From contig OX597825.1 in the NCBI GenBank assembly GCA_951406725.2, positions 86,800,001 to 86,864,000 on the forward strand: a stretch of 64,000 bases of DNA, in the 5' to 3' direction. Shown one piece after another: positions 1-64,000 of the stretch. Below the pieces are notes generated by a model. It made no database searches. It saw only the letters and a program-made list of their open reading frames with translations, and was not told the origin of the DNA. The stretch's first letter is position 1, and every line of letters begins with the position of its first letter. Source of the stretch: Octopus vulgaris (Eukaryota). Both the position numbers and the translations under genes were made by a program.

Positions 1-812
1 AGATGATTGACATAATTTTCGATAACAATATGACAAGAGAGAACTAAGAACCTTAGGAATTGACTTAAATATTGAAATACAAATATTCTTGGATGTCGAA
101 ACGCGTTCATCATTTCCTACATAATTGGAACAATTACAATAACATAGAATTGTCTCTGTAAATGTATCGCGTGGTTTGTTATCATTGGAACCACCGGAGT
201 TTTTCTTACCAAAGTGTTTACATGTTATTACAACATTTTCTTTGAAAACACGCTGAATATTTATACGAATGTCTTCGAATGTATGCCTAATTCTTTGTTG
301 TATAATCATAGATGGTAACGGTAACAACAAGAACAACAACATTATTATTATTATTAGTAGTAGTAGTAGTAATAATAATAATAATAATAATAATTTTTAA
401 GATGGCTGCAATGACAAATCAAGCAGAAATAAGAACAGTAATGTCAATCACGACATTTAATCAACAGTCAGACCACAAAAAAGATACACAAGTTGATCTT
501 ATAAAAGCATTTGATTCAGTCTTTAGTCATTTTGCTATTCTGTCTTTTTCTTCTAAATTAATGAAGATGTCAAACTTTACCAAACACCTTAATGCGTAAG
601 GAATCGATATAGTCAATTATATCGATCCTCGATAGATCGTTACTTTTAACGACCACGGACAGATAGAAAGCAAATTTGCGACCGGCAGGTTTTGAACTCA
701 GAACGTATTAAAATATAACTCAAGCTGTAAGGCATTTAGCTCAGTAACTTACCATTTCTGACATTTCATAGAAACATTTCACAGCCTTTTATTATTATCA
801 TTATTATTATTA

Positions 813-1008
813 ATCGTTAGTAAACCGGGCGAAATGCTGAGCGGTATTTCATCTACCGCTACGTTCTGAGTTCAAATTCCGCCGAGGTCGACTTTGCCTT
901 TCAGCCTTTCGGGATCAATAAAACAAGTACCAGTTATACACTGAGGTCGATGTAATCGACTCATACCCTTCCTCAAAATGGCTGTCTTTGTGGCAAAATT
1001 TGAGACCA
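813..1008 (+). mobile_element. SINE family B
   Basis: ttctgagttcaaattccgccgaggtcgactttgcctttc core. Confidence 0.85.
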
Positions 1009-1023
1009 TTATTATTATGTTTT

Positions 1024-1389
1024 ATCTTTTACTTTTTTCAGTCATTAGACTGCGGTCATGCTAGGACACCACATTAAAGAACTATCGTCGAACTAATCGA
1101 CCCTAGTGTTTTTTTATTGGTCTCTTTTGCCAAACCGCTAAGTTACGGGAACGTAAATATACCAACACCGGTTGTCAAGCGGTGTTGGGGGACAAACGCG
1201 AAGATACACAAATATAGCTACATATATACGACAGGTTTCTTTCAGTTTCCGTCGACCAAATCCACTCACAAGTCTTTGGTCGGCCCGAAGCTAGAATAGA
1301 AAATACTTGGCCAAGTTGCCACGTAGTGGAACTGAACCCGGAAGAATGTAGTTGGGAAGCAAGCGTTTTACCACGCAGCCTCGCCTGCG
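1024..1389 (-). mobile_element. SINE family A
   Basis: Diverged reverse-complement match to 27318..27714. Confidence 0.85.
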
Positions 1390-2027
1390 ATTATGAAAAC
1401 AAAAAACTGACACCAATTCCAGACAATTTTATCAGAATAATGAAACAACTGACCACATTATTTTCTGTTGTCTGGTCTTTGTCAAATATCTTCAGACACG
1501 ATCAGTTCGGCAACTACGTTCACTATCAAGACGACATTTCTACAGGAACAGAGTAAAGCTGTGGTATAAAGATGTACCAAGGGCGGTACACAAATAGGAT
1601 TCGGACCCAGACATCCTGGACATGGTCAAACTGAAAAGAAAATCAAAGCAAACCATTCAGATTAATGCTTGATAGACGTTCTAATATTTTCTGATTAAAA
1701 CATCAACTACACACCAGAACTGTAACGCAAACAACAGCAAAGCGTCAACCACGCAACATCATTAAAACACAAACCAACCATCGACATAACATCGACCACA
1801 CAACAACCACTGTACATATTCTGCACAACATTCACAACAGAAGAAATCTTAAAAATAGCAACAGAAACAACAAAACAAGCTCCACAACGAAGGGAAAGCC
1901 GATGTGATATACAAACACAGTTGTTCCCCGCCACATGATAAATGCTGTACAGAAGTGAGGGGGGTGGAAGTGCAGCATCTGGTGGGGAAGGAGAAATTCA
2001 CACAAAACTATTGAAAACACGAGGATA

Positions 2028-2102
<75 letters not shown>

Positions 2103-2186
2103 CAAAATAAAGATAATGATAAATACACTAAATATAAATAAACCTGTGAATGTATTTATACGTGTAAGCACACACACACACACACG

Positions 2187-2225
<39 letters not shown>

Positions 2226-2999
2226 ACACACATGCCGGAGCATAAATCCACACGCGTGCGTGTGAATTTCTAATGGATCTGTGAAAGAGATCTTGATTCA
2301 GATGCACGTCTCTTAGATAAACAGTGAAAATAAACATAGATGACAAATAGCTCTCCTCGCAGACCTTCCACTCACATCCAACATTTACAGAAATATTCCT
2401 GCTGTCGTTGTTCTTCTCCTCCGTTTATTTTGCTATTTTTTTTTGGTTTCATTATTGCTGTTGCTTAAATTCTTTCAGATGCTGCATTTGTTGTAGTTCT
2501 TGTTGCTGCTGTCATTATTCTTCTTTATATCACCTTCCCACCTCCTCTCTCAACGTTGTCATGAATGTAAACGATATTAATAAATTTTCCTCCATTTTTT
2601 TTCCTCGTTCAAGTCACGCATAATACATTTGTTCTTGTCCGCCATCATTGTTTAGAAGCGACCACAGGAGAAGAGCAGCTCAACAACTCGTTTTCAATTC
2701 ACTTCAACAATGCTCTCCACCAAACATCTACTGTAGCTGTCACTTGTATTGCCGCACATTTTGCTAAAACACATCAAAAGCCTTTTTTTTTGTTACTAAA
2801 TTTATTTGAATTGTTTACTCTGGTTGAAGAACAACTGGTTGCTTTCTGTTTACCAAGTTGTCACAGCGAAGTTTCCCCGACATTCGCTTCTTTCGGTTCG
2901 CCTTAATTTCTTCTCAATGTGACTTTCTTAAGAAAAATGGAAAACACATTGTACTTCAAATTGCAATAAATATTGATAGACTTTAAAATGACAACATCA

Positions 3000-3070
<71 letters not shown>

Positions 3071-3094
3071 GATGATGATGATGATGATGATGAT

Positions 3095-3167
<73 letters not shown>

Positions 3168-3168
3168 G

Positions 3169-3211
<43 letters not shown>

Positions 3212-3220
3212 GATGATGAT
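3000..3220 (+). repeat. (AAT)n/(GAT)n compound microsatellite
   Basis: Direct reading. Confidence 0.95.
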
Positions 3221-3223
3221 GCC

Positions 3224-3705
3224 CATAAACCCGAATGCATCATCAAAAATGATAATGCAAAGATCCTATGGAATTTTATGACTCAGTTTGACCATGAGAT
3301 AGAGAAATAGAAGCCAGACATAGTCTTAATTGAGAAATAGAACAAAGTATGTTGGATCATAGATATAGCTTGCCCAGCTGACAACAAGGTATGCGATAAG
3401 GAAGAAAGAAAAGTCGATGGATTTGACAGGTTAGCTTGGGAAGTTAAGCAGTTGTGGTCTATGAAAAAGATGGTAGTAATACCAATAATTGTCGGAGCCA
3501 TGGAAACAGCGAGTAAAAATCTCGAGAAGTACATGGCACAAATAGGGGCTACAATAAGGTTGGAGCACTTGCAGAAAACCCTACTGCTTGGAACCGCTCG
3601 AATATTCCGGAAGGTGCTCGAAAAATAAGAAGTGTTACCTTAGTTCATTTGTAGGGAACAGCTGACACCGTAGTGCATATCCAGCGTTAGAAGCTGTGCA
3701 AAGGC
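3224..3705 (+). mobile_element. 3' fragment of an R4/Dong-type non-LTR retrotransposon (restriction-like endonuclease domain, with in-frame stops)
   Basis: Manual translation of 3224..3628: HKPECII..KILWNF..*KPDIVLIEK*..IIDIACPAD..VIPIIVGAM..LQKTLLLGTARIFRKVL. A short UTR is followed by (AAT)n. Confidence 0.85.
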
Positions 3706-3723
3706 AATAATAATAATAATAAT

Positions 3724-3770
<47 letters not shown>

Positions 3771-3929
3771 TAATAATAATAATAATAAAAATAATGATAA
3801 TAATAATATTGTAATAATCCTTTCCTTATTGGACACCAGGCATCATACATACAATAAAAAACGAATCATACAATAATATTGTATAAAACGGTGATATTGA
3901 CTTCTTGGGTTCATGATTGACATTACACT

Positions 3930-4760
3930 CTAGTTTTTGTGGTTCTGTGAATGAAGCCAATCTCATTTGCTTCCGATATCCTGAGCTACGGGATATGTCA
4001 CCGAGAAAACAATTGGAAAAGGAGTAATGCTCCCCACCTCTGGGAACTTCTGTTGTCGTCATACCTACTGCTGTTACCTTCCTTCCTTTTTGTCTCTTCT
4101 TCTCGACGGAAGATCCTTATTTGGCCTTTACTATGCGTAGGAACTGGGCCTTGTGCCTTGCACCAACAATCTAATCAATTTCTTCGTTTCTTCAGAGCTC
4201 ATTACAATAAAAGCAAACGTATAGTGCCTTCTCGATTACCTATTGTCGCAGGTTACCTCGGCTTTCATATGTTTATACTTTGCACAAAGGCGACAGTTCC
4301 TCGTTGGTGTTTTTTCTCACTGTGATCTCGCTATTCCAGAGACTCATGTCGTGCGACGTTAAGCTGTTGTTAGGCGTAGGGATCACCACCGCTACTTGCG
4401 TCCTCACAACGTCTTCCATCTTAAAAGCCAGGCGCATGCTTCTATATCGCTCGCCTCTGCTGGCAGAGCACATATCTACCCGCACGTGAGCTACGGCTTC
4501 CTTCAAATTTTCTTTAGAAAGACCATGGAAGTCCCTTCCCTTTCTTCGGAAACAGAGAGGCTTATCATTTTGCTCCCCACCCCAAACAAAGTAACCCCTG
4601 TGTGTTGCTATAAAGGAGCCACGGTAAGAATGGCGGAAGGAAGTGGGTGTTTTGTGGGACAAAGAAGAAGAAGAAGAAAGGCGGTGCACGAAGAAGAAAT
4701 GTCGGACCTGCGCAACAAGAAGAGTAGACATCAGAGTCGGTATATGTGATGGTCAGCATC
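3930..4760 (-). mobile_element. Possible decayed LINE ORF1-like relic
   Basis: GC-richer, non-repetitive island with a 152-aa ORF (4273..4731) and a broken continuation. No diagnostic motif recognised. Confidence 0.25.
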
Positions 4761-5928
4761 AGTGCGCATGTGTGAGACAATAGTATGTCTGTGATGCGAA
4801 CAGTGCGAATGTGAATGTATATGTCTACTTAATGGGAAGAGGAGGGGGGGGCTTGGAAAGAGATGCGAAGGAATTGAAAGACTGAAAATATGTCGTAGTT
4901 GGAAGGAAAGTAAAGAAGCTTGGCAGAAATTTAGGATATCACAGACGTAAAAGATAAGGTTTTATTTCCGAAAGTAGTTTCAAAAAATTCCTAAAGATTC
5001 GTAAAATTAGGAAGCAGGAAAATAACCAGATTCAGTGATAAAACGGCAGAACTAAGAATGGAGAGGTGTGAAAGAGGGGATCCACGAAGATGATGCCAGT
5101 GATGGAATTAATATGGGAAAGCAACATTGAAATAAAGAAAACTTTGAACGACTCATAAATATAGATGGATAAAGGCAGAGAGTGCCAGGAATTAAATTAA
5201 AGTCAAATGTATATGTAAGATATACAGGAATAAAGGAATTAGAAAAAAATACGTTATTAAACAAGTCAGAAAGAGAAACTAATACAAGAATATTTTTTTG
5301 GAAGTAAGGTGAGCAATAAATGAACGCGGCGTTGCTAGATCGGTATTGCACGAGTAATAACAAATAATTGTAATGTAATCAGTCGGAAGGAAGATACATT
5401 AATAATATCAGACAGGAAAAAAAAGAAGAAGAAGAAAATTAATAACATTATTTAGAGTGCGTTATTGAAAAATTTGAAATTGGTGAGGTGTGTGTTTTTT
5501 TCAGTGAGAGAAGTCACAGGATTATTATTAAAAATGGAAAGAAACGGAAACAAGAAGAAGAAAAACAAAGCTGTCAAAAAATGACGACAGTCAGTTTAGA
5601 TAAGTGTAAGATGAGGAGTAATAACTGGGTGGGAGACGGGGAATTGATGGAGAAAGAATATATGCACGTGTCAGCGCGCGCGCGCGTCTATGTGGTTTCG
5701 TGTATGTACACACATATACGTATATATATAACGTATGTGCTTGTGTGTGTGTGCACGCGCGTTTGTCTGTCTGTCTATCTATCTACCTATCTATTTAGAT
5801 AGATAGACATACATACATATAGATGCATATACATGCGTGTATATATGCATATCATATACGCGTTGTTCAGAGTTCGATCCACCGACAGTACCGCTGACAA
5901 ATATATATATACATATATTCATATATTT

Positions 5929-5965
<37 letters not shown>

Positions 5966-5993
5966 TAGATAAGATAGATGCGAAACCGAGTCT

Positions 5994-6662
5994 GGTTTGC
6001 TTTGCCAATATAAACTGTCTGAATATTTTTCGAAATGAAGGTTTGAAGGAAACGCTTAACCATACGTTTTTTGTTTAAAACCCCTTGTAAACGACCCATG
6101 CAAAAATGGCCGCTTCAAGCTCACGCTTTTGCATTTATTTCTGGTTCTCACGGCAATCCTAAACATTAATATGCTAACATTTCTTTCGTAAGCACCTGTG
6201 GCGTGTGTTACACAGAATAAAAGAATGCCAGAAAAATGTTCCGGACCACTCAACCAAGACGGTTCTTTGAATATGTTTGATGTATTTTAAGGCTAAATAG
6301 TAATTCTGTTTGCGTTTGCGTAACTGAGATATTTTGGTTGGATTATATAGTTATCGGTTTTACACTTCTTTCCATATTCTGCAAGTGTCACAATACAGAA
6401 ACATCTGTCATGGCACCATCACACAATTTACAGATGCTTACATTTTTTATACTTTCCGTGAAGTTTTCACGGGTTCAGCTAGTAAAATATTATAAGACGT
6501 TTATAATACCACGAAAATCAGAAATGAAAACAAAAGCGTGAGCTTGAAATAGCCGTTGGTCATTCCTAAAGATTTAAACAAACACCATAACGGTAAGCGT
6601 TTCGTTCAAACTTTCGTTCCATTTCAAAAAATATTCAGAAAGTGAATATTCGAAAGAAAACC
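5994..6662. mobile_element. MITE / foldback element with long diverged inverted repeats
   Basis: ctgaatatttttcgaaatg..aaacgctta..ttcaagctcacgcttttg on the left mirrors caaaagcgtgagcttgaa..taagcgttt..catttcaaaaaatattcag on the right. A further arm fragment lies at 7275..7376. Confidence 0.75.
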
Positions 6663-6663
6663 A

Positions 6664-6939
6664 TTCTTTTACATGTTTCAGTCATTTGATTGTGGCCATG
6701 CTGGAGCCTCGCCCTTTAGTCGAAGAAATCGACTCTTGGACTTATTCCCTGTAAGCCAGTTGCTTATTCTATCGGTCGCTTCTGCCGAACTGCTAAGTTA
6801 CAGGAACGCAAACACACCAACATCGATTGTCAAGTGGTGGCGCTGGGCAGACAAACACAGACACAAACACATATGCATATGAAATCCACTCACAAGGCTT
6901 TGGTCAGCTTTGGTCGGCCCGAGGCTAGTAGAAGACACT
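6664..6939 (-). mobile_element. SINE family A, 5'-truncated
   Basis: tgtttcagtcatttga..aaatccactcacaaggctttggtc..gaagacact. Confidence 0.8.
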
Positions 6940-7371
6940 CTATAAATTATGTATAGAGTTGAATTTTGTGTAGCCACCTGTTGGCAACTTTTCTCCCCAA
7001 CCCATTTTGTAGGGTGTATTGCCCAATTTTCTGGGCTCTTTTCACAGCTATACCCCGTTCGAAATTTGCATTAGTTTTTATCAGGTGATAATTGGAAACA
7101 GGCAACTCTGAGTCCTGGAAATTGGAGCCTTTCAGTTATAATATCTCAAAGAATACTCAACATTTCTAGTGAGTCCCGTAATCTACTGCTTCTGGTGAAT
7201 CAACAGAGATTTACACATTCACACACACATATTTACATACACACACACACATGGATGCGTGTATGTGTTGAAGCAGTCGTTTACGCAAGAGTCGTTCATC
7301 AAGATTTTCAAAAAACTATAAAGATAAGCGTTTCCTTCAAACATTCGATCCATGTTTCAAAAAATATTCAG

Positions 7372-7458
<87 letters not shown>

Positions 7459-7735
7459 CTGTGTGAAGAAAGAAAGGCAACTAAATAAACAACAAGATAT
7501 CGAAATAGACAACAAGAATAATAGAGAAAATCAGCGAATTTGCGATATTCCGTAGCCACAAGAATGCTGGTTGTCAGGTTGTGTAGACCAGGAATTACAT
7601 TGATAAAACTAAAGGAAAACGTTTTGGTAGAAGGACATTGCGTCGTAATGTTTGTTGTACTGCATGGCAACATGTCTTGGCACACACACACACACAAACA
7701 GATGCGATTCTATTTTCTCTCTCGCTCTGTGTGCC

Positions 7736-7784
<49 letters not shown>

Positions 7785-8457
7785 ATATGTGTGTGTATGT
7801 GTGTCTGTGCGTGCGTATGTGTGGGTGTGCGAGCTTATACACTCAGACACGTACGTATATAGAAGGAAAGAGACAGCTACACATATATACGCATACATAC
7901 TCTTACACACAGACACACACACACACACGCATATAAAGACATGCGAATAATTCATTTGCAGCCGATGAAAATATTTTGTTGAAAGAAGTGGGAAAATGTT
8001 GAGATTGTAAGTAGATAGGTATCTGTTGTCTGTCAGCGTTGAAAACGGAGATAATTGCGCCATGTTCGGTGCATATGAATAAATAATATGTTGTGAATAC
8101 AGAAATGAACGAGAGACGAGGATTACAAGAAGGAAAAAAGAAAAAAAAATTCCTCAATACAAAGAAAAGAAAAATATTAGTTGTTTCTGAAGGCTATGAA
8201 GCATTAGATATTGTAGATATTGTCATGAAAACACTTGATTACAATAAAAACATCTATGAACAAACAGATGTAAGGAAGATAAACTACGTATATGGCAGAT
8301 GACCACTCGTCTATGTAAGCCATTGGGTGATCAGTTTGGCGGCGACATTCAGGAGAAAATTGCACCACTATGATGGCATATATGATGATGATGATGACTT
8401 CGACGACGATGATGATGATGATGATGATGATAATGGTGATGGTGATGATTAAAACTG

Positions 8458-8533
<76 letters not shown>

Positions 8534-9434
8534 ATTCATCATACGAGAAAAGTTACTAAAAGAAAATTGGAAACCAAAAGGAAATCTGTCATTTCTTCAT
8601 TTGTAGTGCCTCAGTTTACCGTGTTTATCGAGGAAGGAAGGGATGTCAATCAAAGTGATATGTTACAATGACAACCAACACAGGACGACTTCCCTTGAAC
8701 TCAGGATCAAACCATGAGCTAAGAAATAATTCAACATATCTCTACTATAACAGCAATAAAAAAACCCAGATTTAAATTTCGGTGCCACATCTTTCAACCA
8801 GGAGGATCAAAAAGATACAATTCCTTTAAAAGGTGCTAAAAGGCTGTAAGTTAAGGAACCTTGAAGCAATTCACTTGGAAATAGTTCTGAAAAGCGGAAA
8901 ATCGCTTTCCATGAGCTCATGCCGGCTTTTATAATGGTTCTAGAATGAAAGAGAAAGATACCAAGATGAAGCTGATAAATGAGAAGAATGGTGTATTTGT
9001 TAAGACATGGCATTAAATCATAATTGTCAGGTTAGGCTAAATGAGGAGATGAAGGCTACTTTGTTAGGACTGCGCCCAACTCGATTTGTGCAACATGTGA
9101 AACATTTTAAGTCTTAAATGTAAAAATCTTATTAAATATTTTAAAATTACCAACTGATAATGAACGACATCATATAATCTTTATATATACATACATACAA
9201 ACATACATACATACATACATACATACATACATACATACATACATACATACATGTGTGTGCATGAATGTGCGTATGTATACATGCATGCATACATATACTT
9301 GCATATATATACGTGTATATCTATACTATCTATCTATCAATATATCTGTAGGTTTGTCTGTCTGTCTGTCTGTCCGTTTCTCTGTCTGTGTGTCTTTCCG
9401 TCTATGTATGTATGTATGTATGTATGTATGTATG

Positions 9435-9786
<352 letters not shown>

Positions 9787-11003
9787 ATGTACGTATATAA
9801 TATTTACCGGCAACATTTTCATTTTGGATTATTTTCTAACACAAATCATTTCCATTTGAAACGTTTCTGGCGACCTTGTATCAAATAATTCATTCAAAGG
9901 AAAGGAAGTCAGATGTTAAGACTTAATCAGATGTGTATACAACATATGTATATTAGACGTACAGACCACCGATTATGTTTTCTATAAATCCTAAACTATG
10001 TTTTGAAACATTCCGGAGGTCTGCTTGCGCATTTGTGTTTGTTGGGGACTTGACTGACGTCTTAGATATAATCAATGAGATTCTATAGAAAGAGGGTTAG
10101 GAGAAGAAAAAAGTAAAAAAAACCCAAAAACAACTCTTAAACCAGTTTAGTTTTGACTCACTGGCAGCTACTTCCTGAATATGTCAATATGAATTTGGTC
10201 AAATAGTGGTTGGTAATCCTGAGGTTAGTGGATCGAGATAGTGTTGAGGGAGGGCATTATTGTCGTGATCTGGGTCAGCTTAGATAAGAATATAAGACAA
10301 GGAGCCAAATAATGTATGCTCAAAGCATAGTTTCCAACGCCAAATTTCTACACTAACCGGATTAACGAATAGTTTGACTATTTCAAGGAAAACCTATTCA
10401 TATAGTTTATTCTTGGCCTAAATTCTTTAATCCTTCAAAATCTTTTACAGTTCCATTTCAAAGCTGTTTTGTCATGGAGAGATTTAAAAGTTATTTTGTT
10501 TTATTCTCCTGAAACATTGTACAATTATTTTTGGAAATGTATTCTTGATCATAAACGGACTGGAATATTCTTGTTTTTCTCTCGGTTATCAATATTAAGA
10601 CCCAAATCTCTCCGTCCACATAAAAATGTTACAAACGAATTTATCCCCTGTCATCATAGTCACCATTTTTAGTTTGTTTTACAAATGCCGCCATATTGTG
10701 TACGCCGTCGCTGTCAGCGTCGTTTGGCCGCGTCTGCGTTAAGATTAATGTTTTTCCTTAGTAAAGCGTTGTTGTTGATGTTGCTGTTCAAGTTGGAATC
10801 GTTGCTGTTATTTGACCAGTTGCTGCCCGATACACAAGAGATTTATATTTACTTTCCATCAAAGAACTTTGTTGGCCGCTGTTGCGGCAGGAATAATCTA
10901 TGGCAATCACAACTGTAATCACGTTGGAATGAATTCCTGTTATGAAAGAGCAAAGAACGAATAACAAAATCTCTTCCTTCAAGCGGGAAAGGTTTGCTGC
11001 TGC

Positions 11004-11358
11004 TACTACCACCACAACCGCCACCACCACCACCACCATTACTACTACTACTACCACCACCACCACCACCACCACCACCACTACTACTACTACCACCACC
11101 ACCACTATTACTACTACTACTATCACCACCACTACTACTACTACCACCACGACCACCACCACCACCACCACCACCACTGCCACCACCACCACCACCACCA
11201 CCACCACTACCACCACTACTACTACTACCACTACTACTACTACCACCACCACCACCACCACCACCACCACCACCACCACTACCACCACTACTACTACTAC
11301 CACTACTACTACCACCACCACCACCACCACCACCACCACCACCACCACCACTACCACC

Positions 11359-11407
<49 letters not shown>
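11004..11407 (+). repeat. (ACC/ACT)n compound microsatellite
   Basis: Direct reading; source of the poly-T/P/V ORFs. Confidence 0.95.
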
Positions 11408-11408
<1 letters not shown>

Positions 11409-11610
11409 AGGCACAAAGTCTGAAATTTGGGTGGAAAGCTAATCGATTAGATCGACTCCAGTATTTGACTGGTACTTATTTCATCGGCTCCAAATGGATG
11501 AATCGAGAAGTAGACCTCGACTGAATTTGAACTCAGAACCTAAAACCGAAAGAAATGCTGCGAAGCATCATTTTGTCCGCTGTGCTAACCATTCTGTCAA
11601 CTCGCCGCCT
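11406..11610 (-). mobile_element. SINE family B
   Basis: gacctcg..aatttgaactcagaac..ctcgccgcc. Confidence 0.8.
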
Positions 11611-11611
11611 T

Positions 11612-11689
<78 letters not shown>

Positions 11690-12360
11690 TAGAGAAGTAC
11701 GGATAGGAAAGAACTTAGCTGCCGCTTGAATAAATTACGAGATACATGCAATAGTGTATCACACACACAAAAAAAAAAACGATGAGATTATGGGAAGAGC
11801 GGAAGTTTATCACTGAGAAATGTGATAATCCGGAGGGGATATTTCTGGGAGATTCGCTGTCTCCATTGATTTCCGCGATTGCATTGATTTCTTTGACGAG
11901 CAACCCGAGAATATATAGAACTGCTTATGAGATAATATATAATCTATTATACATGGGTGACCTCAAAGTGTACGTGGACATAAAAAGAAAGAAAGATTTT
12001 ATTCTCTTGATCAAACAGTAAGGATATTTAAGCTAGGATACTGACATGCAGTTTGTAGGTGAATAGGTATGCAGTATTGATTACGAAGAGAGGCCAAAAG
12101 ATTAAAACAGATGGGATAAAGATACAGCTGAAAGAAAACGCGGGATAAAAGTACCGGGGTTTGGTGCAGAAGGATAAAGGAAAGGGAAAAGAAATGAGAA
12201 AGAAAGTTTTCGAAGACAACAGGAAAACGGTTCGGAAGGAGTTTGAAAGAAAACAAAATGGAGGTAATATCATTAAGGTAATCAATACCGGAGCCATGCC
12301 AAGGTATCGATTATTTTAATGACATTACCTCCGTTAAGTACAGTAGTGATTGTAGCAGTA
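11690..12360 (+). mobile_element. Decayed R4/Dong-type RT fragment
   Basis: GIFLGDSLSPL and LLYMGDLKVY (degenerate QGDSLSP and YMDD motifs) in ORF 11782..12021; (AAT)n on both sides. Confidence 0.75.
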
Positions 12361-12409
12361 TATTAATAATAATAATAATAACAAAAACAACAATAATAAT
12401 AATAATAAC

Positions 12410-12453
<44 letters not shown>

Positions 12454-12464
12454 TAATAATAAAC

Positions 12465-12548
<84 letters not shown>

Positions 12549-12664
12549 TTAATAATAATAATAATAATATTAATAATAATAATAATAATAATAATAATCA
12601 TAATAATATTAATAATAATAATATTAATAAAAATAATGATTATAATGATGATGATGATGATGAT

Positions 12665-12870
12665 GGTTTCAAATTTTGGCTCAAGACCAACAATTTTGAG
12701 GGTAGGAGGTAAGTCGACCTCAGTTCTTTCACTGGTACTTACTTTATCGACCCCGAAAGGATGAAAGGCAAAGCTGACCTCGACAGAATTTGAACTCGGA
12801 GCATAAGGACGGACGAAATGCTGCTAAGCGTTTTGTCCTGCGTGCAAGCGGTTCTACCAGTTCACCACTT
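12665..12870 (-). mobile_element. SINE family B
   Basis: tcgaccccgaaaggatgaaaggcaaag..aatttgaactc. Confidence 0.8.
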
Positions 12871-12905
<35 letters not shown>

Positions 12906-13029
12906 CTCTTTTTATAATAATGAGGAGAAAGTCACGCAACTGCTTCATCCTGTTGTTGGCCTGTTCTATAAAGAAACCGTTTATTTATTCAACAAAACTT
13001 TGTTATAGCAGTGACCTGTCGATTTTTTT

Positions 13030-14530
13030 CCAGAGGATGGAAAAAGTAAATAAATTTTAAAAGAAGAAATAATGAAAAACAAAGAAAAACAACAAATGGT
13101 AAATTAATAATAAACAAAAGAATATAAATTAAAAATATTGAAGATAAAATCAAAGGAAAAAAAATGAAATTCTATGGCCGGCAGAAGATGAAATAAGAAG
13201 AGAAAGAACTATTGAAGAAATGGTGAAAGGTAAAGAGGACAAAAAACATTGCGTTTGTTGGGAGAATGGAATAAATAATGGACGGGCAGCAGGTAGGATG
13301 AGTGAAGAAAGCGAGGAAGAATGGGGCAATGAAGAGAAGAATAGAAGAAATAAGAATTTGAAAGAAGGTGAAGGAAGAAAAGTCTAAGAGAATAATGAAT
13401 TTCGAAGAGGGATAAAAGGTGTGGAATAAGAGAGAAAGAGAGAGAGAGAGAGAGAAAGAGAGAGAAGGGGAGAGAGCAAAATGACATGAAAGAAAGAGTG
13501 AACGATATAAGAGAAGAAACAATGTAAAAATACGGAAGGGGCGAATGAATTTATCGAAAAATAAAAGAAGAGGAATGGAGGTGGCGAATGAAATGGAAAA
13601 GTAAAATGAAGAAAGAAAGGGTGGAAATAAATAAATAAAAAAGGAAGGAAAACAAAATAGAGACATAACGGAATACTGAGATGAAAGTAAGAAGGAGAGT
13701 AGAAGGAATGACACCGTAAAAGAAAGAGTGAAAGAAATTATAGAAGGAATAAATAAGTGAATAAGAAGTAATGCAATGTAAGATATAGAGATGAAAGAAA
13801 GAGAATGAAAGGAAAGAGGAGAAAATAAAGTGTGGATCTATATGCGAAGAATACGAGAAGGAAGGAGAGAATAACTGTAAATGAAATATTTTGGAAGGAA
13901 TGAAGAGAATGTGTGAACAGAAAGAAATAACGAGAGAAAGAATGAAGGAAAAAAGAAGGGAGAAGACGAATTGGAAAAAGTTAAAAAAAGGAGGAAAGAA
14001 AATAATGATATTAGAGAAGAAAGAATACAAAGATTGAACGAAAAGTGAGGAGGAAGAATGAAATGTAAAAAGTAAAAGAAAGAATGAAGAAAGGAAGAAT
14101 GACATGACACGAAGGAAGAAACAAGACCGGGCGAAGAAGAAAGAAGGAAACAGTGGTAAAAATGTAAAGTGAAGAATGAAAACGAAGTTAGGTAAAAAAA
14201 GAAAAACAAAAAACTATAAAGAAGAATAAGGGAACTGGAATAAGTGAAGGAATGAAGAAAGACGAGGTGTCTATGACGGAAGAAAGAATTTTGAAAAACA
14301 CTACTGAAAATAAAAATAAAAGAATGAGTGAAAGAAAGAAAGAGAAAGAATGATTGTTGAGAGATTTGAAAATACGGAATAGAATGAAGAAAAGTTTCAA
14401 AAAGATGAAGAAAGAGAGAAGGAAGATGAAGGAGGAAAGAAGATAAGAAAAGAGAGAAAGAAAGAAACGAATGAGAAAATGAACGAAATAAAAACAAAGA
14501 AGAAATAATGATATAAAGAAGAAAGAAAAT
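13030..14530 (+). repeat. 1.5-kb purine-rich (GA/AAAG) low-complexity tract
   Basis: Strong A/G skew on the plus strand; source of the F/S/L-rich minus-strand ORFs. Confidence 0.85.
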
Positions 14531-14544
14531 CGCTTAAACTCCGT

Positions 14545-14790
14545 CGATGGGGAAACATCGATAAATTGGAGGGGGAAGTTTGACCTTAAGGTCAAAGTTA
14601 CTTAAGGCATCGTCAAACATGAACGGGTAATCAACAGTAAAACAATATGGGAGCCAAGACACAGCCTTGCCAGCTGCCATTAATGACTCGGAATGATTCA
14701 GGCAATTCTTCGCATGAAATAAACTGCAGCCTTTGTGAAGGGAGGTAATCACATTTAGCAGGATATCGCCTCCTCTGATCTTCTTCCCAG
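14545..14790 (-). mobile_element. Decayed RTE-clade LINE RT fragment
   Basis: LLNVITSLHKG and, in another frame, FRVINGSWQGCVLAPILF (RTE QGCVLAP motif). Confidence 0.7.
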
Positions 14791-14792
14791 AA

Positions 14793-15212
14793 GGCGCAGG
14801 CGAGGCTGTGTGGTGAGAAGTTGGCTTCGAGTGGATTTGGTACACAGAAACATAATGAGACCCGTCCTATATATATGCGTTCATATATGCGCTGTGTCTG
14901 TGTTTGTCCTTGACAACCGGCGTTGGTGTGTAGATGGAAACTGAAAGAAGCCTGTCGTACACACACACACAGCATGCACGCACACACACACACACATATA
15001 TGATCAGTGACCGTGTATCTGTTTGTCCCCCAAAACCGCTTGACTATCGGTGTTGGTGTGATTACGTCCTCGTTACTTAGTGGTTCGGCAAAAGAAATGG
15101 ATCGAACAAATACCAGACTAAAAAATAATAAGTACTGGAGTCGAATTGTTCGATTAAAATTCCTCCAACATGGCTGCAGAGTAACGATAGAAGCAAGTAA
15201 AAGATGAAAGAT
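14793..15212 (+). mobile_element. SINE family A, rearranged or chimeric
   Basis: Head ggcgcaggcgaggctgtgtgg, duplicated middle part, tail gcaagtaaaaga. Confidence 0.75.
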
Positions 15213-15250
15213 ACACGTACCGTTAAAATAAGATCGTTATTCTGAAGCGA

Positions 15251-15362
15251 GGCGGCGAGCTTAGCGGTATTTCGACCCCTCACTACGTTCAGAGTTCAAA
15301 TTCCGCCGAGGTCGACTTTGCTTTCCATCCTTTTGGGGTCGATAAATTAAGTACCAGTGAAA

Positions 15363-15366
<4 letters not shown>
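15251..15366 (+). mobile_element. SINE family B, internally deleted
   Basis: ggcggcgagct..gagttcaaattccgccgaggtcgac. Confidence 0.8.
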
Positions 15367-15457
<91 letters not shown>

Positions 15458-15892
15458 CTGATGTGGCTACACTCACGACTTAAAGTATAAACTGTCAGGG
15501 GAAAATTTAAACTCCAGTCGAAATAACTTTTATGACACACGCACACATATACATACACACACGCACACGCGCACACACGCACGCATTATACAAACTCTCA
15601 TTCACATACACACAACATACAAATACACATGCACACACACATATGCACACATGCACGTACACACACGCACGCATTATACAAACACTCATTCACACACCAC
15701 ATTCACACATATATATACACACACAACAAACATATACTCACTCACTCACTCACTCACTCACGCACACACACACACAAGCACTCACACACATAAGTGACTC
15801 AAAATATATACAAGGAATCCTGTTTAAAAACGAATGATTAGAATCAAAATGTAGATTTCAGTTGTGTTTTGTACCAAAGAATAGTTCAGTAG

Positions 15893-16014
15893 ATTACATC
15901 GACACCAGTACACCACTGGTACTTATTTTATCGACCTTGAAAGGATGAAAGACAAAGTCAACTGCAACGGAATTTGAACGTGAAACGTAAAGACGGGCGA
16001 AATACAGCTAGGCA
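15893..16014 (-). mobile_element. SINE family B fragment
   Basis: ctggtacttattttatcgacc..gaaaggatgaaagacaaagtc. Confidence 0.75.
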
Positions 16015-16101
16015 TATCTATCTGTCTATGTGTCTATCTGTCTGTCTGTCAGTCTATCTAATTATCTATCTATCTTATCCTATTTTTAATTGTTTCAGTC
16101 A

Positions 16102-16103
<2 letters not shown>

Positions 16104-16136
<33 letters not shown>

Positions 16137-16265
16137 ATTTGGCTCAAAAGCAAATAGCAAGGCCATGGAGTTAAGTACAGGGTGGTGTTCATGTAAAGAG
16201 TTCAGGCCACTTGAGGTCAAGGGAGGCTTTGAACAAAGCGGTCGTCGGCATCTTCACCATCTCGT
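16104..16265 (-). mobile_element. 3' end of a CR1/L2-type LINE with (CTAA)n tail, inserted into a SINE 3' end
   Basis: Minus strand reads [24 protein letters not shown], then a UTR and (CTAA)n. SINE sequence tgtttcagtcattag / ctgcagctacgctggggcac is split around it. Confidence 0.6.
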
Positions 16266-16334
16266 CTGCAGCTACGCTGGGGCACTATGTTGAAGAATTT
16301 TGGGTGGTGTAAATATATAAATATATATAGTAAA

Positions 16335-16373
<39 letters not shown>

Positions 16374-16375
16374 GG

Positions 16376-16476
<101 letters not shown>

Positions 16477-16492
16477 CTGTATATATATATAT

Positions 16493-16882
16493 TACTCTTT
16501 TACTTTTTACTTGTTTCAGTCATTTGACTGCGGCCATGCTGGAGCACCGCCTTTAATCGAGCAACTCGACCCCGGGATTTATTCTTTATAAGCCCAGTAC
16601 TTATTATATCGGTGACTTTTGCCGAACCGCTAAGTGACGGAGACATAAGCACGCCAGCATCGGTTGTCAAGCAATGCTAGGGGGACAAACACAAACATAC
16701 ACGCACACATATATATACATATATACGACGGGCTTCTTTCAGTTTCCGTCTACCAAATCCACTCACAAGGCTTTGGTCTACCCGAGGCTATAGCAGAAGA
16801 CACTTGCCCAAGGTTCCACGCAGTGGGACCGAACCCGGAACCATATGGTTGGTAAACAAGCTACTTACCACACAGCCACTCC
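16493..16882 (-). mobile_element. SINE family A, near full length
   Basis: Reverse-complement match to 27318..27714. Confidence 0.9.
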
Positions 16883-16983
16883 ATATATGCATTTATATCT
16901 AAAAATAAAATATATATACATATGTATATATGTATATATATATACACATATATAAATATGTATATACATATATATATATATAT

Positions 16984-17056
<73 letters not shown>

Positions 17057-17062
17057 AATGAG

Positions 17063-17220
17063 AGGCTTCTTTCAGTTTCTGTCAACCAAATCAACTCACA
17101 AGGACCTTTTTAGGCCCGAGGCTATAGTAGAAGACTTGCCCAAGTTGCCATGCAGTAGGATTGAAGCCGGAACCACGTGATTGGGAAGCAAGCTTCTTAC
17201 CACAGAGCCAAGCCGGCACC
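17063..17220 (-). mobile_element. SINE family A, 5' part
   Basis: ggcttctttcagtttc..ttgcccaag..cttaccacagagcc. Confidence 0.75.
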
Positions 17221-17302
17221 CACGTAGGTAGGTATATTATATATGTGCATACAGGCCTTGAAATCTCACTGTGTATTTATTGTAAATGATCAATATGTGT
17301 CG

Positions 17303-17559
17303 ATTAGAATCTGTTCTGAGAGTTAACAGTCGAGTTGTGTTTGTTTATTGAATAAAATCTTTGAAAAGCAAGAATTTTTCATTAAGAAAATATTGATTTC
17401 TGGAGAACACATAATCAAACAAATGAAAATACTTACACAAGAATCAATCACAACAACAACAACAAAAGCGATAACAACAACAATAATTACAATAAAACAA
17501 TAACTACTTCTACAACAATAGCAATGTAAATAAACGTACATTTATAATTACTCTAAGTT

Positions 17560-17620
<61 letters not shown>

Positions 17621-18573
17621 TAATATTAATGCTAACAACAATAACAATAAAAGCGATTTGTTTTTGGTCTGAAAGGAAATATTTTAAAAATCAGAAATGT
17701 CAATAAGACGTATATTGGTAAATCAATAAAAAGGGTCGACTTATTTCTCGATGTTTCCAGTAATATTTGTAGAAATGGAAATTGAAAATAAATAAAAATA
17801 AATGAAATGAAAGAGAAGAGAAGACTTAAGATGGAGCAATAGGTCACGTTTATGTCGGTGTTTATTTAAAGAGTCTGTGGCAAGAGGGCGCTGCTATGCT
17901 GGCAGAAACGGTAATGAGTATTGAACTATGTGGTATAATGGTATCTTACACCATTCGGTTGCTGTGAGACCCACAACAATAACAACAACAACGACGACGT
18001 CAGGACTGTAATAACAACAAGAACAATCTGAATTTCAGTCTTAGCAATAACACGACCAACAACAATAACAACAACAAAAATCATATTGGTTTAAAATTTT
18101 GGACCAAGGTCAGCAATTTCGGGGGAGGGTGTACCTATTTCGTTGCCCCCCCCCCCACCACAAAAAAGATGAACGACAAAGTCGACATCGGTGCAATTCG
18201 AACATCGAGCGGAAAGACAGGCAATCTGCCCAATAGAATTTCCGGCAGTCATCGATCTGGAGCAGTTTATTGTTGCTGAAAGGAGGATTAGAATCTGTTC
18301 TGAGAGTTAACAGTCGAGTTGTGTTTGAGCTCAGAAGTTCAAGAACCGAAAGCAATGCCACTAAACAATTTGTCGGACGCACTAATGATTTTGATAGCTC
18401 AACGGCTTGGCAAGGCTAACAACAACAACAACAACAACATGACAACAACACACAACAACAATCACAACAACAACAACAAAAGCGATAACAACAACAATAA
18501 TTACAATAAAACAATAACTACTTCTACAACAATAGCAATGTAAATAAACGTACATTTATAATTACTCTAAGTT

Positions 18574-18643
<70 letters not shown>

Positions 18644-18800
18644 TAATATTAATGCTAACAACAATAACAATAAAAGCGATTTGTTTTTGGTCTGAAAGGA
18701 AATATTTTAAAAATCAGAAATGTCAATAAGACGTATATTGGTAAATCAATAAAAAGGGTCGACTTATTTCTCGATGTTTCCAGTAATATTTGTAATAATA

Positions 18801-18839
<39 letters not shown>

Positions 18840-19041
18840 TAATTATTATTATTTTTGTCGATGTTAACATCTATAATAGCGAGTAGAGCATATGAATTCT
18901 TGGACAATAGGAAGTTATTCTCAGTGGAACAAAAGGGATGTAAAATGAGTATTGAACTATGTGGTATAATGGTATCTTACACCATTCGGTTGCTGTGAGA
19001 CCCACAACAATAACAACAACAACGACGACGTCAGGACTGTA
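17303..19041 (+). repeat. Patchwork local duplication: three near-identical blocks repeated about 1 kb apart
   Basis: 17303..17343 = 18287..18327; 17446..17771 = 18460..18794; 17913..18010 = 18944..19041. Confidence 0.9.
18861..18944 (+). mobile_element. Small R4/Dong-type RT fragment
   Basis: Translates MLTSIIASRAYEFLDNRKLFSVEQKGCK (EQKGC motif); adjacent to (AAT)n. Confidence 0.6.
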
Positions 19042-19200
19042 TACTACGGAAATGAAATAAATGTGGTGATAATTTTAGCATGCATAGCAAGACAAAAGTG
19101 ACCTTGACTCTTGGCCTCCGGAAGATACCCGGTACTAAGGCAGCTGAAATTAAATTATAATGATAGGAAACCATAAATAATAATAATAATAATAATAATA

Positions 19201-19256
<56 letters not shown>

Positions 19257-19504
19257 CTCAAGGTTTAAAACAAACACAATTTTTTGGGTTTAAAAAAAAA
19301 AATGAATTTTATTTAAAAAAAAATTTTTTTTTTAGACATTCATTAGTACAACATCAAAAACTCCCCCCCACCAAATATATGGCACACTAGGCAAAACAAC
19401 AACATGAACTTCCAACCTGTTGTCTCTTGAGGTCTCTGGGTGAGACTTGGAGCCAACTTGTACAAATATAAAGCAAAACTCTAACAGAATAATAATAATA
19501 ATAA

Positions 19505-19717
19505 TTCTTTCTACTATAGGTACAAGGCTTGAAATTTGGGGTAGGGGGATAATCGATTACATCGAACCCAGTACTCAATTGGTACTTAATTTATCGATAT
19601 CCGAAAAGATGAAAAGCAAAGTCGACCTCGGCGGAATTTGAACTCAGAACGTAGCGGCAGACAAAATACTGCTAAGCATTTCGCCCAGCGTGTCTACGAT
19701 TCTGCCACTCACCGCCT
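19505..19717 (-). mobile_element. SINE family B
   Basis: gtcgacctcggcggaatttgaactcagaacg..accgcc. Confidence 0.85.
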
Positions 19718-19831
19718 TATTTTCATATTGTAATAATAATAATGATAAAAATAAAAATAATAATACTAAGAACAACAACAACAATAATATTAATAATAAT
19801 AATAATAATAATAATAATTATAATAATAATT

Positions 19832-19901
<70 letters not shown>

Positions 19902-21474
19902 TAATAATAATAATAATGAAATTAAAATACAAATATCGATGGAACTGAGTTTATATTTTCGCCAAGTTCAAAGGAATTGGTCTCGTGTTCTGTTGGATGA
20001 AAGTATTTATATCGTAAAATAATCAAAACCTTATACTCACACACGCACCCCGCCCCATGAAGGACCTTCATTTTAAAGGGAGGGACATTAATTACTGGAT
20101 TCCATTTTCACTTGCTACAGCGGTTTTATGTATTAAAACGGTTTTATTGTATATTAGGAAGAAAGGAAGAGAACGGTGTGACGTCATGGCTTTCTATGTC
20201 ACAAATGAAATGAAGCGCCATCTAGATTTAATTGATCTCCAGATCATAACTCCGAGCGTCCAATAGTTTGCCGTTCCATCAAAAGCTCTCCATATAACTT
20301 CTGATATATTCCTCATATGCCTTGTATATTATATATTGTATGTGTCATATTGTATGTCTGTTATATTATATATCTCTTTTACTCTTTTAGATGTTTCAGC
20401 CCTATGATTGTGGCCATGCTGGGGCACCGCACCGTCTAGATATAAAAACAATATACTTCTGGGAGTAAGATGCGTGTATTGTTGTGATGTTTACACCTTT
20501 CTTAACGACATCTGTGCAAAGGTCCGTCGGAAGTAAATTGGTATCAGCTCGGAATCGAAACCCTCATCGCAATCTATATTTGATGAGAATTCCGTCCTGC
20601 TCTTCTGAATACACCACGAGCGAATAATAATTATTAGAAATATTGTGTGTGAATTATAATATGACATAATTTAATTACGTAACGTGTGTGAAAGTGTGTG
20701 TGAGCATATAAATATGGTATACGATGAACGCAAAGCAGTATACAATATATGTATATATGTATGTGTGTGTGTACAAGAGGTTATTGTTCTGTTAATGTCA
20801 GTGCAAAGTACCGTGGAGGTAGTCAACGGCTTAACAGTGCCAAAGGGAACTTCGGATGTGTTAAAGTTTAGAAATGCTAAAACGAAATTGTCACCAATTT
20901 GAAGTGAAATAATTGTATCTTTCCCACCAACAACTGCACATTTCAGGATAACATGCAATCTATAATGTGATTATTTATTAATTTTCTGGTTTTGGTCAAT
21001 AACTGCGGCCATTTTAAGTACTGATTTCAGGAATTTTAATCGATCGAATTGATCCTTGTAATTATTTCGGTTCAGTGGTTATTTTATTGAATGTGATGGG
21101 AAAACCGCTAAGTCATGCTTTTTAATACAAAATAAATTTGTTACAACCAACGACATTGGGCCAAACACATTAAAAACAAGTATAAATACACACACATACA
21201 CGCACGCACACACACGCACACACATACACACACACATTCGTAAATATACTCTCTTTCTCTCATACATTGACTCACAAATACACATACATTCACACACTTA
21301 CATACAGGCAAACGAACGTATATTCATACATAGATGCGTATATAGATTTCATACACATACACATACTCCCTCTCTCTCCCCTTCTCTCTCTCTCTCTCTC
21401 CACAAATACACTCATATTCACACAAACACACGTATATACATTTCTTAATCTACTCTCTTTCTGATTCTGTCTCA

Positions 21475-21590
21475 TGTCTGTCTCTCTGTTCGTCCCTCTA
21501 TCTGTCTGTTTGTCTGTCTCTCTGTTCGTCCCTCTATCTGTCTGTTTGTCTGTCTCTCTGTTCGTCCATATGTCTGTCTGTCTGTCTCTC
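21475..21590 (+). repeat. 36-bp minisatellite, about 3 copies
   Basis: Unit tgtctgtctctctgttcgtccctctatctgtctgtt. Confidence 0.85.
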
Positions 21591-22079
21591 GCCCCCCTCT
21601 CTCTCACACGCGAACTCAGAATTATTTTTCTTCAATTATTCTTGACTAAATTCTTCTAAAGTCATCTATTTTTGTCTCAGTCTACCAAAGCACATTTCTT
21701 CGCGTCTGTTTCGCATCTCCTCACAAACGCAGCAGACCCTCTCTCACCCAACCCTTCACCATTCCTATCATTTCTTCCTCAGCACGAATTTACTCCGCAC
21801 TTTAAACCTTTCATATTCACTGCTTTTACGCGTTATTCATCCGACTTGAATACGAGGGACAATGACAATGTCTCTCATATTCGGAGATATATACGATAAA
21901 TAACCTTCCTGGGTTCTACAAAAAGATATTTCACACACACACACAATTACATATACACACACAAACAAGCACACACACACACAAAAACACACACACACAC
22001 ACACAATTACACACACCTATCTAATCTATTTATCTCTCTCTCTCTCTCACACATGCATACACCCAACGAATATTACCAT

Positions 22080-23030
22080 ACTCACTGAATAAAATTGTCC
22101 TCCAAAACTTCTTGGATTCACCATACATGTATTTCTAAAACTTTATCGAATGTTCTCTTGATACGGAGTCATTTGTAAGGAGAAGGATCTGTAATTAAGA
22201 ATTCATTCCATAGCTACGAAAATTCTTTTGAAATGTTTCCTTAGAACTATGAAATCCAAATTTAAATAGCGATATTCCTCAATGCCAATTACATTGGATT
22301 CGACTCAGTAAAACACTGGATCCTCACCAATTCCACTTGATTCATTTTATGCAACGTATATCAGCTTCTGCAATAAATCAAAAGGAGGACGCGTATATTA
22401 TTCTCTAGTTAAAGGCAACGAATTTGATTGGCTGTTTGAAAGATGTTGCAGATGTGACTGTTTGGAAGCTTATTAAGAACATGGAAGAAGTGAGGAGAAA
22501 CTGCAGAGGCGGCGAACAAAACTTTGAAAGGCACGTTTTATGCTGTACGAGATTAATAATTCTATGAAAGCATCGTAAGAGATGCATGACAACGGGATAA
22601 TTGGGAGAATTAATATTCCAAATAGAAAATTTCCTTGTTAGTTACATGAACTGCTTTGTCACATGAAATGGCTTTAGAAGCAAAATAATTTCGAGCTTAT
22701 TAAAAATATAGATGGCTATAGTACATACACCAACACATTATGCTTATTAAAACTGTCTCCATTTTTTCTCTGAAATGAATTTAATCTTTTGTTCAGGTAA
22801 TCTGTAAAAATAAGAATATCTAAGCAGAGAAAGAATTATTAAGGAACCTTAGAAACAGGTTTTTCGTATCAAGCTGACGTTTGATAAAGTTGTAGCAGTG
22901 ACATTGTTGGATCTTCGTAAATGGTCAATAATCCACATGAGGATTAAGATCCATTCCAATTATTGAGAGATTTATATCGAATATGTTTCATATCAGCCTT
23001 TTATCCGTTGATATTCCCTCAACGGATATA
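22080..23030 (-). mobile_element. Highly decayed CR1/L2-like LINE relic
   Basis: Remnants resembling WI.D.L..R.Q, VPQ, FADD (ILIFTD) and WN.L occur in the expected order, with many stops and frameshifts. Confidence 0.35.
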
Positions 23031-23964
23031 AAATATTCCAAGCGCAATCTTTTGGTTAATTGAAAGCCGACCAGGGAACATTCACGTGGAAGCTCGACCC
23101 GCTAGAAGTAGCAGGATAATACAGCGAAAATGATTACATTAGCTGATGTAGTTTTATAACCCCCAAGGATGGTCACTGTCGGCATTAGGTCTACTTCACC
23201 AAGAGTGGTCTGACGTGGAATAACAACAGCAACAACATTCTCGTTGCTCAATAATAATCGATCGATTCAACCTTTTTTAGAATAGAGAGAGATTTTCACA
23301 CAAGATGCGATGATGATGATGATTATGATGATGGTAATGATGGTGGTGGTCGTGTATCAATACATACGGTTCCTACAAATGTAACAATTCCACCAAGAAA
23401 GACTTGGGTCTTATAGTCTGAAACATCTTTATTATCCCCTCCGTTTGTGTGTGTGTCTTTGTGTGCGCGCTCCAGGACGGACACACACACACACACACTC
23501 ATACACACACACAAACACACACACATACGTATGTTTCACCTTGGGAAGTTTCAGCATAGTTTCCGTCAAGCAAATTTCAGAGACAAGGTCTTGGTCAACT
23601 GGAAATTATGAAGGAAGAGACATGCCAAATTTCTGCAGAGTGAGTTTGAACTTAGATCTATGTGGTCACGAAGTAAAGTTCTTAATTGCACAGCATTATC
23701 TGCATCCCCTTTCCACATTTGTCCCGTCTACAATGTCGACAATTTGAGGCAATTACAATGGCGAACTTTGCCAGTTTTCAAATGATTCGTTGTAGATTTT
23801 CAAACCTCAGCAAATCTTATGTTTTCTAAACCGTCAAAACACACCAATAGAGTTGATGTATGAGGGTGAGTGTGGATTGTTGGTAGTGGGAAGGTTGTGT
23901 TTTTGGGGAGGAAGGATTGGAAAAAAAAAATTGGTGGGATTCAGGGAGAGAGTGAGATAAATTA

Positions 23965-23999
<35 letters not shown>

Positions 24000-24670
24000 A
24001 GTGAATAAGAAATGGAAATGGGTGGAGGTGGTGATCAACTTGATGGGGGAGACAGGCACGTGTACTCTCATCTCGTACTCACATTTCGTACTCTTATTTC
24101 GTATCTCCCTTCCTCACTCTTCCTCCCTTCCTGTTCTTCCCTCTACTCTCTCTCCTTCACCATCCTCACTTTTCACTTCTCTACGCACACATACACATAC
24201 TAAATAAGCAACATATATTTGTCTTTATGTCTACATATATCTACACATCCATATGCTGATCTAAATACACACACACACATTCACAAAGACAAAAAAAATA
24301 TCCAAATGGCTGTATTCCCACAAACCAAGGAGCAACAATCAGAAAACACCCCCCGCATTTCACCATGCACACATACGCACACACATACAGACGTGCGTTG
24401 TATATAGGCATACGCATACATATCACCATATGTTGACGTACATTTACATGTATAATACACACACGTATATATATACACTAGTATTGTTTTATACACATTG
24501 ACACGTAGGAGCAAATCTGGAACGATACACATTTACATACGATGTACATAATACACGTACTTAAACAAGTGCTATTTACCTACATCGGTAAAAAATATAT
24601 ATTTCAAAATATTCGCTATCAAAGACGCATCACGGATCACAGTAGAATCGCGAAAACGCACTGACACACT

Positions 24671-24729
<59 letters not shown>

Positions 24730-24755
24730 AATGTATATATGCACGCATATGTATG

Positions 24756-24810
<55 letters not shown>

Positions 24811-25707
24811 GTGCACGAATGTGTAATTATATATACACACACATTGTAAAACATTCTTCAATGCTTATATAGACAAAAACATAAATAAAGCCAGAAAAAA
24901 AGTGTGAACATGACTTCTTTAGAAACGTGTAGAAACGTGTGTAAACAAACACACAGACACGCGCACACGCACAAACACATGAAAGCGAACTCGCACGTAA
25001 ACACACTTCCAGGGACACACAATATAGAGTTATAGACACACGTGTGCGTATGTGTGTGTGTATGTGTACACATAATACACAGTTACACACACACGTACAC
25101 ATGCACACACACACGTACACATACACACATAAACACACACGCACACCCAATCCCCTCACCATTTATAAACCCATAAATATGCACATCCCCCCCTCTATAC
25201 ATACACCGTCACCAAAAGTTAAGCAAAAACGGTGGAAGCAGAATTTACAAAGAAACAAAACAACTAAACAAACAAAAACAAACACAAACAAACACAAACA
25301 AACACACAGACGCACAGACATTTACACAGCAGCCGTATAAACCGAATACTGACACACACATACATATACATACATGCACGTATACGCACACATACACTCA
25401 TATACACACAAATGCATATAGTCACGCAGACAGATATACAAACACACACACACACACATATACACACACGTACATACATATTAGGTGTATATAGAAATAT
25501 AGTTTCATAAGGGATCTGTCACGAAACTTTACGCCCGCAAGTCACACCTGTAGCAATCACACCTAATAAAATATTAACCCCCCTCTCTCTCAATCAGTAC
25601 ACACACACGCACACACGCACACACGCACACACGCCTTCATCTCTGTATTTATGCATACATCTATACGCATATATGTATTCATGCATATATACATATATAC
25701 ACATGTA

Positions 25708-25741
<34 letters not shown>

Positions 25742-25847
25742 CGTATATGTGTGTGTGTGTGTGTATGAGAATGTGTGTGTGTATAAATATATATATTATG
25801 TATATATTTATATATATATATATATAAATATACACACAGACACAAAA

Positions 25848-26078
25848 GGCGGCGACCTGGCAGAAACGTTAGCACGCCGGGCGAAATGCATAGCCGTGTT
25901 TCGTCTGCCGTTACGTTCTGAGTTCAAATTCCGCCGGGGTCGACTTTGCCTTTCATCCTTTCGGGGTCGATAAATTAAGTACCATTTTCGCACTGGAGTC
26001 GACGTAATCGACTTAATCCCCTTGCCTGTCCTTGTTTGTCCCCTCTGTGTTTAGCCCCTTGTGGGTAGTAAAGAAATA
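25848..26078 (+). mobile_element. Full-length tRNA-derived SINE, family B (~230 bp)
   Basis: ggcggcgacctggcagaaacgttagc..gagttcaaattccgcc..gtcgactttgcctttcatcctttcggggtcg..gtgggtagtaaagaaata. Confidence 0.9.
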
Positions 26079-26166
26079 TATACACACATACACAGCAGCA
26101 TACTTTTGTATATATATGTAATGATATACATTCACAAACATACACTAAAAAGTTTTATGCCCTAAA

Positions 26167-26212
<46 letters not shown>

Positions 26213-26430
26213 GAGATACACATATACTGACACATTATGCTCACTTCTTGATGCATGCATAATGCACACAGACACACACACATATGTATACATGCATACA
26301 TACATATACATACACACATATACACGTATGTGTATTTACATATATTTATAGGCGCAAATAGCCGCACTCATATTAAGATAGGCACAAAGCAAATCACACA
26401 CACACAAACACGCACAGGTATATATATATA

Positions 26431-27102
26431 TTTGTGTCCCCAGCCGTTCCCACACACCACATGGGCTTTCCCCACTCTCGCCACCCCACCTGCCCACAAC
26501 ATCACACCACACTACACTAGACCATACGACATTACACATCACATCACAGCACACCGCCCACATTACACATCACATCACAACACACCACCCACAGCACACT
26601 GCCCACACACCCATCCCCACATCTTTACACCCACACATACATACACATATCATATCACAACACACCACCCACACACCCATCCCCATATCTCCACACCCAC
26701 ACATACATACATACACACGTCCAGACCACTAGCCCTCTTTCAGACGCACATACATACTCTCTTATACACACACGCACCTTCGTGTTGGGGCCACCTTCGT
26801 TTTGGAAGTCACTTGACCCTGCTATCTCCCCTACTATCTCTCTAGCGTCTAACGTCTGACCTCTGACCTCTGATCTCTGCCTGAAGTCAGAACGCCATGA
26901 TAGACCGTTTGCTCCTACACGCATTTTTTTCTCTCCTTGTTTCTCCCCTTGTTTCTTTTCTGTGTATCTTTCTGTCGAAGAGCGTAGGCTCGAAACGTAA
27001 AAGACTTGTTCTATTTCTATTCCTGAGCGCCATACTAATACATTTGTTTGTTTGTACTCCACCTGCCTTCGTCTTCTGTTTATTTTCGTAAACCTTCCCG
27101 TT
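26431..27102 (+). mobile_element. Probable PLE-derived non-coding 3' end / pLTR with minimal HHR-like motif
   Basis: AC-rich leader, pyrimidine-rich segment, HHR-like motif at 26967, ending in (AT)n. The 3' part recurs at 27725..27828. Confidence 0.55.
26967..27004 (+). ncRNA. Minimal hammerhead-like motif (variant core)
   Basis: TCTTT-CTGTCGA-A-GAGC(gtag)GCTC-GAAA-CG-TA-AAAGA: 5-bp stem I, 4-bp stem II, palindromic ACGT stem III; A6 is replaced by U. Confidence 0.6.
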
Positions 27103-27119
27103 ATATATATATATGTATT

Positions 27120-27164
<45 letters not shown>

Positions 27165-27197
27165 GTGTGTGAATATATGTATATATATATATAAATG

Positions 27198-27276
<79 letters not shown>

Positions 27277-27286
27277 ATATATACAT

Positions 27287-27317
<31 letters not shown>

Positions 27318-27318
<1 letters not shown>

Positions 27319-27714
27319 GCGCAGGAGTGGCTGTGTGGTAAGTAGCTTTCTTACCAACAACATGGTTCCGGGTTCAGTCTCACTGCGTGGCACCTTGGGC
27401 AAGTGTCTTCTGCTATAGCCCCTGGTAGACCAAAGCTTTGTGAGTGGATTTGGTAGACGGAAACTGAAAGAAGCCTGTCGTATACATGAGTGTGTGTATG
27501 TTTGTGTGTCTGTGTTTGTTCCACCCCCCCAGCATCACTTGACAACCGTTGGCGTTGTGTTTACGTCGCCGTAACATAGCGGTTCGGCGAAAGAAGCGAT
27601 AGAATAACGTACTAGGCTTACAAAGAATAAGTCCTGGGGTCGATTTGCTCGACTAAAGGCGGTGCTCCACGATGGCCGCAGTCAAATGACTGAAGCAAGT
27701 AAAAGAGTAAAAGA
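27318..27714 (+). mobile_element. Full-length tRNA-derived SINE, family A (~400 bp, octopus OK/OR-like)
   Basis: Head ggcgcaggagtggctgtgtggtaag with B-box-like gggttcagtctc; body ccttgggcaagtgtc; tail gtaaaaga repeats. Confidence 0.9.
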
Positions 27715-27724
27715 ATATATATAT

Positions 27725-27825
27725 TCGAAACGTGAAAGACTTTTTCTATTCCTGAGTGCCATACTAATACATTTGTTTGTTCGTACTCCACCTGCCTTCG
27801 TCTTTTGTTTATTTTCGTAAACTTT

Positions 27826-27828
<3 letters not shown>
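27725..27828 (+). repeat. Second, shorter copy of the 3' end of the 26431..27102 element
   Basis: tcgaaacgtgaaagac...ccatactaatacatttgtttg...ttttcgtaaac matches about 26990..27098; followed by (TA)n. Confidence 0.8.
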
Positions 27829-27896
<68 letters not shown>

Positions 27897-27897
<1 letters not shown>

Positions 27898-28772
27898 TGA
27901 GTTCGGTGAATAAATTGTTGTCAGAATTACGCAAAAAGGAATCTAACATCTCCTTTTAATAGAAATATTTACCAAAATTACATGTAAATATCGTGAAATA
28001 CTAGTGAGTAAATTAATTCAATAAAATCGCAATTGGCTTCAACCGCGGCCACGAGACTACTTCGGAATCTCCTGCAACTCTTCTGAACAGTCTCCTTGTT
28101 TAAGTCGGTGAATGCTGCCATAATTCCTTGCCTTCAGTTCATCTGTGGTGTTGGTGTCTCGCTCAACTGCGCCCCACAACTAATAATGTAGGGGTTAGTC
28201 TGGGGAGTTAGGTGGCCAGATGTTAGTGGTGACGTGGTTGCAGAAATTGTCTGGCATCCACGATTAGGTTCTCCTAATTGTGTGGCATGGTGCAGAGTCC
28301 TGTTGCTAGATATAGTGTCTTCCAGCAGCCATCCTCTTCACACAGGGCAGCCTTACCTCCACCAGGCACTTGATGTAAGCTTCCGTGTTGAGTGTGAGGC
28401 CGTATGGGAAGACAAATGGAGGCATAACGTCAGCATCACTAGGGATCACTCCAAACACCATGATGTTGATTGGATGTTTGATTTTTCTCACTCTCAGTAC
28501 ATCTCCTCAGATGGCACTCTCCTCAGATTCACACCCAAACACTCTGAAATGCTTGTATTGTAGCTTCCGGCGCGAATGCCAAGCAGTACAGCATGTCTTC
28601 TTCAAATTTCTGGCAGAGTGAATCGCATTATGATGCTGTTTCTCTCACAGACGGTGTGCAACTGACCCTACTATTCTATGTAGTCGACAAAATAAGAAAA
28701 CAAGTCCAGTTTTTAATGCCAATGTGCGATATTAAAAATATGAAATGGCGGCAATCTACCCATCGCACCCTG
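27897..28772 (-). mobile_element. Internally deleted Tc1/mariner DNA transposon relic
   Basis: Transposase remnants MVFGVI..., QQDSAPCH, WPPNSPD, LWGAVE. Degenerate TIRs (ctgagttcggtgaataaattgttg / rc cagggtgcgatgggtagattgccg); TA flanks. Confidence 0.85.
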
Positions 28773-28886
28773 TATATATATATATACACACACACACACA
28801 TACACACACACACAGACACACACAGACACACACACACACTCACACACACATACACACACACAGACATACACAGACACACACACACA

Positions 28887-28947
<61 letters not shown>

Positions 28948-29047
28948 TTATATCTACATATGTATATATACATATATGCATACAGTTACATACACACATA
29001 CATACACACACAAACGCGCTCACACAGACATATGTACACACATGCAT

Positions 29048-29118
<71 letters not shown>

Positions 29119-29831
29119 CATATGCACATATATACGTATTTAAATATGTACTTGTATATACGTATGTAGATTTCCCCGCATATATAAAGTCAGTCAGAAG
29201 AAGCATACAGAAACAAGACCATACACGCATGCGCATACAACACTTCGTCATTTGCATACACTAATATATAGAAGCGTATTAAGAAAAGTGAATATATTTA
29301 CAGTTACACACACACACACATTCACATACACATTCATAGAGAAACACTTACACTTACACACACACACACACACACTGAGACACTCGGTGCTTATATATAT
29401 TATTTCAAGTACATTTTCACACGGTAAACGAGAAAACAGTGAGAAATATTGTTCCAGGCAATCAATACTCCATTTCTTCTTCTTTCTCTACTTTTTGCAA
29501 TTATTCTTCGCTGAACACCTGATTGTCATGATATTCCGTACTTGATTTTTCGAGTTGCCACCTCTTAAACGGAATCCGTTCGTCGACAACGACACCAAAT
29601 TCACACAGAAAGTGCAGCCTCCGTTGCTTTAGCTGGACTTGTTAAAATAATCGTCAGATTAGCAGACTGAAAAATTTACTTCTTGTTACTTTCTTGCCAA
29701 TAGTGTTTCCTCTGAAGGCAAATAAATGCACTTCTACTCTCTCACCTCTTCTCCTCCTCCTCCTCTTACACTTTCCCGCCTTTTCTTTCTCTCTTTCACC
29801 ATATACATACACACATACATATATATATACA

Positions 29832-29876
<45 letters not shown>

Positions 29877-31755
29877 AAATGTATATAACACAAACATACA
29901 CATACACACACATATGCATATATATATATAATATACATACATCTATGTATATATATATGAGTGTGCGAATGTATGTGTATCTGAATAAGACACACTAAAT
30001 TTCACCTAGCGTAAAAGGAGAAAAATATCTACTTTATTCATTTACTTTCGCAACTGTAAGGAACTTGCTTCCACTAGTCAGTACACCCACCCTCCCCACA
30101 CTTCATACCGATTTCACAAAATACTGCTAAGATCTGTTATACTCGTAAGGGTAAAATAGAATTAGATGGTTTTAACTGTAATAAGATCTATCAACATCAC
30201 AAGCCCATCTTAACCCGAATGCAAAGGCACAAACTAGAACGGAAAATGGCTCCCAAAAGAAATAGAACGTTAGTGCAGATACAGAGTTGTTATGCTGTAC
30301 AATTAAAATATAGTTAATCGTTAAAACGCTTGAAGCTGGGTACACACTATACAGTCAAGCCATTCGTTTAGGTCTATGAATATTTCATCCCTTTCTAAAT
30401 ATATTTGGCTCCTGAAAGAGAGGTAAGAGAGTAGGCCCACATCAAAATGGAATTTTGAAGTAAAGCCAACGAACGGGCGTTGAAGCCACTGTCATCTGTA
30501 CACGACAGAAAATTCAAGAATTTTGACTTTATCTGGCCACATCTTAAATGGAAGACACGAAGGCTTCTCATTGTGCTTCCGTACCAACAAATACAAACTT
30601 AAAACATTACTTTACCATTAAATTTAGAACTTCAAATTGATTGAATCCACTGTTGACACAAATTAGCAATGGATTCGGCACATAAAACTCAAGTTGAAAT
30701 TTATGATTAATATTATTTCCTACTTGTTTATCTGTATCTTCTCCGCAAGAAAGACGTGTCCTTACTTGCATTGTGTAATACAAGAAATACAAGGAAACCT
30801 ACGTGGAAGACTAATCTAAAATTTGAAGCTAAATATCGAATCATGTTATCAAGGTGGAACCGGCTCTTATTAGGAAAATTGGTTCTTATTCAGTTGTGAA
30901 TTCCTTCGCTTTAAACGTGACTCTCTGTGTTAATGAACGAAAACTGAGGTCGCGATGCCATTTTAGATTTAGACAGGTTTTTCATGGTAGACAAAAATGG
31001 CCGTCTGATTTACCGAATATTCCTGATATCTAAGCAAATTATAAATGCATTCGTTGAATAAATATAATTATAAGATAAACGTTGTACTGAGTAAATATTT
31101 CTTTCAATATCTTCACAGTTTAATTCGGGAAATCAGAGCAGAGTTGATAGGTAAGGACTTCTCCCCGATCTGTGCAGCTGTTACTGGTCTGTAAACTATC
31201 AGTATACCGCGCTTGTGGAACTCTGTTTTTGGTTTTTCAGCGTAAGAATCTGAAGAGTTTAAAATGAAAAGAAATCTGAAGACTAAAGGAAACCCGAAGA
31301 TGATAAAATATAATTGTCTGTGGCACAATGCAGTGAGGAGGTGTAAGCTGTAACATAAACAAACTACCGTTATGTTGTTTGACTCATATTTACTTTGCTC
31401 AGCCAGCGGTCGAGGAACAAATTCATTTCTGGTCTACCAACCATCCAGAAATAACAGCGACATCTGCATCAAGTCACATCCTGAGGTTTTGAAATAGAAA
31501 CAAGTCGTACATTCAGGAGACTGTAGTTGTAGGCACGTTATAACTTTATAATACGAGATGGTCATGGACGTAAAGCTTTTGTTAAGAATGGTCTTCAGTT
31601 GAGACTGACTTGGTCTAAGCAAAAACAACAGCAATAACAGCGTCAGTTAGCCCCGATGAGAAACAAATCCATTACATGTGTGTGTGTGTGTGTGTGTGTG
31701 CGTGTGCGCATGTATGCGTGTATATACCTACATATAGTATATATACCTACATATA

Positions 31756-31795
<40 letters not shown>

Positions 31796-32367
31796 TCACA
31801 CATACAGACATACGTACATACACACATATGTATATATATGTGTTTGTATTTATATACATACATGAATACATACATTTATATATATATACATACATATGTA
31901 TATACATATATATAGATATATATAAACATACACACATGTGCACACACATATATATGCATACACATATAACTGTTATAGTGTTCGGTATTTAGTTTCATAA
32001 CAACATTGTATTATGAGAGAAGAATGTGGCTTTTGTGATTGATGTTTGGAGAGGAAAAGATTGAGACGAGATTGTGTTGCCGATGTTTGTGTCTCTTGTT
32101 GCTTGAGACGGAATCAATTAATTCCGGATTACGAAGTGGATATGAAGGTTACAACATGGAGGACAAAAATCTATTCTAATTCACTTGCAAGCATCAAACA
32201 CACACACACACACACACACGCGCGCGCGCACACACACACACACACACACGCACACATATGCACACACGCACTCACACACATAGATACATGTATATATATG
32301 ATATACATATATGTGTATGAGTGTATATATATACTGATATATTTATGTATATATATGCATATACATG

Positions 32368-32444
<77 letters not shown>

Positions 32445-32455
32445 TATATAGAAGG

Positions 32456-32506
32456 AGCTTCTACAGGACTAGAACTGTTTCATTCAAGAGAAATCTTCAG
32501 GAAGCT
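32456..32506 (-). ncRNA. Type I hammerhead ribozyme motif (mirror copy)
   Basis: Exact reverse complement of 32868..32918. Confidence 0.8.
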
Positions 32507-32867
32507 AGTTAACAAGAATTGTATTGGCATTTATACATTTAGGCAGGTTTAAAGGGGTGGTGGTGGGGGACTTTTTGGGGGTAGGCATAGCGCAAAAAAA
32601 TCATACTTGGGGGAGTGGTCAAGGAGTCAGTGGTAAATTAGATAGAAGAATAAATAAAAGAATAAAAAAAAAAAAGGAGAATAAAAAAAAAATATATATA
32701 GAAGAATAGAGTTTTAGGTAAATAAAATTTATCTAATTTACCACTGACTCCTTGACCACTCCCCCAAGTATGATTTTTTTGCGCTATGCCTACCCCCAAA
32801 AAGTCCCCCACCACCACCCCTTTAAACCTGCCTAAATGTATAAATGCCAATACAATTCTTGTTAACT

Positions 32868-32918
32868 AGCTTCCTGAAGATTTCTCTTGAATGAAACAGT
32901 TCTAGTCCTGTAGAAGCT
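32868..32918 (+). ncRNA. Type I hammerhead ribozyme motif
   Basis: AGCTTC-CTGAAGA-tTTC(tctt)GAAt-GAAA-CAG(ttctagtc)CTG-TA-GAAGCT: 6-bp stem I, canonical CUGANGA and GAAA, 4-bp stem III, GUA cleavage triplet. Confidence 0.8.
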
Positions 32919-33001
32919 CCTTCTATTTAATAAATTAATTTTACTCTGCTATGTATTGAGTACCTTATTTACTGTGGTTAACCCCGAATCAACCCGGGAC
33001 C

Positions 33002-33053
<52 letters not shown>

Positions 33054-33502
33054 CATATATATGCTTGTATATAAATAAATATATATGTAAATATATATAT
33101 ATAGGCGCAGAAATGGTTGTGTGGTAAGAAGCTTGCTTCCCAACTACATAATTTCAAAGCTTGATCGACAGTTTTAATTCTATTATTTACTGCTGACTAC
33201 ATGACTGCGCTTGCGCAGTTGATTTGAAACCGTAAATGTATAAGTATGCAGCACATGTGGAATTTCGGTGCATATTTGCTACATGATTATGCTTCGTCGT
33301 ACGCGACCTCACTGATGAAGGACAGATGACAAATTAATTTATTTGTTCATTAATACAGTAACCCGAGTTTGCGACTAACTGAAATTGACTGTTGTTTTCA
33401 TTCTCTTTGGAATTGCCTTCTTTTTGTGGTTTGGGTTTGCCTGCCCTCTCTAGCATGTAAGGCGTCCTGTAAAGGGTCACATCTCTGTGTAAATACTATA
33501 GA

Positions 33503-33613
<111 letters not shown>

Positions 33614-33794
33614 GTAATATACAATATATATAAAATAAAAAGCATATATTCACACACCAACACACACACACACACACACACATATATAAAGGAATTAAAC
33701 AGTTGTCGATATTGTATAGTTATAATGCATAAGATATATATATATATTTGTACTCTTTTACTCTTTTTTACGTGTTTCAGTCATTTGACTGCGG

Positions 33795-33865
<71 letters not shown>

Positions 33866-34057
33866 GAGGCGCAATGGCCCATATATATATAAGTTGTCGA
33901 TATTATACATCATAATCATATTTCTTATACTTTGATAATATTTCGGAATTGTACTTGTGTGGCAGGTAATTGGATCAGACAATGTGTGTTCAAACTGAAA
34001 CACTTCCATCGTAGCCATTTCGGTTTGGCCGTTACAACTAAACTATTATAGTCTCTT

Positions 34058-34241
34058 TTGGTTTATTTCTCGACAACACAATCTATTATGAAGTGTCAAA
34101 TAGTTTCGTTGCATCTCTATGACCTTGGTTACTGACAGAGATGCAGTAGAGTTAATAAAGTGCGATTAGGTCGCAAGAAATACGACGAAACTATTTGGCA
34201 CCTCATAATAAACAGCATTGTCAAGAAACAGCATAAATCAA
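34058..34241. mobile_element. Short MITE-like hairpin element
   Basis: ~65-bp arms: tattatgaagtgtcaaatagtttcgttg..gacct versus aggtc..cgacgaaactatttggcacctcataata. Confidence 0.75.
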
Positions 34242-36440
34242 ATACAACAGTGCTTGTGTGTTCTTAAATGCTCTACATGACTCTTCCTCCATGTAATTTT
34301 TATTATAATATTTATCAGGAAACATGTGGTAAGTCGCTTCAAAGTTTGGCCAAGGTCTGGCTTTTCAAACTATTTGGAGTTTTAGAAACAAAGCATAATA
34401 TAATCATGGATCCGGCTTCTAACTATTTACACAGTTGGAAAAGTCAATCTTTGGCGAAACTTTGGACTCTCAATCCACAAACATTTGACTTTATAACTTT
34501 ATAACTTGTACTGAGTCAACGTCAAAGAGGCTTGAGCTTAAAATATGAAGAGTTGTAATTATATACCGGATTGCATTTAATCCGGCGCTCTGCCGGTTCT
34601 GCCACATTCCTTCATCGATTGCAGGAAATATTATACAACAACTTTAGTTCTATTTGCATCACTGTACAATCAAGTTGCATCTTCATTTATTTCGTAGGAA
34701 AAGGAAAAAAAAAATGATAAAAATGTCCTCAAGCTGAGATAGAAGCCAGCTTCCGACGATTAATAAACTTTCGCGAATTTGTAGAAATTTGATGTTATTT
34801 ACTTGTCGAAGCGAAAAACCAAAGTAGAAAAATAATTTCTAAGCGACATTTCACTTGAAGACTTCTTGTATTTCAGTTATTTGTTATTTAAATATTTCTT
34901 TCCGTCAGGAAAACGTGTCGAGAAAGATTTTTAATAATCTAACATAAAAGAGAACCGACACCAATAGAAATGGTTTCATTCTTAGTAATTACAGAGAATT
35001 TGACAATATTAACCGAATGAAATTTTAATCTTCGTTTACCTAACGTTTTTCTAATAAAGTTTATTGCTGTTTCAATATTTGCTTGGAGTCGAATTTTTTG
35101 CAATAAATATGGAATTTAGTGAGACGACTGTGAAGAATAACCCAGACATGACTAGTCAAATACCAGACGGAATCAGTCGATTAGTTTTCCTTGAATACAA
35201 GAATTAATTTCTGTCTTGAAGTGTCAACAGAGGAAGGAAAGTATTAGTGAACCCGCGAAACGAATGGTTTTTTCTTGGATCGTTCACAGCCGATTCCAAG
35301 AGAGAAGAATTCGACTTTCAGTGCTTGTCCAGTTCTTTATCGACTGATCGAATAAAATGCGAACTTGCCCTCGGTACGATTTCAACTCAGAGCCTAGAAG
35401 ATCTAAACAAATACAACACAGTATTCTCTCCGATGCTCTACCGACTCTGCCAAATTCCCCTCATTCACGCTAAACCAACCAATCACTAAGGAACATGACC
35501 AATAAATAAATAAATAAATAAATGAAAATAACAACAGTACCACGACTTCTAATTTCTAATTTAGTTGTTGCCTAGGTGACAATTTTGTTCAGATTCAATC
35601 CAAGAACACATTCTCAAAATGATACTGTTGCAATTCCTGCTTTGGACAACCAATTATTTTCCTGGCACAACTCAGAGACTCGTTGGAATAAGACAAAGAT
35701 TATTATCGATGTGAAACGAAGTCGTCATTAGTTGGTATTGACAAGGGAGGTAAATCATGTACACCTTTCCCCTAAAAGTGGGTTTTTCATTGATTGAAGA
35801 GCAATGAAAATATTGGGACACAGACTTGGCTTAAATAACAACATAGATTGAAGGCTTTAATAAGAAGTAATTGTTGTTGTTATTGTTGTAAAGCCTTCTT
35901 GATTAGGCCATCCTCAATCAAACAGGCTAAAAAGACAGCCAATATGTGACCATCCTGTTAATATTTCAGGTATATCTAGAGCCACATTAACCGAGATGCC
36001 CTCTTTTTGCAATAACAAATCGATTCTTGAGTGTGATTTGGTTGCCATTTCTAGCAGATAGAATGACAATATAGTCGCTAATTTGTTGTCTCCGTGAATT
36101 AGTGTCAATTTTGGAGTTGATTTCTTCTGGAGAACTGACGTAAAATCAAGAATCATCTGCAGAATTATTGAGTGGAGGATTTTGACTTAAATTTCTAAAC
36201 TTTTTACAAGAGCCATTCCTCTTTTAATCAGTGCAAGAAATATCAAATCCTAATTCTAATTATCAATTATTAATTAACGTCTTAGAACTATACAGAAATC
36301 GATCTGCATTAAGACTATACAGATATCGATCTACATTTTCTTTCAATCATTCACAATAATTTGAACAGCATTCAGTGATAGAAACTTTTGTGTTAAGATA
36401 CCGTGTGATAGAGTACAAGAGTAATATACTCCTATAGCAT

Positions 36441-36589
<149 letters not shown>

Positions 36590-38538
36590 GTTATATTCTT
36601 CTGTAACGGTTTCCCGTTGTTCTAACTTCACCAAGAACTGTTAAAATTCCTCAAAGAGATCGGACTGCCATCAGTGGTGAGCTCTCATTCGACCAGTGAT
36701 GGTTGTAGCGGTGGATTTTCAGATAATCTTCGTTTATTCTCATAGAGTTAATCAATTCTCACACAACTGAGGAATTTTAATGAAGTTTTGAGAGAAAGTT
36801 GTATTTTGTTCTGATCTGTAACACGATAAACTTAATTATTAAGGATTTTACAAAATTTTTACATAATGAGTAAATTTAAAACCAAAAATAATTTATTCAG
36901 CGAATATTTCTCAGAATGAATTAATTCATACACACGATGGCTGCAAGTAAGAGCAGAGTTTAGCCCAGCTATTAACCACAGCCGCCTAACCACAGATATA
37001 GTTAGAGTGCCAAAATCGATTCGGCATAAGAAAGAAAAAACACTCACGTACCAGTAATATAATCGTGCCTAAAACTGATGTTACTCAAGCTTATTCATAA
37101 TAAATCCTGACATAATTTTCAATGAATCTCTTATGATGTGATATAGAAAGTTGTTTGCATACTCCAGTTCGATAAATATATATATTCGAGACGATATTCA
37201 GAAATATTCTATAAGACTAACAAGAAAGTCTAAACTCAACGACAGTTGGTAATGAATGTGTTGCCGATGCCAATATTTGCCAGTCTTGGACAGTTTTCCC
37301 CCTTTCAAAGTTAAAGAAAGACATAATACCTTAGATTATTATGGAAATATGTAAGTGTTGCTGCTAAAGTACATACACACATATATATGGTGGCTGCCCC
37401 CTCCTTATCGAGTATGGCCATTACACGAAGCTTAATCAATGTTGTTATCGTGCAATGCCTGTGCAAGAATATTTTTTTTAAAGTGAGGAAAGGCTGTGCA
37501 CATACATACATACACACATACATACATACATACACCATATATGCACATATACCTAGGCATACATACACACGTATGCATACACTGATATAGACATACATAT
37601 GCATGTAATATGGATATAAATACATACATTATAGACCTGTAGCACAGTATTGTCTAAATACGTGACACAATGTTGCCGTAACAAACATAAGAGACAATGT
37701 TGTGGCCGCAACGCACGAATGAGTCAGTGTTACAAACACGGAAGGCAATGTTGTTGTTACACTTCTGTTGTTACACCCTCTTAGGAACTCTATTATAAAC
37801 GGAACCTTGTCATTTCGCTGTTTACACGTTCCAAACGCTTTCAATCCCCTACGATCGTATTTTCTGGGTTTTTTTCTTTCGAAAAGAAAAGGTCTCCATT
37901 ATATTGTCCCCTCTTTATTCGACCCTCCGTGGCTAATAAAGAAATCTCTCTATCTACATGTCTATCTGTCTATTGATCTATATCTATACTTCGCCTCTGT
38001 TTCTACTTACCAATTTCTCCACATGACACACAGACTTTCTGTATCCTCAATCCTTCACCTCAGAAACAGAAACATGACGGTGCGCTGTTACAAACAGCTC
38101 ACAACAACAATAGCAGCAGCAGCAACAACAAGAACGACGACGACGACGACTGAAACAAACTGTTCGTCTTTTTTCGAACTCAATAATATCGAATCGGAAA
38201 CAAATTACCTTCTGGACAAAAGTTCTTCTCCCGAAAATCAAGAATTGGTAAAATACAAAACATAGACCCTTTGTAGTCGTCGTCGTGCTCCTCCTCCTCC
38301 TCCGCCTTCTCCTCCTCCTCTTCCTCCTCCTCCTCCTCCTCCTCCCCTCTCCTCCCCTTACTCCTCCCCTTACTCCTCCTCTTCCTCCTCCACCTCACCC
38401 TCCACCACCTCCTCCTCACCCTCCTCCTCCTCCACCTCCTCCTTCTCATTATCATCATCATCACCCCACCACCGCCACCTTCAACATCACCACCACCACT
38501 ATCACTAGAACCAACACCACCAGCACCAATATCAGCAC

Positions 38539-38583
<45 letters not shown>

Positions 38584-38904
38584 CAGCAGCACCACCACCA
38601 CCACCACTACCACCACCACCACTACCACCACCACTACCACCACCACCACCACCATCATAAATTAATTGAAAGAGAAAATATAAAAACAAACATTGGAATC
38701 CAAAACGAATATTTTTAGTGAAATAATTAGAAATTCCTATTTGGAATTAAAATGAGAATTTAGTTTATTTAATCCCAAACGTAATTCTATAATTAAAGCG
38801 CGGATTAAGTGAGAGTGATTCATCTTGGGAAGCTCGTATTTATTATTATCGCTGGCCGAAAACAACCAGCGTCGAATATAATAGAGACAATCAATCACCG
38901 TAGC

Positions 38905-38939
<35 letters not shown>

Positions 38940-39122
38940 CTATACACATTCTCGTATATAGTCACAATCATGTAAACAACTATACATGTACGTATACAAT
39001 TACGCGTGTGGATATACATACATGTATGCTGAGGCTTATTCACGCACGCCCACGTACGTATTCATACGCATACATATATAGTACCCACAGATACGTACAC
39101 ACTTCACACATAGAATCGCGCT

Positions 39123-39156
<34 letters not shown>

Positions 39157-39365
39157 ATACACTTATATGAGTGTATATATCTCACACACATTCAAACAAA
39201 TATGCACATACACATAGACTCACGTATAGTTATGTACGCACAGACAAAAACACTCATAAACAGTTACGTACACATACACAGGCGGTGCTCCAGCATGGCC
39301 GCAGTCAAATGACTGAAACAAGTAAAAGAGTAAAAAAAAGTGTATAGAGTATGCACAGTTATATA

Positions 39366-39557
39366 CGAGGTCTGATCAGTAAGTATCCGCACTGTTGCCA
39401 TAGTAACGAAGCTAAAGCACGCAGGATAAAGCCGCTTGGCACAGACTGACCTTGAACTCTGCTGCCCATGCGCACTAAGTTTTAATGTTAGAACTCACTT
39501 CTGCTGTTTACAGCAGTGCTGGGAAGGAAGGTGTGTAGCGTGTGATCGTCGCATTGA
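39366..39557 (+). mobile_element. Probable 5' end fragment of a mariner-type element
   Basis: TA followed by cgaggtctgatcagtaagtatccg resembles a mariner TIR. No partner TIR found. Confidence 0.5.
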
Positions 39558-39946
39558 TCACGTAAATGCACATTCTTGTATAATTGAGTTTACACATACA
39601 GACCTACACTCTCATGTACACGCATACACATGATACAGGCACAGACATGCACACATACACACACACACACGCACACATAATACAGGCACACATATGCACA
39701 CACACACGCACACATAATACAGGCACACATACGTACACACACATACACATAATGCAGGCACATGCATGCGCACACATAATACAGGCATATACATGCATAC
39801 ATACACCCACACACGCACACATACATACACATACATACCCATAATACAGGCACACACACGCACACGCACCCACATACAAACACACGCGCACACACGCACA
39901 CCCAAACACGTACACATATACAACTTTTAAACGTTGTATTTTCTCC

Positions 39947-40001
39947 CACATGTTTCCCGTCCACATGTTTCCCGTCTACATGTTTCCCGTCCACATGTTT
40001 C
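39947..40001 (+). repeat. 15-bp minisatellite, about 3.5 copies
   Basis: Unit cacatgtttcccgtc. Confidence 0.85.
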
Positions 40002-40185
40002 TTCTCTCTCAAATATCGCAAACTCAAAAACCGAATCTTTGCTCAACCGCTTTTCACAATTTCATATTTCAACTGATTAACGAAAGGCCAGAGGTTTGTA
40101 GCGGGTGCCGTTCCTCCCCACCCGGATTAGACCAAAAGTAATAACCAGGGATCGGATAAACCGTCCATTTTACAGGGTTCCCGTG

Positions 40186-40430
40186 AAAGGCGCGTGGCTT
40201 AGTGGTTAGGGTATTTGGATTATAATCGCAAGGTCGTGAGTTCCATACACGGCAAAAAAAATTTATTTCACGTTGCTCCAGCTGGCAAAAATGAGTTGTA
40301 GAAGTAATTCAAAGGGTCAGCCTTGGTGCATTGGGAATTGCGTCAAGGTTAGGCGTGTCTGTGGAGTACTCAGCCACTTGCGTGTAAACTTTACGAGCAG
40401 GCTGTTCCGTTGATCGGATCAACTGGAACG
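40186..40430 (+). mobile_element. tRNA-derived SINE, third family
   Basis: tRNA-like head ggcgcgtggcttagtggttagggt..gtgagttccatac followed by a non-tRNA body. Confidence 0.6.
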
Positions 40431-40956
40431 ACGGAGAGCAAGAAAAGAGAGGTGTGCGTAACATGGAGAGAAAGAGCGGTTGGGGTTAGTAAACCGCAAT
40501 GGATGGCTTTTCGTCATCCTGAAGAGCTGTACGAAATACTTTCAACTGAGGGGAGCCTAATAAAAACATCTAGATGAAAGAAGGCGGTGTTGGACCGAGC
40601 AACGGACGGAGTACTCGATTCCAATATATTACTGGTAGCATTTGTATCAACCCAATCTCAGTTCGAACTCAAAACATTTGGTGATATAACTAAAAACGAC
40701 CAAACATTGCGCGACATCGGTATTTCCGCTATTGTCACAGATAGAGATTGAAGTATTAAGAACGTCAGCACAAATATTGTGTTGTACTCCCCTCGCCACC
40801 ACCACCACCACTACTGATCGCACGCACACACACACATAGACATACACATACACACAATCACGCTAAAAAAGAAAAGAGAAAAATGAAATTCAATTAGATC
40901 AGTAAAAACATTTCAGTATATATCAGTATGTATATAAAGTTTATACACACACACAC

Positions 40957-41026
<70 letters not shown>

Positions 41027-42128
41027 GAGTTTTCAATAATTTTGTATTGAAATTCCTTTTTCGAGTGTTAGTTTCCAATTTTTTCTTATGAATTTCAGTT
41101 TTTTTTCTTTAGAATTGTTATTAATTTTCGCCTGCAGCTGTTTGAAAAAATCCACTGAGATATAAATTCGTATTCGTAAAGAATATAGTAGAATGGCAGA
41201 GGCGGTAGAGTACAGAGTACCCTAACTAAATGATATAATGTTGGAGATATCACAGCGTACTCTAAATAAATATTTTCAGCTGTTTACTTACGGTCTTTTA
41301 CGACCTTGTATTCTGATGAGGTCGCCTCGTAGCTTCACCTCCAGCTTCTATACCCGGATTACAAATTTACATTTATACCAGTAATACTTGGAGTATTTAG
41401 TTTTGTAAGTAAATGCCTAATTGTCAGTCTGGACAAGCTTGGATTTTCAGAAAAAGTAATCAACCAACTGATTCGCATATTACAAATACGATCTGTAAGC
41501 GGAACAGTAAAAATATGCAAGACTTTTCTAAAGTTCAAGATGTGAAATTATTTTCGTTACCTACATTCCAATGATGGAGTTTTGTTTATTTGTTAGAAAC
41601 CAGCTCCTTCTCCAGAGGAAGAATTTAAATGATTAAATACAGAAGAGGCGTACATACATACATGCAGCACACACACACACATCATCATCATCATTGTTCA
41701 ACCGTGGTCGAGACAATGGAGTTTGGTGTTGTTTGGTTGGGAGATGACTCTTCTCCATCAGGTGATACCCGTCTGTTAAGATTGAGGGCATCACCGTCAA
41801 TGGATGCCCTTGGAGGTGCAACGTGATCAGAGACAGGACCCGGCAAAGCAGGGGCTGGACCTACATCCGCAGGTATACCATTAGGTCTGGTTCCCTGGGG
41901 AAGAGGAACCCTGGTGCAGTTAATTGTAAATTCCATAGTCTTTTCTAATGGCTAATAATGTGTGCGCGCGCCACTACTACACACATTGGAAAGCATTGTA
42001 CAACCAAGTACTAAAGAAGATCTTTCCTCCTCCATGAAACAAAGCTGTTCCCGCTGGACGTCAACCCAGTATTTCTAAGCTACGGACCGAGTGATTTATT
42101 GTAAGGTTATCTCCCTAGATAGATTGCC

Positions 42129-42130
<2 letters not shown>

Positions 42131-42168
<38 letters not shown>

Positions 42169-42549
42169 TACATTAATATATACATACATACATACATACA
42201 TACACAGACACACATACATACACACACAAACATACATACATATACACACACACATACATACACACACAAACATACATACATATACACACACACATACATA
42301 CATACATACATACATACATACATACATACATACATACATACATACACACATGCATACATACATACAAACATACATACATACATACACCCATGCATACATA
42401 CATACATACATACATACATACATACATGCATACATACATATATACATACACACACATACATACATACATACATACACACATACATACATACACATACATA
42501 CATACATACATACATACACACATACATACACACACATACATACATACAT
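42131..42549 (+). repeat. (CA)n/(CATA)n compound microsatellite
   Basis: Direct reading. Confidence 0.95.
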
Positions 42550-42550
42550 A

Positions 42551-42830
42551 GCTACATGGCTAAGTAGTTAGGATGCTGCACTAATGATCGCCGGATCATG
42601 GTTTCAATTCCTGCGCCAGGTGGTGCATTGTGTTCTTGAGCAAAACACTTCATCTTATCTTGCTCTGCCATCACTTCGACACCTGACGCGTGGCACACCG
42701 TGCCTCTGTTCAGACAACGTCTATTTGATGGAAAGAAGTGAGCCTCTGTGCGGCACAAACATTTGATCACTCGAAGCAAATCAACTGTGCAGTTCGTTCA
42801 ACAAGGAATAACAGAATTGTCTTTCTTGGA
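42551..42830 (+). mobile_element. tRNA-derived SINE, further family
   Basis: tggctaagtagttagg (A box-like), ggtttcaattcc (B box-like), then tgtgttcttgagcaaaacactt. Confidence 0.6.
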
Positions 42831-43843
42831 ATACGGGAGACTGTCTGTCTGTCAAATCTGTATGTCTGCTTATCTGTCTTCCTGTCTGTCTGTGTTCTGA
42901 ATTCAGATAAATACCAGTCATATTCTCGCGTCCATTCTATTGTCTGTGGTCTTCCTCTGTAAATTGAGTCAATGAATATGTTGATGAACGAACAAAGCAG
43001 CCACTAATTATTGGCTGTTTGATCGGTTAGAAATAACACCCGAGTGTACAGTATTGTTACAAATGCGAGGTTACGCTAACAGGGAAATCCCAGATCCTTC
43101 AAAAAAGGACGAAACGGTTATGGTTAATAGGTTTTCGAAAACCTGTCTGTTTGTTCTTGGCTGACCTTCGGGGCCAAACAACATCCACAATAACAACCCT
43201 TTTTTCTCTAAAACAAGGCAATGGAAACAGAAACATTCCAATGTGAAATTGAATAACTATTTGGTTACTGATTACACTAAACATCCATTTAATTTCATCT
43301 CAATATACATAACACACACACAGATACACACACACGCACACATACACGCACAAACACACGCACATGGACACACGCACAAACACACACACACACAAACACA
43401 CGCACGCATACACAAGATGACAACAGAAACACACACGGACACACGTACAGACAGACAGACAAGCACACAGACACACATACACAGACAGACAGATAGATAC
43501 ATACACACACACACACACACACACATACACACACCAGACACGCACTCAGAAAAACCAAAAGAACTCTGTTTGAAAAATATAAAATATTCTTTTAGAAATT
43601 TAAGTATATATTTCAGATCTTTTATGTTTTTTTTTTCATTTGATTTTCAGTTTCATTGAAATTTTATTGGTTTTACACATTTAATTTCAATTTTTCATAA
43701 TTTTTCCTATTTCGTTAAAATCACTCGCAGATATTTTTTCATACACCAGCAAATTCGATAACATGTGATTTCCAGAATATACATACATACATACATATCT
43801 ATGTACATATATGTGTGTATACATACATACATACATACATACA

Positions 43844-43874
<31 letters not shown>

Positions 43875-45319
43875 GTAGATATTTCTATATGTATGTATGC
43901 ACGTATATGTGTGTGTGTGTGTGAGTGTGTATTGTTAATGGCAGTGGTGCAGCTGAACCGCTTTCGTGCACGTCAAACATTTGCAGATTAAAATTTCTCT
44001 TTCTTACGATTTGATTTCGAAACGCATCGAGGTTGTTGACTGAGATTCGTATCGATCCGGCATCGATCAAAGCAGCATTAATTATTATGTAACTATCAGT
44101 GCAGGGATGCGTTCAATTCGGTTCAGTCAACGAGGTTATCCTTTACCTTTTCCTGACACATTCAATCTCGGATTACACTATCCATTGTCTCATTCCTTTC
44201 TCCAGAACTGGATTCGGTTCAACCCACGGCATAATTCTTTGCTAAAGATTTGAGCCACTTCACCGAAGTCCAAATTTAGTGTGGGATATTTTTCATTTTG
44301 GCAAGGACCGCCGGGCTTAGCTTCGCATCGCTGCAAGCAGAGAGAGGGAGATTGTGACGTGTTTTCAGTCACGTGGTTTACACTGCTAACGGCATCGAAA
44401 GCAACACAAATGTGTAAATTTGAAGTATTCCATGTTGGCTGATGTCCAGTTTATTTTGGGAAATATTCTAATAAATTCGAAACAAAATACGGCAACTTTT
44501 TCCAGTGTGTGCACCAGAGGAAACAAAGCAAAACAAAAACTAAAGTTTCAAGAAAAAAAGAATAACAAAACTACCAGAGTCCAGAGATCGAAGTTATGGA
44601 ACTCTGGAGGCAGAGAGAAAAGAAGGAAATAGAAAGGAAAAGAAAGTTTGGAAATATTGGTGAATGGGAAGTTTATGGTGAATTCATAGAAAGCTTAGAT
44701 AATAAAATAATAACACAAGTGATTAAAACTAATTATTAAAAATGACAATATTAATGAATAATGACAGATGAATAATGACAAATAACACTCTTTATTTAAG
44801 AGTGAACAACTGGCAAATTTATTGTTTCTCAAGAGAAAACATATTTGAATAAGATGTCACTTTCTATAAAAACAGACTTTACGAAATAAAACATCGCAAA
44901 ACGAAAATACACCGATCAATACTGAACAAACAATAAACAAATACTAATACAACAACTACAATAAGAATACAATATTGAGAAATATGTTAATAGTTGTTAA
45001 TTGAGAGAAATTCGTTAAAAATGTTGTTGTTTGTCTGAGTTGGCCACACCATTTCGTCAATATTTATGGCATTTTAAAATGTTTTAAAACAAGAGGATAT
45101 TAGATAGCAGAATGGGTAGAGCGCTGCTTTGAATGATGAGGTATTTACTTAGATCTTTTTAAGTTCTTAGTTCAAATCACACACACAGACACATATAATT
45201 CATATATTTCATAAAAGTATATCTGTATGTACGGTATTCGAGAGTATATACGGGGGATGTCAAAGAATATGAAAGTCGTGAAAGACTCTCTTGAAGGTAT
45301 GAACTATCTAATACAGATT

Positions 45320-45402
<83 letters not shown>

Positions 45403-46221
45403 TCCAAATGAAATAGGGATAAGAATGTGCATTGTACGTTTAATCGGAAAATTATATAAGTGGTTGAAGATTGCTCGGCATTTTAAAACTGATGTAATAC
45501 TTACAGTGTTTAATAAAATGAAGTAGCGTGAAACGATTGTACTACTCTACCTTGGATATCCTTGTTGCTTATTTTGATTATAATCACCCCATTTGATTTA
45601 TATGGATAATACCATACAGAATTCTGGTGCCTTTAACTTAAGTACCATATTCATCTGAATATAAACGTGCTTCCTTGAGAAAGTGAAACAATACGGAAAC
45701 CTTTCCATTGTTTTCTCTAGTTTGTTGAAATGATTAAATCAACTTCAGTCAACTTTTCTGAACTATTCAGAAATTCCGATCAAATAATCTTATTGCAGTT
45801 ATTTAACTTTCAGATTCTAAAAGCGGAAGTATCTTTTACCAATTGCTTCTGCGTCTCACGTGTTAGATGTAAGACTTTACTTTTTGGAAATGTTTTTTTG
45901 TTAACGAAACACGTCGCGTGCGTAATGCTTACTTATACACCTACGCCATCTGTTGAGAGAATTATCTCATTACAAAAGATTATCATTGATTAAAAAAAAA
46001 ACATTAAAAGACTGAAAATGTCTTCTAAGCACCGAAGTTTCCTGTCAACCGACATCCATGTCATGAAGAGGATATGCGATAAAGTTCTCACTCGATTCTA
46101 CACCTGTTTATCTTTGAGTATATTTCCTGATAACATCGTTGCAATGAGAGTTTGGCGAGTGTGGTTTACGTATTTCCTCTTTCAGAAAACACAACGAAAA
46201 CACCTCAACTTATTTCTTCTA

Positions 46222-46421
46222 TCTTTTACTTGTTCCAGTCATCAGACTGCGCCCACGCTGGGGCAGCGCCTTGAAGAATTTCTTTAGCACAATGAATCGA
46301 CCCCACTACTTATTTTTTTCTTTCAGCCCTACACTTATTCTATCGGTCTCTTTTGCCGGACCCTATAAATTACAGGGCCGTAAACACACCAACACCGGTG
46401 GTCAAGCGGTGGCGGGGTCAA

Positions 46422-46471
<50 letters not shown>

Positions 46472-46571
46472 GGCTTTGGTCGGCCCGCGGCGATAGTAGA
46501 AGACACTCGTTCAAGTTGCCGCTCATTGGGCCTGAACCCGGAATCGTGTGATTGGGAAGCAAGCCTGCACC
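46222..46571 (-). mobile_element. SINE family A
   Basis: Diverged reverse-complement match to family A. Confidence 0.8.
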
Positions 46572-47448
46572 TATTATTAGTAGCTGATCACATATCTTAA
46601 CCCTTCCAACATTTCGTTACTTTAGTATTCACCAACAAGAACGAAAGCTACAGGTGGCCAAGTCGATACGGCACCAGTTTGTCGATATTATGTCACGAGT
46701 TCGTGCTACACAAAAGGCGATGCACTGTATCATCCATTCTATGAGATTTTTGTCTGAAAGATCAGAGAATTCGTCTCATTGTATTATTCTCTTGTAAATT
46801 GATTCATTACACAAAAACGAAGTCTTCGGCAGTTTTATTCCTCATGACCTCCTCTTTTACAAGTAGAGAAAGAATTTCCTTTCAAGATTTCTTTTTTTTC
46901 GGTTTTTCGTTTCGGCTTCCATTTATGTTTTCACACTCATTTTATGGGTGTCGACTAGTCTTGGCGGTGTGGGTGTTTAGGTATATCTGTGTATGTGAAT
47001 GTGTGTATATGTGCTAATGCATATGTGTGTGTGTGTGTGCTTGTATGTGAATGGAACATGGAGTCTGTGCATGTGGGCAGCCAGTAACTGCTTCTGCATC
47101 ATGTGTTTATTTGATGTACGCACATGCGCAAGACGATGACGGCGTGTGTTTTTACGTGTATATTTGTGTGTGTGTGTGTGTGTGTGTGTCGTACGTGCAG
47201 ATATGTGTGTGCATGGAAATATGTGTGAATCTTCGTGTGTGTGTGTTTATACAAACATCATTGTGTATAAGCATGTCTGTGTGCGTAAATGTGTGCGTAT
47301 AAACAGGTGTTTACAATGGAGAGTGTGCGTGAGTGTGCGTGTGTTGTGTATGTATGTGTGTGTATGTATGTGTGTGTATGTGTGTGTGTGTATGTATGCA
47401 TGTGTAGGACCGTGTGTCTTTTTTCAGTGGAGCAGGTCGATGATGATG

Positions 47449-47480
<32 letters not shown>

Positions 47481-47970
47481 GATGATGATGATGATGGTGA
47501 TGATGATGGTGATGATGGTGATGATGATGGTGACGATGGCGAAGTAATGATTTGGTTCGGAGTTCCTTGGGAGAATGGCTGCTGCTCTGAGAATCGATTA
47601 TTGATAACATGTAATACTTCTTTCTTGTGAAATGAAAGACAAAACAAAAAATAATAAAAATAATTAAATAAACAGACAAATACATTGAAAAACAAACACA
47701 CGAACGAATGAAAATGATGGAAACGAAGGAAAGAATAAAGAAAGAGGCTGAAAGAAAACAAGAAAGAAAAGGAGGAAGGAGGAAAACAGCTGAAGTGTAA
47801 AAAGGAAAAAAAAGAAAGAAAGCGAAGACGAATGTTTTAAGAAAAGGAAAAGAAAAAAGAAACGAAAAAGAAACGAAAAAGAAAAGTACTTGTCAGTTTT
47901 AAGAAAGTTTAAAGTCTGAAACATCGCTGCTCCGATTACGTGATGTTTCTGCGATCAGTTGGACATCGAT

Positions 47971-48056
<86 letters not shown>

Positions 48057-48161
48057 GCTGAGTAAAATTCTATGTCAGTCTAGTGGCAAACTTGGAATAT
48101 AATATTAGCAGTAGCAGCAGTAGCGGCAGCAGCAGCAACAACAACAACAACAACAACAACA

Positions 48162-48224
<63 letters not shown>

Positions 48225-49204
48225 GAGAATATAGTAATATCAATGGTAGTTCTTTTGAAAAAAACAGTAGCTGCCATCACAAGAGGAACAACATTTTAAA
48301 CTGTGAAATAAACAGAAGCAAATACAGAGATATATTTGGGAAGAACTTGAAGGTGAAACAGTTGTTGCATAGCGCTCTACCCTCGACTCTCTACCCTGTC
48401 GCCTGTTGCCTGTCCTCTCTTCCCTCTCCTCTCTTCCCTCTCCTCTTCCCCCCACCCAGTCCCATTTCACGCTCCCCTTTACCGTCTTTAACATAAAGGA
48501 TAGCCATATTGAATTTATAAATATTTCAACGAAAGAAAAGGGGGAAAAATACATAAAACAATAATAAAAAAAATGCTTCCGTATAAATCTACTTAGGTTG
48601 TTGATTTGTAAATATTTTTCTGTTTTTGTAAACACAATTTGATCAGTTAAAACCTGTATAAAGATAATCTGATCAAACGCTTCACGTAATCGATAAAACA
48701 CTTGCAAAATCAGCAATCTCGCAATCAATATTGGTTAATACCAGCTTCCATTTTAAACTTGCTGTTCCTCTTAACCTTTGACATTTCCGTTGATCGATGG
48801 CGACAAAAGATACGCTGGATTATCTATAAATCCTGTACAGATTCGTTGGAATTATCCCTGCTAATAAATAAACTATTATTAACTCAACGACGGACTTTAT
48901 TGCTAAACTGAAATGTGTCTGCGTTTCCAAGGTTCCGTATCTGCCTGACAAATAAAGAATTTTACGAATTCAGGCGCATGCGCCAAATGTCAAGTCTGTT
49001 GGGTTGGTGCCATTGCCTATTTACCTCCCTTATAAGTCTTCATGTAGATTTATGATCATAGACTGTGAGGATGACTAAAATTACTCTATCCACGAATAAG
49101 GGCGTTCCATCCGTGAACATCTCGCCTTGACTATAGTTCTTAGGAGTCAATTATCCACTAACGTCTAACCACAAATTTGTGTCTTGTGCTTTCTCAGAAA
49201 CCAT

Positions 49205-49386
49205 TGCTGGTAGAATGGTTTGCGCCATTTCGCCCGTCTTCACGCTGTGACATCAAATTCCGCTGAGGTCGACTTTGCCTTTCATCCTTTCGGGGTCGAT
49301 AAAATAAGTACCAGTTGAGTACTGGGGTCAATATAATCGACTGGTCCCCTCCCCCAAAATTCCAGGCATTGTGCTTATAGTAGAAA
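49205..49386 (+). mobile_element. SINE family B (a second decayed copy follows at ~49503..49680)
   Basis: gaggtcgactttgcctttcatcctttcggggtcgataaaataagtaccag. Confidence 0.8.
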
Positions 49387-49399
49387 TAATAATAACAAC

Positions 49400-49452
<53 letters not shown>

Positions 49453-49827
49453 TAATAATGATAATAATAACTATAGTAGTTATCATTATTATTATTATCA
49501 TCACGTCGGTAAAATGCCTAGCAGTATTTAGTTGTGTTTTTTTTATATTCTGAGTTCAAATCCCGCTGAGGCCTAACTTTACGTTTCTTCTCATCGGTGC
49601 TGATAAAAACAAGACCAGTCAAGTCCTGGCATTGATCGAATCGGCTCTATCGATCCTTCACTGCTGACGCCTTGTGCCTCCGTAAGTATTCGAAATTTGT
49701 CTACATTATTTCTGACGTTATTTCTGAACAGACCTATGTCTGTCGGCAAATTATTTTATTTCTGAATTCAAAGATTTTGGTTTCAAACACCTTTTGTAGT
49801 TATAAATTATTTTGATAAAATAATTGT

Positions 49828-49864
<37 letters not shown>

Positions 49865-52120
49865 AGAGAGAGAGAGAGAGAGGAAGAGAGAGAAAGAGAG
49901 AAGAAGAGAGAGAGAGAAGGAGAGAGTGTGTATTTCCGTATGTAAACTTGAAACTCGGTTCTACAAATAACAAATCAACCAGTCCATTATTTCTTTCACT
50001 CTCCTGTTCCTGTTTTAAGAGATCATCTATAACCTCCTTTATAAACTTTATATAGTAACGGTCTGTAATGGTGCTTTTAGCTATGACCACATGGCAATAC
50101 CAGTGGTCATTGGCTACGACTGGTGACCGTTTGACTCATGCAATCTCATCTGTATTTTTAAAAATTGCCACAACCCCATCAAAAAGTATTTAATAAGTTT
50201 TGGGCATAATCCGTAACATTACGTGGGTAAGACGAAATATCCTTTTGTAGGTACCAAATCTACTTCATTTCACTCTACGAGAAGGCCCTGTTTCCTATAC
50301 TTTCTAAAAACGATGAATGTAACAAACAATATTACGTCCCTTGACTGTAGACATCTCGAGAAGTTTTTAACAAGATTTGAACACAAGCTCTATGAATCTG
50401 TATTTGATAGTTGATAGCTTCAGGAGGATGTTTAATGACAATAATGATGGCAGGAGTATTAATATTGCCGGTGGTAAAATGACGTGAATATATTAGAGTC
50501 GTCGCAGTATTTGTTCTATCGTAACTGACCTCTGAAAAGATCGCCAGTATTTTTAACCTCAACTGTTTAAATTTCAGCGCCGTGTGTGGCTAACGCTTTG
50601 TATTCGTATTCACTCGATAAGTGTTGACAGCTGCCATGTTTATGAGGTAAAATGTCTCAGCGAAATTACAGCAAAAAATTCATAGAATGAAGGGAAAATA
50701 AATAAAAAAAAATAGCATAAAAATGTTGATAAGACAGTTTCCATATTATCAGGGTCCTGAGGTTAGAGTGGTCTTTTAAATAAAACTATTTATCAGAGCA
50801 GGAAAAATACCATAAAATATGCTTGTTTACAACATGACTATAACAAAGTAGCAGAGGGTGTCACGTGATGGATTAAACGGCAGACGATATTTCGTGACAT
50901 CGTTTTGTGATCTGAGTTCATATTCTGCCGAGTTCGCTATTGTTTCTTTCTTTATCAGTCACAAGATCGATAAAATGTCATCTCAATTGACTTCTCTCTC
51001 AAATCAACTTTGTGATGTTGTAACAAAGTTAGTAATCATATACTTTTCAAAAAATATCTTCGGAAGAACATGGTGTCGAATAGAAGAAACGGTACAGTGT
51101 CAAAGTAAATACCTCACAGGTTTAGTTTCGTTTTACTACGTTCAGAGTTCAAACTGACATCTATTCCCAAAGGATCGATAAAAGCAATGCAACTAATGAT
51201 ATAGTTATTGATTTGATTCAGTTATCTCTAGTATTTTCTGACAAGTTTATACTATTTTACCAATATTTCCTCGAAAACTAAGGAATGGTGTGACAGAAAC
51301 ATTAGATTGTTAGACTAGATGTCTCGTTTTCATCCTTATACTAAATGAAATGAAGGCGATGACTCAGCAGATTTGGATTGCCGGAAAACTTGCTTTCCAG
51401 TGTTATTACCGGCTCTCTGCATTCTGAGTTCACATTCCGCCAGGCTTAACTTTTCCTTTTATTCCTCCGAGGTCGATGAAGTACCAGCCAAGTACTGGAA
51501 TCGATATCATGGACTAACTCCTCCTCTTGCATTAATCAGAAATCCTTATAAGAAATGGTATGTAGTCAAAGAGTTCGGTTCACAATGATGACGTCTCGGT
51601 TTCAATCTTAGTGTATCTTCCCTTGGACATGTCCCCTCTATTGAAACCATATGAAGGTAATTGGGGGGAAAGAAATGTGCAGAAACCTGTTGGATGAAAT
51701 GTGAGATTGGAAGGCCTAGCCTTGATGAGGAGTGTTACTCTAATTCTCTCCAGAGATTACTGGTGTGTACGGGATACTCTGCCAGTTACAGTATAAAGAA
51801 TTGAAAAGGTTGTTCCATGAATCACATAAACCGAACATTTATAAATCGGCATCAAAGCAAGAATCCATTATAGCAAAATTTTGTCTCCACATTTCGAGTT
51901 GAAATCAGGCCGAGATCGATAAAATATAACATATCATGGACTCGGGGCCATTGATCACCCCTTCCCCTCCTTGTTAACATTCTGAGTTCAAATCTGAGTT
52001 AAATATCTTCATTACAATTGAAAAGATGGAAATATTTTCGCATAAAATGTTGGAGCAACCTGAAAGTTTTTTTGTATGTTAGGTAGTTTAGTAGTAACAA
52101 GAGGAGCAACAACACAATTG

Positions 52121-52561
<441 letters not shown>

Positions 52562-53112
52562 TCTCCGTATTCCGGGTGGTTATCTAATGTGTAACGTAGT
52601 GATACCTTCGCAAAGATTATCTCTGTATCATGTAATTTAGTAATATCTCTCAACGTTACGGTGTTCCTCTAACACAATATAGCGTCTTGCCAATGTAATA
52701 GAGCGACATTCCAGTTTGCCAATCTACATATAATATTATGTAGGGACCCTCAACCGCTCGTTTAATGTAATTTACCGATGCTCCGGTGTTCATTTAATGC
52801 AATTGAACGATAAACCAGTTTTTCAAATGCTCCACTGATCGTATAATGCAATGAATTGACGTCTTACTGTTTTAATGCTCGTTTAATGCAGTTTAGCAGC
52901 TGAAAGAAGTCGAAAGCAAAAACAACGAATACGAAAATCAACATATTGTATTGGAATATATTATTGGAGGGAAACTAACTTGTAAATCGCTACGATTTCT
53001 CTAACTCCCCATAGAACATAAAAAAGGAAACCCTTGACTTTACCCCCGCCCTACACATACACATACATCCCCTTATGTATATATATATATATGGATACAT
53101 ATACACATATAC

Positions 53113-53171
<59 letters not shown>

Positions 53172-53232
53172 TATGTGTATATATATACATATATATATAC
53201 ACACAGACACAGACACAGACACACACACACAG

Positions 53233-53265
<33 letters not shown>

Positions 53266-53849
53266 CATATACATATTTATGTGCATATTTGCATGTGAAT
53301 GTGTGTATTTGTGTGATTGTGTGTGTGTGTGTGTTGTATTAAATCTACCACCTAAGCTTGCAGACAGAAAGACAGACAGCCATACACACAGTCAATAGAT
53401 TTTCCATGGCAAACTTTGCTGATTGTAAAGTATTTTGTTGCCGTATCATCTGTGATCGATTTAGTTTTAATACGATGGTAAAATTCTTGGCACAATGCTG
53501 TTTGGAAAAGCTGCTTCATTGAAATACTGTTTTAATGCTATTACTGTGGATGAAAATCTGTGATGTAATTTTGTGGCCGACTTGACGTTCGCCCTCCGGT
53601 TCAACGTGAATATTGTCGAAATTCTTTGCAGATGAACGATCGTCATTTAAATCCGAATCTAATCTGTTCCAATATTCAATATAGAGACGGAAAATGAAAG
53701 AGGATAATCCATGAGATAAAAATGTTACCTAATATTCAGAATGTGCTGCGTTAATTACTTTATATAAATTGGCAACAGCTCAGAGACGATGCTGGGTTCG
53801 AGTTTCGGCCAAAACGAAACACGTGATACGTCTACGTGTCCTCTTTCTT

Positions 53850-53990
53850 ATTTTACGCGTTTCAGTTATTACACTGCGGCCATGCTGGGGCACCGCTTTG
53901 AAGAATTTTGAGTTCAATGAGTCAACGCCAGGACTTTTTTTCTTAAGCCTGGTACTTATTATATCGGGTTCTTTTGTCGAACCGCTACGT
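53850..53990 (-). mobile_element. SINE family A, 3' fragment
   Basis: gtttcagt..ctgcggccatgctggggcaccgc..tttgtcgaaccgct. Confidence 0.7.
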
Positions 53991-54285
53991 AAACACATAA
54001 CAATACATACAAATATGGATGAACACACACACACACACATGAACATACAGATGCGCACAATTGTTCATTTCTTCAGATTTTGGTACTTGAAAGTCTTGTC
54101 ATGTTTCTTTCTCCGAAGAATTCCTCCGAGGAAGAATTTCCAGAACAAGGAAACAACACTAGTCTTGAAAGTTCCACAACGGGAATAAACAAACAACCTA
54201 TTCTACACCATTCACTACTTAGGTCTAAGTTATTACTTTTACCTTTTGTTAATGATAATAATAATAATAATAATCATAATAATAC

Positions 54286-54328
<43 letters not shown>

Positions 54329-54444
54329 ATATATACATATAACATATGTATATATATATGTAGATATATGTATATATATACATATATATACTTATATACA
54401 CATATATATATATATATTGATACACAAATATAAATATATGTATG

Positions 54445-54481
<37 letters not shown>

Positions 54482-54493
54482 ATATATATATAT

Positions 54494-54723
54494 TTTTCTT
54501 TACTACCCACAAGGAGCTAAACACAGAGGGGACAAACAAGGACAGACAAACGGATTAAGTCGATTACATCGACCCCAGTGCGTAACTGGTACTTAATTTA
54601 TCGACCCCGAAAGGATGAAAGGCAAAGTCGACCTCGGCGGAATTAGAACTCGGAACGTAACGACAGATGAAATACGGCTACGCATTTCGCCCGGCGCGCT
54701 AACGTTTCTGCCAGCTCGCCGCC
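54494..54723 (-). mobile_element. SINE family B, full length
   Basis: Reverse-complement match to 25848..26078. Confidence 0.9.
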
Positions 54724-54727
54724 TATT

Positions 54728-54771
<44 letters not shown>

Positions 54772-54800
54772 AAAAAAGGAGATGTCGAACACGAGTGGTG

Positions 54801-55307
54801 ATATATAAAAAAGGAAATGAAGAAAATGCTGACAAATAATTGAAGTAATTTAAGTAATTTAATTAGGTGAAAGTTCTTTTTACCGGTTGCGCATTTGTTA
54901 TGCTTATCAAAATATAAAAGAGAGATTAGAGTCTGTCTCTTATATGTGAAAAAAAGAGGCTCCAGAGTTGTTTGGGATTTGCTTGGTTTCGCGCCTAAAA
55001 TTTTGATTGGTCATTATGAAGGGGTCACGTGAATGTTTGAATGGAAGTTGGTGTTGGGGTAAGAAAAAAGGCTCCAGAGAAGTTAAAATTTGGCTAGTGT
55101 CCCGCCTAAAATTTCTTATTGGCCATAATAAAGAGGTCACGTGAATGTTTAGAATTTTCGAAAATAGTGTTGTTGAAAATTCTTATTGTTCAGGCTGGTC
55201 AGTAGACGTCATGTGGATATTTTAAATAGCTTTTTAGCGCGTAGTTAGGGAGTGTATTTTCCGCTTGACTGGATAATTAAGTTCGTTTAGAACAGGGAGA
55301 GCTGTAT
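54801..55307 (-). repeat. 3' pseudo-LTR of the PLE (inverted repeat arm 1)
   Basis: Reverse complement of 57947..58453. The ORF track gives an identical 66-aa translation at 54940..55140(-) and 58114..58314(+). Confidence 0.93.
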
Positions 55308-55633
55308 GTATGTATGTATGTGTGTGCGCGCGCGCGCGCGTGTGTGTTTATATGTATGTTGGGGCGCGCGCGCGTGTATATATGTGTGTGTGTGTGGGTA
55401 AAATTTTCAATATTTATAGTTCTGCTGGCCTTGTGCCTGTATCGGGAAGCAACGTATTTGTGTGAAGTCAATATTTACAGCCATTTCCAAAAAATAGTGT
55501 TGGATGTTTTGCACCCGTATTCAATTATGTGTATGTGTGGAACCATATATTTGTGTGTGTCATGGTGTTAATATCTGGGTAAAGGTGTGTGTAGGGTGTG
55601 TGCAGGTGTAAGTGTGTTTGTTGTGGGTTCGTG

Positions 55634-57781
55634 TTAGGGGCATGTGTTTAGAAGTGGTCTGTATTTATTAATAAGGTGGGATTCCATGGTTATTCGCTGG
55701 GTATGAGTGGCATTGTCTTTAAATTTGTAGAGGGGAAAGATTCTAAAATTGGGATGGAGTTGTGCGGCACAGGTATCAATATGTGCACTAAATTCTATTT
55801 TTCTATATTCCTGTATTTTTATTTGGGATCTGTGGACAGTCATGCGTTGGCGGAGGCTATTTTTTGTTTGGCCTATGTAGTGTTCATTACAGCCCGAGCA
55901 AGTTAAGACATATACTAGGTTTTCTGATGCGCATGTGAAGTTGTGTTTTACTGTGAAACGTTGTCCTTGTTTAAAAAGGAATTCCGGACCTTCTATTAGG
56001 TTGATGCATATACCACAGTTGGGTCTATTGCATTTGTTTACTGTGGGTTTAGTTGTTGTGGTTGGCAGTACTTTGGCATTTGTTAGGATGGTTTTCAATG
56101 ATTTGGGTTGCCTTTTGCTCTTTATGATTTCGTGTGTTAGGAGGATTTGGTTCATTCTATGGTCCTTTTGTAATACAGGAATGTTCTGGAGGATGGTGTC
56201 AAAAGCTTCATTGTTGAGGGGGTTGTGTGTAGAGATGTATGGTAGAGTATGGGGTTTCGATGTAACAGGTTTAGGGCATCTAAGTTCCTGCGTGCTGAGT
56301 TTTAGGGCGCGTTGGATCCCATTGTCAATTAGTGACGTGGGGTAATCCCTGCTTGTTAATGTGCCCTTGAGTTCTTGTAGACGTAAGAGACGGGTGTTTT
56401 TATTGGAGACTATAGTGCAAATTCTCTTGGCTAAGTTGTAGGGAATGTTAATTTTAACGTGTCTAGGGTGGCATGAATTGAAAGGGAGGTATTGCTTGGA
56501 GTCTGTGGGCTTGTAGTATATGTCTGTTTCTATTTTTTTGTTGTGAATTTTAATGAGGATGTCGAGGAAGGGAATTTGTTGAGGGCTGTATTCCATTGTG
56601 AAAATAATGTTTGTGTTGAGCCCATTTATAAGAGTGTGAAATTCGTTAAGCTTCTCGACGGTTTCGGGCCAAAGGATGAAGCAGTCATCAAGATATCTCT
56701 TCCAGTTCTTCTCTATGTGTGTGTGGAGAGTGGTGCCAAATTGGTTAAGAACGTTATTATAGAGGGTGATTTCCAGGTATCCCATGACTAAGTTGGCGTA
56801 AGTGGGAGCTGTTTTCGTTCCCATTGCCGTCCCTGATTTCTGTCTGTAGAATTTGTTGTTGAAGGTGAAGAAATTATTCTCTAAGATGAATTTGAGTCCT
56901 TCTAAAATAAATTCCTTTTTGATGCGGTGTGGGAGTTCGTTGGAGTAATTATCCAGCCAGAATTGGATAGCTTCTATTCCTAGGTTGTGGGGGATGTTGG
57001 AGTAAAGATTGACTACATCGAATGTTACTAGCAGGGTTTGTTCAGCAAGAAGTGTATTGGGGAGGTGGTTGAGCATATCTAGATCGTCCCTTATGTAGCT
57101 TTTAATGTGTTTGAGGAACGGCTTGAGAAGGGTATCAATGAAGTTGCTAAGGCGGTGGGTTTCGCAAGCGGGACCTGCTATTATAGGTCTCAATTTGAGG
57201 TCATTTGGTGAGGGGACATTGATTACAGAGTTTGTGGCTTCCTTGCATGCCTTACTTATTAATTCGCTTTTATGAATTTTGGGAATACCGTAGAAGAGGC
57301 TGGTTTTACTAGTGAAATTTGTGATGAAGTTGAATTCTTTGTTAGTGAGTTCTTCTTTGTGGGGGTTGATCAGGGTTTTTAAGTTTCTCATAATTTTCTG
57401 TTGATTGTAGTGTTCAGCCTTTTCGTAATATGTTCCATTTTCCAAGGTGGAGAGTGCTAAGTTGATATAGTATTCTGTCTCCATTAAGACTACTGCACTT
57501 CCTTTATCGGCCTCTTTAATGGTGATAGATCTTTCATTTTTTAATTTGTTTAATTCTTCCCACTCTTTCTTGTTGAGGTTTGGTTTGGGTTTTGGTTTGT
57601 GTAAGTGTTGGTAGGGGAAGTTTGTAATGTGCTCACAGAATTCGTCTAGGATTTTATTTCTACCTTTTCGTGGGGTGTAGTTGCTTTTATTTCTAGCTAG
57701 TGACTCATCCTCTTTGTGCTGGTCGAATAGTTCCTCACTAAGTCGCAATTTTCTACAAAATTCTGTAATGTCTTCCTTCAT
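55634..57781 (-). CDS. PLE polyprotein: reverse transcriptase + Cys-rich linker + GIY-YIG endonuclease (probably Neptune-type), N-terminus frameshifted and truncated
   Basis: 715-aa ORF with PLE motifs IKEADKGSAVV, FYGIPKIHK, LRPIIAG, TFDVVNLYSNIP, GTAMGTKTAPTYANL, RYLDD, FLDI, SCHP, CNRPNCGIC and NLVYVLTCSGCNEHYIGQT...RMTVH. The upstream motif LLSKGLKFTPTP lies in another frame at about 57800..57840. Confidence 0.95.
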   Translation of the reverse strand: MKEDITEFCRKLRLSEELFDQHKEDESLARNKSNYTPRKGRNKILDEFCEHITNFPYQHLHKPKPKPNLNKKEWEELNKLKNERSITIKEADKGSAVVLMETEYYINLALSTLENGTYYEKAEHYNQQKIMRNLKTLINPHKEELTNKEFNFITNFTSKTSLFYGIPKIHKSELISKACKEATNSVINVPSPNDLKLRPIIAGPACETHRLSNFIDTLLKPFLKHIKSYIRDDLDMLNHLPNTLLAEQTLLVTFDVVNLYSNIPHNLGIEAIQFWLDNYSNELPHRIKKEFILEGLKFILENNFFTFNNKFYRQKSGTAMGTKTAPTYANLVMGYLEITLYNNVLNQFGTTLHTHIEKNWKRYLDDCFILWPETVEKLNEFHTLINGLNTNIIFTMEYSPQQIPFLDILIKIHNKKIETDIYYKPTDSKQYLPFNSCHPRHVKINIPYNLAKRICTIVSNKNTRLLRLQELKGTLTSRDYPTSLIDNGIQRALKLSTQELRCPKPVTSKPHTLPYISTHNPLNNEAFDTILQNIPVLQKDHRMNQILLTHEIIKSKRQPKSLKTILTNAKVLPTTTTKPTVNKCNRPNCGICINLIEGPEFLFKQGQRFTVKHNFTCASENLVYVLTCSGCNEHYIGQTKNSLRQRMTVHRSQIKIQEYRKIEFSAHIDTCAAQLHPNFRIFPLYKFKDNATHTQRITMESHLINKYRPLLNTCP

Positions 57782-58103
57782 TTCGTAGTAGTTTGGACGT
57801 GGGGGTTGGTGTGAATTTCAGACCTTTGGAGAGTAAGTTGAGAAGGTTGGGGTTGGGTTCTGTATTGGTTAAATTGATGACTTTAATTAGTTTATGTTTC
57901 TCTTCCCTGTCCTGTGTTATTTTGTTTGCCTGTATCTGTGTGCTGTATACAGCTCTCCCTGTTCTAAACGAACTTAATTATCCAGTCAAGCGGAAAATAC
58001 ACTCCCTAACTACGCGCTAAAAAGCTATTTAAAATATCCACATGACGTCTACTGACCAGCCTGAACAATAAGAATTTTCAACAACACTATTTTCGAAAAT
58101 TCT

Positions 58104-58316
58104 AAACATTCACGTGACCTCTTTATTATGGCCAATAAGAAATTTTAGGCGGGACACTAGCCAAATTTTAACTTCTCTGGAGCCTTTTTTCTTACCCCAA
58201 CACCAACTTCCATTCAAACATTCACGTGACCCCTTCATAATGACCAATCAAAATTTTAGGCGCGAAACCAAGCAAATCCCAAACAACTCTGGAGCCTCTT
58301 TTTTTCACATATAAGA
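58104..58316 (+). promoter_or_regulatory. Duplicated promoter-like module in the pLTR (E-box, CCAAT, E2F-like, then TATA-like)
   Basis: Two diverged units with a 112-bp period. TCACGTGAC at 58110 and 58222, CCAAT at 58132 and 58244, TTTAGGCGGG / GGCGCGAAA, and TATAAGA at 58310. Confidence 0.45.
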
Positions 58317-58332
58317 GACAGACTCTAATCTC

Positions 58333-58379
58333 TCTTTTATATTTTGATAAGCATAACAAATGCGCAACCGGTAAAAAGA
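58333..58379 (+). ncRNA. Variant minimal hammerhead-like motif in the pLTR (mirror copy at 54875..54921, minus)
   Basis: tctttt..TTGATAA-GCAT(aacaa)ATGC-GCAA-CCGG-TA-aaaaga has type I HHR order, a perfect 4-bp stem II and a palindromic ACCGGT stem III. The core deviates (U3/A8, C13). Confidence 0.5.
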
Positions 58380-58439
58380 ACTTTCACCTAATTAAATTAC
58401 TTAAATTACTTCAATTATTTGTCAGCATTTTCTTCATTT

Positions 58440-58559
<120 letters not shown>

Positions 58560-58750
58560 GTATATATATATACATATGTATCTGTATACATATACACACA
58601 TACCTACACACATACACACAGTCGCACACATCATATATATGTGTATATATATACATATGTAAGCTGGTACAAGAAACTAATTGCTATTGTCACTGCAAAA
58701 TAATACATAGCAAAAACAAGAACAACAAGAACAACAACAACAACAACAAC

Positions 58751-58787
<37 letters not shown>

Positions 58788-59173
58788 GCAGCAAGAATAA
58801 AAAAAGGTAAAATGGAAAGTAGTGTTCCATTTGTAGACTCTGTGCATGACGTTATCTGATGCGAGGTGTAAACACCTTTCTAATTCTGTAGGGAAATAGT
58901 TGAGCTTGTCTTAGGATTCACAGATTAATGCTTATAAAATGAAGAAGATGCGGGTGATAAAATGCAAAGCGATTCTGTGCATGCGAAGGTGAGAATTTCC
59001 TCTGGAAACCTTCTTTTTGGTAGCGTTTCTCTGATTAATTCTTCCACAACCAAATAAGTTTCTCTCTGGCTTCTCTCCTCTCACAGCTTTTCATGTCTTT
59101 TTTTTTTCATCGCTTCTTTCGAGATAATTTAATTGACATCTATTAATGTCTATTTCACTAAACACAAAAAAGC

Positions 59174-59257
<84 letters not shown>

Positions 59258-59264
59258 TTATATG

Positions 59265-59357
<93 letters not shown>

Positions 59358-60409
59358 ACGTATGCATGTACGTGTGCGTATGTGTATACATATATATATT
59401 CACATAAGTAAACACACACACACACGCGCACACACATATATATATATATAAATATTACACAGACACACGCAGACACACATTTAGTTGTGTATCAGTACAA
59501 ATCATAGAACTACGTACGCTTTCTTTGACTATAAAATATATTTTTATGCGGTGTGTCGAAAAATACATGAACACATACATATCTATGTATTCATGTATTT
59601 TTTGACACAAGTACACACAAACATACATACACAATACACACGAATATATATATAATACGTCTGTATATATATGTATATATATTTATATATATATAATACG
59701 TGTGTATATATATATGTATATGTATATATGTATATATATGTATATATGTATATATATGTATATATGTATATATATACATACATATCTATTTATCTATCTA
59801 TGTATCCATTTGTCTATTTATTTATCTCTTTATCAATCTATTCTTTCTCTCTCTCTCTCTCTCTCTGTCTGTCTCTCTCTCTCTCTCTACACACACACAC
59901 GCAAATACGGAAATATATAGACGCATACCTACAATAATATAATTACAGGAACATACCAACACACCAACTGTTTTACTACATCTATAATTACCACCGCTGT
60001 TCACGTCACACCTGTTTTGCTGTTAAACTTTTATTCCTATATTCCTTACGTTTATTGTTTCCGATTTCGTATTATTATTTATTTATGAAATTTTATATTC
60101 CCGTGAGAATGTTCCTTATGTCATTTCATTAAATTTACTCCTGAAATTGTGTGCAAAAGATAAAAAAAATATCTGCTATTTTACTTGTTGATTGAATTAG
60201 GTTCGAAGCCCCTCCGAGAAAAATATCTTAGAAATTTATTGTCGAATGAGAAATATAAAATATATTTCGTCTTATATTTATTATTTATTATATTTTGCGT
60301 TGTCTGTTTTTGGTTTTAATGTTACATCATAACCTTTCGTAATTGGTCTTGTGCAAGAGTTTAACACCGTTGCAGAAAGATAAAAGCAAAACGCTACTGA
60401 AAAACGAAC

Positions 60410-60473
<64 letters not shown>

Positions 60474-61087
60474 TACACTCTCTCTCTCTCTCATGTAATA
60501 TATGTATGAAGAGTATAGGAAATTTTGTTCTCATATAGTTTTGTTCTAAAATAATATAATATGATTATTTTTTTGCAAAGAGACAAGCAAAATGTTGCCC
60601 CTGACGCCATCGACAAATTCGATATAGAAGTTGGCTGAAAGAAAATATGAATAACTTCAGCATAATTTATACGAAAATATTCGACATCTGCAGCAGAAAA
60701 TTGATTCGAAGATAACTAGTTTTTGTTTGTTGCTTAACTTCTATAGTTTTTTCCCTTTTTTTTATTTTAAACAACGTCTTTGTTCTTGAATGTGTTTGCA
60801 AACACTAACTTCTCTCTCTCTCTCTCCTTCTCTGTCTCCCTCTCTTTCTGTCTTTCTGTCTCTCTCCCATGTTATACATTTATGGCTTTTACACAATCGC
60901 TCCCCCCCCAACACACTTCCACTTCCTCGTTCCATATTCCCCATTTGGACAATTATACTTGGATGTCATTGGATGTCACAGAAAAGGTAGACAGTCGGCT
61001 CTCAAATAATATTAATTGATATTGAATATAGATTATTTAACCACATGTGCTCCTACATCCCACCACCCAATCTAAATATAAGACAAT

Positions 61088-61311
61088 ATTAGTGTAGGCA
61101 CCAAAGATGGCGAGCTGCTAGAATCATAAGCACGACGGACAAAATGCTTAGCGACAGTTTTTCCGCCTTTATACTCCGAGTTCAAATTCTGCCGACGTTG
61201 ACTTTTCCTTTCGGGATCGATAAAATAAGCACCTGTTGAACACTGAGATCGATATAACCGCTTTACTCCATTCCCCGAAATTGCTGGCCTTGTGCCAAAA
61301 TTTGAAACCAA
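61088..61311 (+). mobile_element. SINE family B
   Basis: ggcgagctgctagaatc..gagttcaaattctgccg..ggccttgtgccaaaatttgaaacc. Confidence 0.8.
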
Positions 61312-61692
61312 TGCTAGTATAAGCACCAGTTCAGACACACACATGGCCGTTCAAAGCACGAATTTTTTGACTGCTTAATATAATTTTTTAGAATGAATGG
61401 CTTCTACATTGATACGTTCATAATTTTGATCGTGAGATTTCGTTTTTTGCAGTAAACATTTGAATTAAGGATGGAAGTACCATGATGTGTTGGCAGAAAT
61501 ATCAAAGTCTCCACGAAAATCCTTGAAGACCTGCTTCCGGCTCAGAAGTTTCAGTTCAAATTCAGCCGAAGTCACTTTTCTCTTACAGTCTTTCAGCTTC
61601 GATAAAATAAAACATAAAATCTAGGGCGGTGCATTGACTGAATAGTTTAAGCATTGAACCTCCTGGCCCTTAGGGATCTTTAATACCATTAC

Positions 61693-61884
61693 CTGGTTCT
61701 CGGTACCTTTAACACTACCTGGTCTTTGAGAACTTTTAGCAGAGTTCTCTTAAGCAAACATTGAGAAGAGGCCCTTGCTTTGCGGGTGGCTCCTTTCCTT
61801 AATTCTATTGGTCTTGGCGGATCTGGCAAAATTGTCATTGGCGCTGCTTTTCCGTCCATGGCTAAATGGTGAACCACAACATTT
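61693..61884 (-). CDS. Candidate internal coding exon of an unidentified host gene
   Basis: 192 nt bounded by acceptor ttcatacag| and donor CAG|gtaatg. One frame is open throughout (NVVVHHLAMDGKAAPMTILPDPPRPIELRKG...KVPRT). Confidence 0.4.
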
Positions 61885-62485
61885 CTGTATGAAGTGTAAA
61901 CTGTCTTGCTACGGTAAATAGTTGTCTTGTGGAGGTAAACAAATGATAAAGTTTAAAAAAATAGCATGCAAGTAGATATAAGGTTTTAGTTTGATAAAGT
62001 AGTGGTGGTAGCGAGGGCCCTATAATGCATTAAATAATAGGTTTGTTCAGTAAGCGAGGGGTGTATGGTTCGATTCCACTTGTTGGGCATGTCGTTATTT
62101 TGTCTCAAATTGCTTAAAACGTAGAAAATCTGTTAATTTGTTTCCAGTATAAAACAATCAATGTTTTGTTATAAACCTTTACGCCTGGCTAATTCTTGTG
62201 CGGTTCCCAGACACAACCAAAGCTGTAAGGACTGCAACAGAGGGAAGGACTAACATTCTATGACTCCTTCACAAAGCAGTTTGGGGACCTGCCTAATAAA
62301 CCCTTCGTTCATTTTTCTCTCACTACGGGGAACAGAGAACTGGAGCAAGGTATTGTTATGTTGTAATTTAGTGTCCAGCATCATCATCATCGCCATCACC
62401 ACCACAAACATCACTATCACTGTCATCATCGCCATCGTCATCATCATCGTTATCATCATCACCACCACCACCATTACCACTACCA

Positions 62486-62839
62486 CCAGACTTGACTAGC
62501 ACGGATTTTTTCTTGTGGGGATACCTGAAAGAGAGGGTTTACGTCAACAAACCGGAGAACCTAGTGCAACTGAAAGAGAACATCAATAGAAAAATCAGAG
62601 AAGTGGGGTCTGAAACTCTTGAGGGTGTTATAGTGAAAGGTTTGGAAAGCGCACAGGCGTGCGTAGCCGAAAATGACTGCCATTTAAGCGATGTCATCTT
62701 TCATATGTGATGTGGGGGTGTTGTAAATATTGAATTGTGCATTTTAATTTCCATTATGTCCTTTATATTGTATCAAAATTACATTGCATTTATTTGTAAA
62801 GTTAAACTTAAACTCACCAGTGACTTTTGGAAAACCCTG
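62486..62839 (+). mobile_element. 3' fragment of a Tc1/mariner transposon
   Basis: DLTSTDFFLWGYLKERVYVNKP (SPDL..DFFLWG motif). Ends in TIR-like gacttttggaaaaccctg followed by TA. Confidence 0.85.
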
Positions 62840-62880
<41 letters not shown>

Positions 62881-62888
62881 ATATATAT

Positions 62889-63903
62889 GTCCGTTCCATG
62901 CCGTTTTTACTTTTTCGTTTCTCGTTGAGTTCTACGTCTATTTGTGGTGTCCTGTACACACGTATATATATTTATATATTCATGTATATATACATGTAGA
63001 TGTAGGTACGTACATATATGTTTGTATGTATGCATATATTTTATTTATTACACTATTGTATGACTGAGCGCCCTCGCGTCGATTCGATTCGATTCGTTTG
63101 GTTTGGTTTCGTTTCTTCTTCTCTAAGCTGTTTTTTTTATATATAATTATGACGCGAAACTCTATAACTCCTTCTTCTCTCTTTCTTTCACCCTCTTTGG
63201 CTTCCTTCCTCTCTATCTCTCTCTCTCTCACTCCTCCTCATCTCTCTCACAGTCGGGTCAACGAACTTCCTTTCCTTGGCAGCCTTCTTCGAGTAAACAT
63301 GTTTCTTCTTGCGCTCGTGAAAAAAAAATTTCCTCGTCTAGGCTTATAGGCCCTCATTATTTGTTTTCCTGTCCTGTTTCTACCCCTTCTTGTACTGTAT
63401 TTTTTGTAATTGTCTTTTTATTTTGTATTTGTTTTTAATTGTATTGTTTTTACGTCCTGTTTTTGTCACATTTTTTCCTTGTTTTTACCCCTCTGCAAAG
63501 GAATTTTATTTAATTCTTTCGCAGGAAGAACTAGTTCGGGGAGACGTGTTCTGTCCTCACCTTCGAAACACGCTGGAGTTGAACTAGTGACAGCTGATGA
63601 AGGAGATTTTTCCTTGTGTAGTTGTCTTGTACTCTGTTTTTTCGTTGTTAAAAAAATGGTCCGTTCCATGCCGTTTTTACTTTTTCGTTTCTCGTTGAGT
63701 TCTACGTCTATTTGTGTTGTCCTGTACACACGTATATTTATTTATATATTCATGTATATATACATGTAGATGTAGGTACGTACATATATGTTTGTATGTA
63801 TGCATATATTTTATTTATTGCACTATTGTATGACTGAGCGCCCTCGCGTCGATTCAATTCGATTCGTTTGGTTTGGTTTGGTTTCTTCTTCTTCTCTAGG
63901 CTG
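62889..63903. mobile_element. Non-coding element with ~240-bp terminal direct repeats (partial tandem, 770-bp period)
   Basis: 62889..63130 repeats at 63659..63903 with few mismatches; TA-rich flanks; no credible ORF. Confidence 0.7.
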
Positions 63904-64000
63904 GTTTTATATATATATATGGACAATCACCAAAGATCCCTGGCCTAGCAGTGCTATCGAAAAACATTACCTGTTCGCGATAAGCTCTACAGGCACGGTT

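Follow-up and report, generated by a model that had tools for sequence, protein, structure and literature searches.

A hammerhead-bearing foldback in the Octopus vulgaris genome, probably formed by two-ended priming of a Hydra-clade Penelope-like element

The 64-kb stretch of the Octopus vulgaris genome analysed here (hereafter the window) contains a short foldback whose inverted arms each carry a type I hammerhead motif, which raises the question of what kind of element it represents and how its mirror-image structure arose. The initial annotation took it for a very young, protein-less and retrozyme-like derivative of a Penelope-like element (PLE). Comparison with related loci of the same genome indicates that it is a short two-armed stub without an ORF, inserted from the hammerhead-carrying end of an abundant coding PLE (Table 1).

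The arms, 32439-32644 and 32730-32935, are 206 nt long each and are separated by 85 nt. Their sole mismatch, T32927 in the right arm against A32447 in the left arm, leaves the 197 perfect base pairs that had been described before. T32927 is private to the right arm, an A being present in the left arm and in the short-read contigs of 4/4 runs, and it is either a post-insertion mutation or an assembly error. The reported one-sided tail (32936-33003) and the (AT)n sequence on both sides were likewise recovered. The length of the 85-bp spacer was given correctly, but the spacer is not a separate part of the element: most of it (32645-32725) is the reverse complement of the sequence that normally lies upstream in the element. 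Since this relation to the window spacer is seen in related loci, the left arm reaches 81 nt further than the right arm, and the 5' ends of the two arms lie at -81 and +1 relative to the 274-nt unit formed by the long-end arm.

Table 1. Features of the foldback and its flanks (positions in the window)
Feature	Position	Strand	Basis
Left (TA)n target tract	32370..32438		Sequence
Short-end arm, inverted; begins 81 nt before the 274-nt unit and ends at unit position 206; includes the so-called spacer	32439..32725	-	Sequence comparison
Mirror type I hammerhead motif	32456..32506	-	Descriptor scan
Putative left-arm TATA box, at a distance of 29 nt from the putative start at 32506	32529..32535	-	Sequence; promoter function putative
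Head-to-head arm junction, 4 nt, without clear template	32726..32729		Sequence
Long-end arm, 274 nt; pLTR and tail of a PLE matching the Hydra clade	32730..33003	+	Sequence comparison
TATA box, exactly 29 nt before A32868	32839..32845	+	Offset of 29 in 76/76 family copies
Putative capped transcription start; first base of hammerhead stem I and 5' end hot spot of the family	32868	+	Family junctions
Type I hammerhead motif, predicted cut after A32912; activity putative	32868..32918	+	Scan; layout like Hydra hammerheads
Fixed short 3' end of the family; putative first RT start site	32935	+	Recurrent arm ends
One-sided tail of 68 nt, bounded by the short and the long fixed 3' end; the latter, at 33003, is the putative second RT start site	32936..33003	+	Recurrent arm ends
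Right (AT)n target tract	33004..33050		Sequence

The parent element and its assignment to the Hydra clade

A genome search with 32730-33003 identified 40 other places at 99-100% identity (40 of 1,254 candidates scored), which agrees with the young age proposed earlier. Extension of 20 of these loci revealed a long microsatellite-rich 3' UTR, and parts of an ORF with RT and GIY-YIG domains were present in 5/20. One locus (L046) shows the order (TA)n, short inverted arm, truncated ORF, long 3' UTR, pLTR, tail and (TA)n. When the 5' part of the ORF was used as an anchor, the 274-nt unit or its 3' part was found directly upstream in 23/30 loci, which confirms the suspected origin from a PLE. Another locus (L182) carries the pLTR before and after the ORF, and two full copies possess an intact RT/GIY-YIG ORF of 713 aa, whose ATG lies 47 nt after the end of the unit; the copies linked to an RT-GIY-YIG ORF, for which the initial annotation had proposed to search, therefore exist. 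As in EN+ PLEs, the family combines pLTRs at both ends, an inverted 5'-truncated copy and a one-sided tail with a single ORF for a PLE-type RT and GIY-YIG domain that is linked to the repeat. The view of a protein-less retrozyme-like element had to be abandoned, since the 274 nt are the pLTR and tail of an autonomous PLE with intact ORFs and lack a head-to-tail tandem layout.

The 713-aa protein shows the DD motif of the RT core and the YIG half of GIY-YIG. A Pfam search with this protein yielded no RT or GIY-YIG match; its homologues carry PF00078/PF01541. The search for related proteins returned 1,118 database entries, the best of which are 37-52% identical. The motifs RWR (a conservative variant of RWK), DKT, CxCX5C, CxxC and CxH were found, CCHH is missing, and a GFK stretch is present, GxKF/Y being absent. 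The motif criteria for the Hydra clade were taken from section 11 of PMC8557442, and the protein agrees with them in its RWK-type motif, the lack of conservation of GxKF/Y, the change from DKG to DKT, the CxCX5C linker without CCHH, and CxxC and CxH around a conserved E and N, as read from the protein. It can also be lined up by eye with the Hydra proteins in the supplement of PMC8557442. Furthermore, the family shares insertion into (TA)n, a canonical hammerhead near the 3' end and a File S2-like layout with this clade. The parent element thus matches a Hydra-clade PLE, judged from motifs and by-eye comparison.

According to the sections and supplement of Craig et al. 2021 (PMC8557442) that deal with the Hydra clade, its members, such as Penelope-13_HM and Hydra-1_Obim, resemble the octopus family in having a single ORF with RT and C-terminal GIY-YIG and the motifs RW(K/R), DKT, CxCX5C, CxxC and CxH, without CCHH, as well as (TA)n targets and a hammerhead in which stem II has an unpaired U.U at its base. 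The octopus family differs from what is described there in its size of ~4.8 kb with a ~2.6-kb microsatellite-rich 3' UTR, compared with <3 kb, in its tail of 68 nt instead of 30-40, in its hammerhead loop III of 8 nt instead of 1-3, and in its thousands of copies, which are mostly two-armed stubs. A size generally below 3 kb is a typical rather than a defining trait of the clade, and the octopus unit exceeds it because of its long microsatellite 3' UTR. The hammerheads of the octopus family and of Hydra-1_Obim, as given in the supplement of PMC8557442, are different; together with the identity of only 37-52% to the nearest proteins, this argues for a distinct family.

The 3' UTR is 2.6-3 kb long in L046 and L182 and is dominated by (TA)n, (TG)n and (TATG)n tracts, and some copies contain further insertions of the family inside their own 3' UTR. 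Due to this composition, the family spreads microsatellites, including its own target sequence.

The window contains a second PLE on the minus strand, whose 727-aa open frame (55634-57817) encodes RVT_1 and GIY-YIG and is flanked by inverted pLTRs of 584 bp (~54724-55307 and ~57947-58526, 96% identity). Its DKG motif and a zinc-finger-like linker suggest that it belongs to the Neptune type, and a descriptor scan found no hammerhead motif in it. In line with the initial annotation, the foldback and this PLE belong to different families: there is no DNA match between them, and the 713-aa protein aligns only weakly, with 23% identity, to the Pfam-confirmed protein of the second element. An unrelated open frame of 805 aa with LINE-type likeness by eye lies beside one family copy (L033:1641-4055, oriented).

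Copy number, fixed ends and the 5' hot spot

Exact matches in the genome numbered 6,251 for the ribozyme core, 4,317 for the tail and 7,247 for the sequence that immediately follows the cleavage site, with 0 matches for each control, so that the copy number, a point raised by the initial annotation, is that of a large family. The architecture of insertions was studied around 94 of the 100 core matches that head the list and lie in the first 32 Mb of contig C1; the use of exact-match patterns under-counts old or diverged copies. Neighbouring arms at a distance of <10 kb were treated as belonging together, which may be incorrect for at least one pair (L146/L147). The sample comprises 112 arms in 61 insertions, 51 of which are two-armed, with (TA)n as the target.

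The 3' ends of the arms fall into two classes: 57/112 end at unit position 274 (33003), 47/112 at 204-210 (32935) and 8 elsewhere. The two fixed ends account for 104/112 arms, and a short end is paired with a long end in 45/61 insertions. At the 5' side, 67/112 arms begin at unit position 138-150 and 26/112 run beyond the start of the unit, and either arm may be the longer one, depending on the insertion. In 38/61 insertions, both arms start at unit position 120 or later; these are referred to as minis. The two arms of an insertion agree in their subfamily markers in 178/182 comparisons, which fits one template as well as two.

Since the first sample required an intact core, 30 further arms were sampled with the tail as an anchor, which is blind to the ribozyme. 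In this sample, 13/30 start at position 139 (14 by alignment, one of which is a diverged subfamily that runs on), and 5/30 start downstream of 141. Truncation at the ribozyme cleavage site was considered as a source of the 5' ends and rejected, as it was found in 0/30 arms of the tail-anchored sample and in 0/30 in a second count. Perfect foldback junctions at the equivalent of 32868 occur 706 times in the genome (control: 0). Short-read contigs from four studies contain loose ends at 32868 in 4/4 runs and, among the matches listed, at 32935 in 3/4 runs.

A TATA box precedes the 5' hot spot by exactly 29 nt in 76/76 continuous copies that contain a TATA-like word at -34 to -18, although the intervening sequence differs between subfamilies; because such a word was the condition for inclusion, the information lies in the exact offset alone. 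Directly before the hot spot, the template has T in 73/76 copies, C in 3/76 and G in none. Nevertheless, a G stands between (TA)n and the equivalent of 32868 at 39/66 single-arm junctions and in both main subfamilies; with respect to the (TA) register, it is present in 35/47 junctions of one register and in 4/19 of the other, in which it is not enriched. For L1, an extra G at full-length 5' junctions is attributed to copying of the mRNA cap in the part of PMC11702581 that deals with such junctions. The non-templated G and the TATA box at -29 together suggest that 32868 is a capped transcription start. With such a start, the ribozyme would form the first 51 nt of the mRNA and would normally be passed by the RT uncut.

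Changes at unit positions 180-192 were found in 22/78 arms of minis, compared with 1/31 longer arms, and mostly affect one arm only; one form of this change has 204 matches in the genome. Among these, one-arm deletions just past the predicted cut, at unit positions 184-187 (window 32913-32916), were seen for instance in L118, L131 and L133. No such deletion was listed for the short-read contigs at 3% or 1%. The deletions may be a sequencing artefact of the hairpin or a scar left by the RT when it crosses the ribozyme. Another insertion (L181, G000:C1:151333750-151333894) contains three head-to-tail repeats of 60 bp, each of which is a tiny foldback of the 3' half of the ribozyme; this is repeated template switching.

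Two-ended priming and alternative explanations

Judged from these sequence patterns, the foldback was probably made by two-ended priming of a Hydra-clade PLE, the cDNAs of which were then likely joined head to head. The RT-endonuclease of the element would cut both strands of a (TA)n tract, and each of the two DNA ends would prime a cDNA at its own fixed site on the RNA, one end at the short site and the other at the long site, 68 nt away. Transcription from the TATA promoter would begin with the first hammerhead base (32868) and yield a capped mRNA, and the RT would read through the uncleaved ribozyme. If priming takes place near the 5' end of the mRNA, both cDNAs would run off at the cap, thereby producing a promoter-less foldback of ~200 bp, the commonest product; priming on the 3' pLTR would result in longer arms with variable stops, as in the window copy. 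Finally, the two cDNAs would be joined at their 3' ends by a microhomology of 0-4 nt or by a few added bases. The window copy is most likely a dead-end product, which keeps two outward-facing putative promoters. On a wider reading, for which we see slightly more in favour than against, the family is a genomic record of the PLE cycle, with a capped mRNA that starts exactly at the hammerhead, a dimeric RT-endonuclease, two-site priming, passage through the uncut ribozyme, copying of the cap and fused run-off cDNAs; inverted pLTRs and the tail would then be the default outcome and the double-hammerhead hairpins by-products.

The origin of the inverted ends and tails of PLEs is described as still undefined in the relevant part of PMC8557442, and one published proposal for the inverted ends is antisense self-priming (PMC3846280), the discussion of rotifer Penelope elements in that paper reading head-to-head palindromes as self-priming on an antisense template. 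Applied to the octopus family, one cDNA or an antisense template of the same element would snap back at a short palindromic sequence and be copied, and a 4-nt palindrome or stalling of the RT at the folded ribozyme, rather than the 5' end of the RNA, would account for the 5' hot spot. The commonest junction, which was found at 706 sites, does overlap at a 4-nt palindrome with which stem I begins (24/55 junctions), and the near-constant agreement of subfamily markers between the arms of an insertion also speaks for self-priming. However, self-priming explains neither the non-templated G at 39/66 single-arm junctions nor the TATA box at -29, and it leaves very unequal arms, including those of the window copy, without explanation: as either arm can be the longer one, this inequality is not given by a simple snap-back. 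We therefore regard self-priming as a rather doubtful alternative to two-ended priming.

It is very improbable that the foldback belongs to a protein-less, retrozyme-like family of its own, which spreads via self-cleaved or circular RNA. ORF-less foldbacks are indeed the majority product (38/61 insertions), and a preprint (10.64898/2026.07.22.740005) derives animal retrozymes from pLTRs, as far as its available text goes. In addition, one short-read contig (run X2) joins the ribozyme end 32926 back to 32868 with 4 letters in between, which is a possible junction of a ribozyme-sized tandem or circle. However, this sequence serves as the pLTR of an autonomous coding element with intact ORFs, and the junctions vary between insertions, as expected for independent truncations. 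The head-to-tail tandems of non-LTR retrozymes were not found either: among the 100 core matches listed, there were 2 same-strand neighbours at <10 kb and no short head-to-tail ribozyme arrays. Moreover, the minis lack the TATA box, and their predicted hairpin would mask the ribozyme.

Finally, although tandem and inverted structures of PLEs are known to disturb assemblies, as noted in PMC8557442, an assembly or sequencing artefact is unlikely, and for the inversion at this locus extremely so, since the arms differ at one base, their ends follow the rules of 45/61 insertions and of short-read contigs from four studies, and the assembly is chromosome-scale (2.8 Gb in 227 contigs).

Hammerhead motifs, predicted RNAs and related systems

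In each arm, the hammerhead consists of a 6-bp stem I, CUGAAGA, a stem II of U.U and 3 bp, GAAA, and a 4-bp stem III with an 8-nt loop, followed by GUA. A descriptor scan of the 64-kb window, which covered the conserved core and stems I-III of type I hammerheads, matched only the sites in the two arms and gave 0 matches in 20 shuffles, so that the motif is present in both arms as described. Stem II had been called weak: its U.U base and 3 bp were confirmed, but the U.U is usual in hammerheads of the Hydra clade, as seen in File S2 of PMC8557442. A comparison with Rfam, suggested as a check by the initial annotation, did not return a hammerhead, neither among 150 of 251 matches listed nor among the 3 matches of a second search.

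The monomer does not fold better than shuffled sequences (z 0.13 to 0.31), and the ribozyme fold is not its minimum (-7.3 vs -8.5 kcal/mol). Across the genomic copies compared, which are too alike, no compensatory changes in the stems were seen; the changes between subfamilies are located at N7, loop II and loop III. When two molecules are co-folded, the minimum (-28.0 and -30.4 kcal/mol) is a textbook dimeric hammerhead, whose stem III forms between the molecules. This fold was rejected as evidence for a ribozyme, since shuffled loops were equally good in 123/315 and 67/351 cases. A hairpin of 6 bp at 32911-32925 overlaps the 3' strand of stem I and competes with the ribozyme fold; in the folding model, it could act as an off-state of the ribozyme. 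Judged from the motif, the hammerheads of the foldback are putative self-cleaving ribozymes.

A transcript of the whole foldback is predicted to form a hairpin with a duplex of 206 bp (-398 kcal/mol), which corresponds to the dsRNA of about 200 bp that was anticipated by the initial annotation, and the family thus places a few thousand potential long RNA hairpins into an animal genome. The accompanying idea that the foldback would self-cleave whichever strand is transcribed is unlikely to hold for read-through RNA: a read-through transcript of either strand makes the antisense arm first, and the ribozyme would therefore be hidden in the predicted 206-bp duplex. Transcripts from the putative promoter of each arm would run outward and lack the antisense arm, so only these could self-cleave.

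Several of these features have precedents. PMC8557442 and PMC3846280 describe the one-sided tail and the inverted, 5'-truncated copy as standard features of PLEs. According to the supplement of PMC8557442, stem II has a U.U at its base in most families of Hydra magnipapillata, and Penelope-13_HM is represented by a 5'-truncated inverted copy with a hammerhead on both strands. Opposite-strand hammerheads at a distance of 100-700 bp have also been reported for the Cercyon PLEs of Schistosoma and ascribed to truncated PLEs (Cervera and de la Pena 2014, PMC4209133); in contrast to the octopus motifs, these are minimal hammerheads without a real stem III, and the available text of that study does not offer a mechanism. 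Publications on PLEs therefore already cover inverted 5' copies and tails as well as mirror-image hammerheads and a stem II with U.U at its base. The foldback also resembles the metazoan non-LTR retrozymes described in PMC7229834 in being short, protein-less at the locus and equipped with a type I hammerhead, and HHR_Amex2 of axolotl shares the U.U at the base of stem II, cleaving weakly as a monomer and better as a dimer according to the same source. Retrozymes, however, are arranged as head-to-tail tandems (PMC7229834 and, in its available text, the preprint 10.64898/2026.07.22.740005) and give rise to circular RNA (PMC7229834), whereas the octopus foldback is arranged head-to-head and belongs to an autonomous element.

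Two systems are closer in mechanism. For the PLE Poseidon_Ac (PAc), Frangieh et al. 2024 (PMC11167929) reported that RT starts at two sites bounding the tail, that both strands are cut and extended, that the targets are AT-rich and that uncleaved hammerhead RNA serves as the template. PAc belongs to another clade than the octopus family, its ORF starts inside the hammerhead, and in the available text of that report the two sites are not connected to opposite sides of the break, inverted arms or run-off at a cap. In twin priming of L1, as presented in the part of PMC11702581 on this process, the opposite side of the break likewise primes a second cDNA, which is joined through microhomology, and an extra G is found at full-length 5' ends. 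The second primer of L1 anneals inside the RNA, which leads to an inversion with little overlap; in the octopus family, unlike L1, both cDNAs would start from fixed sites and copy the same stretch, which makes an inverted duplication the usual product. What is new is thus the family-level pattern of fixed paired ends, a 5' stop at the first base of the ribozyme and an extra G, and this pattern favours twin priming on uncleaved capped sense RNA. Among the Penelope papers covered, which are an incomplete selection of the literature, no title or abstract start describes a two-ended priming model.

Taken by itself, the locus is an ordinary PLE stub, and the interest lies at the level of the family. 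The thousands of young copies lead to base-precise predictions for the start site, the two RT starts, two-ended priming and the uncleaved template, and the intact ORFs allow testing of the mechanistic predictions for this family. Apart from this family, other hammerhead-like motifs with different stems are present in the genome (43 pattern matches compared with 4 in the control, e.g. L082 and L102), which probably derive from other PLE families.

Follow-up and report, generated by a model that had tools for sequence, protein, structure and literature searches.

A Penelope-like element (PLE) in the Octopus vulgaris genome carries, in its pLTR, a stretch that recalls the core of a minimal hammerhead ribozyme and departs from the consensus at positions 3, 8 and 13. 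Is this a working ribozyme variant, the remains of a ribozyme, or something else? A sequence-only reading had offered two answers: an undescribed hammerhead variant missed by standard descriptors, or a structural signal for RT recognition that has lost catalysis. We followed these up in the window, the whole 64,000-nucleotide stretch analysed (contig OX597825.1, positions 86,800,001 to 86,864,000).

A putative hammerhead-derived motif in a young Penelope-like element

As typed from its domain architecture, the host is a young Neptune-type PLE (EN+). The single ORF joins an RT, a Cys-rich, Zn-finger-like linker of a kind common to Nematis too, plus a GIY-YIG nuclease at its C terminus (Pfam matches RVT_1, E 2.7e-7, and GIY-YIG, E 1.3e-5), and it has 901 protein relatives at E<=1e-20, with a best identity of 61%. 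The features discussed below are as follows:

54771..54800 (-): 30-nt "tail", at one end of the element only, followed by (TA)n
54801..55307 (-): 3' pLTR arm, no mismatch against the inverted arm over 507 nt
54881..54910 (-): identical copy of the core in the 3' pLTR, ORF sense (54910-54881 in reading direction)
55634..57817 (-): PLE ORF of 727 aa between stops, coding for RT, Cys/His linker and, at the C terminus, the GIY-YIG nuclease
57801..57884 (-): N-terminal RT residues in a different frame (tblastn of P0002, P0005, P0012)
57947..58453 (+): inverted, 5'-truncated pLTR arm flanking the ORF on its 5' side; 100% identity with the 3' arm over 507 nt
58099..58316 (+): two ~95-nt modules, 79% identical, plus TATAA at 58310; CACGTG, CCAAT, TTTAGGCG[CG]G
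58308..58342 (+): predicted upstream hairpin
58333..58343 (+): 5' strand of stem I, with only 2 in-register A-U pairs
58344..58373 (+): putative core derived from a hammerhead, copy in the inverted pLTR arm; stem II pairs with probability 0.76-0.998
58374..58379 (+): 3' strand of stem I, AAAAGA

The element sits in a (TA)n microsatellite, with one arm inverted and 5'-truncated and a 30-nt tail on one side; inverted truncated pLTRs, one-sided tails of 30-40 nt and microsatellite targets are PLE insertion signatures (PMC8557442; PMC11167929, available sections). The N-terminal RT residues continue in another frame, which implies a frameshift near 57801-57805, either a mutation or an assembly error; the frame is otherwise open around this break near the ORF N terminus. 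The segment 58099-58316 is a promoter-like part of the pLTR by its sequence, and we take its motifs to be E-box, CCAAT, E2F and TATA elements. A sigma-70 promoter scan was set aside, the host sequence being animal.

On the plus strand, the first core strand reads U3-U4-G5-A6-U7-A8-A9, from U3 at 58344 to A9 at 58350. Stem II is a 4-bp helix of GCAU (58351-54) and AUGC (58360-63) around a 5-nt AACAA loop. The second core strand (G12 at 58364, C13 at 58365, A14, and A15.1 at 58367) leads into helix III, with CCGG at 58368-71, U16.1 at 58372 and A17 at 58373, the palindrome being ACCGGU. A cut would be expected between 58373 and 58374, after GUA. In the minus-strand copy, U3 is found 724 nt beyond the stop codon, and A17 lies 80 nt short of the element's shared end. 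Re-reading both strands confirmed the letters and coordinates originally reported for the two copies. Since the two arms are identical over 507 nt, both copies of the motif amount to one observation. An alternative register, in which the C is an insertion, was dropped, as the GAAA-CCGG-UH of relatives aligns with it position by position.

Searches with descriptors and models

Our descriptor placed no constraint on position 13 or on the 3-8 pair. Composed after the motif had been seen, it matched only the two motif copies in the 64-kb window, 1/2000 shuffles of the pLTR and 0/2000 shuffles of the 833-nt 3' region. A covariance model built from 15 motifs of relatives, none from the window, ranked the motif top among 5 matches when applied to the 3' region (17.6 bits, E 0.0011); over the whole window, with 18 matches, it came third to fourth (E 0.081). 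The training motifs scored 29-44 bits and apparent chance matches in other loci 17-19 bits; because 17.6 bits falls within this chance-like range, the model by itself is weak, and position and architecture carry the case.

As had been supposed, standard descriptors miss the motif. Rfam misses it too: a scan of 53000-60000 with a limit of E 10 gave 136 matches, mostly microsatellite sequence against miRNA models, and not one was a hammerhead. In viral contigs, none of 187 pattern matches was confirmed as a related locus, and three matches to a gapped pattern, which lacked the palindrome and U16.1-H17, were taken as chance.

A known 3-8 pair and an unusual position 13

Published PLE minimal type I hammerheads share with the window motif a place in the pLTR, the ORF sense, G10.1-C11.1 and a palindromic helix III; S. 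mansoni(3) has the same U3-A8 pair and UUGAUAA core. In contrast to them, the window motif has C13 rather than A13, no extra nucleotide after A9, and a stem I of 2 bp versus the usual 4-5. PLE hammerheads work as slow dimers.

In the first core strand (N3-U-G-A-N-N8-A), positions 3 and 8 of the window motif form a Watson-Crick pair, U3-A8. The available part of Cervera and de la Pena (PMC4209133) gives ~1,300 U3-A8 matches in S. mansoni and a UUGAUAA core in the published alignment. Natural U3-A8 is likewise known from Perreault et al. 2011 (PMC3088659, in the text available), where covarying 3-8 pairs are active and rare core changes leave low but real activity; the variants there resemble ours in U3-A8 covariation and comprise A6C, insertions A6a and U13a, and U15.1-A16.1, with no A13 substitution in the sections available. 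The suggestion that C3U and G8A compensate for each other therefore stands: the 3-8 pair stays Watson-Crick, the swap is published in PLEs, and it recurs in four related loci.

The second core strand is a different matter, since a G12-A13-A14-A15.1 sequence is required and the window motif has C at 13. In the accessible portion of PMC4209133, 56/56 published PLE motifs keep GAAA, one of them as AGAAA, and the motifs in the part of Craig et al. File S2 at hand keep it likewise. Among the sources consulted in part, PMC2837043 records sporadic A13 changes in 2/198 cricket repeats, and PMC4075628, citing Nelson and Uhlenbeck 2008, puts the cost of A13 changes at 10-100-fold, below that at most core positions. 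We found no natural family fixed for C13 in the literature searched, a provisional result given its partial coverage. The portions available of PMC6765202, PMC9901934, PMC7151607, PMC13481778, PMC11014351, PMC6155905, PMC12192606, PMC13282606 and bioRxiv 2026.07.22.740005 contain no C13 variant. A13C was rightly called unusual, with GAAA in all credible related motifs and in the 56 published examples. Of the "undescribed variant", then, one half falls, as U3-A8 is already reported in PLEs, and the other half, a family-wide C13, is provisionally without parallel in the literature searched.

Related loci retain A13

An alignment of 37/121 proteins led to 96 loci, 79 of them from metagenomes and 17 from MAGs with host contamination. 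The descriptor gave 43 matches in these loci, 41 with GAAA (~32 distinct motifs); the 2 without GAAA both lie within RT coding matches and have U-G as the 3-8 pair. No credible relative with an altered position 13 was found with the descriptor in the 96 loci. Three extra motifs with a very short stem II were read by eye: helix II is cut to 3 nt in L011 (1868-1887) and to 2 bp in L002 (3757-3781) and L003 (4102-4127), in cores with a stem I of 5-6 bp and a 4-nt palindrome.

In the closest loci (39-52% protein identity), the ORF is followed by a minimal type I hammerhead whose stem II is short and whose palindrome has 4 nt. The nearest Neptune-type relatives examined (L002-L005, L007, L008, L011, L012, L080, L081, L084) resemble the window motif in 3' position, short stem II and 4-nt palindrome. 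CCGG, as in the window, is found in L002, L003 and L007, U3-A8 in L012 and L084, and A17 in L004, L012 and L081. Unlike the window motif, all of them retain A13 and have a stronger in-register stem I. The motif shares place, strand and build with these relatives, which bears out its identification as derived from a hammerhead and located in a PLE pLTR. L001, L010 and L082 had no motif in the downstream DNA examined.

U3-A8 occurs in four related loci in all (L012, L023, L052, L084); a U-A match in L066, antisense and inside an RT match, was left out of this count. A3-U8 is present in L021 (L021:1969) and G3-C8 in L056 (L056:117), and with these added, all four Watson-Crick 3-8 pairs are found among the related loci. 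In a quick RT tree with 51 rows and no named reference elements, U3-A8 and the other exchanges lie on separate branches among C3-G8 elements, suggesting repeated origin. Counts of changes on this quick tree were discarded, no C3-G8 group being defined. Also discarded was a covariation result on alignment A3 (87.9% paired versus 51.4% shuffled), which is circular because the rows had been picked for those pairs.

In L104, L106 and L113 (G004), several distinct hammerhead motifs lie on both strands within 1-3 kb of each other. L080-L096 are animal-type PLE sequences in prokaryotic MAG contigs, with some relatives named symbiont proteins; host contamination is the probable source.

Stem II and the palindrome are predicted to fold, stem I is not

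Stem II, closed by G10.1-C11.1, was predicted in every context (probability 0.76-0.998). The palindromic helix III, A15.1-U16.1 and an H17 (A17) are all present, and a homodimer through ACCGGU was predicted with probability 0.91-0.95, which, together with CCGG in three relatives, agrees with the role of dimer palindrome assigned to this sequence earlier. The in-register stem I, by contrast, has 2 A-U pairs with 4 H-bonds and a predicted probability of ~0. As the sequence-only reading noted, it is poor; indeed it is the weakest of 16 compared, and the 15/15 relatives have 2-6 pairs and 6-15 H-bonds. Next weakest are two close U3-A8 relatives, in which stem I is all A-U. Helix I usually has 4-5 bp, and a 2-bp G-C helix is reported for D. 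virilis (PMC4209133, available part). A slipped stem I of 6 bp can be drawn (58333-38 with 58374-79) and puts 5 extra nt before U3. In long transcripts, the predicted hairpin at 58308-58342 would capture the 5' strand of stem I (probability 0.996-0.999 in 58290-58453).

Through C13 a further 6-nt palindrome, UGCGCA, arises immediately next to ACCGGU (58361-58372). The competing UGCGCA dimer was not favoured (probability at most 0.001). Neither was a G5-C13 helix that C13 makes possible (0.005-0.28).

C13 is shared by another family copy

For a survey of the family, we compared contigs of 4 runs, out of 24 listed, on 57947-58446 (three organism codes). None of the runs is recorded as RNA; X6 may be. 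Across these ~500 nt, 10 variant sites were listed in the 4 runs and none fell in 58338-58411, where the 3% listing threshold is inflated. For the 30-nt core the count is 0/10 versus 0.6 expected if sites were spread evenly, under the same inflated threshold. Indeed, depth is inflated over the motif and raises the threshold there, so that minority A13 copies would be hidden.

Record 28 of run X6 covers 58206-58367 at a depth of 345.9, which equals the full depth just upstream. Its sole difference is at 58280; it therefore carries U3, A8 and C13, with C13 two letters from the contig end. X5 record 21 and X14 record 8 span U3-A9 unchanged. Thus C13 is not private to this copy: it is present in a family contig of an independent sample, X6. 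The letter at 57977, in comparison, is private to this copy, the alternative standing at full depth in 4/4 runs.

Summed contig depth over 58338-58405 rises ~10-30-fold from 58338 in 4/4 runs. We did not take this peak as copy number: the X5 ratio, 137.5k/4.6k = 30, is the value expected if the graph broke up completely into 31-mers, which would account for the size of the peak. Several contigs end loosely within 58338-58342, and one of these ends is an inversion junction. The clustering of branches at 58338 might stem from short, truncated copies, from sister subfamilies, or from a transcript start close to 58339, a position 29 nt past TATAA. A sister subfamily at ~1/10 of the depth or less is longer by ~49 nt after 58321 and by six A at 58337; when these are joined, its A-run appears to replace the pyrimidines and would remove the slipped stem I strand.

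A strongly attenuated hammerhead as the preferred reading

The motif would work like, or descend from, a PLE minimal hammerhead; as it fails the A13 feature, we class it as a candidate member. On balance we think it somewhat probable that it is a Neptune-type PLE pLTR hammerhead in strongly attenuated form, of weak or negligible activity and under relaxed selection. Descent from a hammerhead is supported by place and build as in relatives, by CCGG in three of them, and by the choice of this motif in the 3' region by a model made from relatives only. In such a ribozyme stem II would fold within each RNA, two RNAs would pair through ACCGGU to form helix III, and the cut would follow GUA. With the two copies on opposite strands, the dimer partner would come from another RNA or from a tandem copy elsewhere. 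C3U/G8A keeps the tertiary pair, which suggests that selection still acted at the time of its fixation; activity may then have been lowered by A13C and by stem I loss, probably to a slow or negligible level. The family could have kept spreading because target-primed reverse transcription needs no cut.

The PAc hammerhead (Anolis Poseidon; Frangieh et al. 2024, PMC11167929, cited here from its available sections) offers a model. It too is a PLE pLTR hammerhead, one with weak, protein-dependent cleavage that is dispensable for insertion: it cleaves only with protein, core mutants insert normally, and a +20 template without the first core strand is still used. PAc differs in belonging to the Poseidon clade, in its canonical C3-G8 core, in overlapping the ORF start and in its demonstrated activity; the window motif is known from sequence. 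The inserting PAc mutants, the cost of A13 changes, the weakest stem I, the A-run of the sister subfamily and the high-copy Naiads without canonical hammerheads (PMC8557442) would all fit attenuation. Against it, G5, A6, A9, G12, A14, A15.1-U16.1 and G10.1-C11.1 have all survived, as have stem II and the palindrome, whereas prolonged decay would be expected to leave less, and the 4 runs list no alternative letter in 58338-58411, where the listing threshold is inflated. Moreover, L011, L002 and L003, almost without stem II, show that weak helices are tolerated, and since proteins can assist PLE hammerheads, activity may be higher than folding predictions indicate.

These last points lead to the first alternative, in which the U3-A8/C13 core is family-wide and cleaves usefully as a protein-assisted dimer, C13 being tolerated or tuning the rate. 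We regard this as possible, though rather unlikely. All other core positions are canonical or compensated, the X6 contig with C13 accounts for the whole upstream depth of that run, A13 is among the milder core positions (PMC4075628, as available), and the accessible texts on PAc (PMC11167929) and on natural core variants that can stay active (PMC3088659) provide precedents. However, GAAA in 41/43 related matches, the other 2 in RT coding, and in 56/56 published motifs implies that selection normally forbids a change at position 13; stem I is the weakest of the 16; and given the youth of the family (10 variant sites listed over 500 nt), fixation of C13 may be a founder effect.

Loss of catalysis with retention of the fold, for RNA dimerisation through ACCGGU or for RT recognition ~80-110 nt upstream of the start of reverse transcription, seems improbable to us. 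It would suit the intact stem II and palindrome beside the altered A13 and stem I, the closeness of the motif to the 3' end and tail, and the ~10-30-fold depth rise from 58338 in 4 runs, if this placed the segment in many contexts. That rise is, however, what graph fragmentation alone would give (30 in X5), and the G5-C13 helix is not favoured. The RT-recognition signal in particular gains no support from the Poseidon clade, an indirect comparison, where, in the available part of PMC11167929, core mutants insert normally, the +20 template is still inserted, and initiation lies in a separate AC-rich stem-loop. A chance look-alike in an AT-rich pLTR, or a set of DNA-level promoter motifs, is very improbable: the 17.6 bits lie inside the range of apparent chance matches and Rfam is silent, but position, strand and architecture are those of relatives, shuffles match in 1/2000 and 0/2000 cases, and the element holds no better candidate elsewhere.

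Should the core prove to cleave usefully, it would be a substitution at a position not seen varying in PLE hammerheads in the literature searched; the core consensus would be too narrow, and GAAA descriptors would undercount hammerheads and misclassify some PLE families as ribozyme-less. Should the attenuated hammerhead be inactive, the family would show a PLE that goes on spreading as its ribozyme is lost, in the direction of the hammerhead-less state of Naiads. Cleavage by PLE hammerheads is slow and, in the one reconstituted system, dispensable for insertion; a young multi-copy family with an altered core base is a natural test of why PLEs keep them. Whichever the result, its interest is mainly to specialists in ribozymes and retroelements.

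Other insertions in the window

A second, shorter fold-back insertion lies at 32441-33007 in (TA)n, with motifs at 32456-32506 (-) and 32868-32918 (+). Each arm has a canonical core with C3-G8, GAAA and a U-U at the base of stem II, an ACAG/CUGU helix III and a 6-bp stem I, with extra sequence at a single end. Neptune-type queries found no ORF in it. These motifs resemble the Hydra-clade motifs in the part of Craig et al. File S2 available.

The PLE insertion itself is adjoined by a dispersed repeat, 54451-54727, which is 88% identical to 25844-26120. We presume the pair to be SINE-like.
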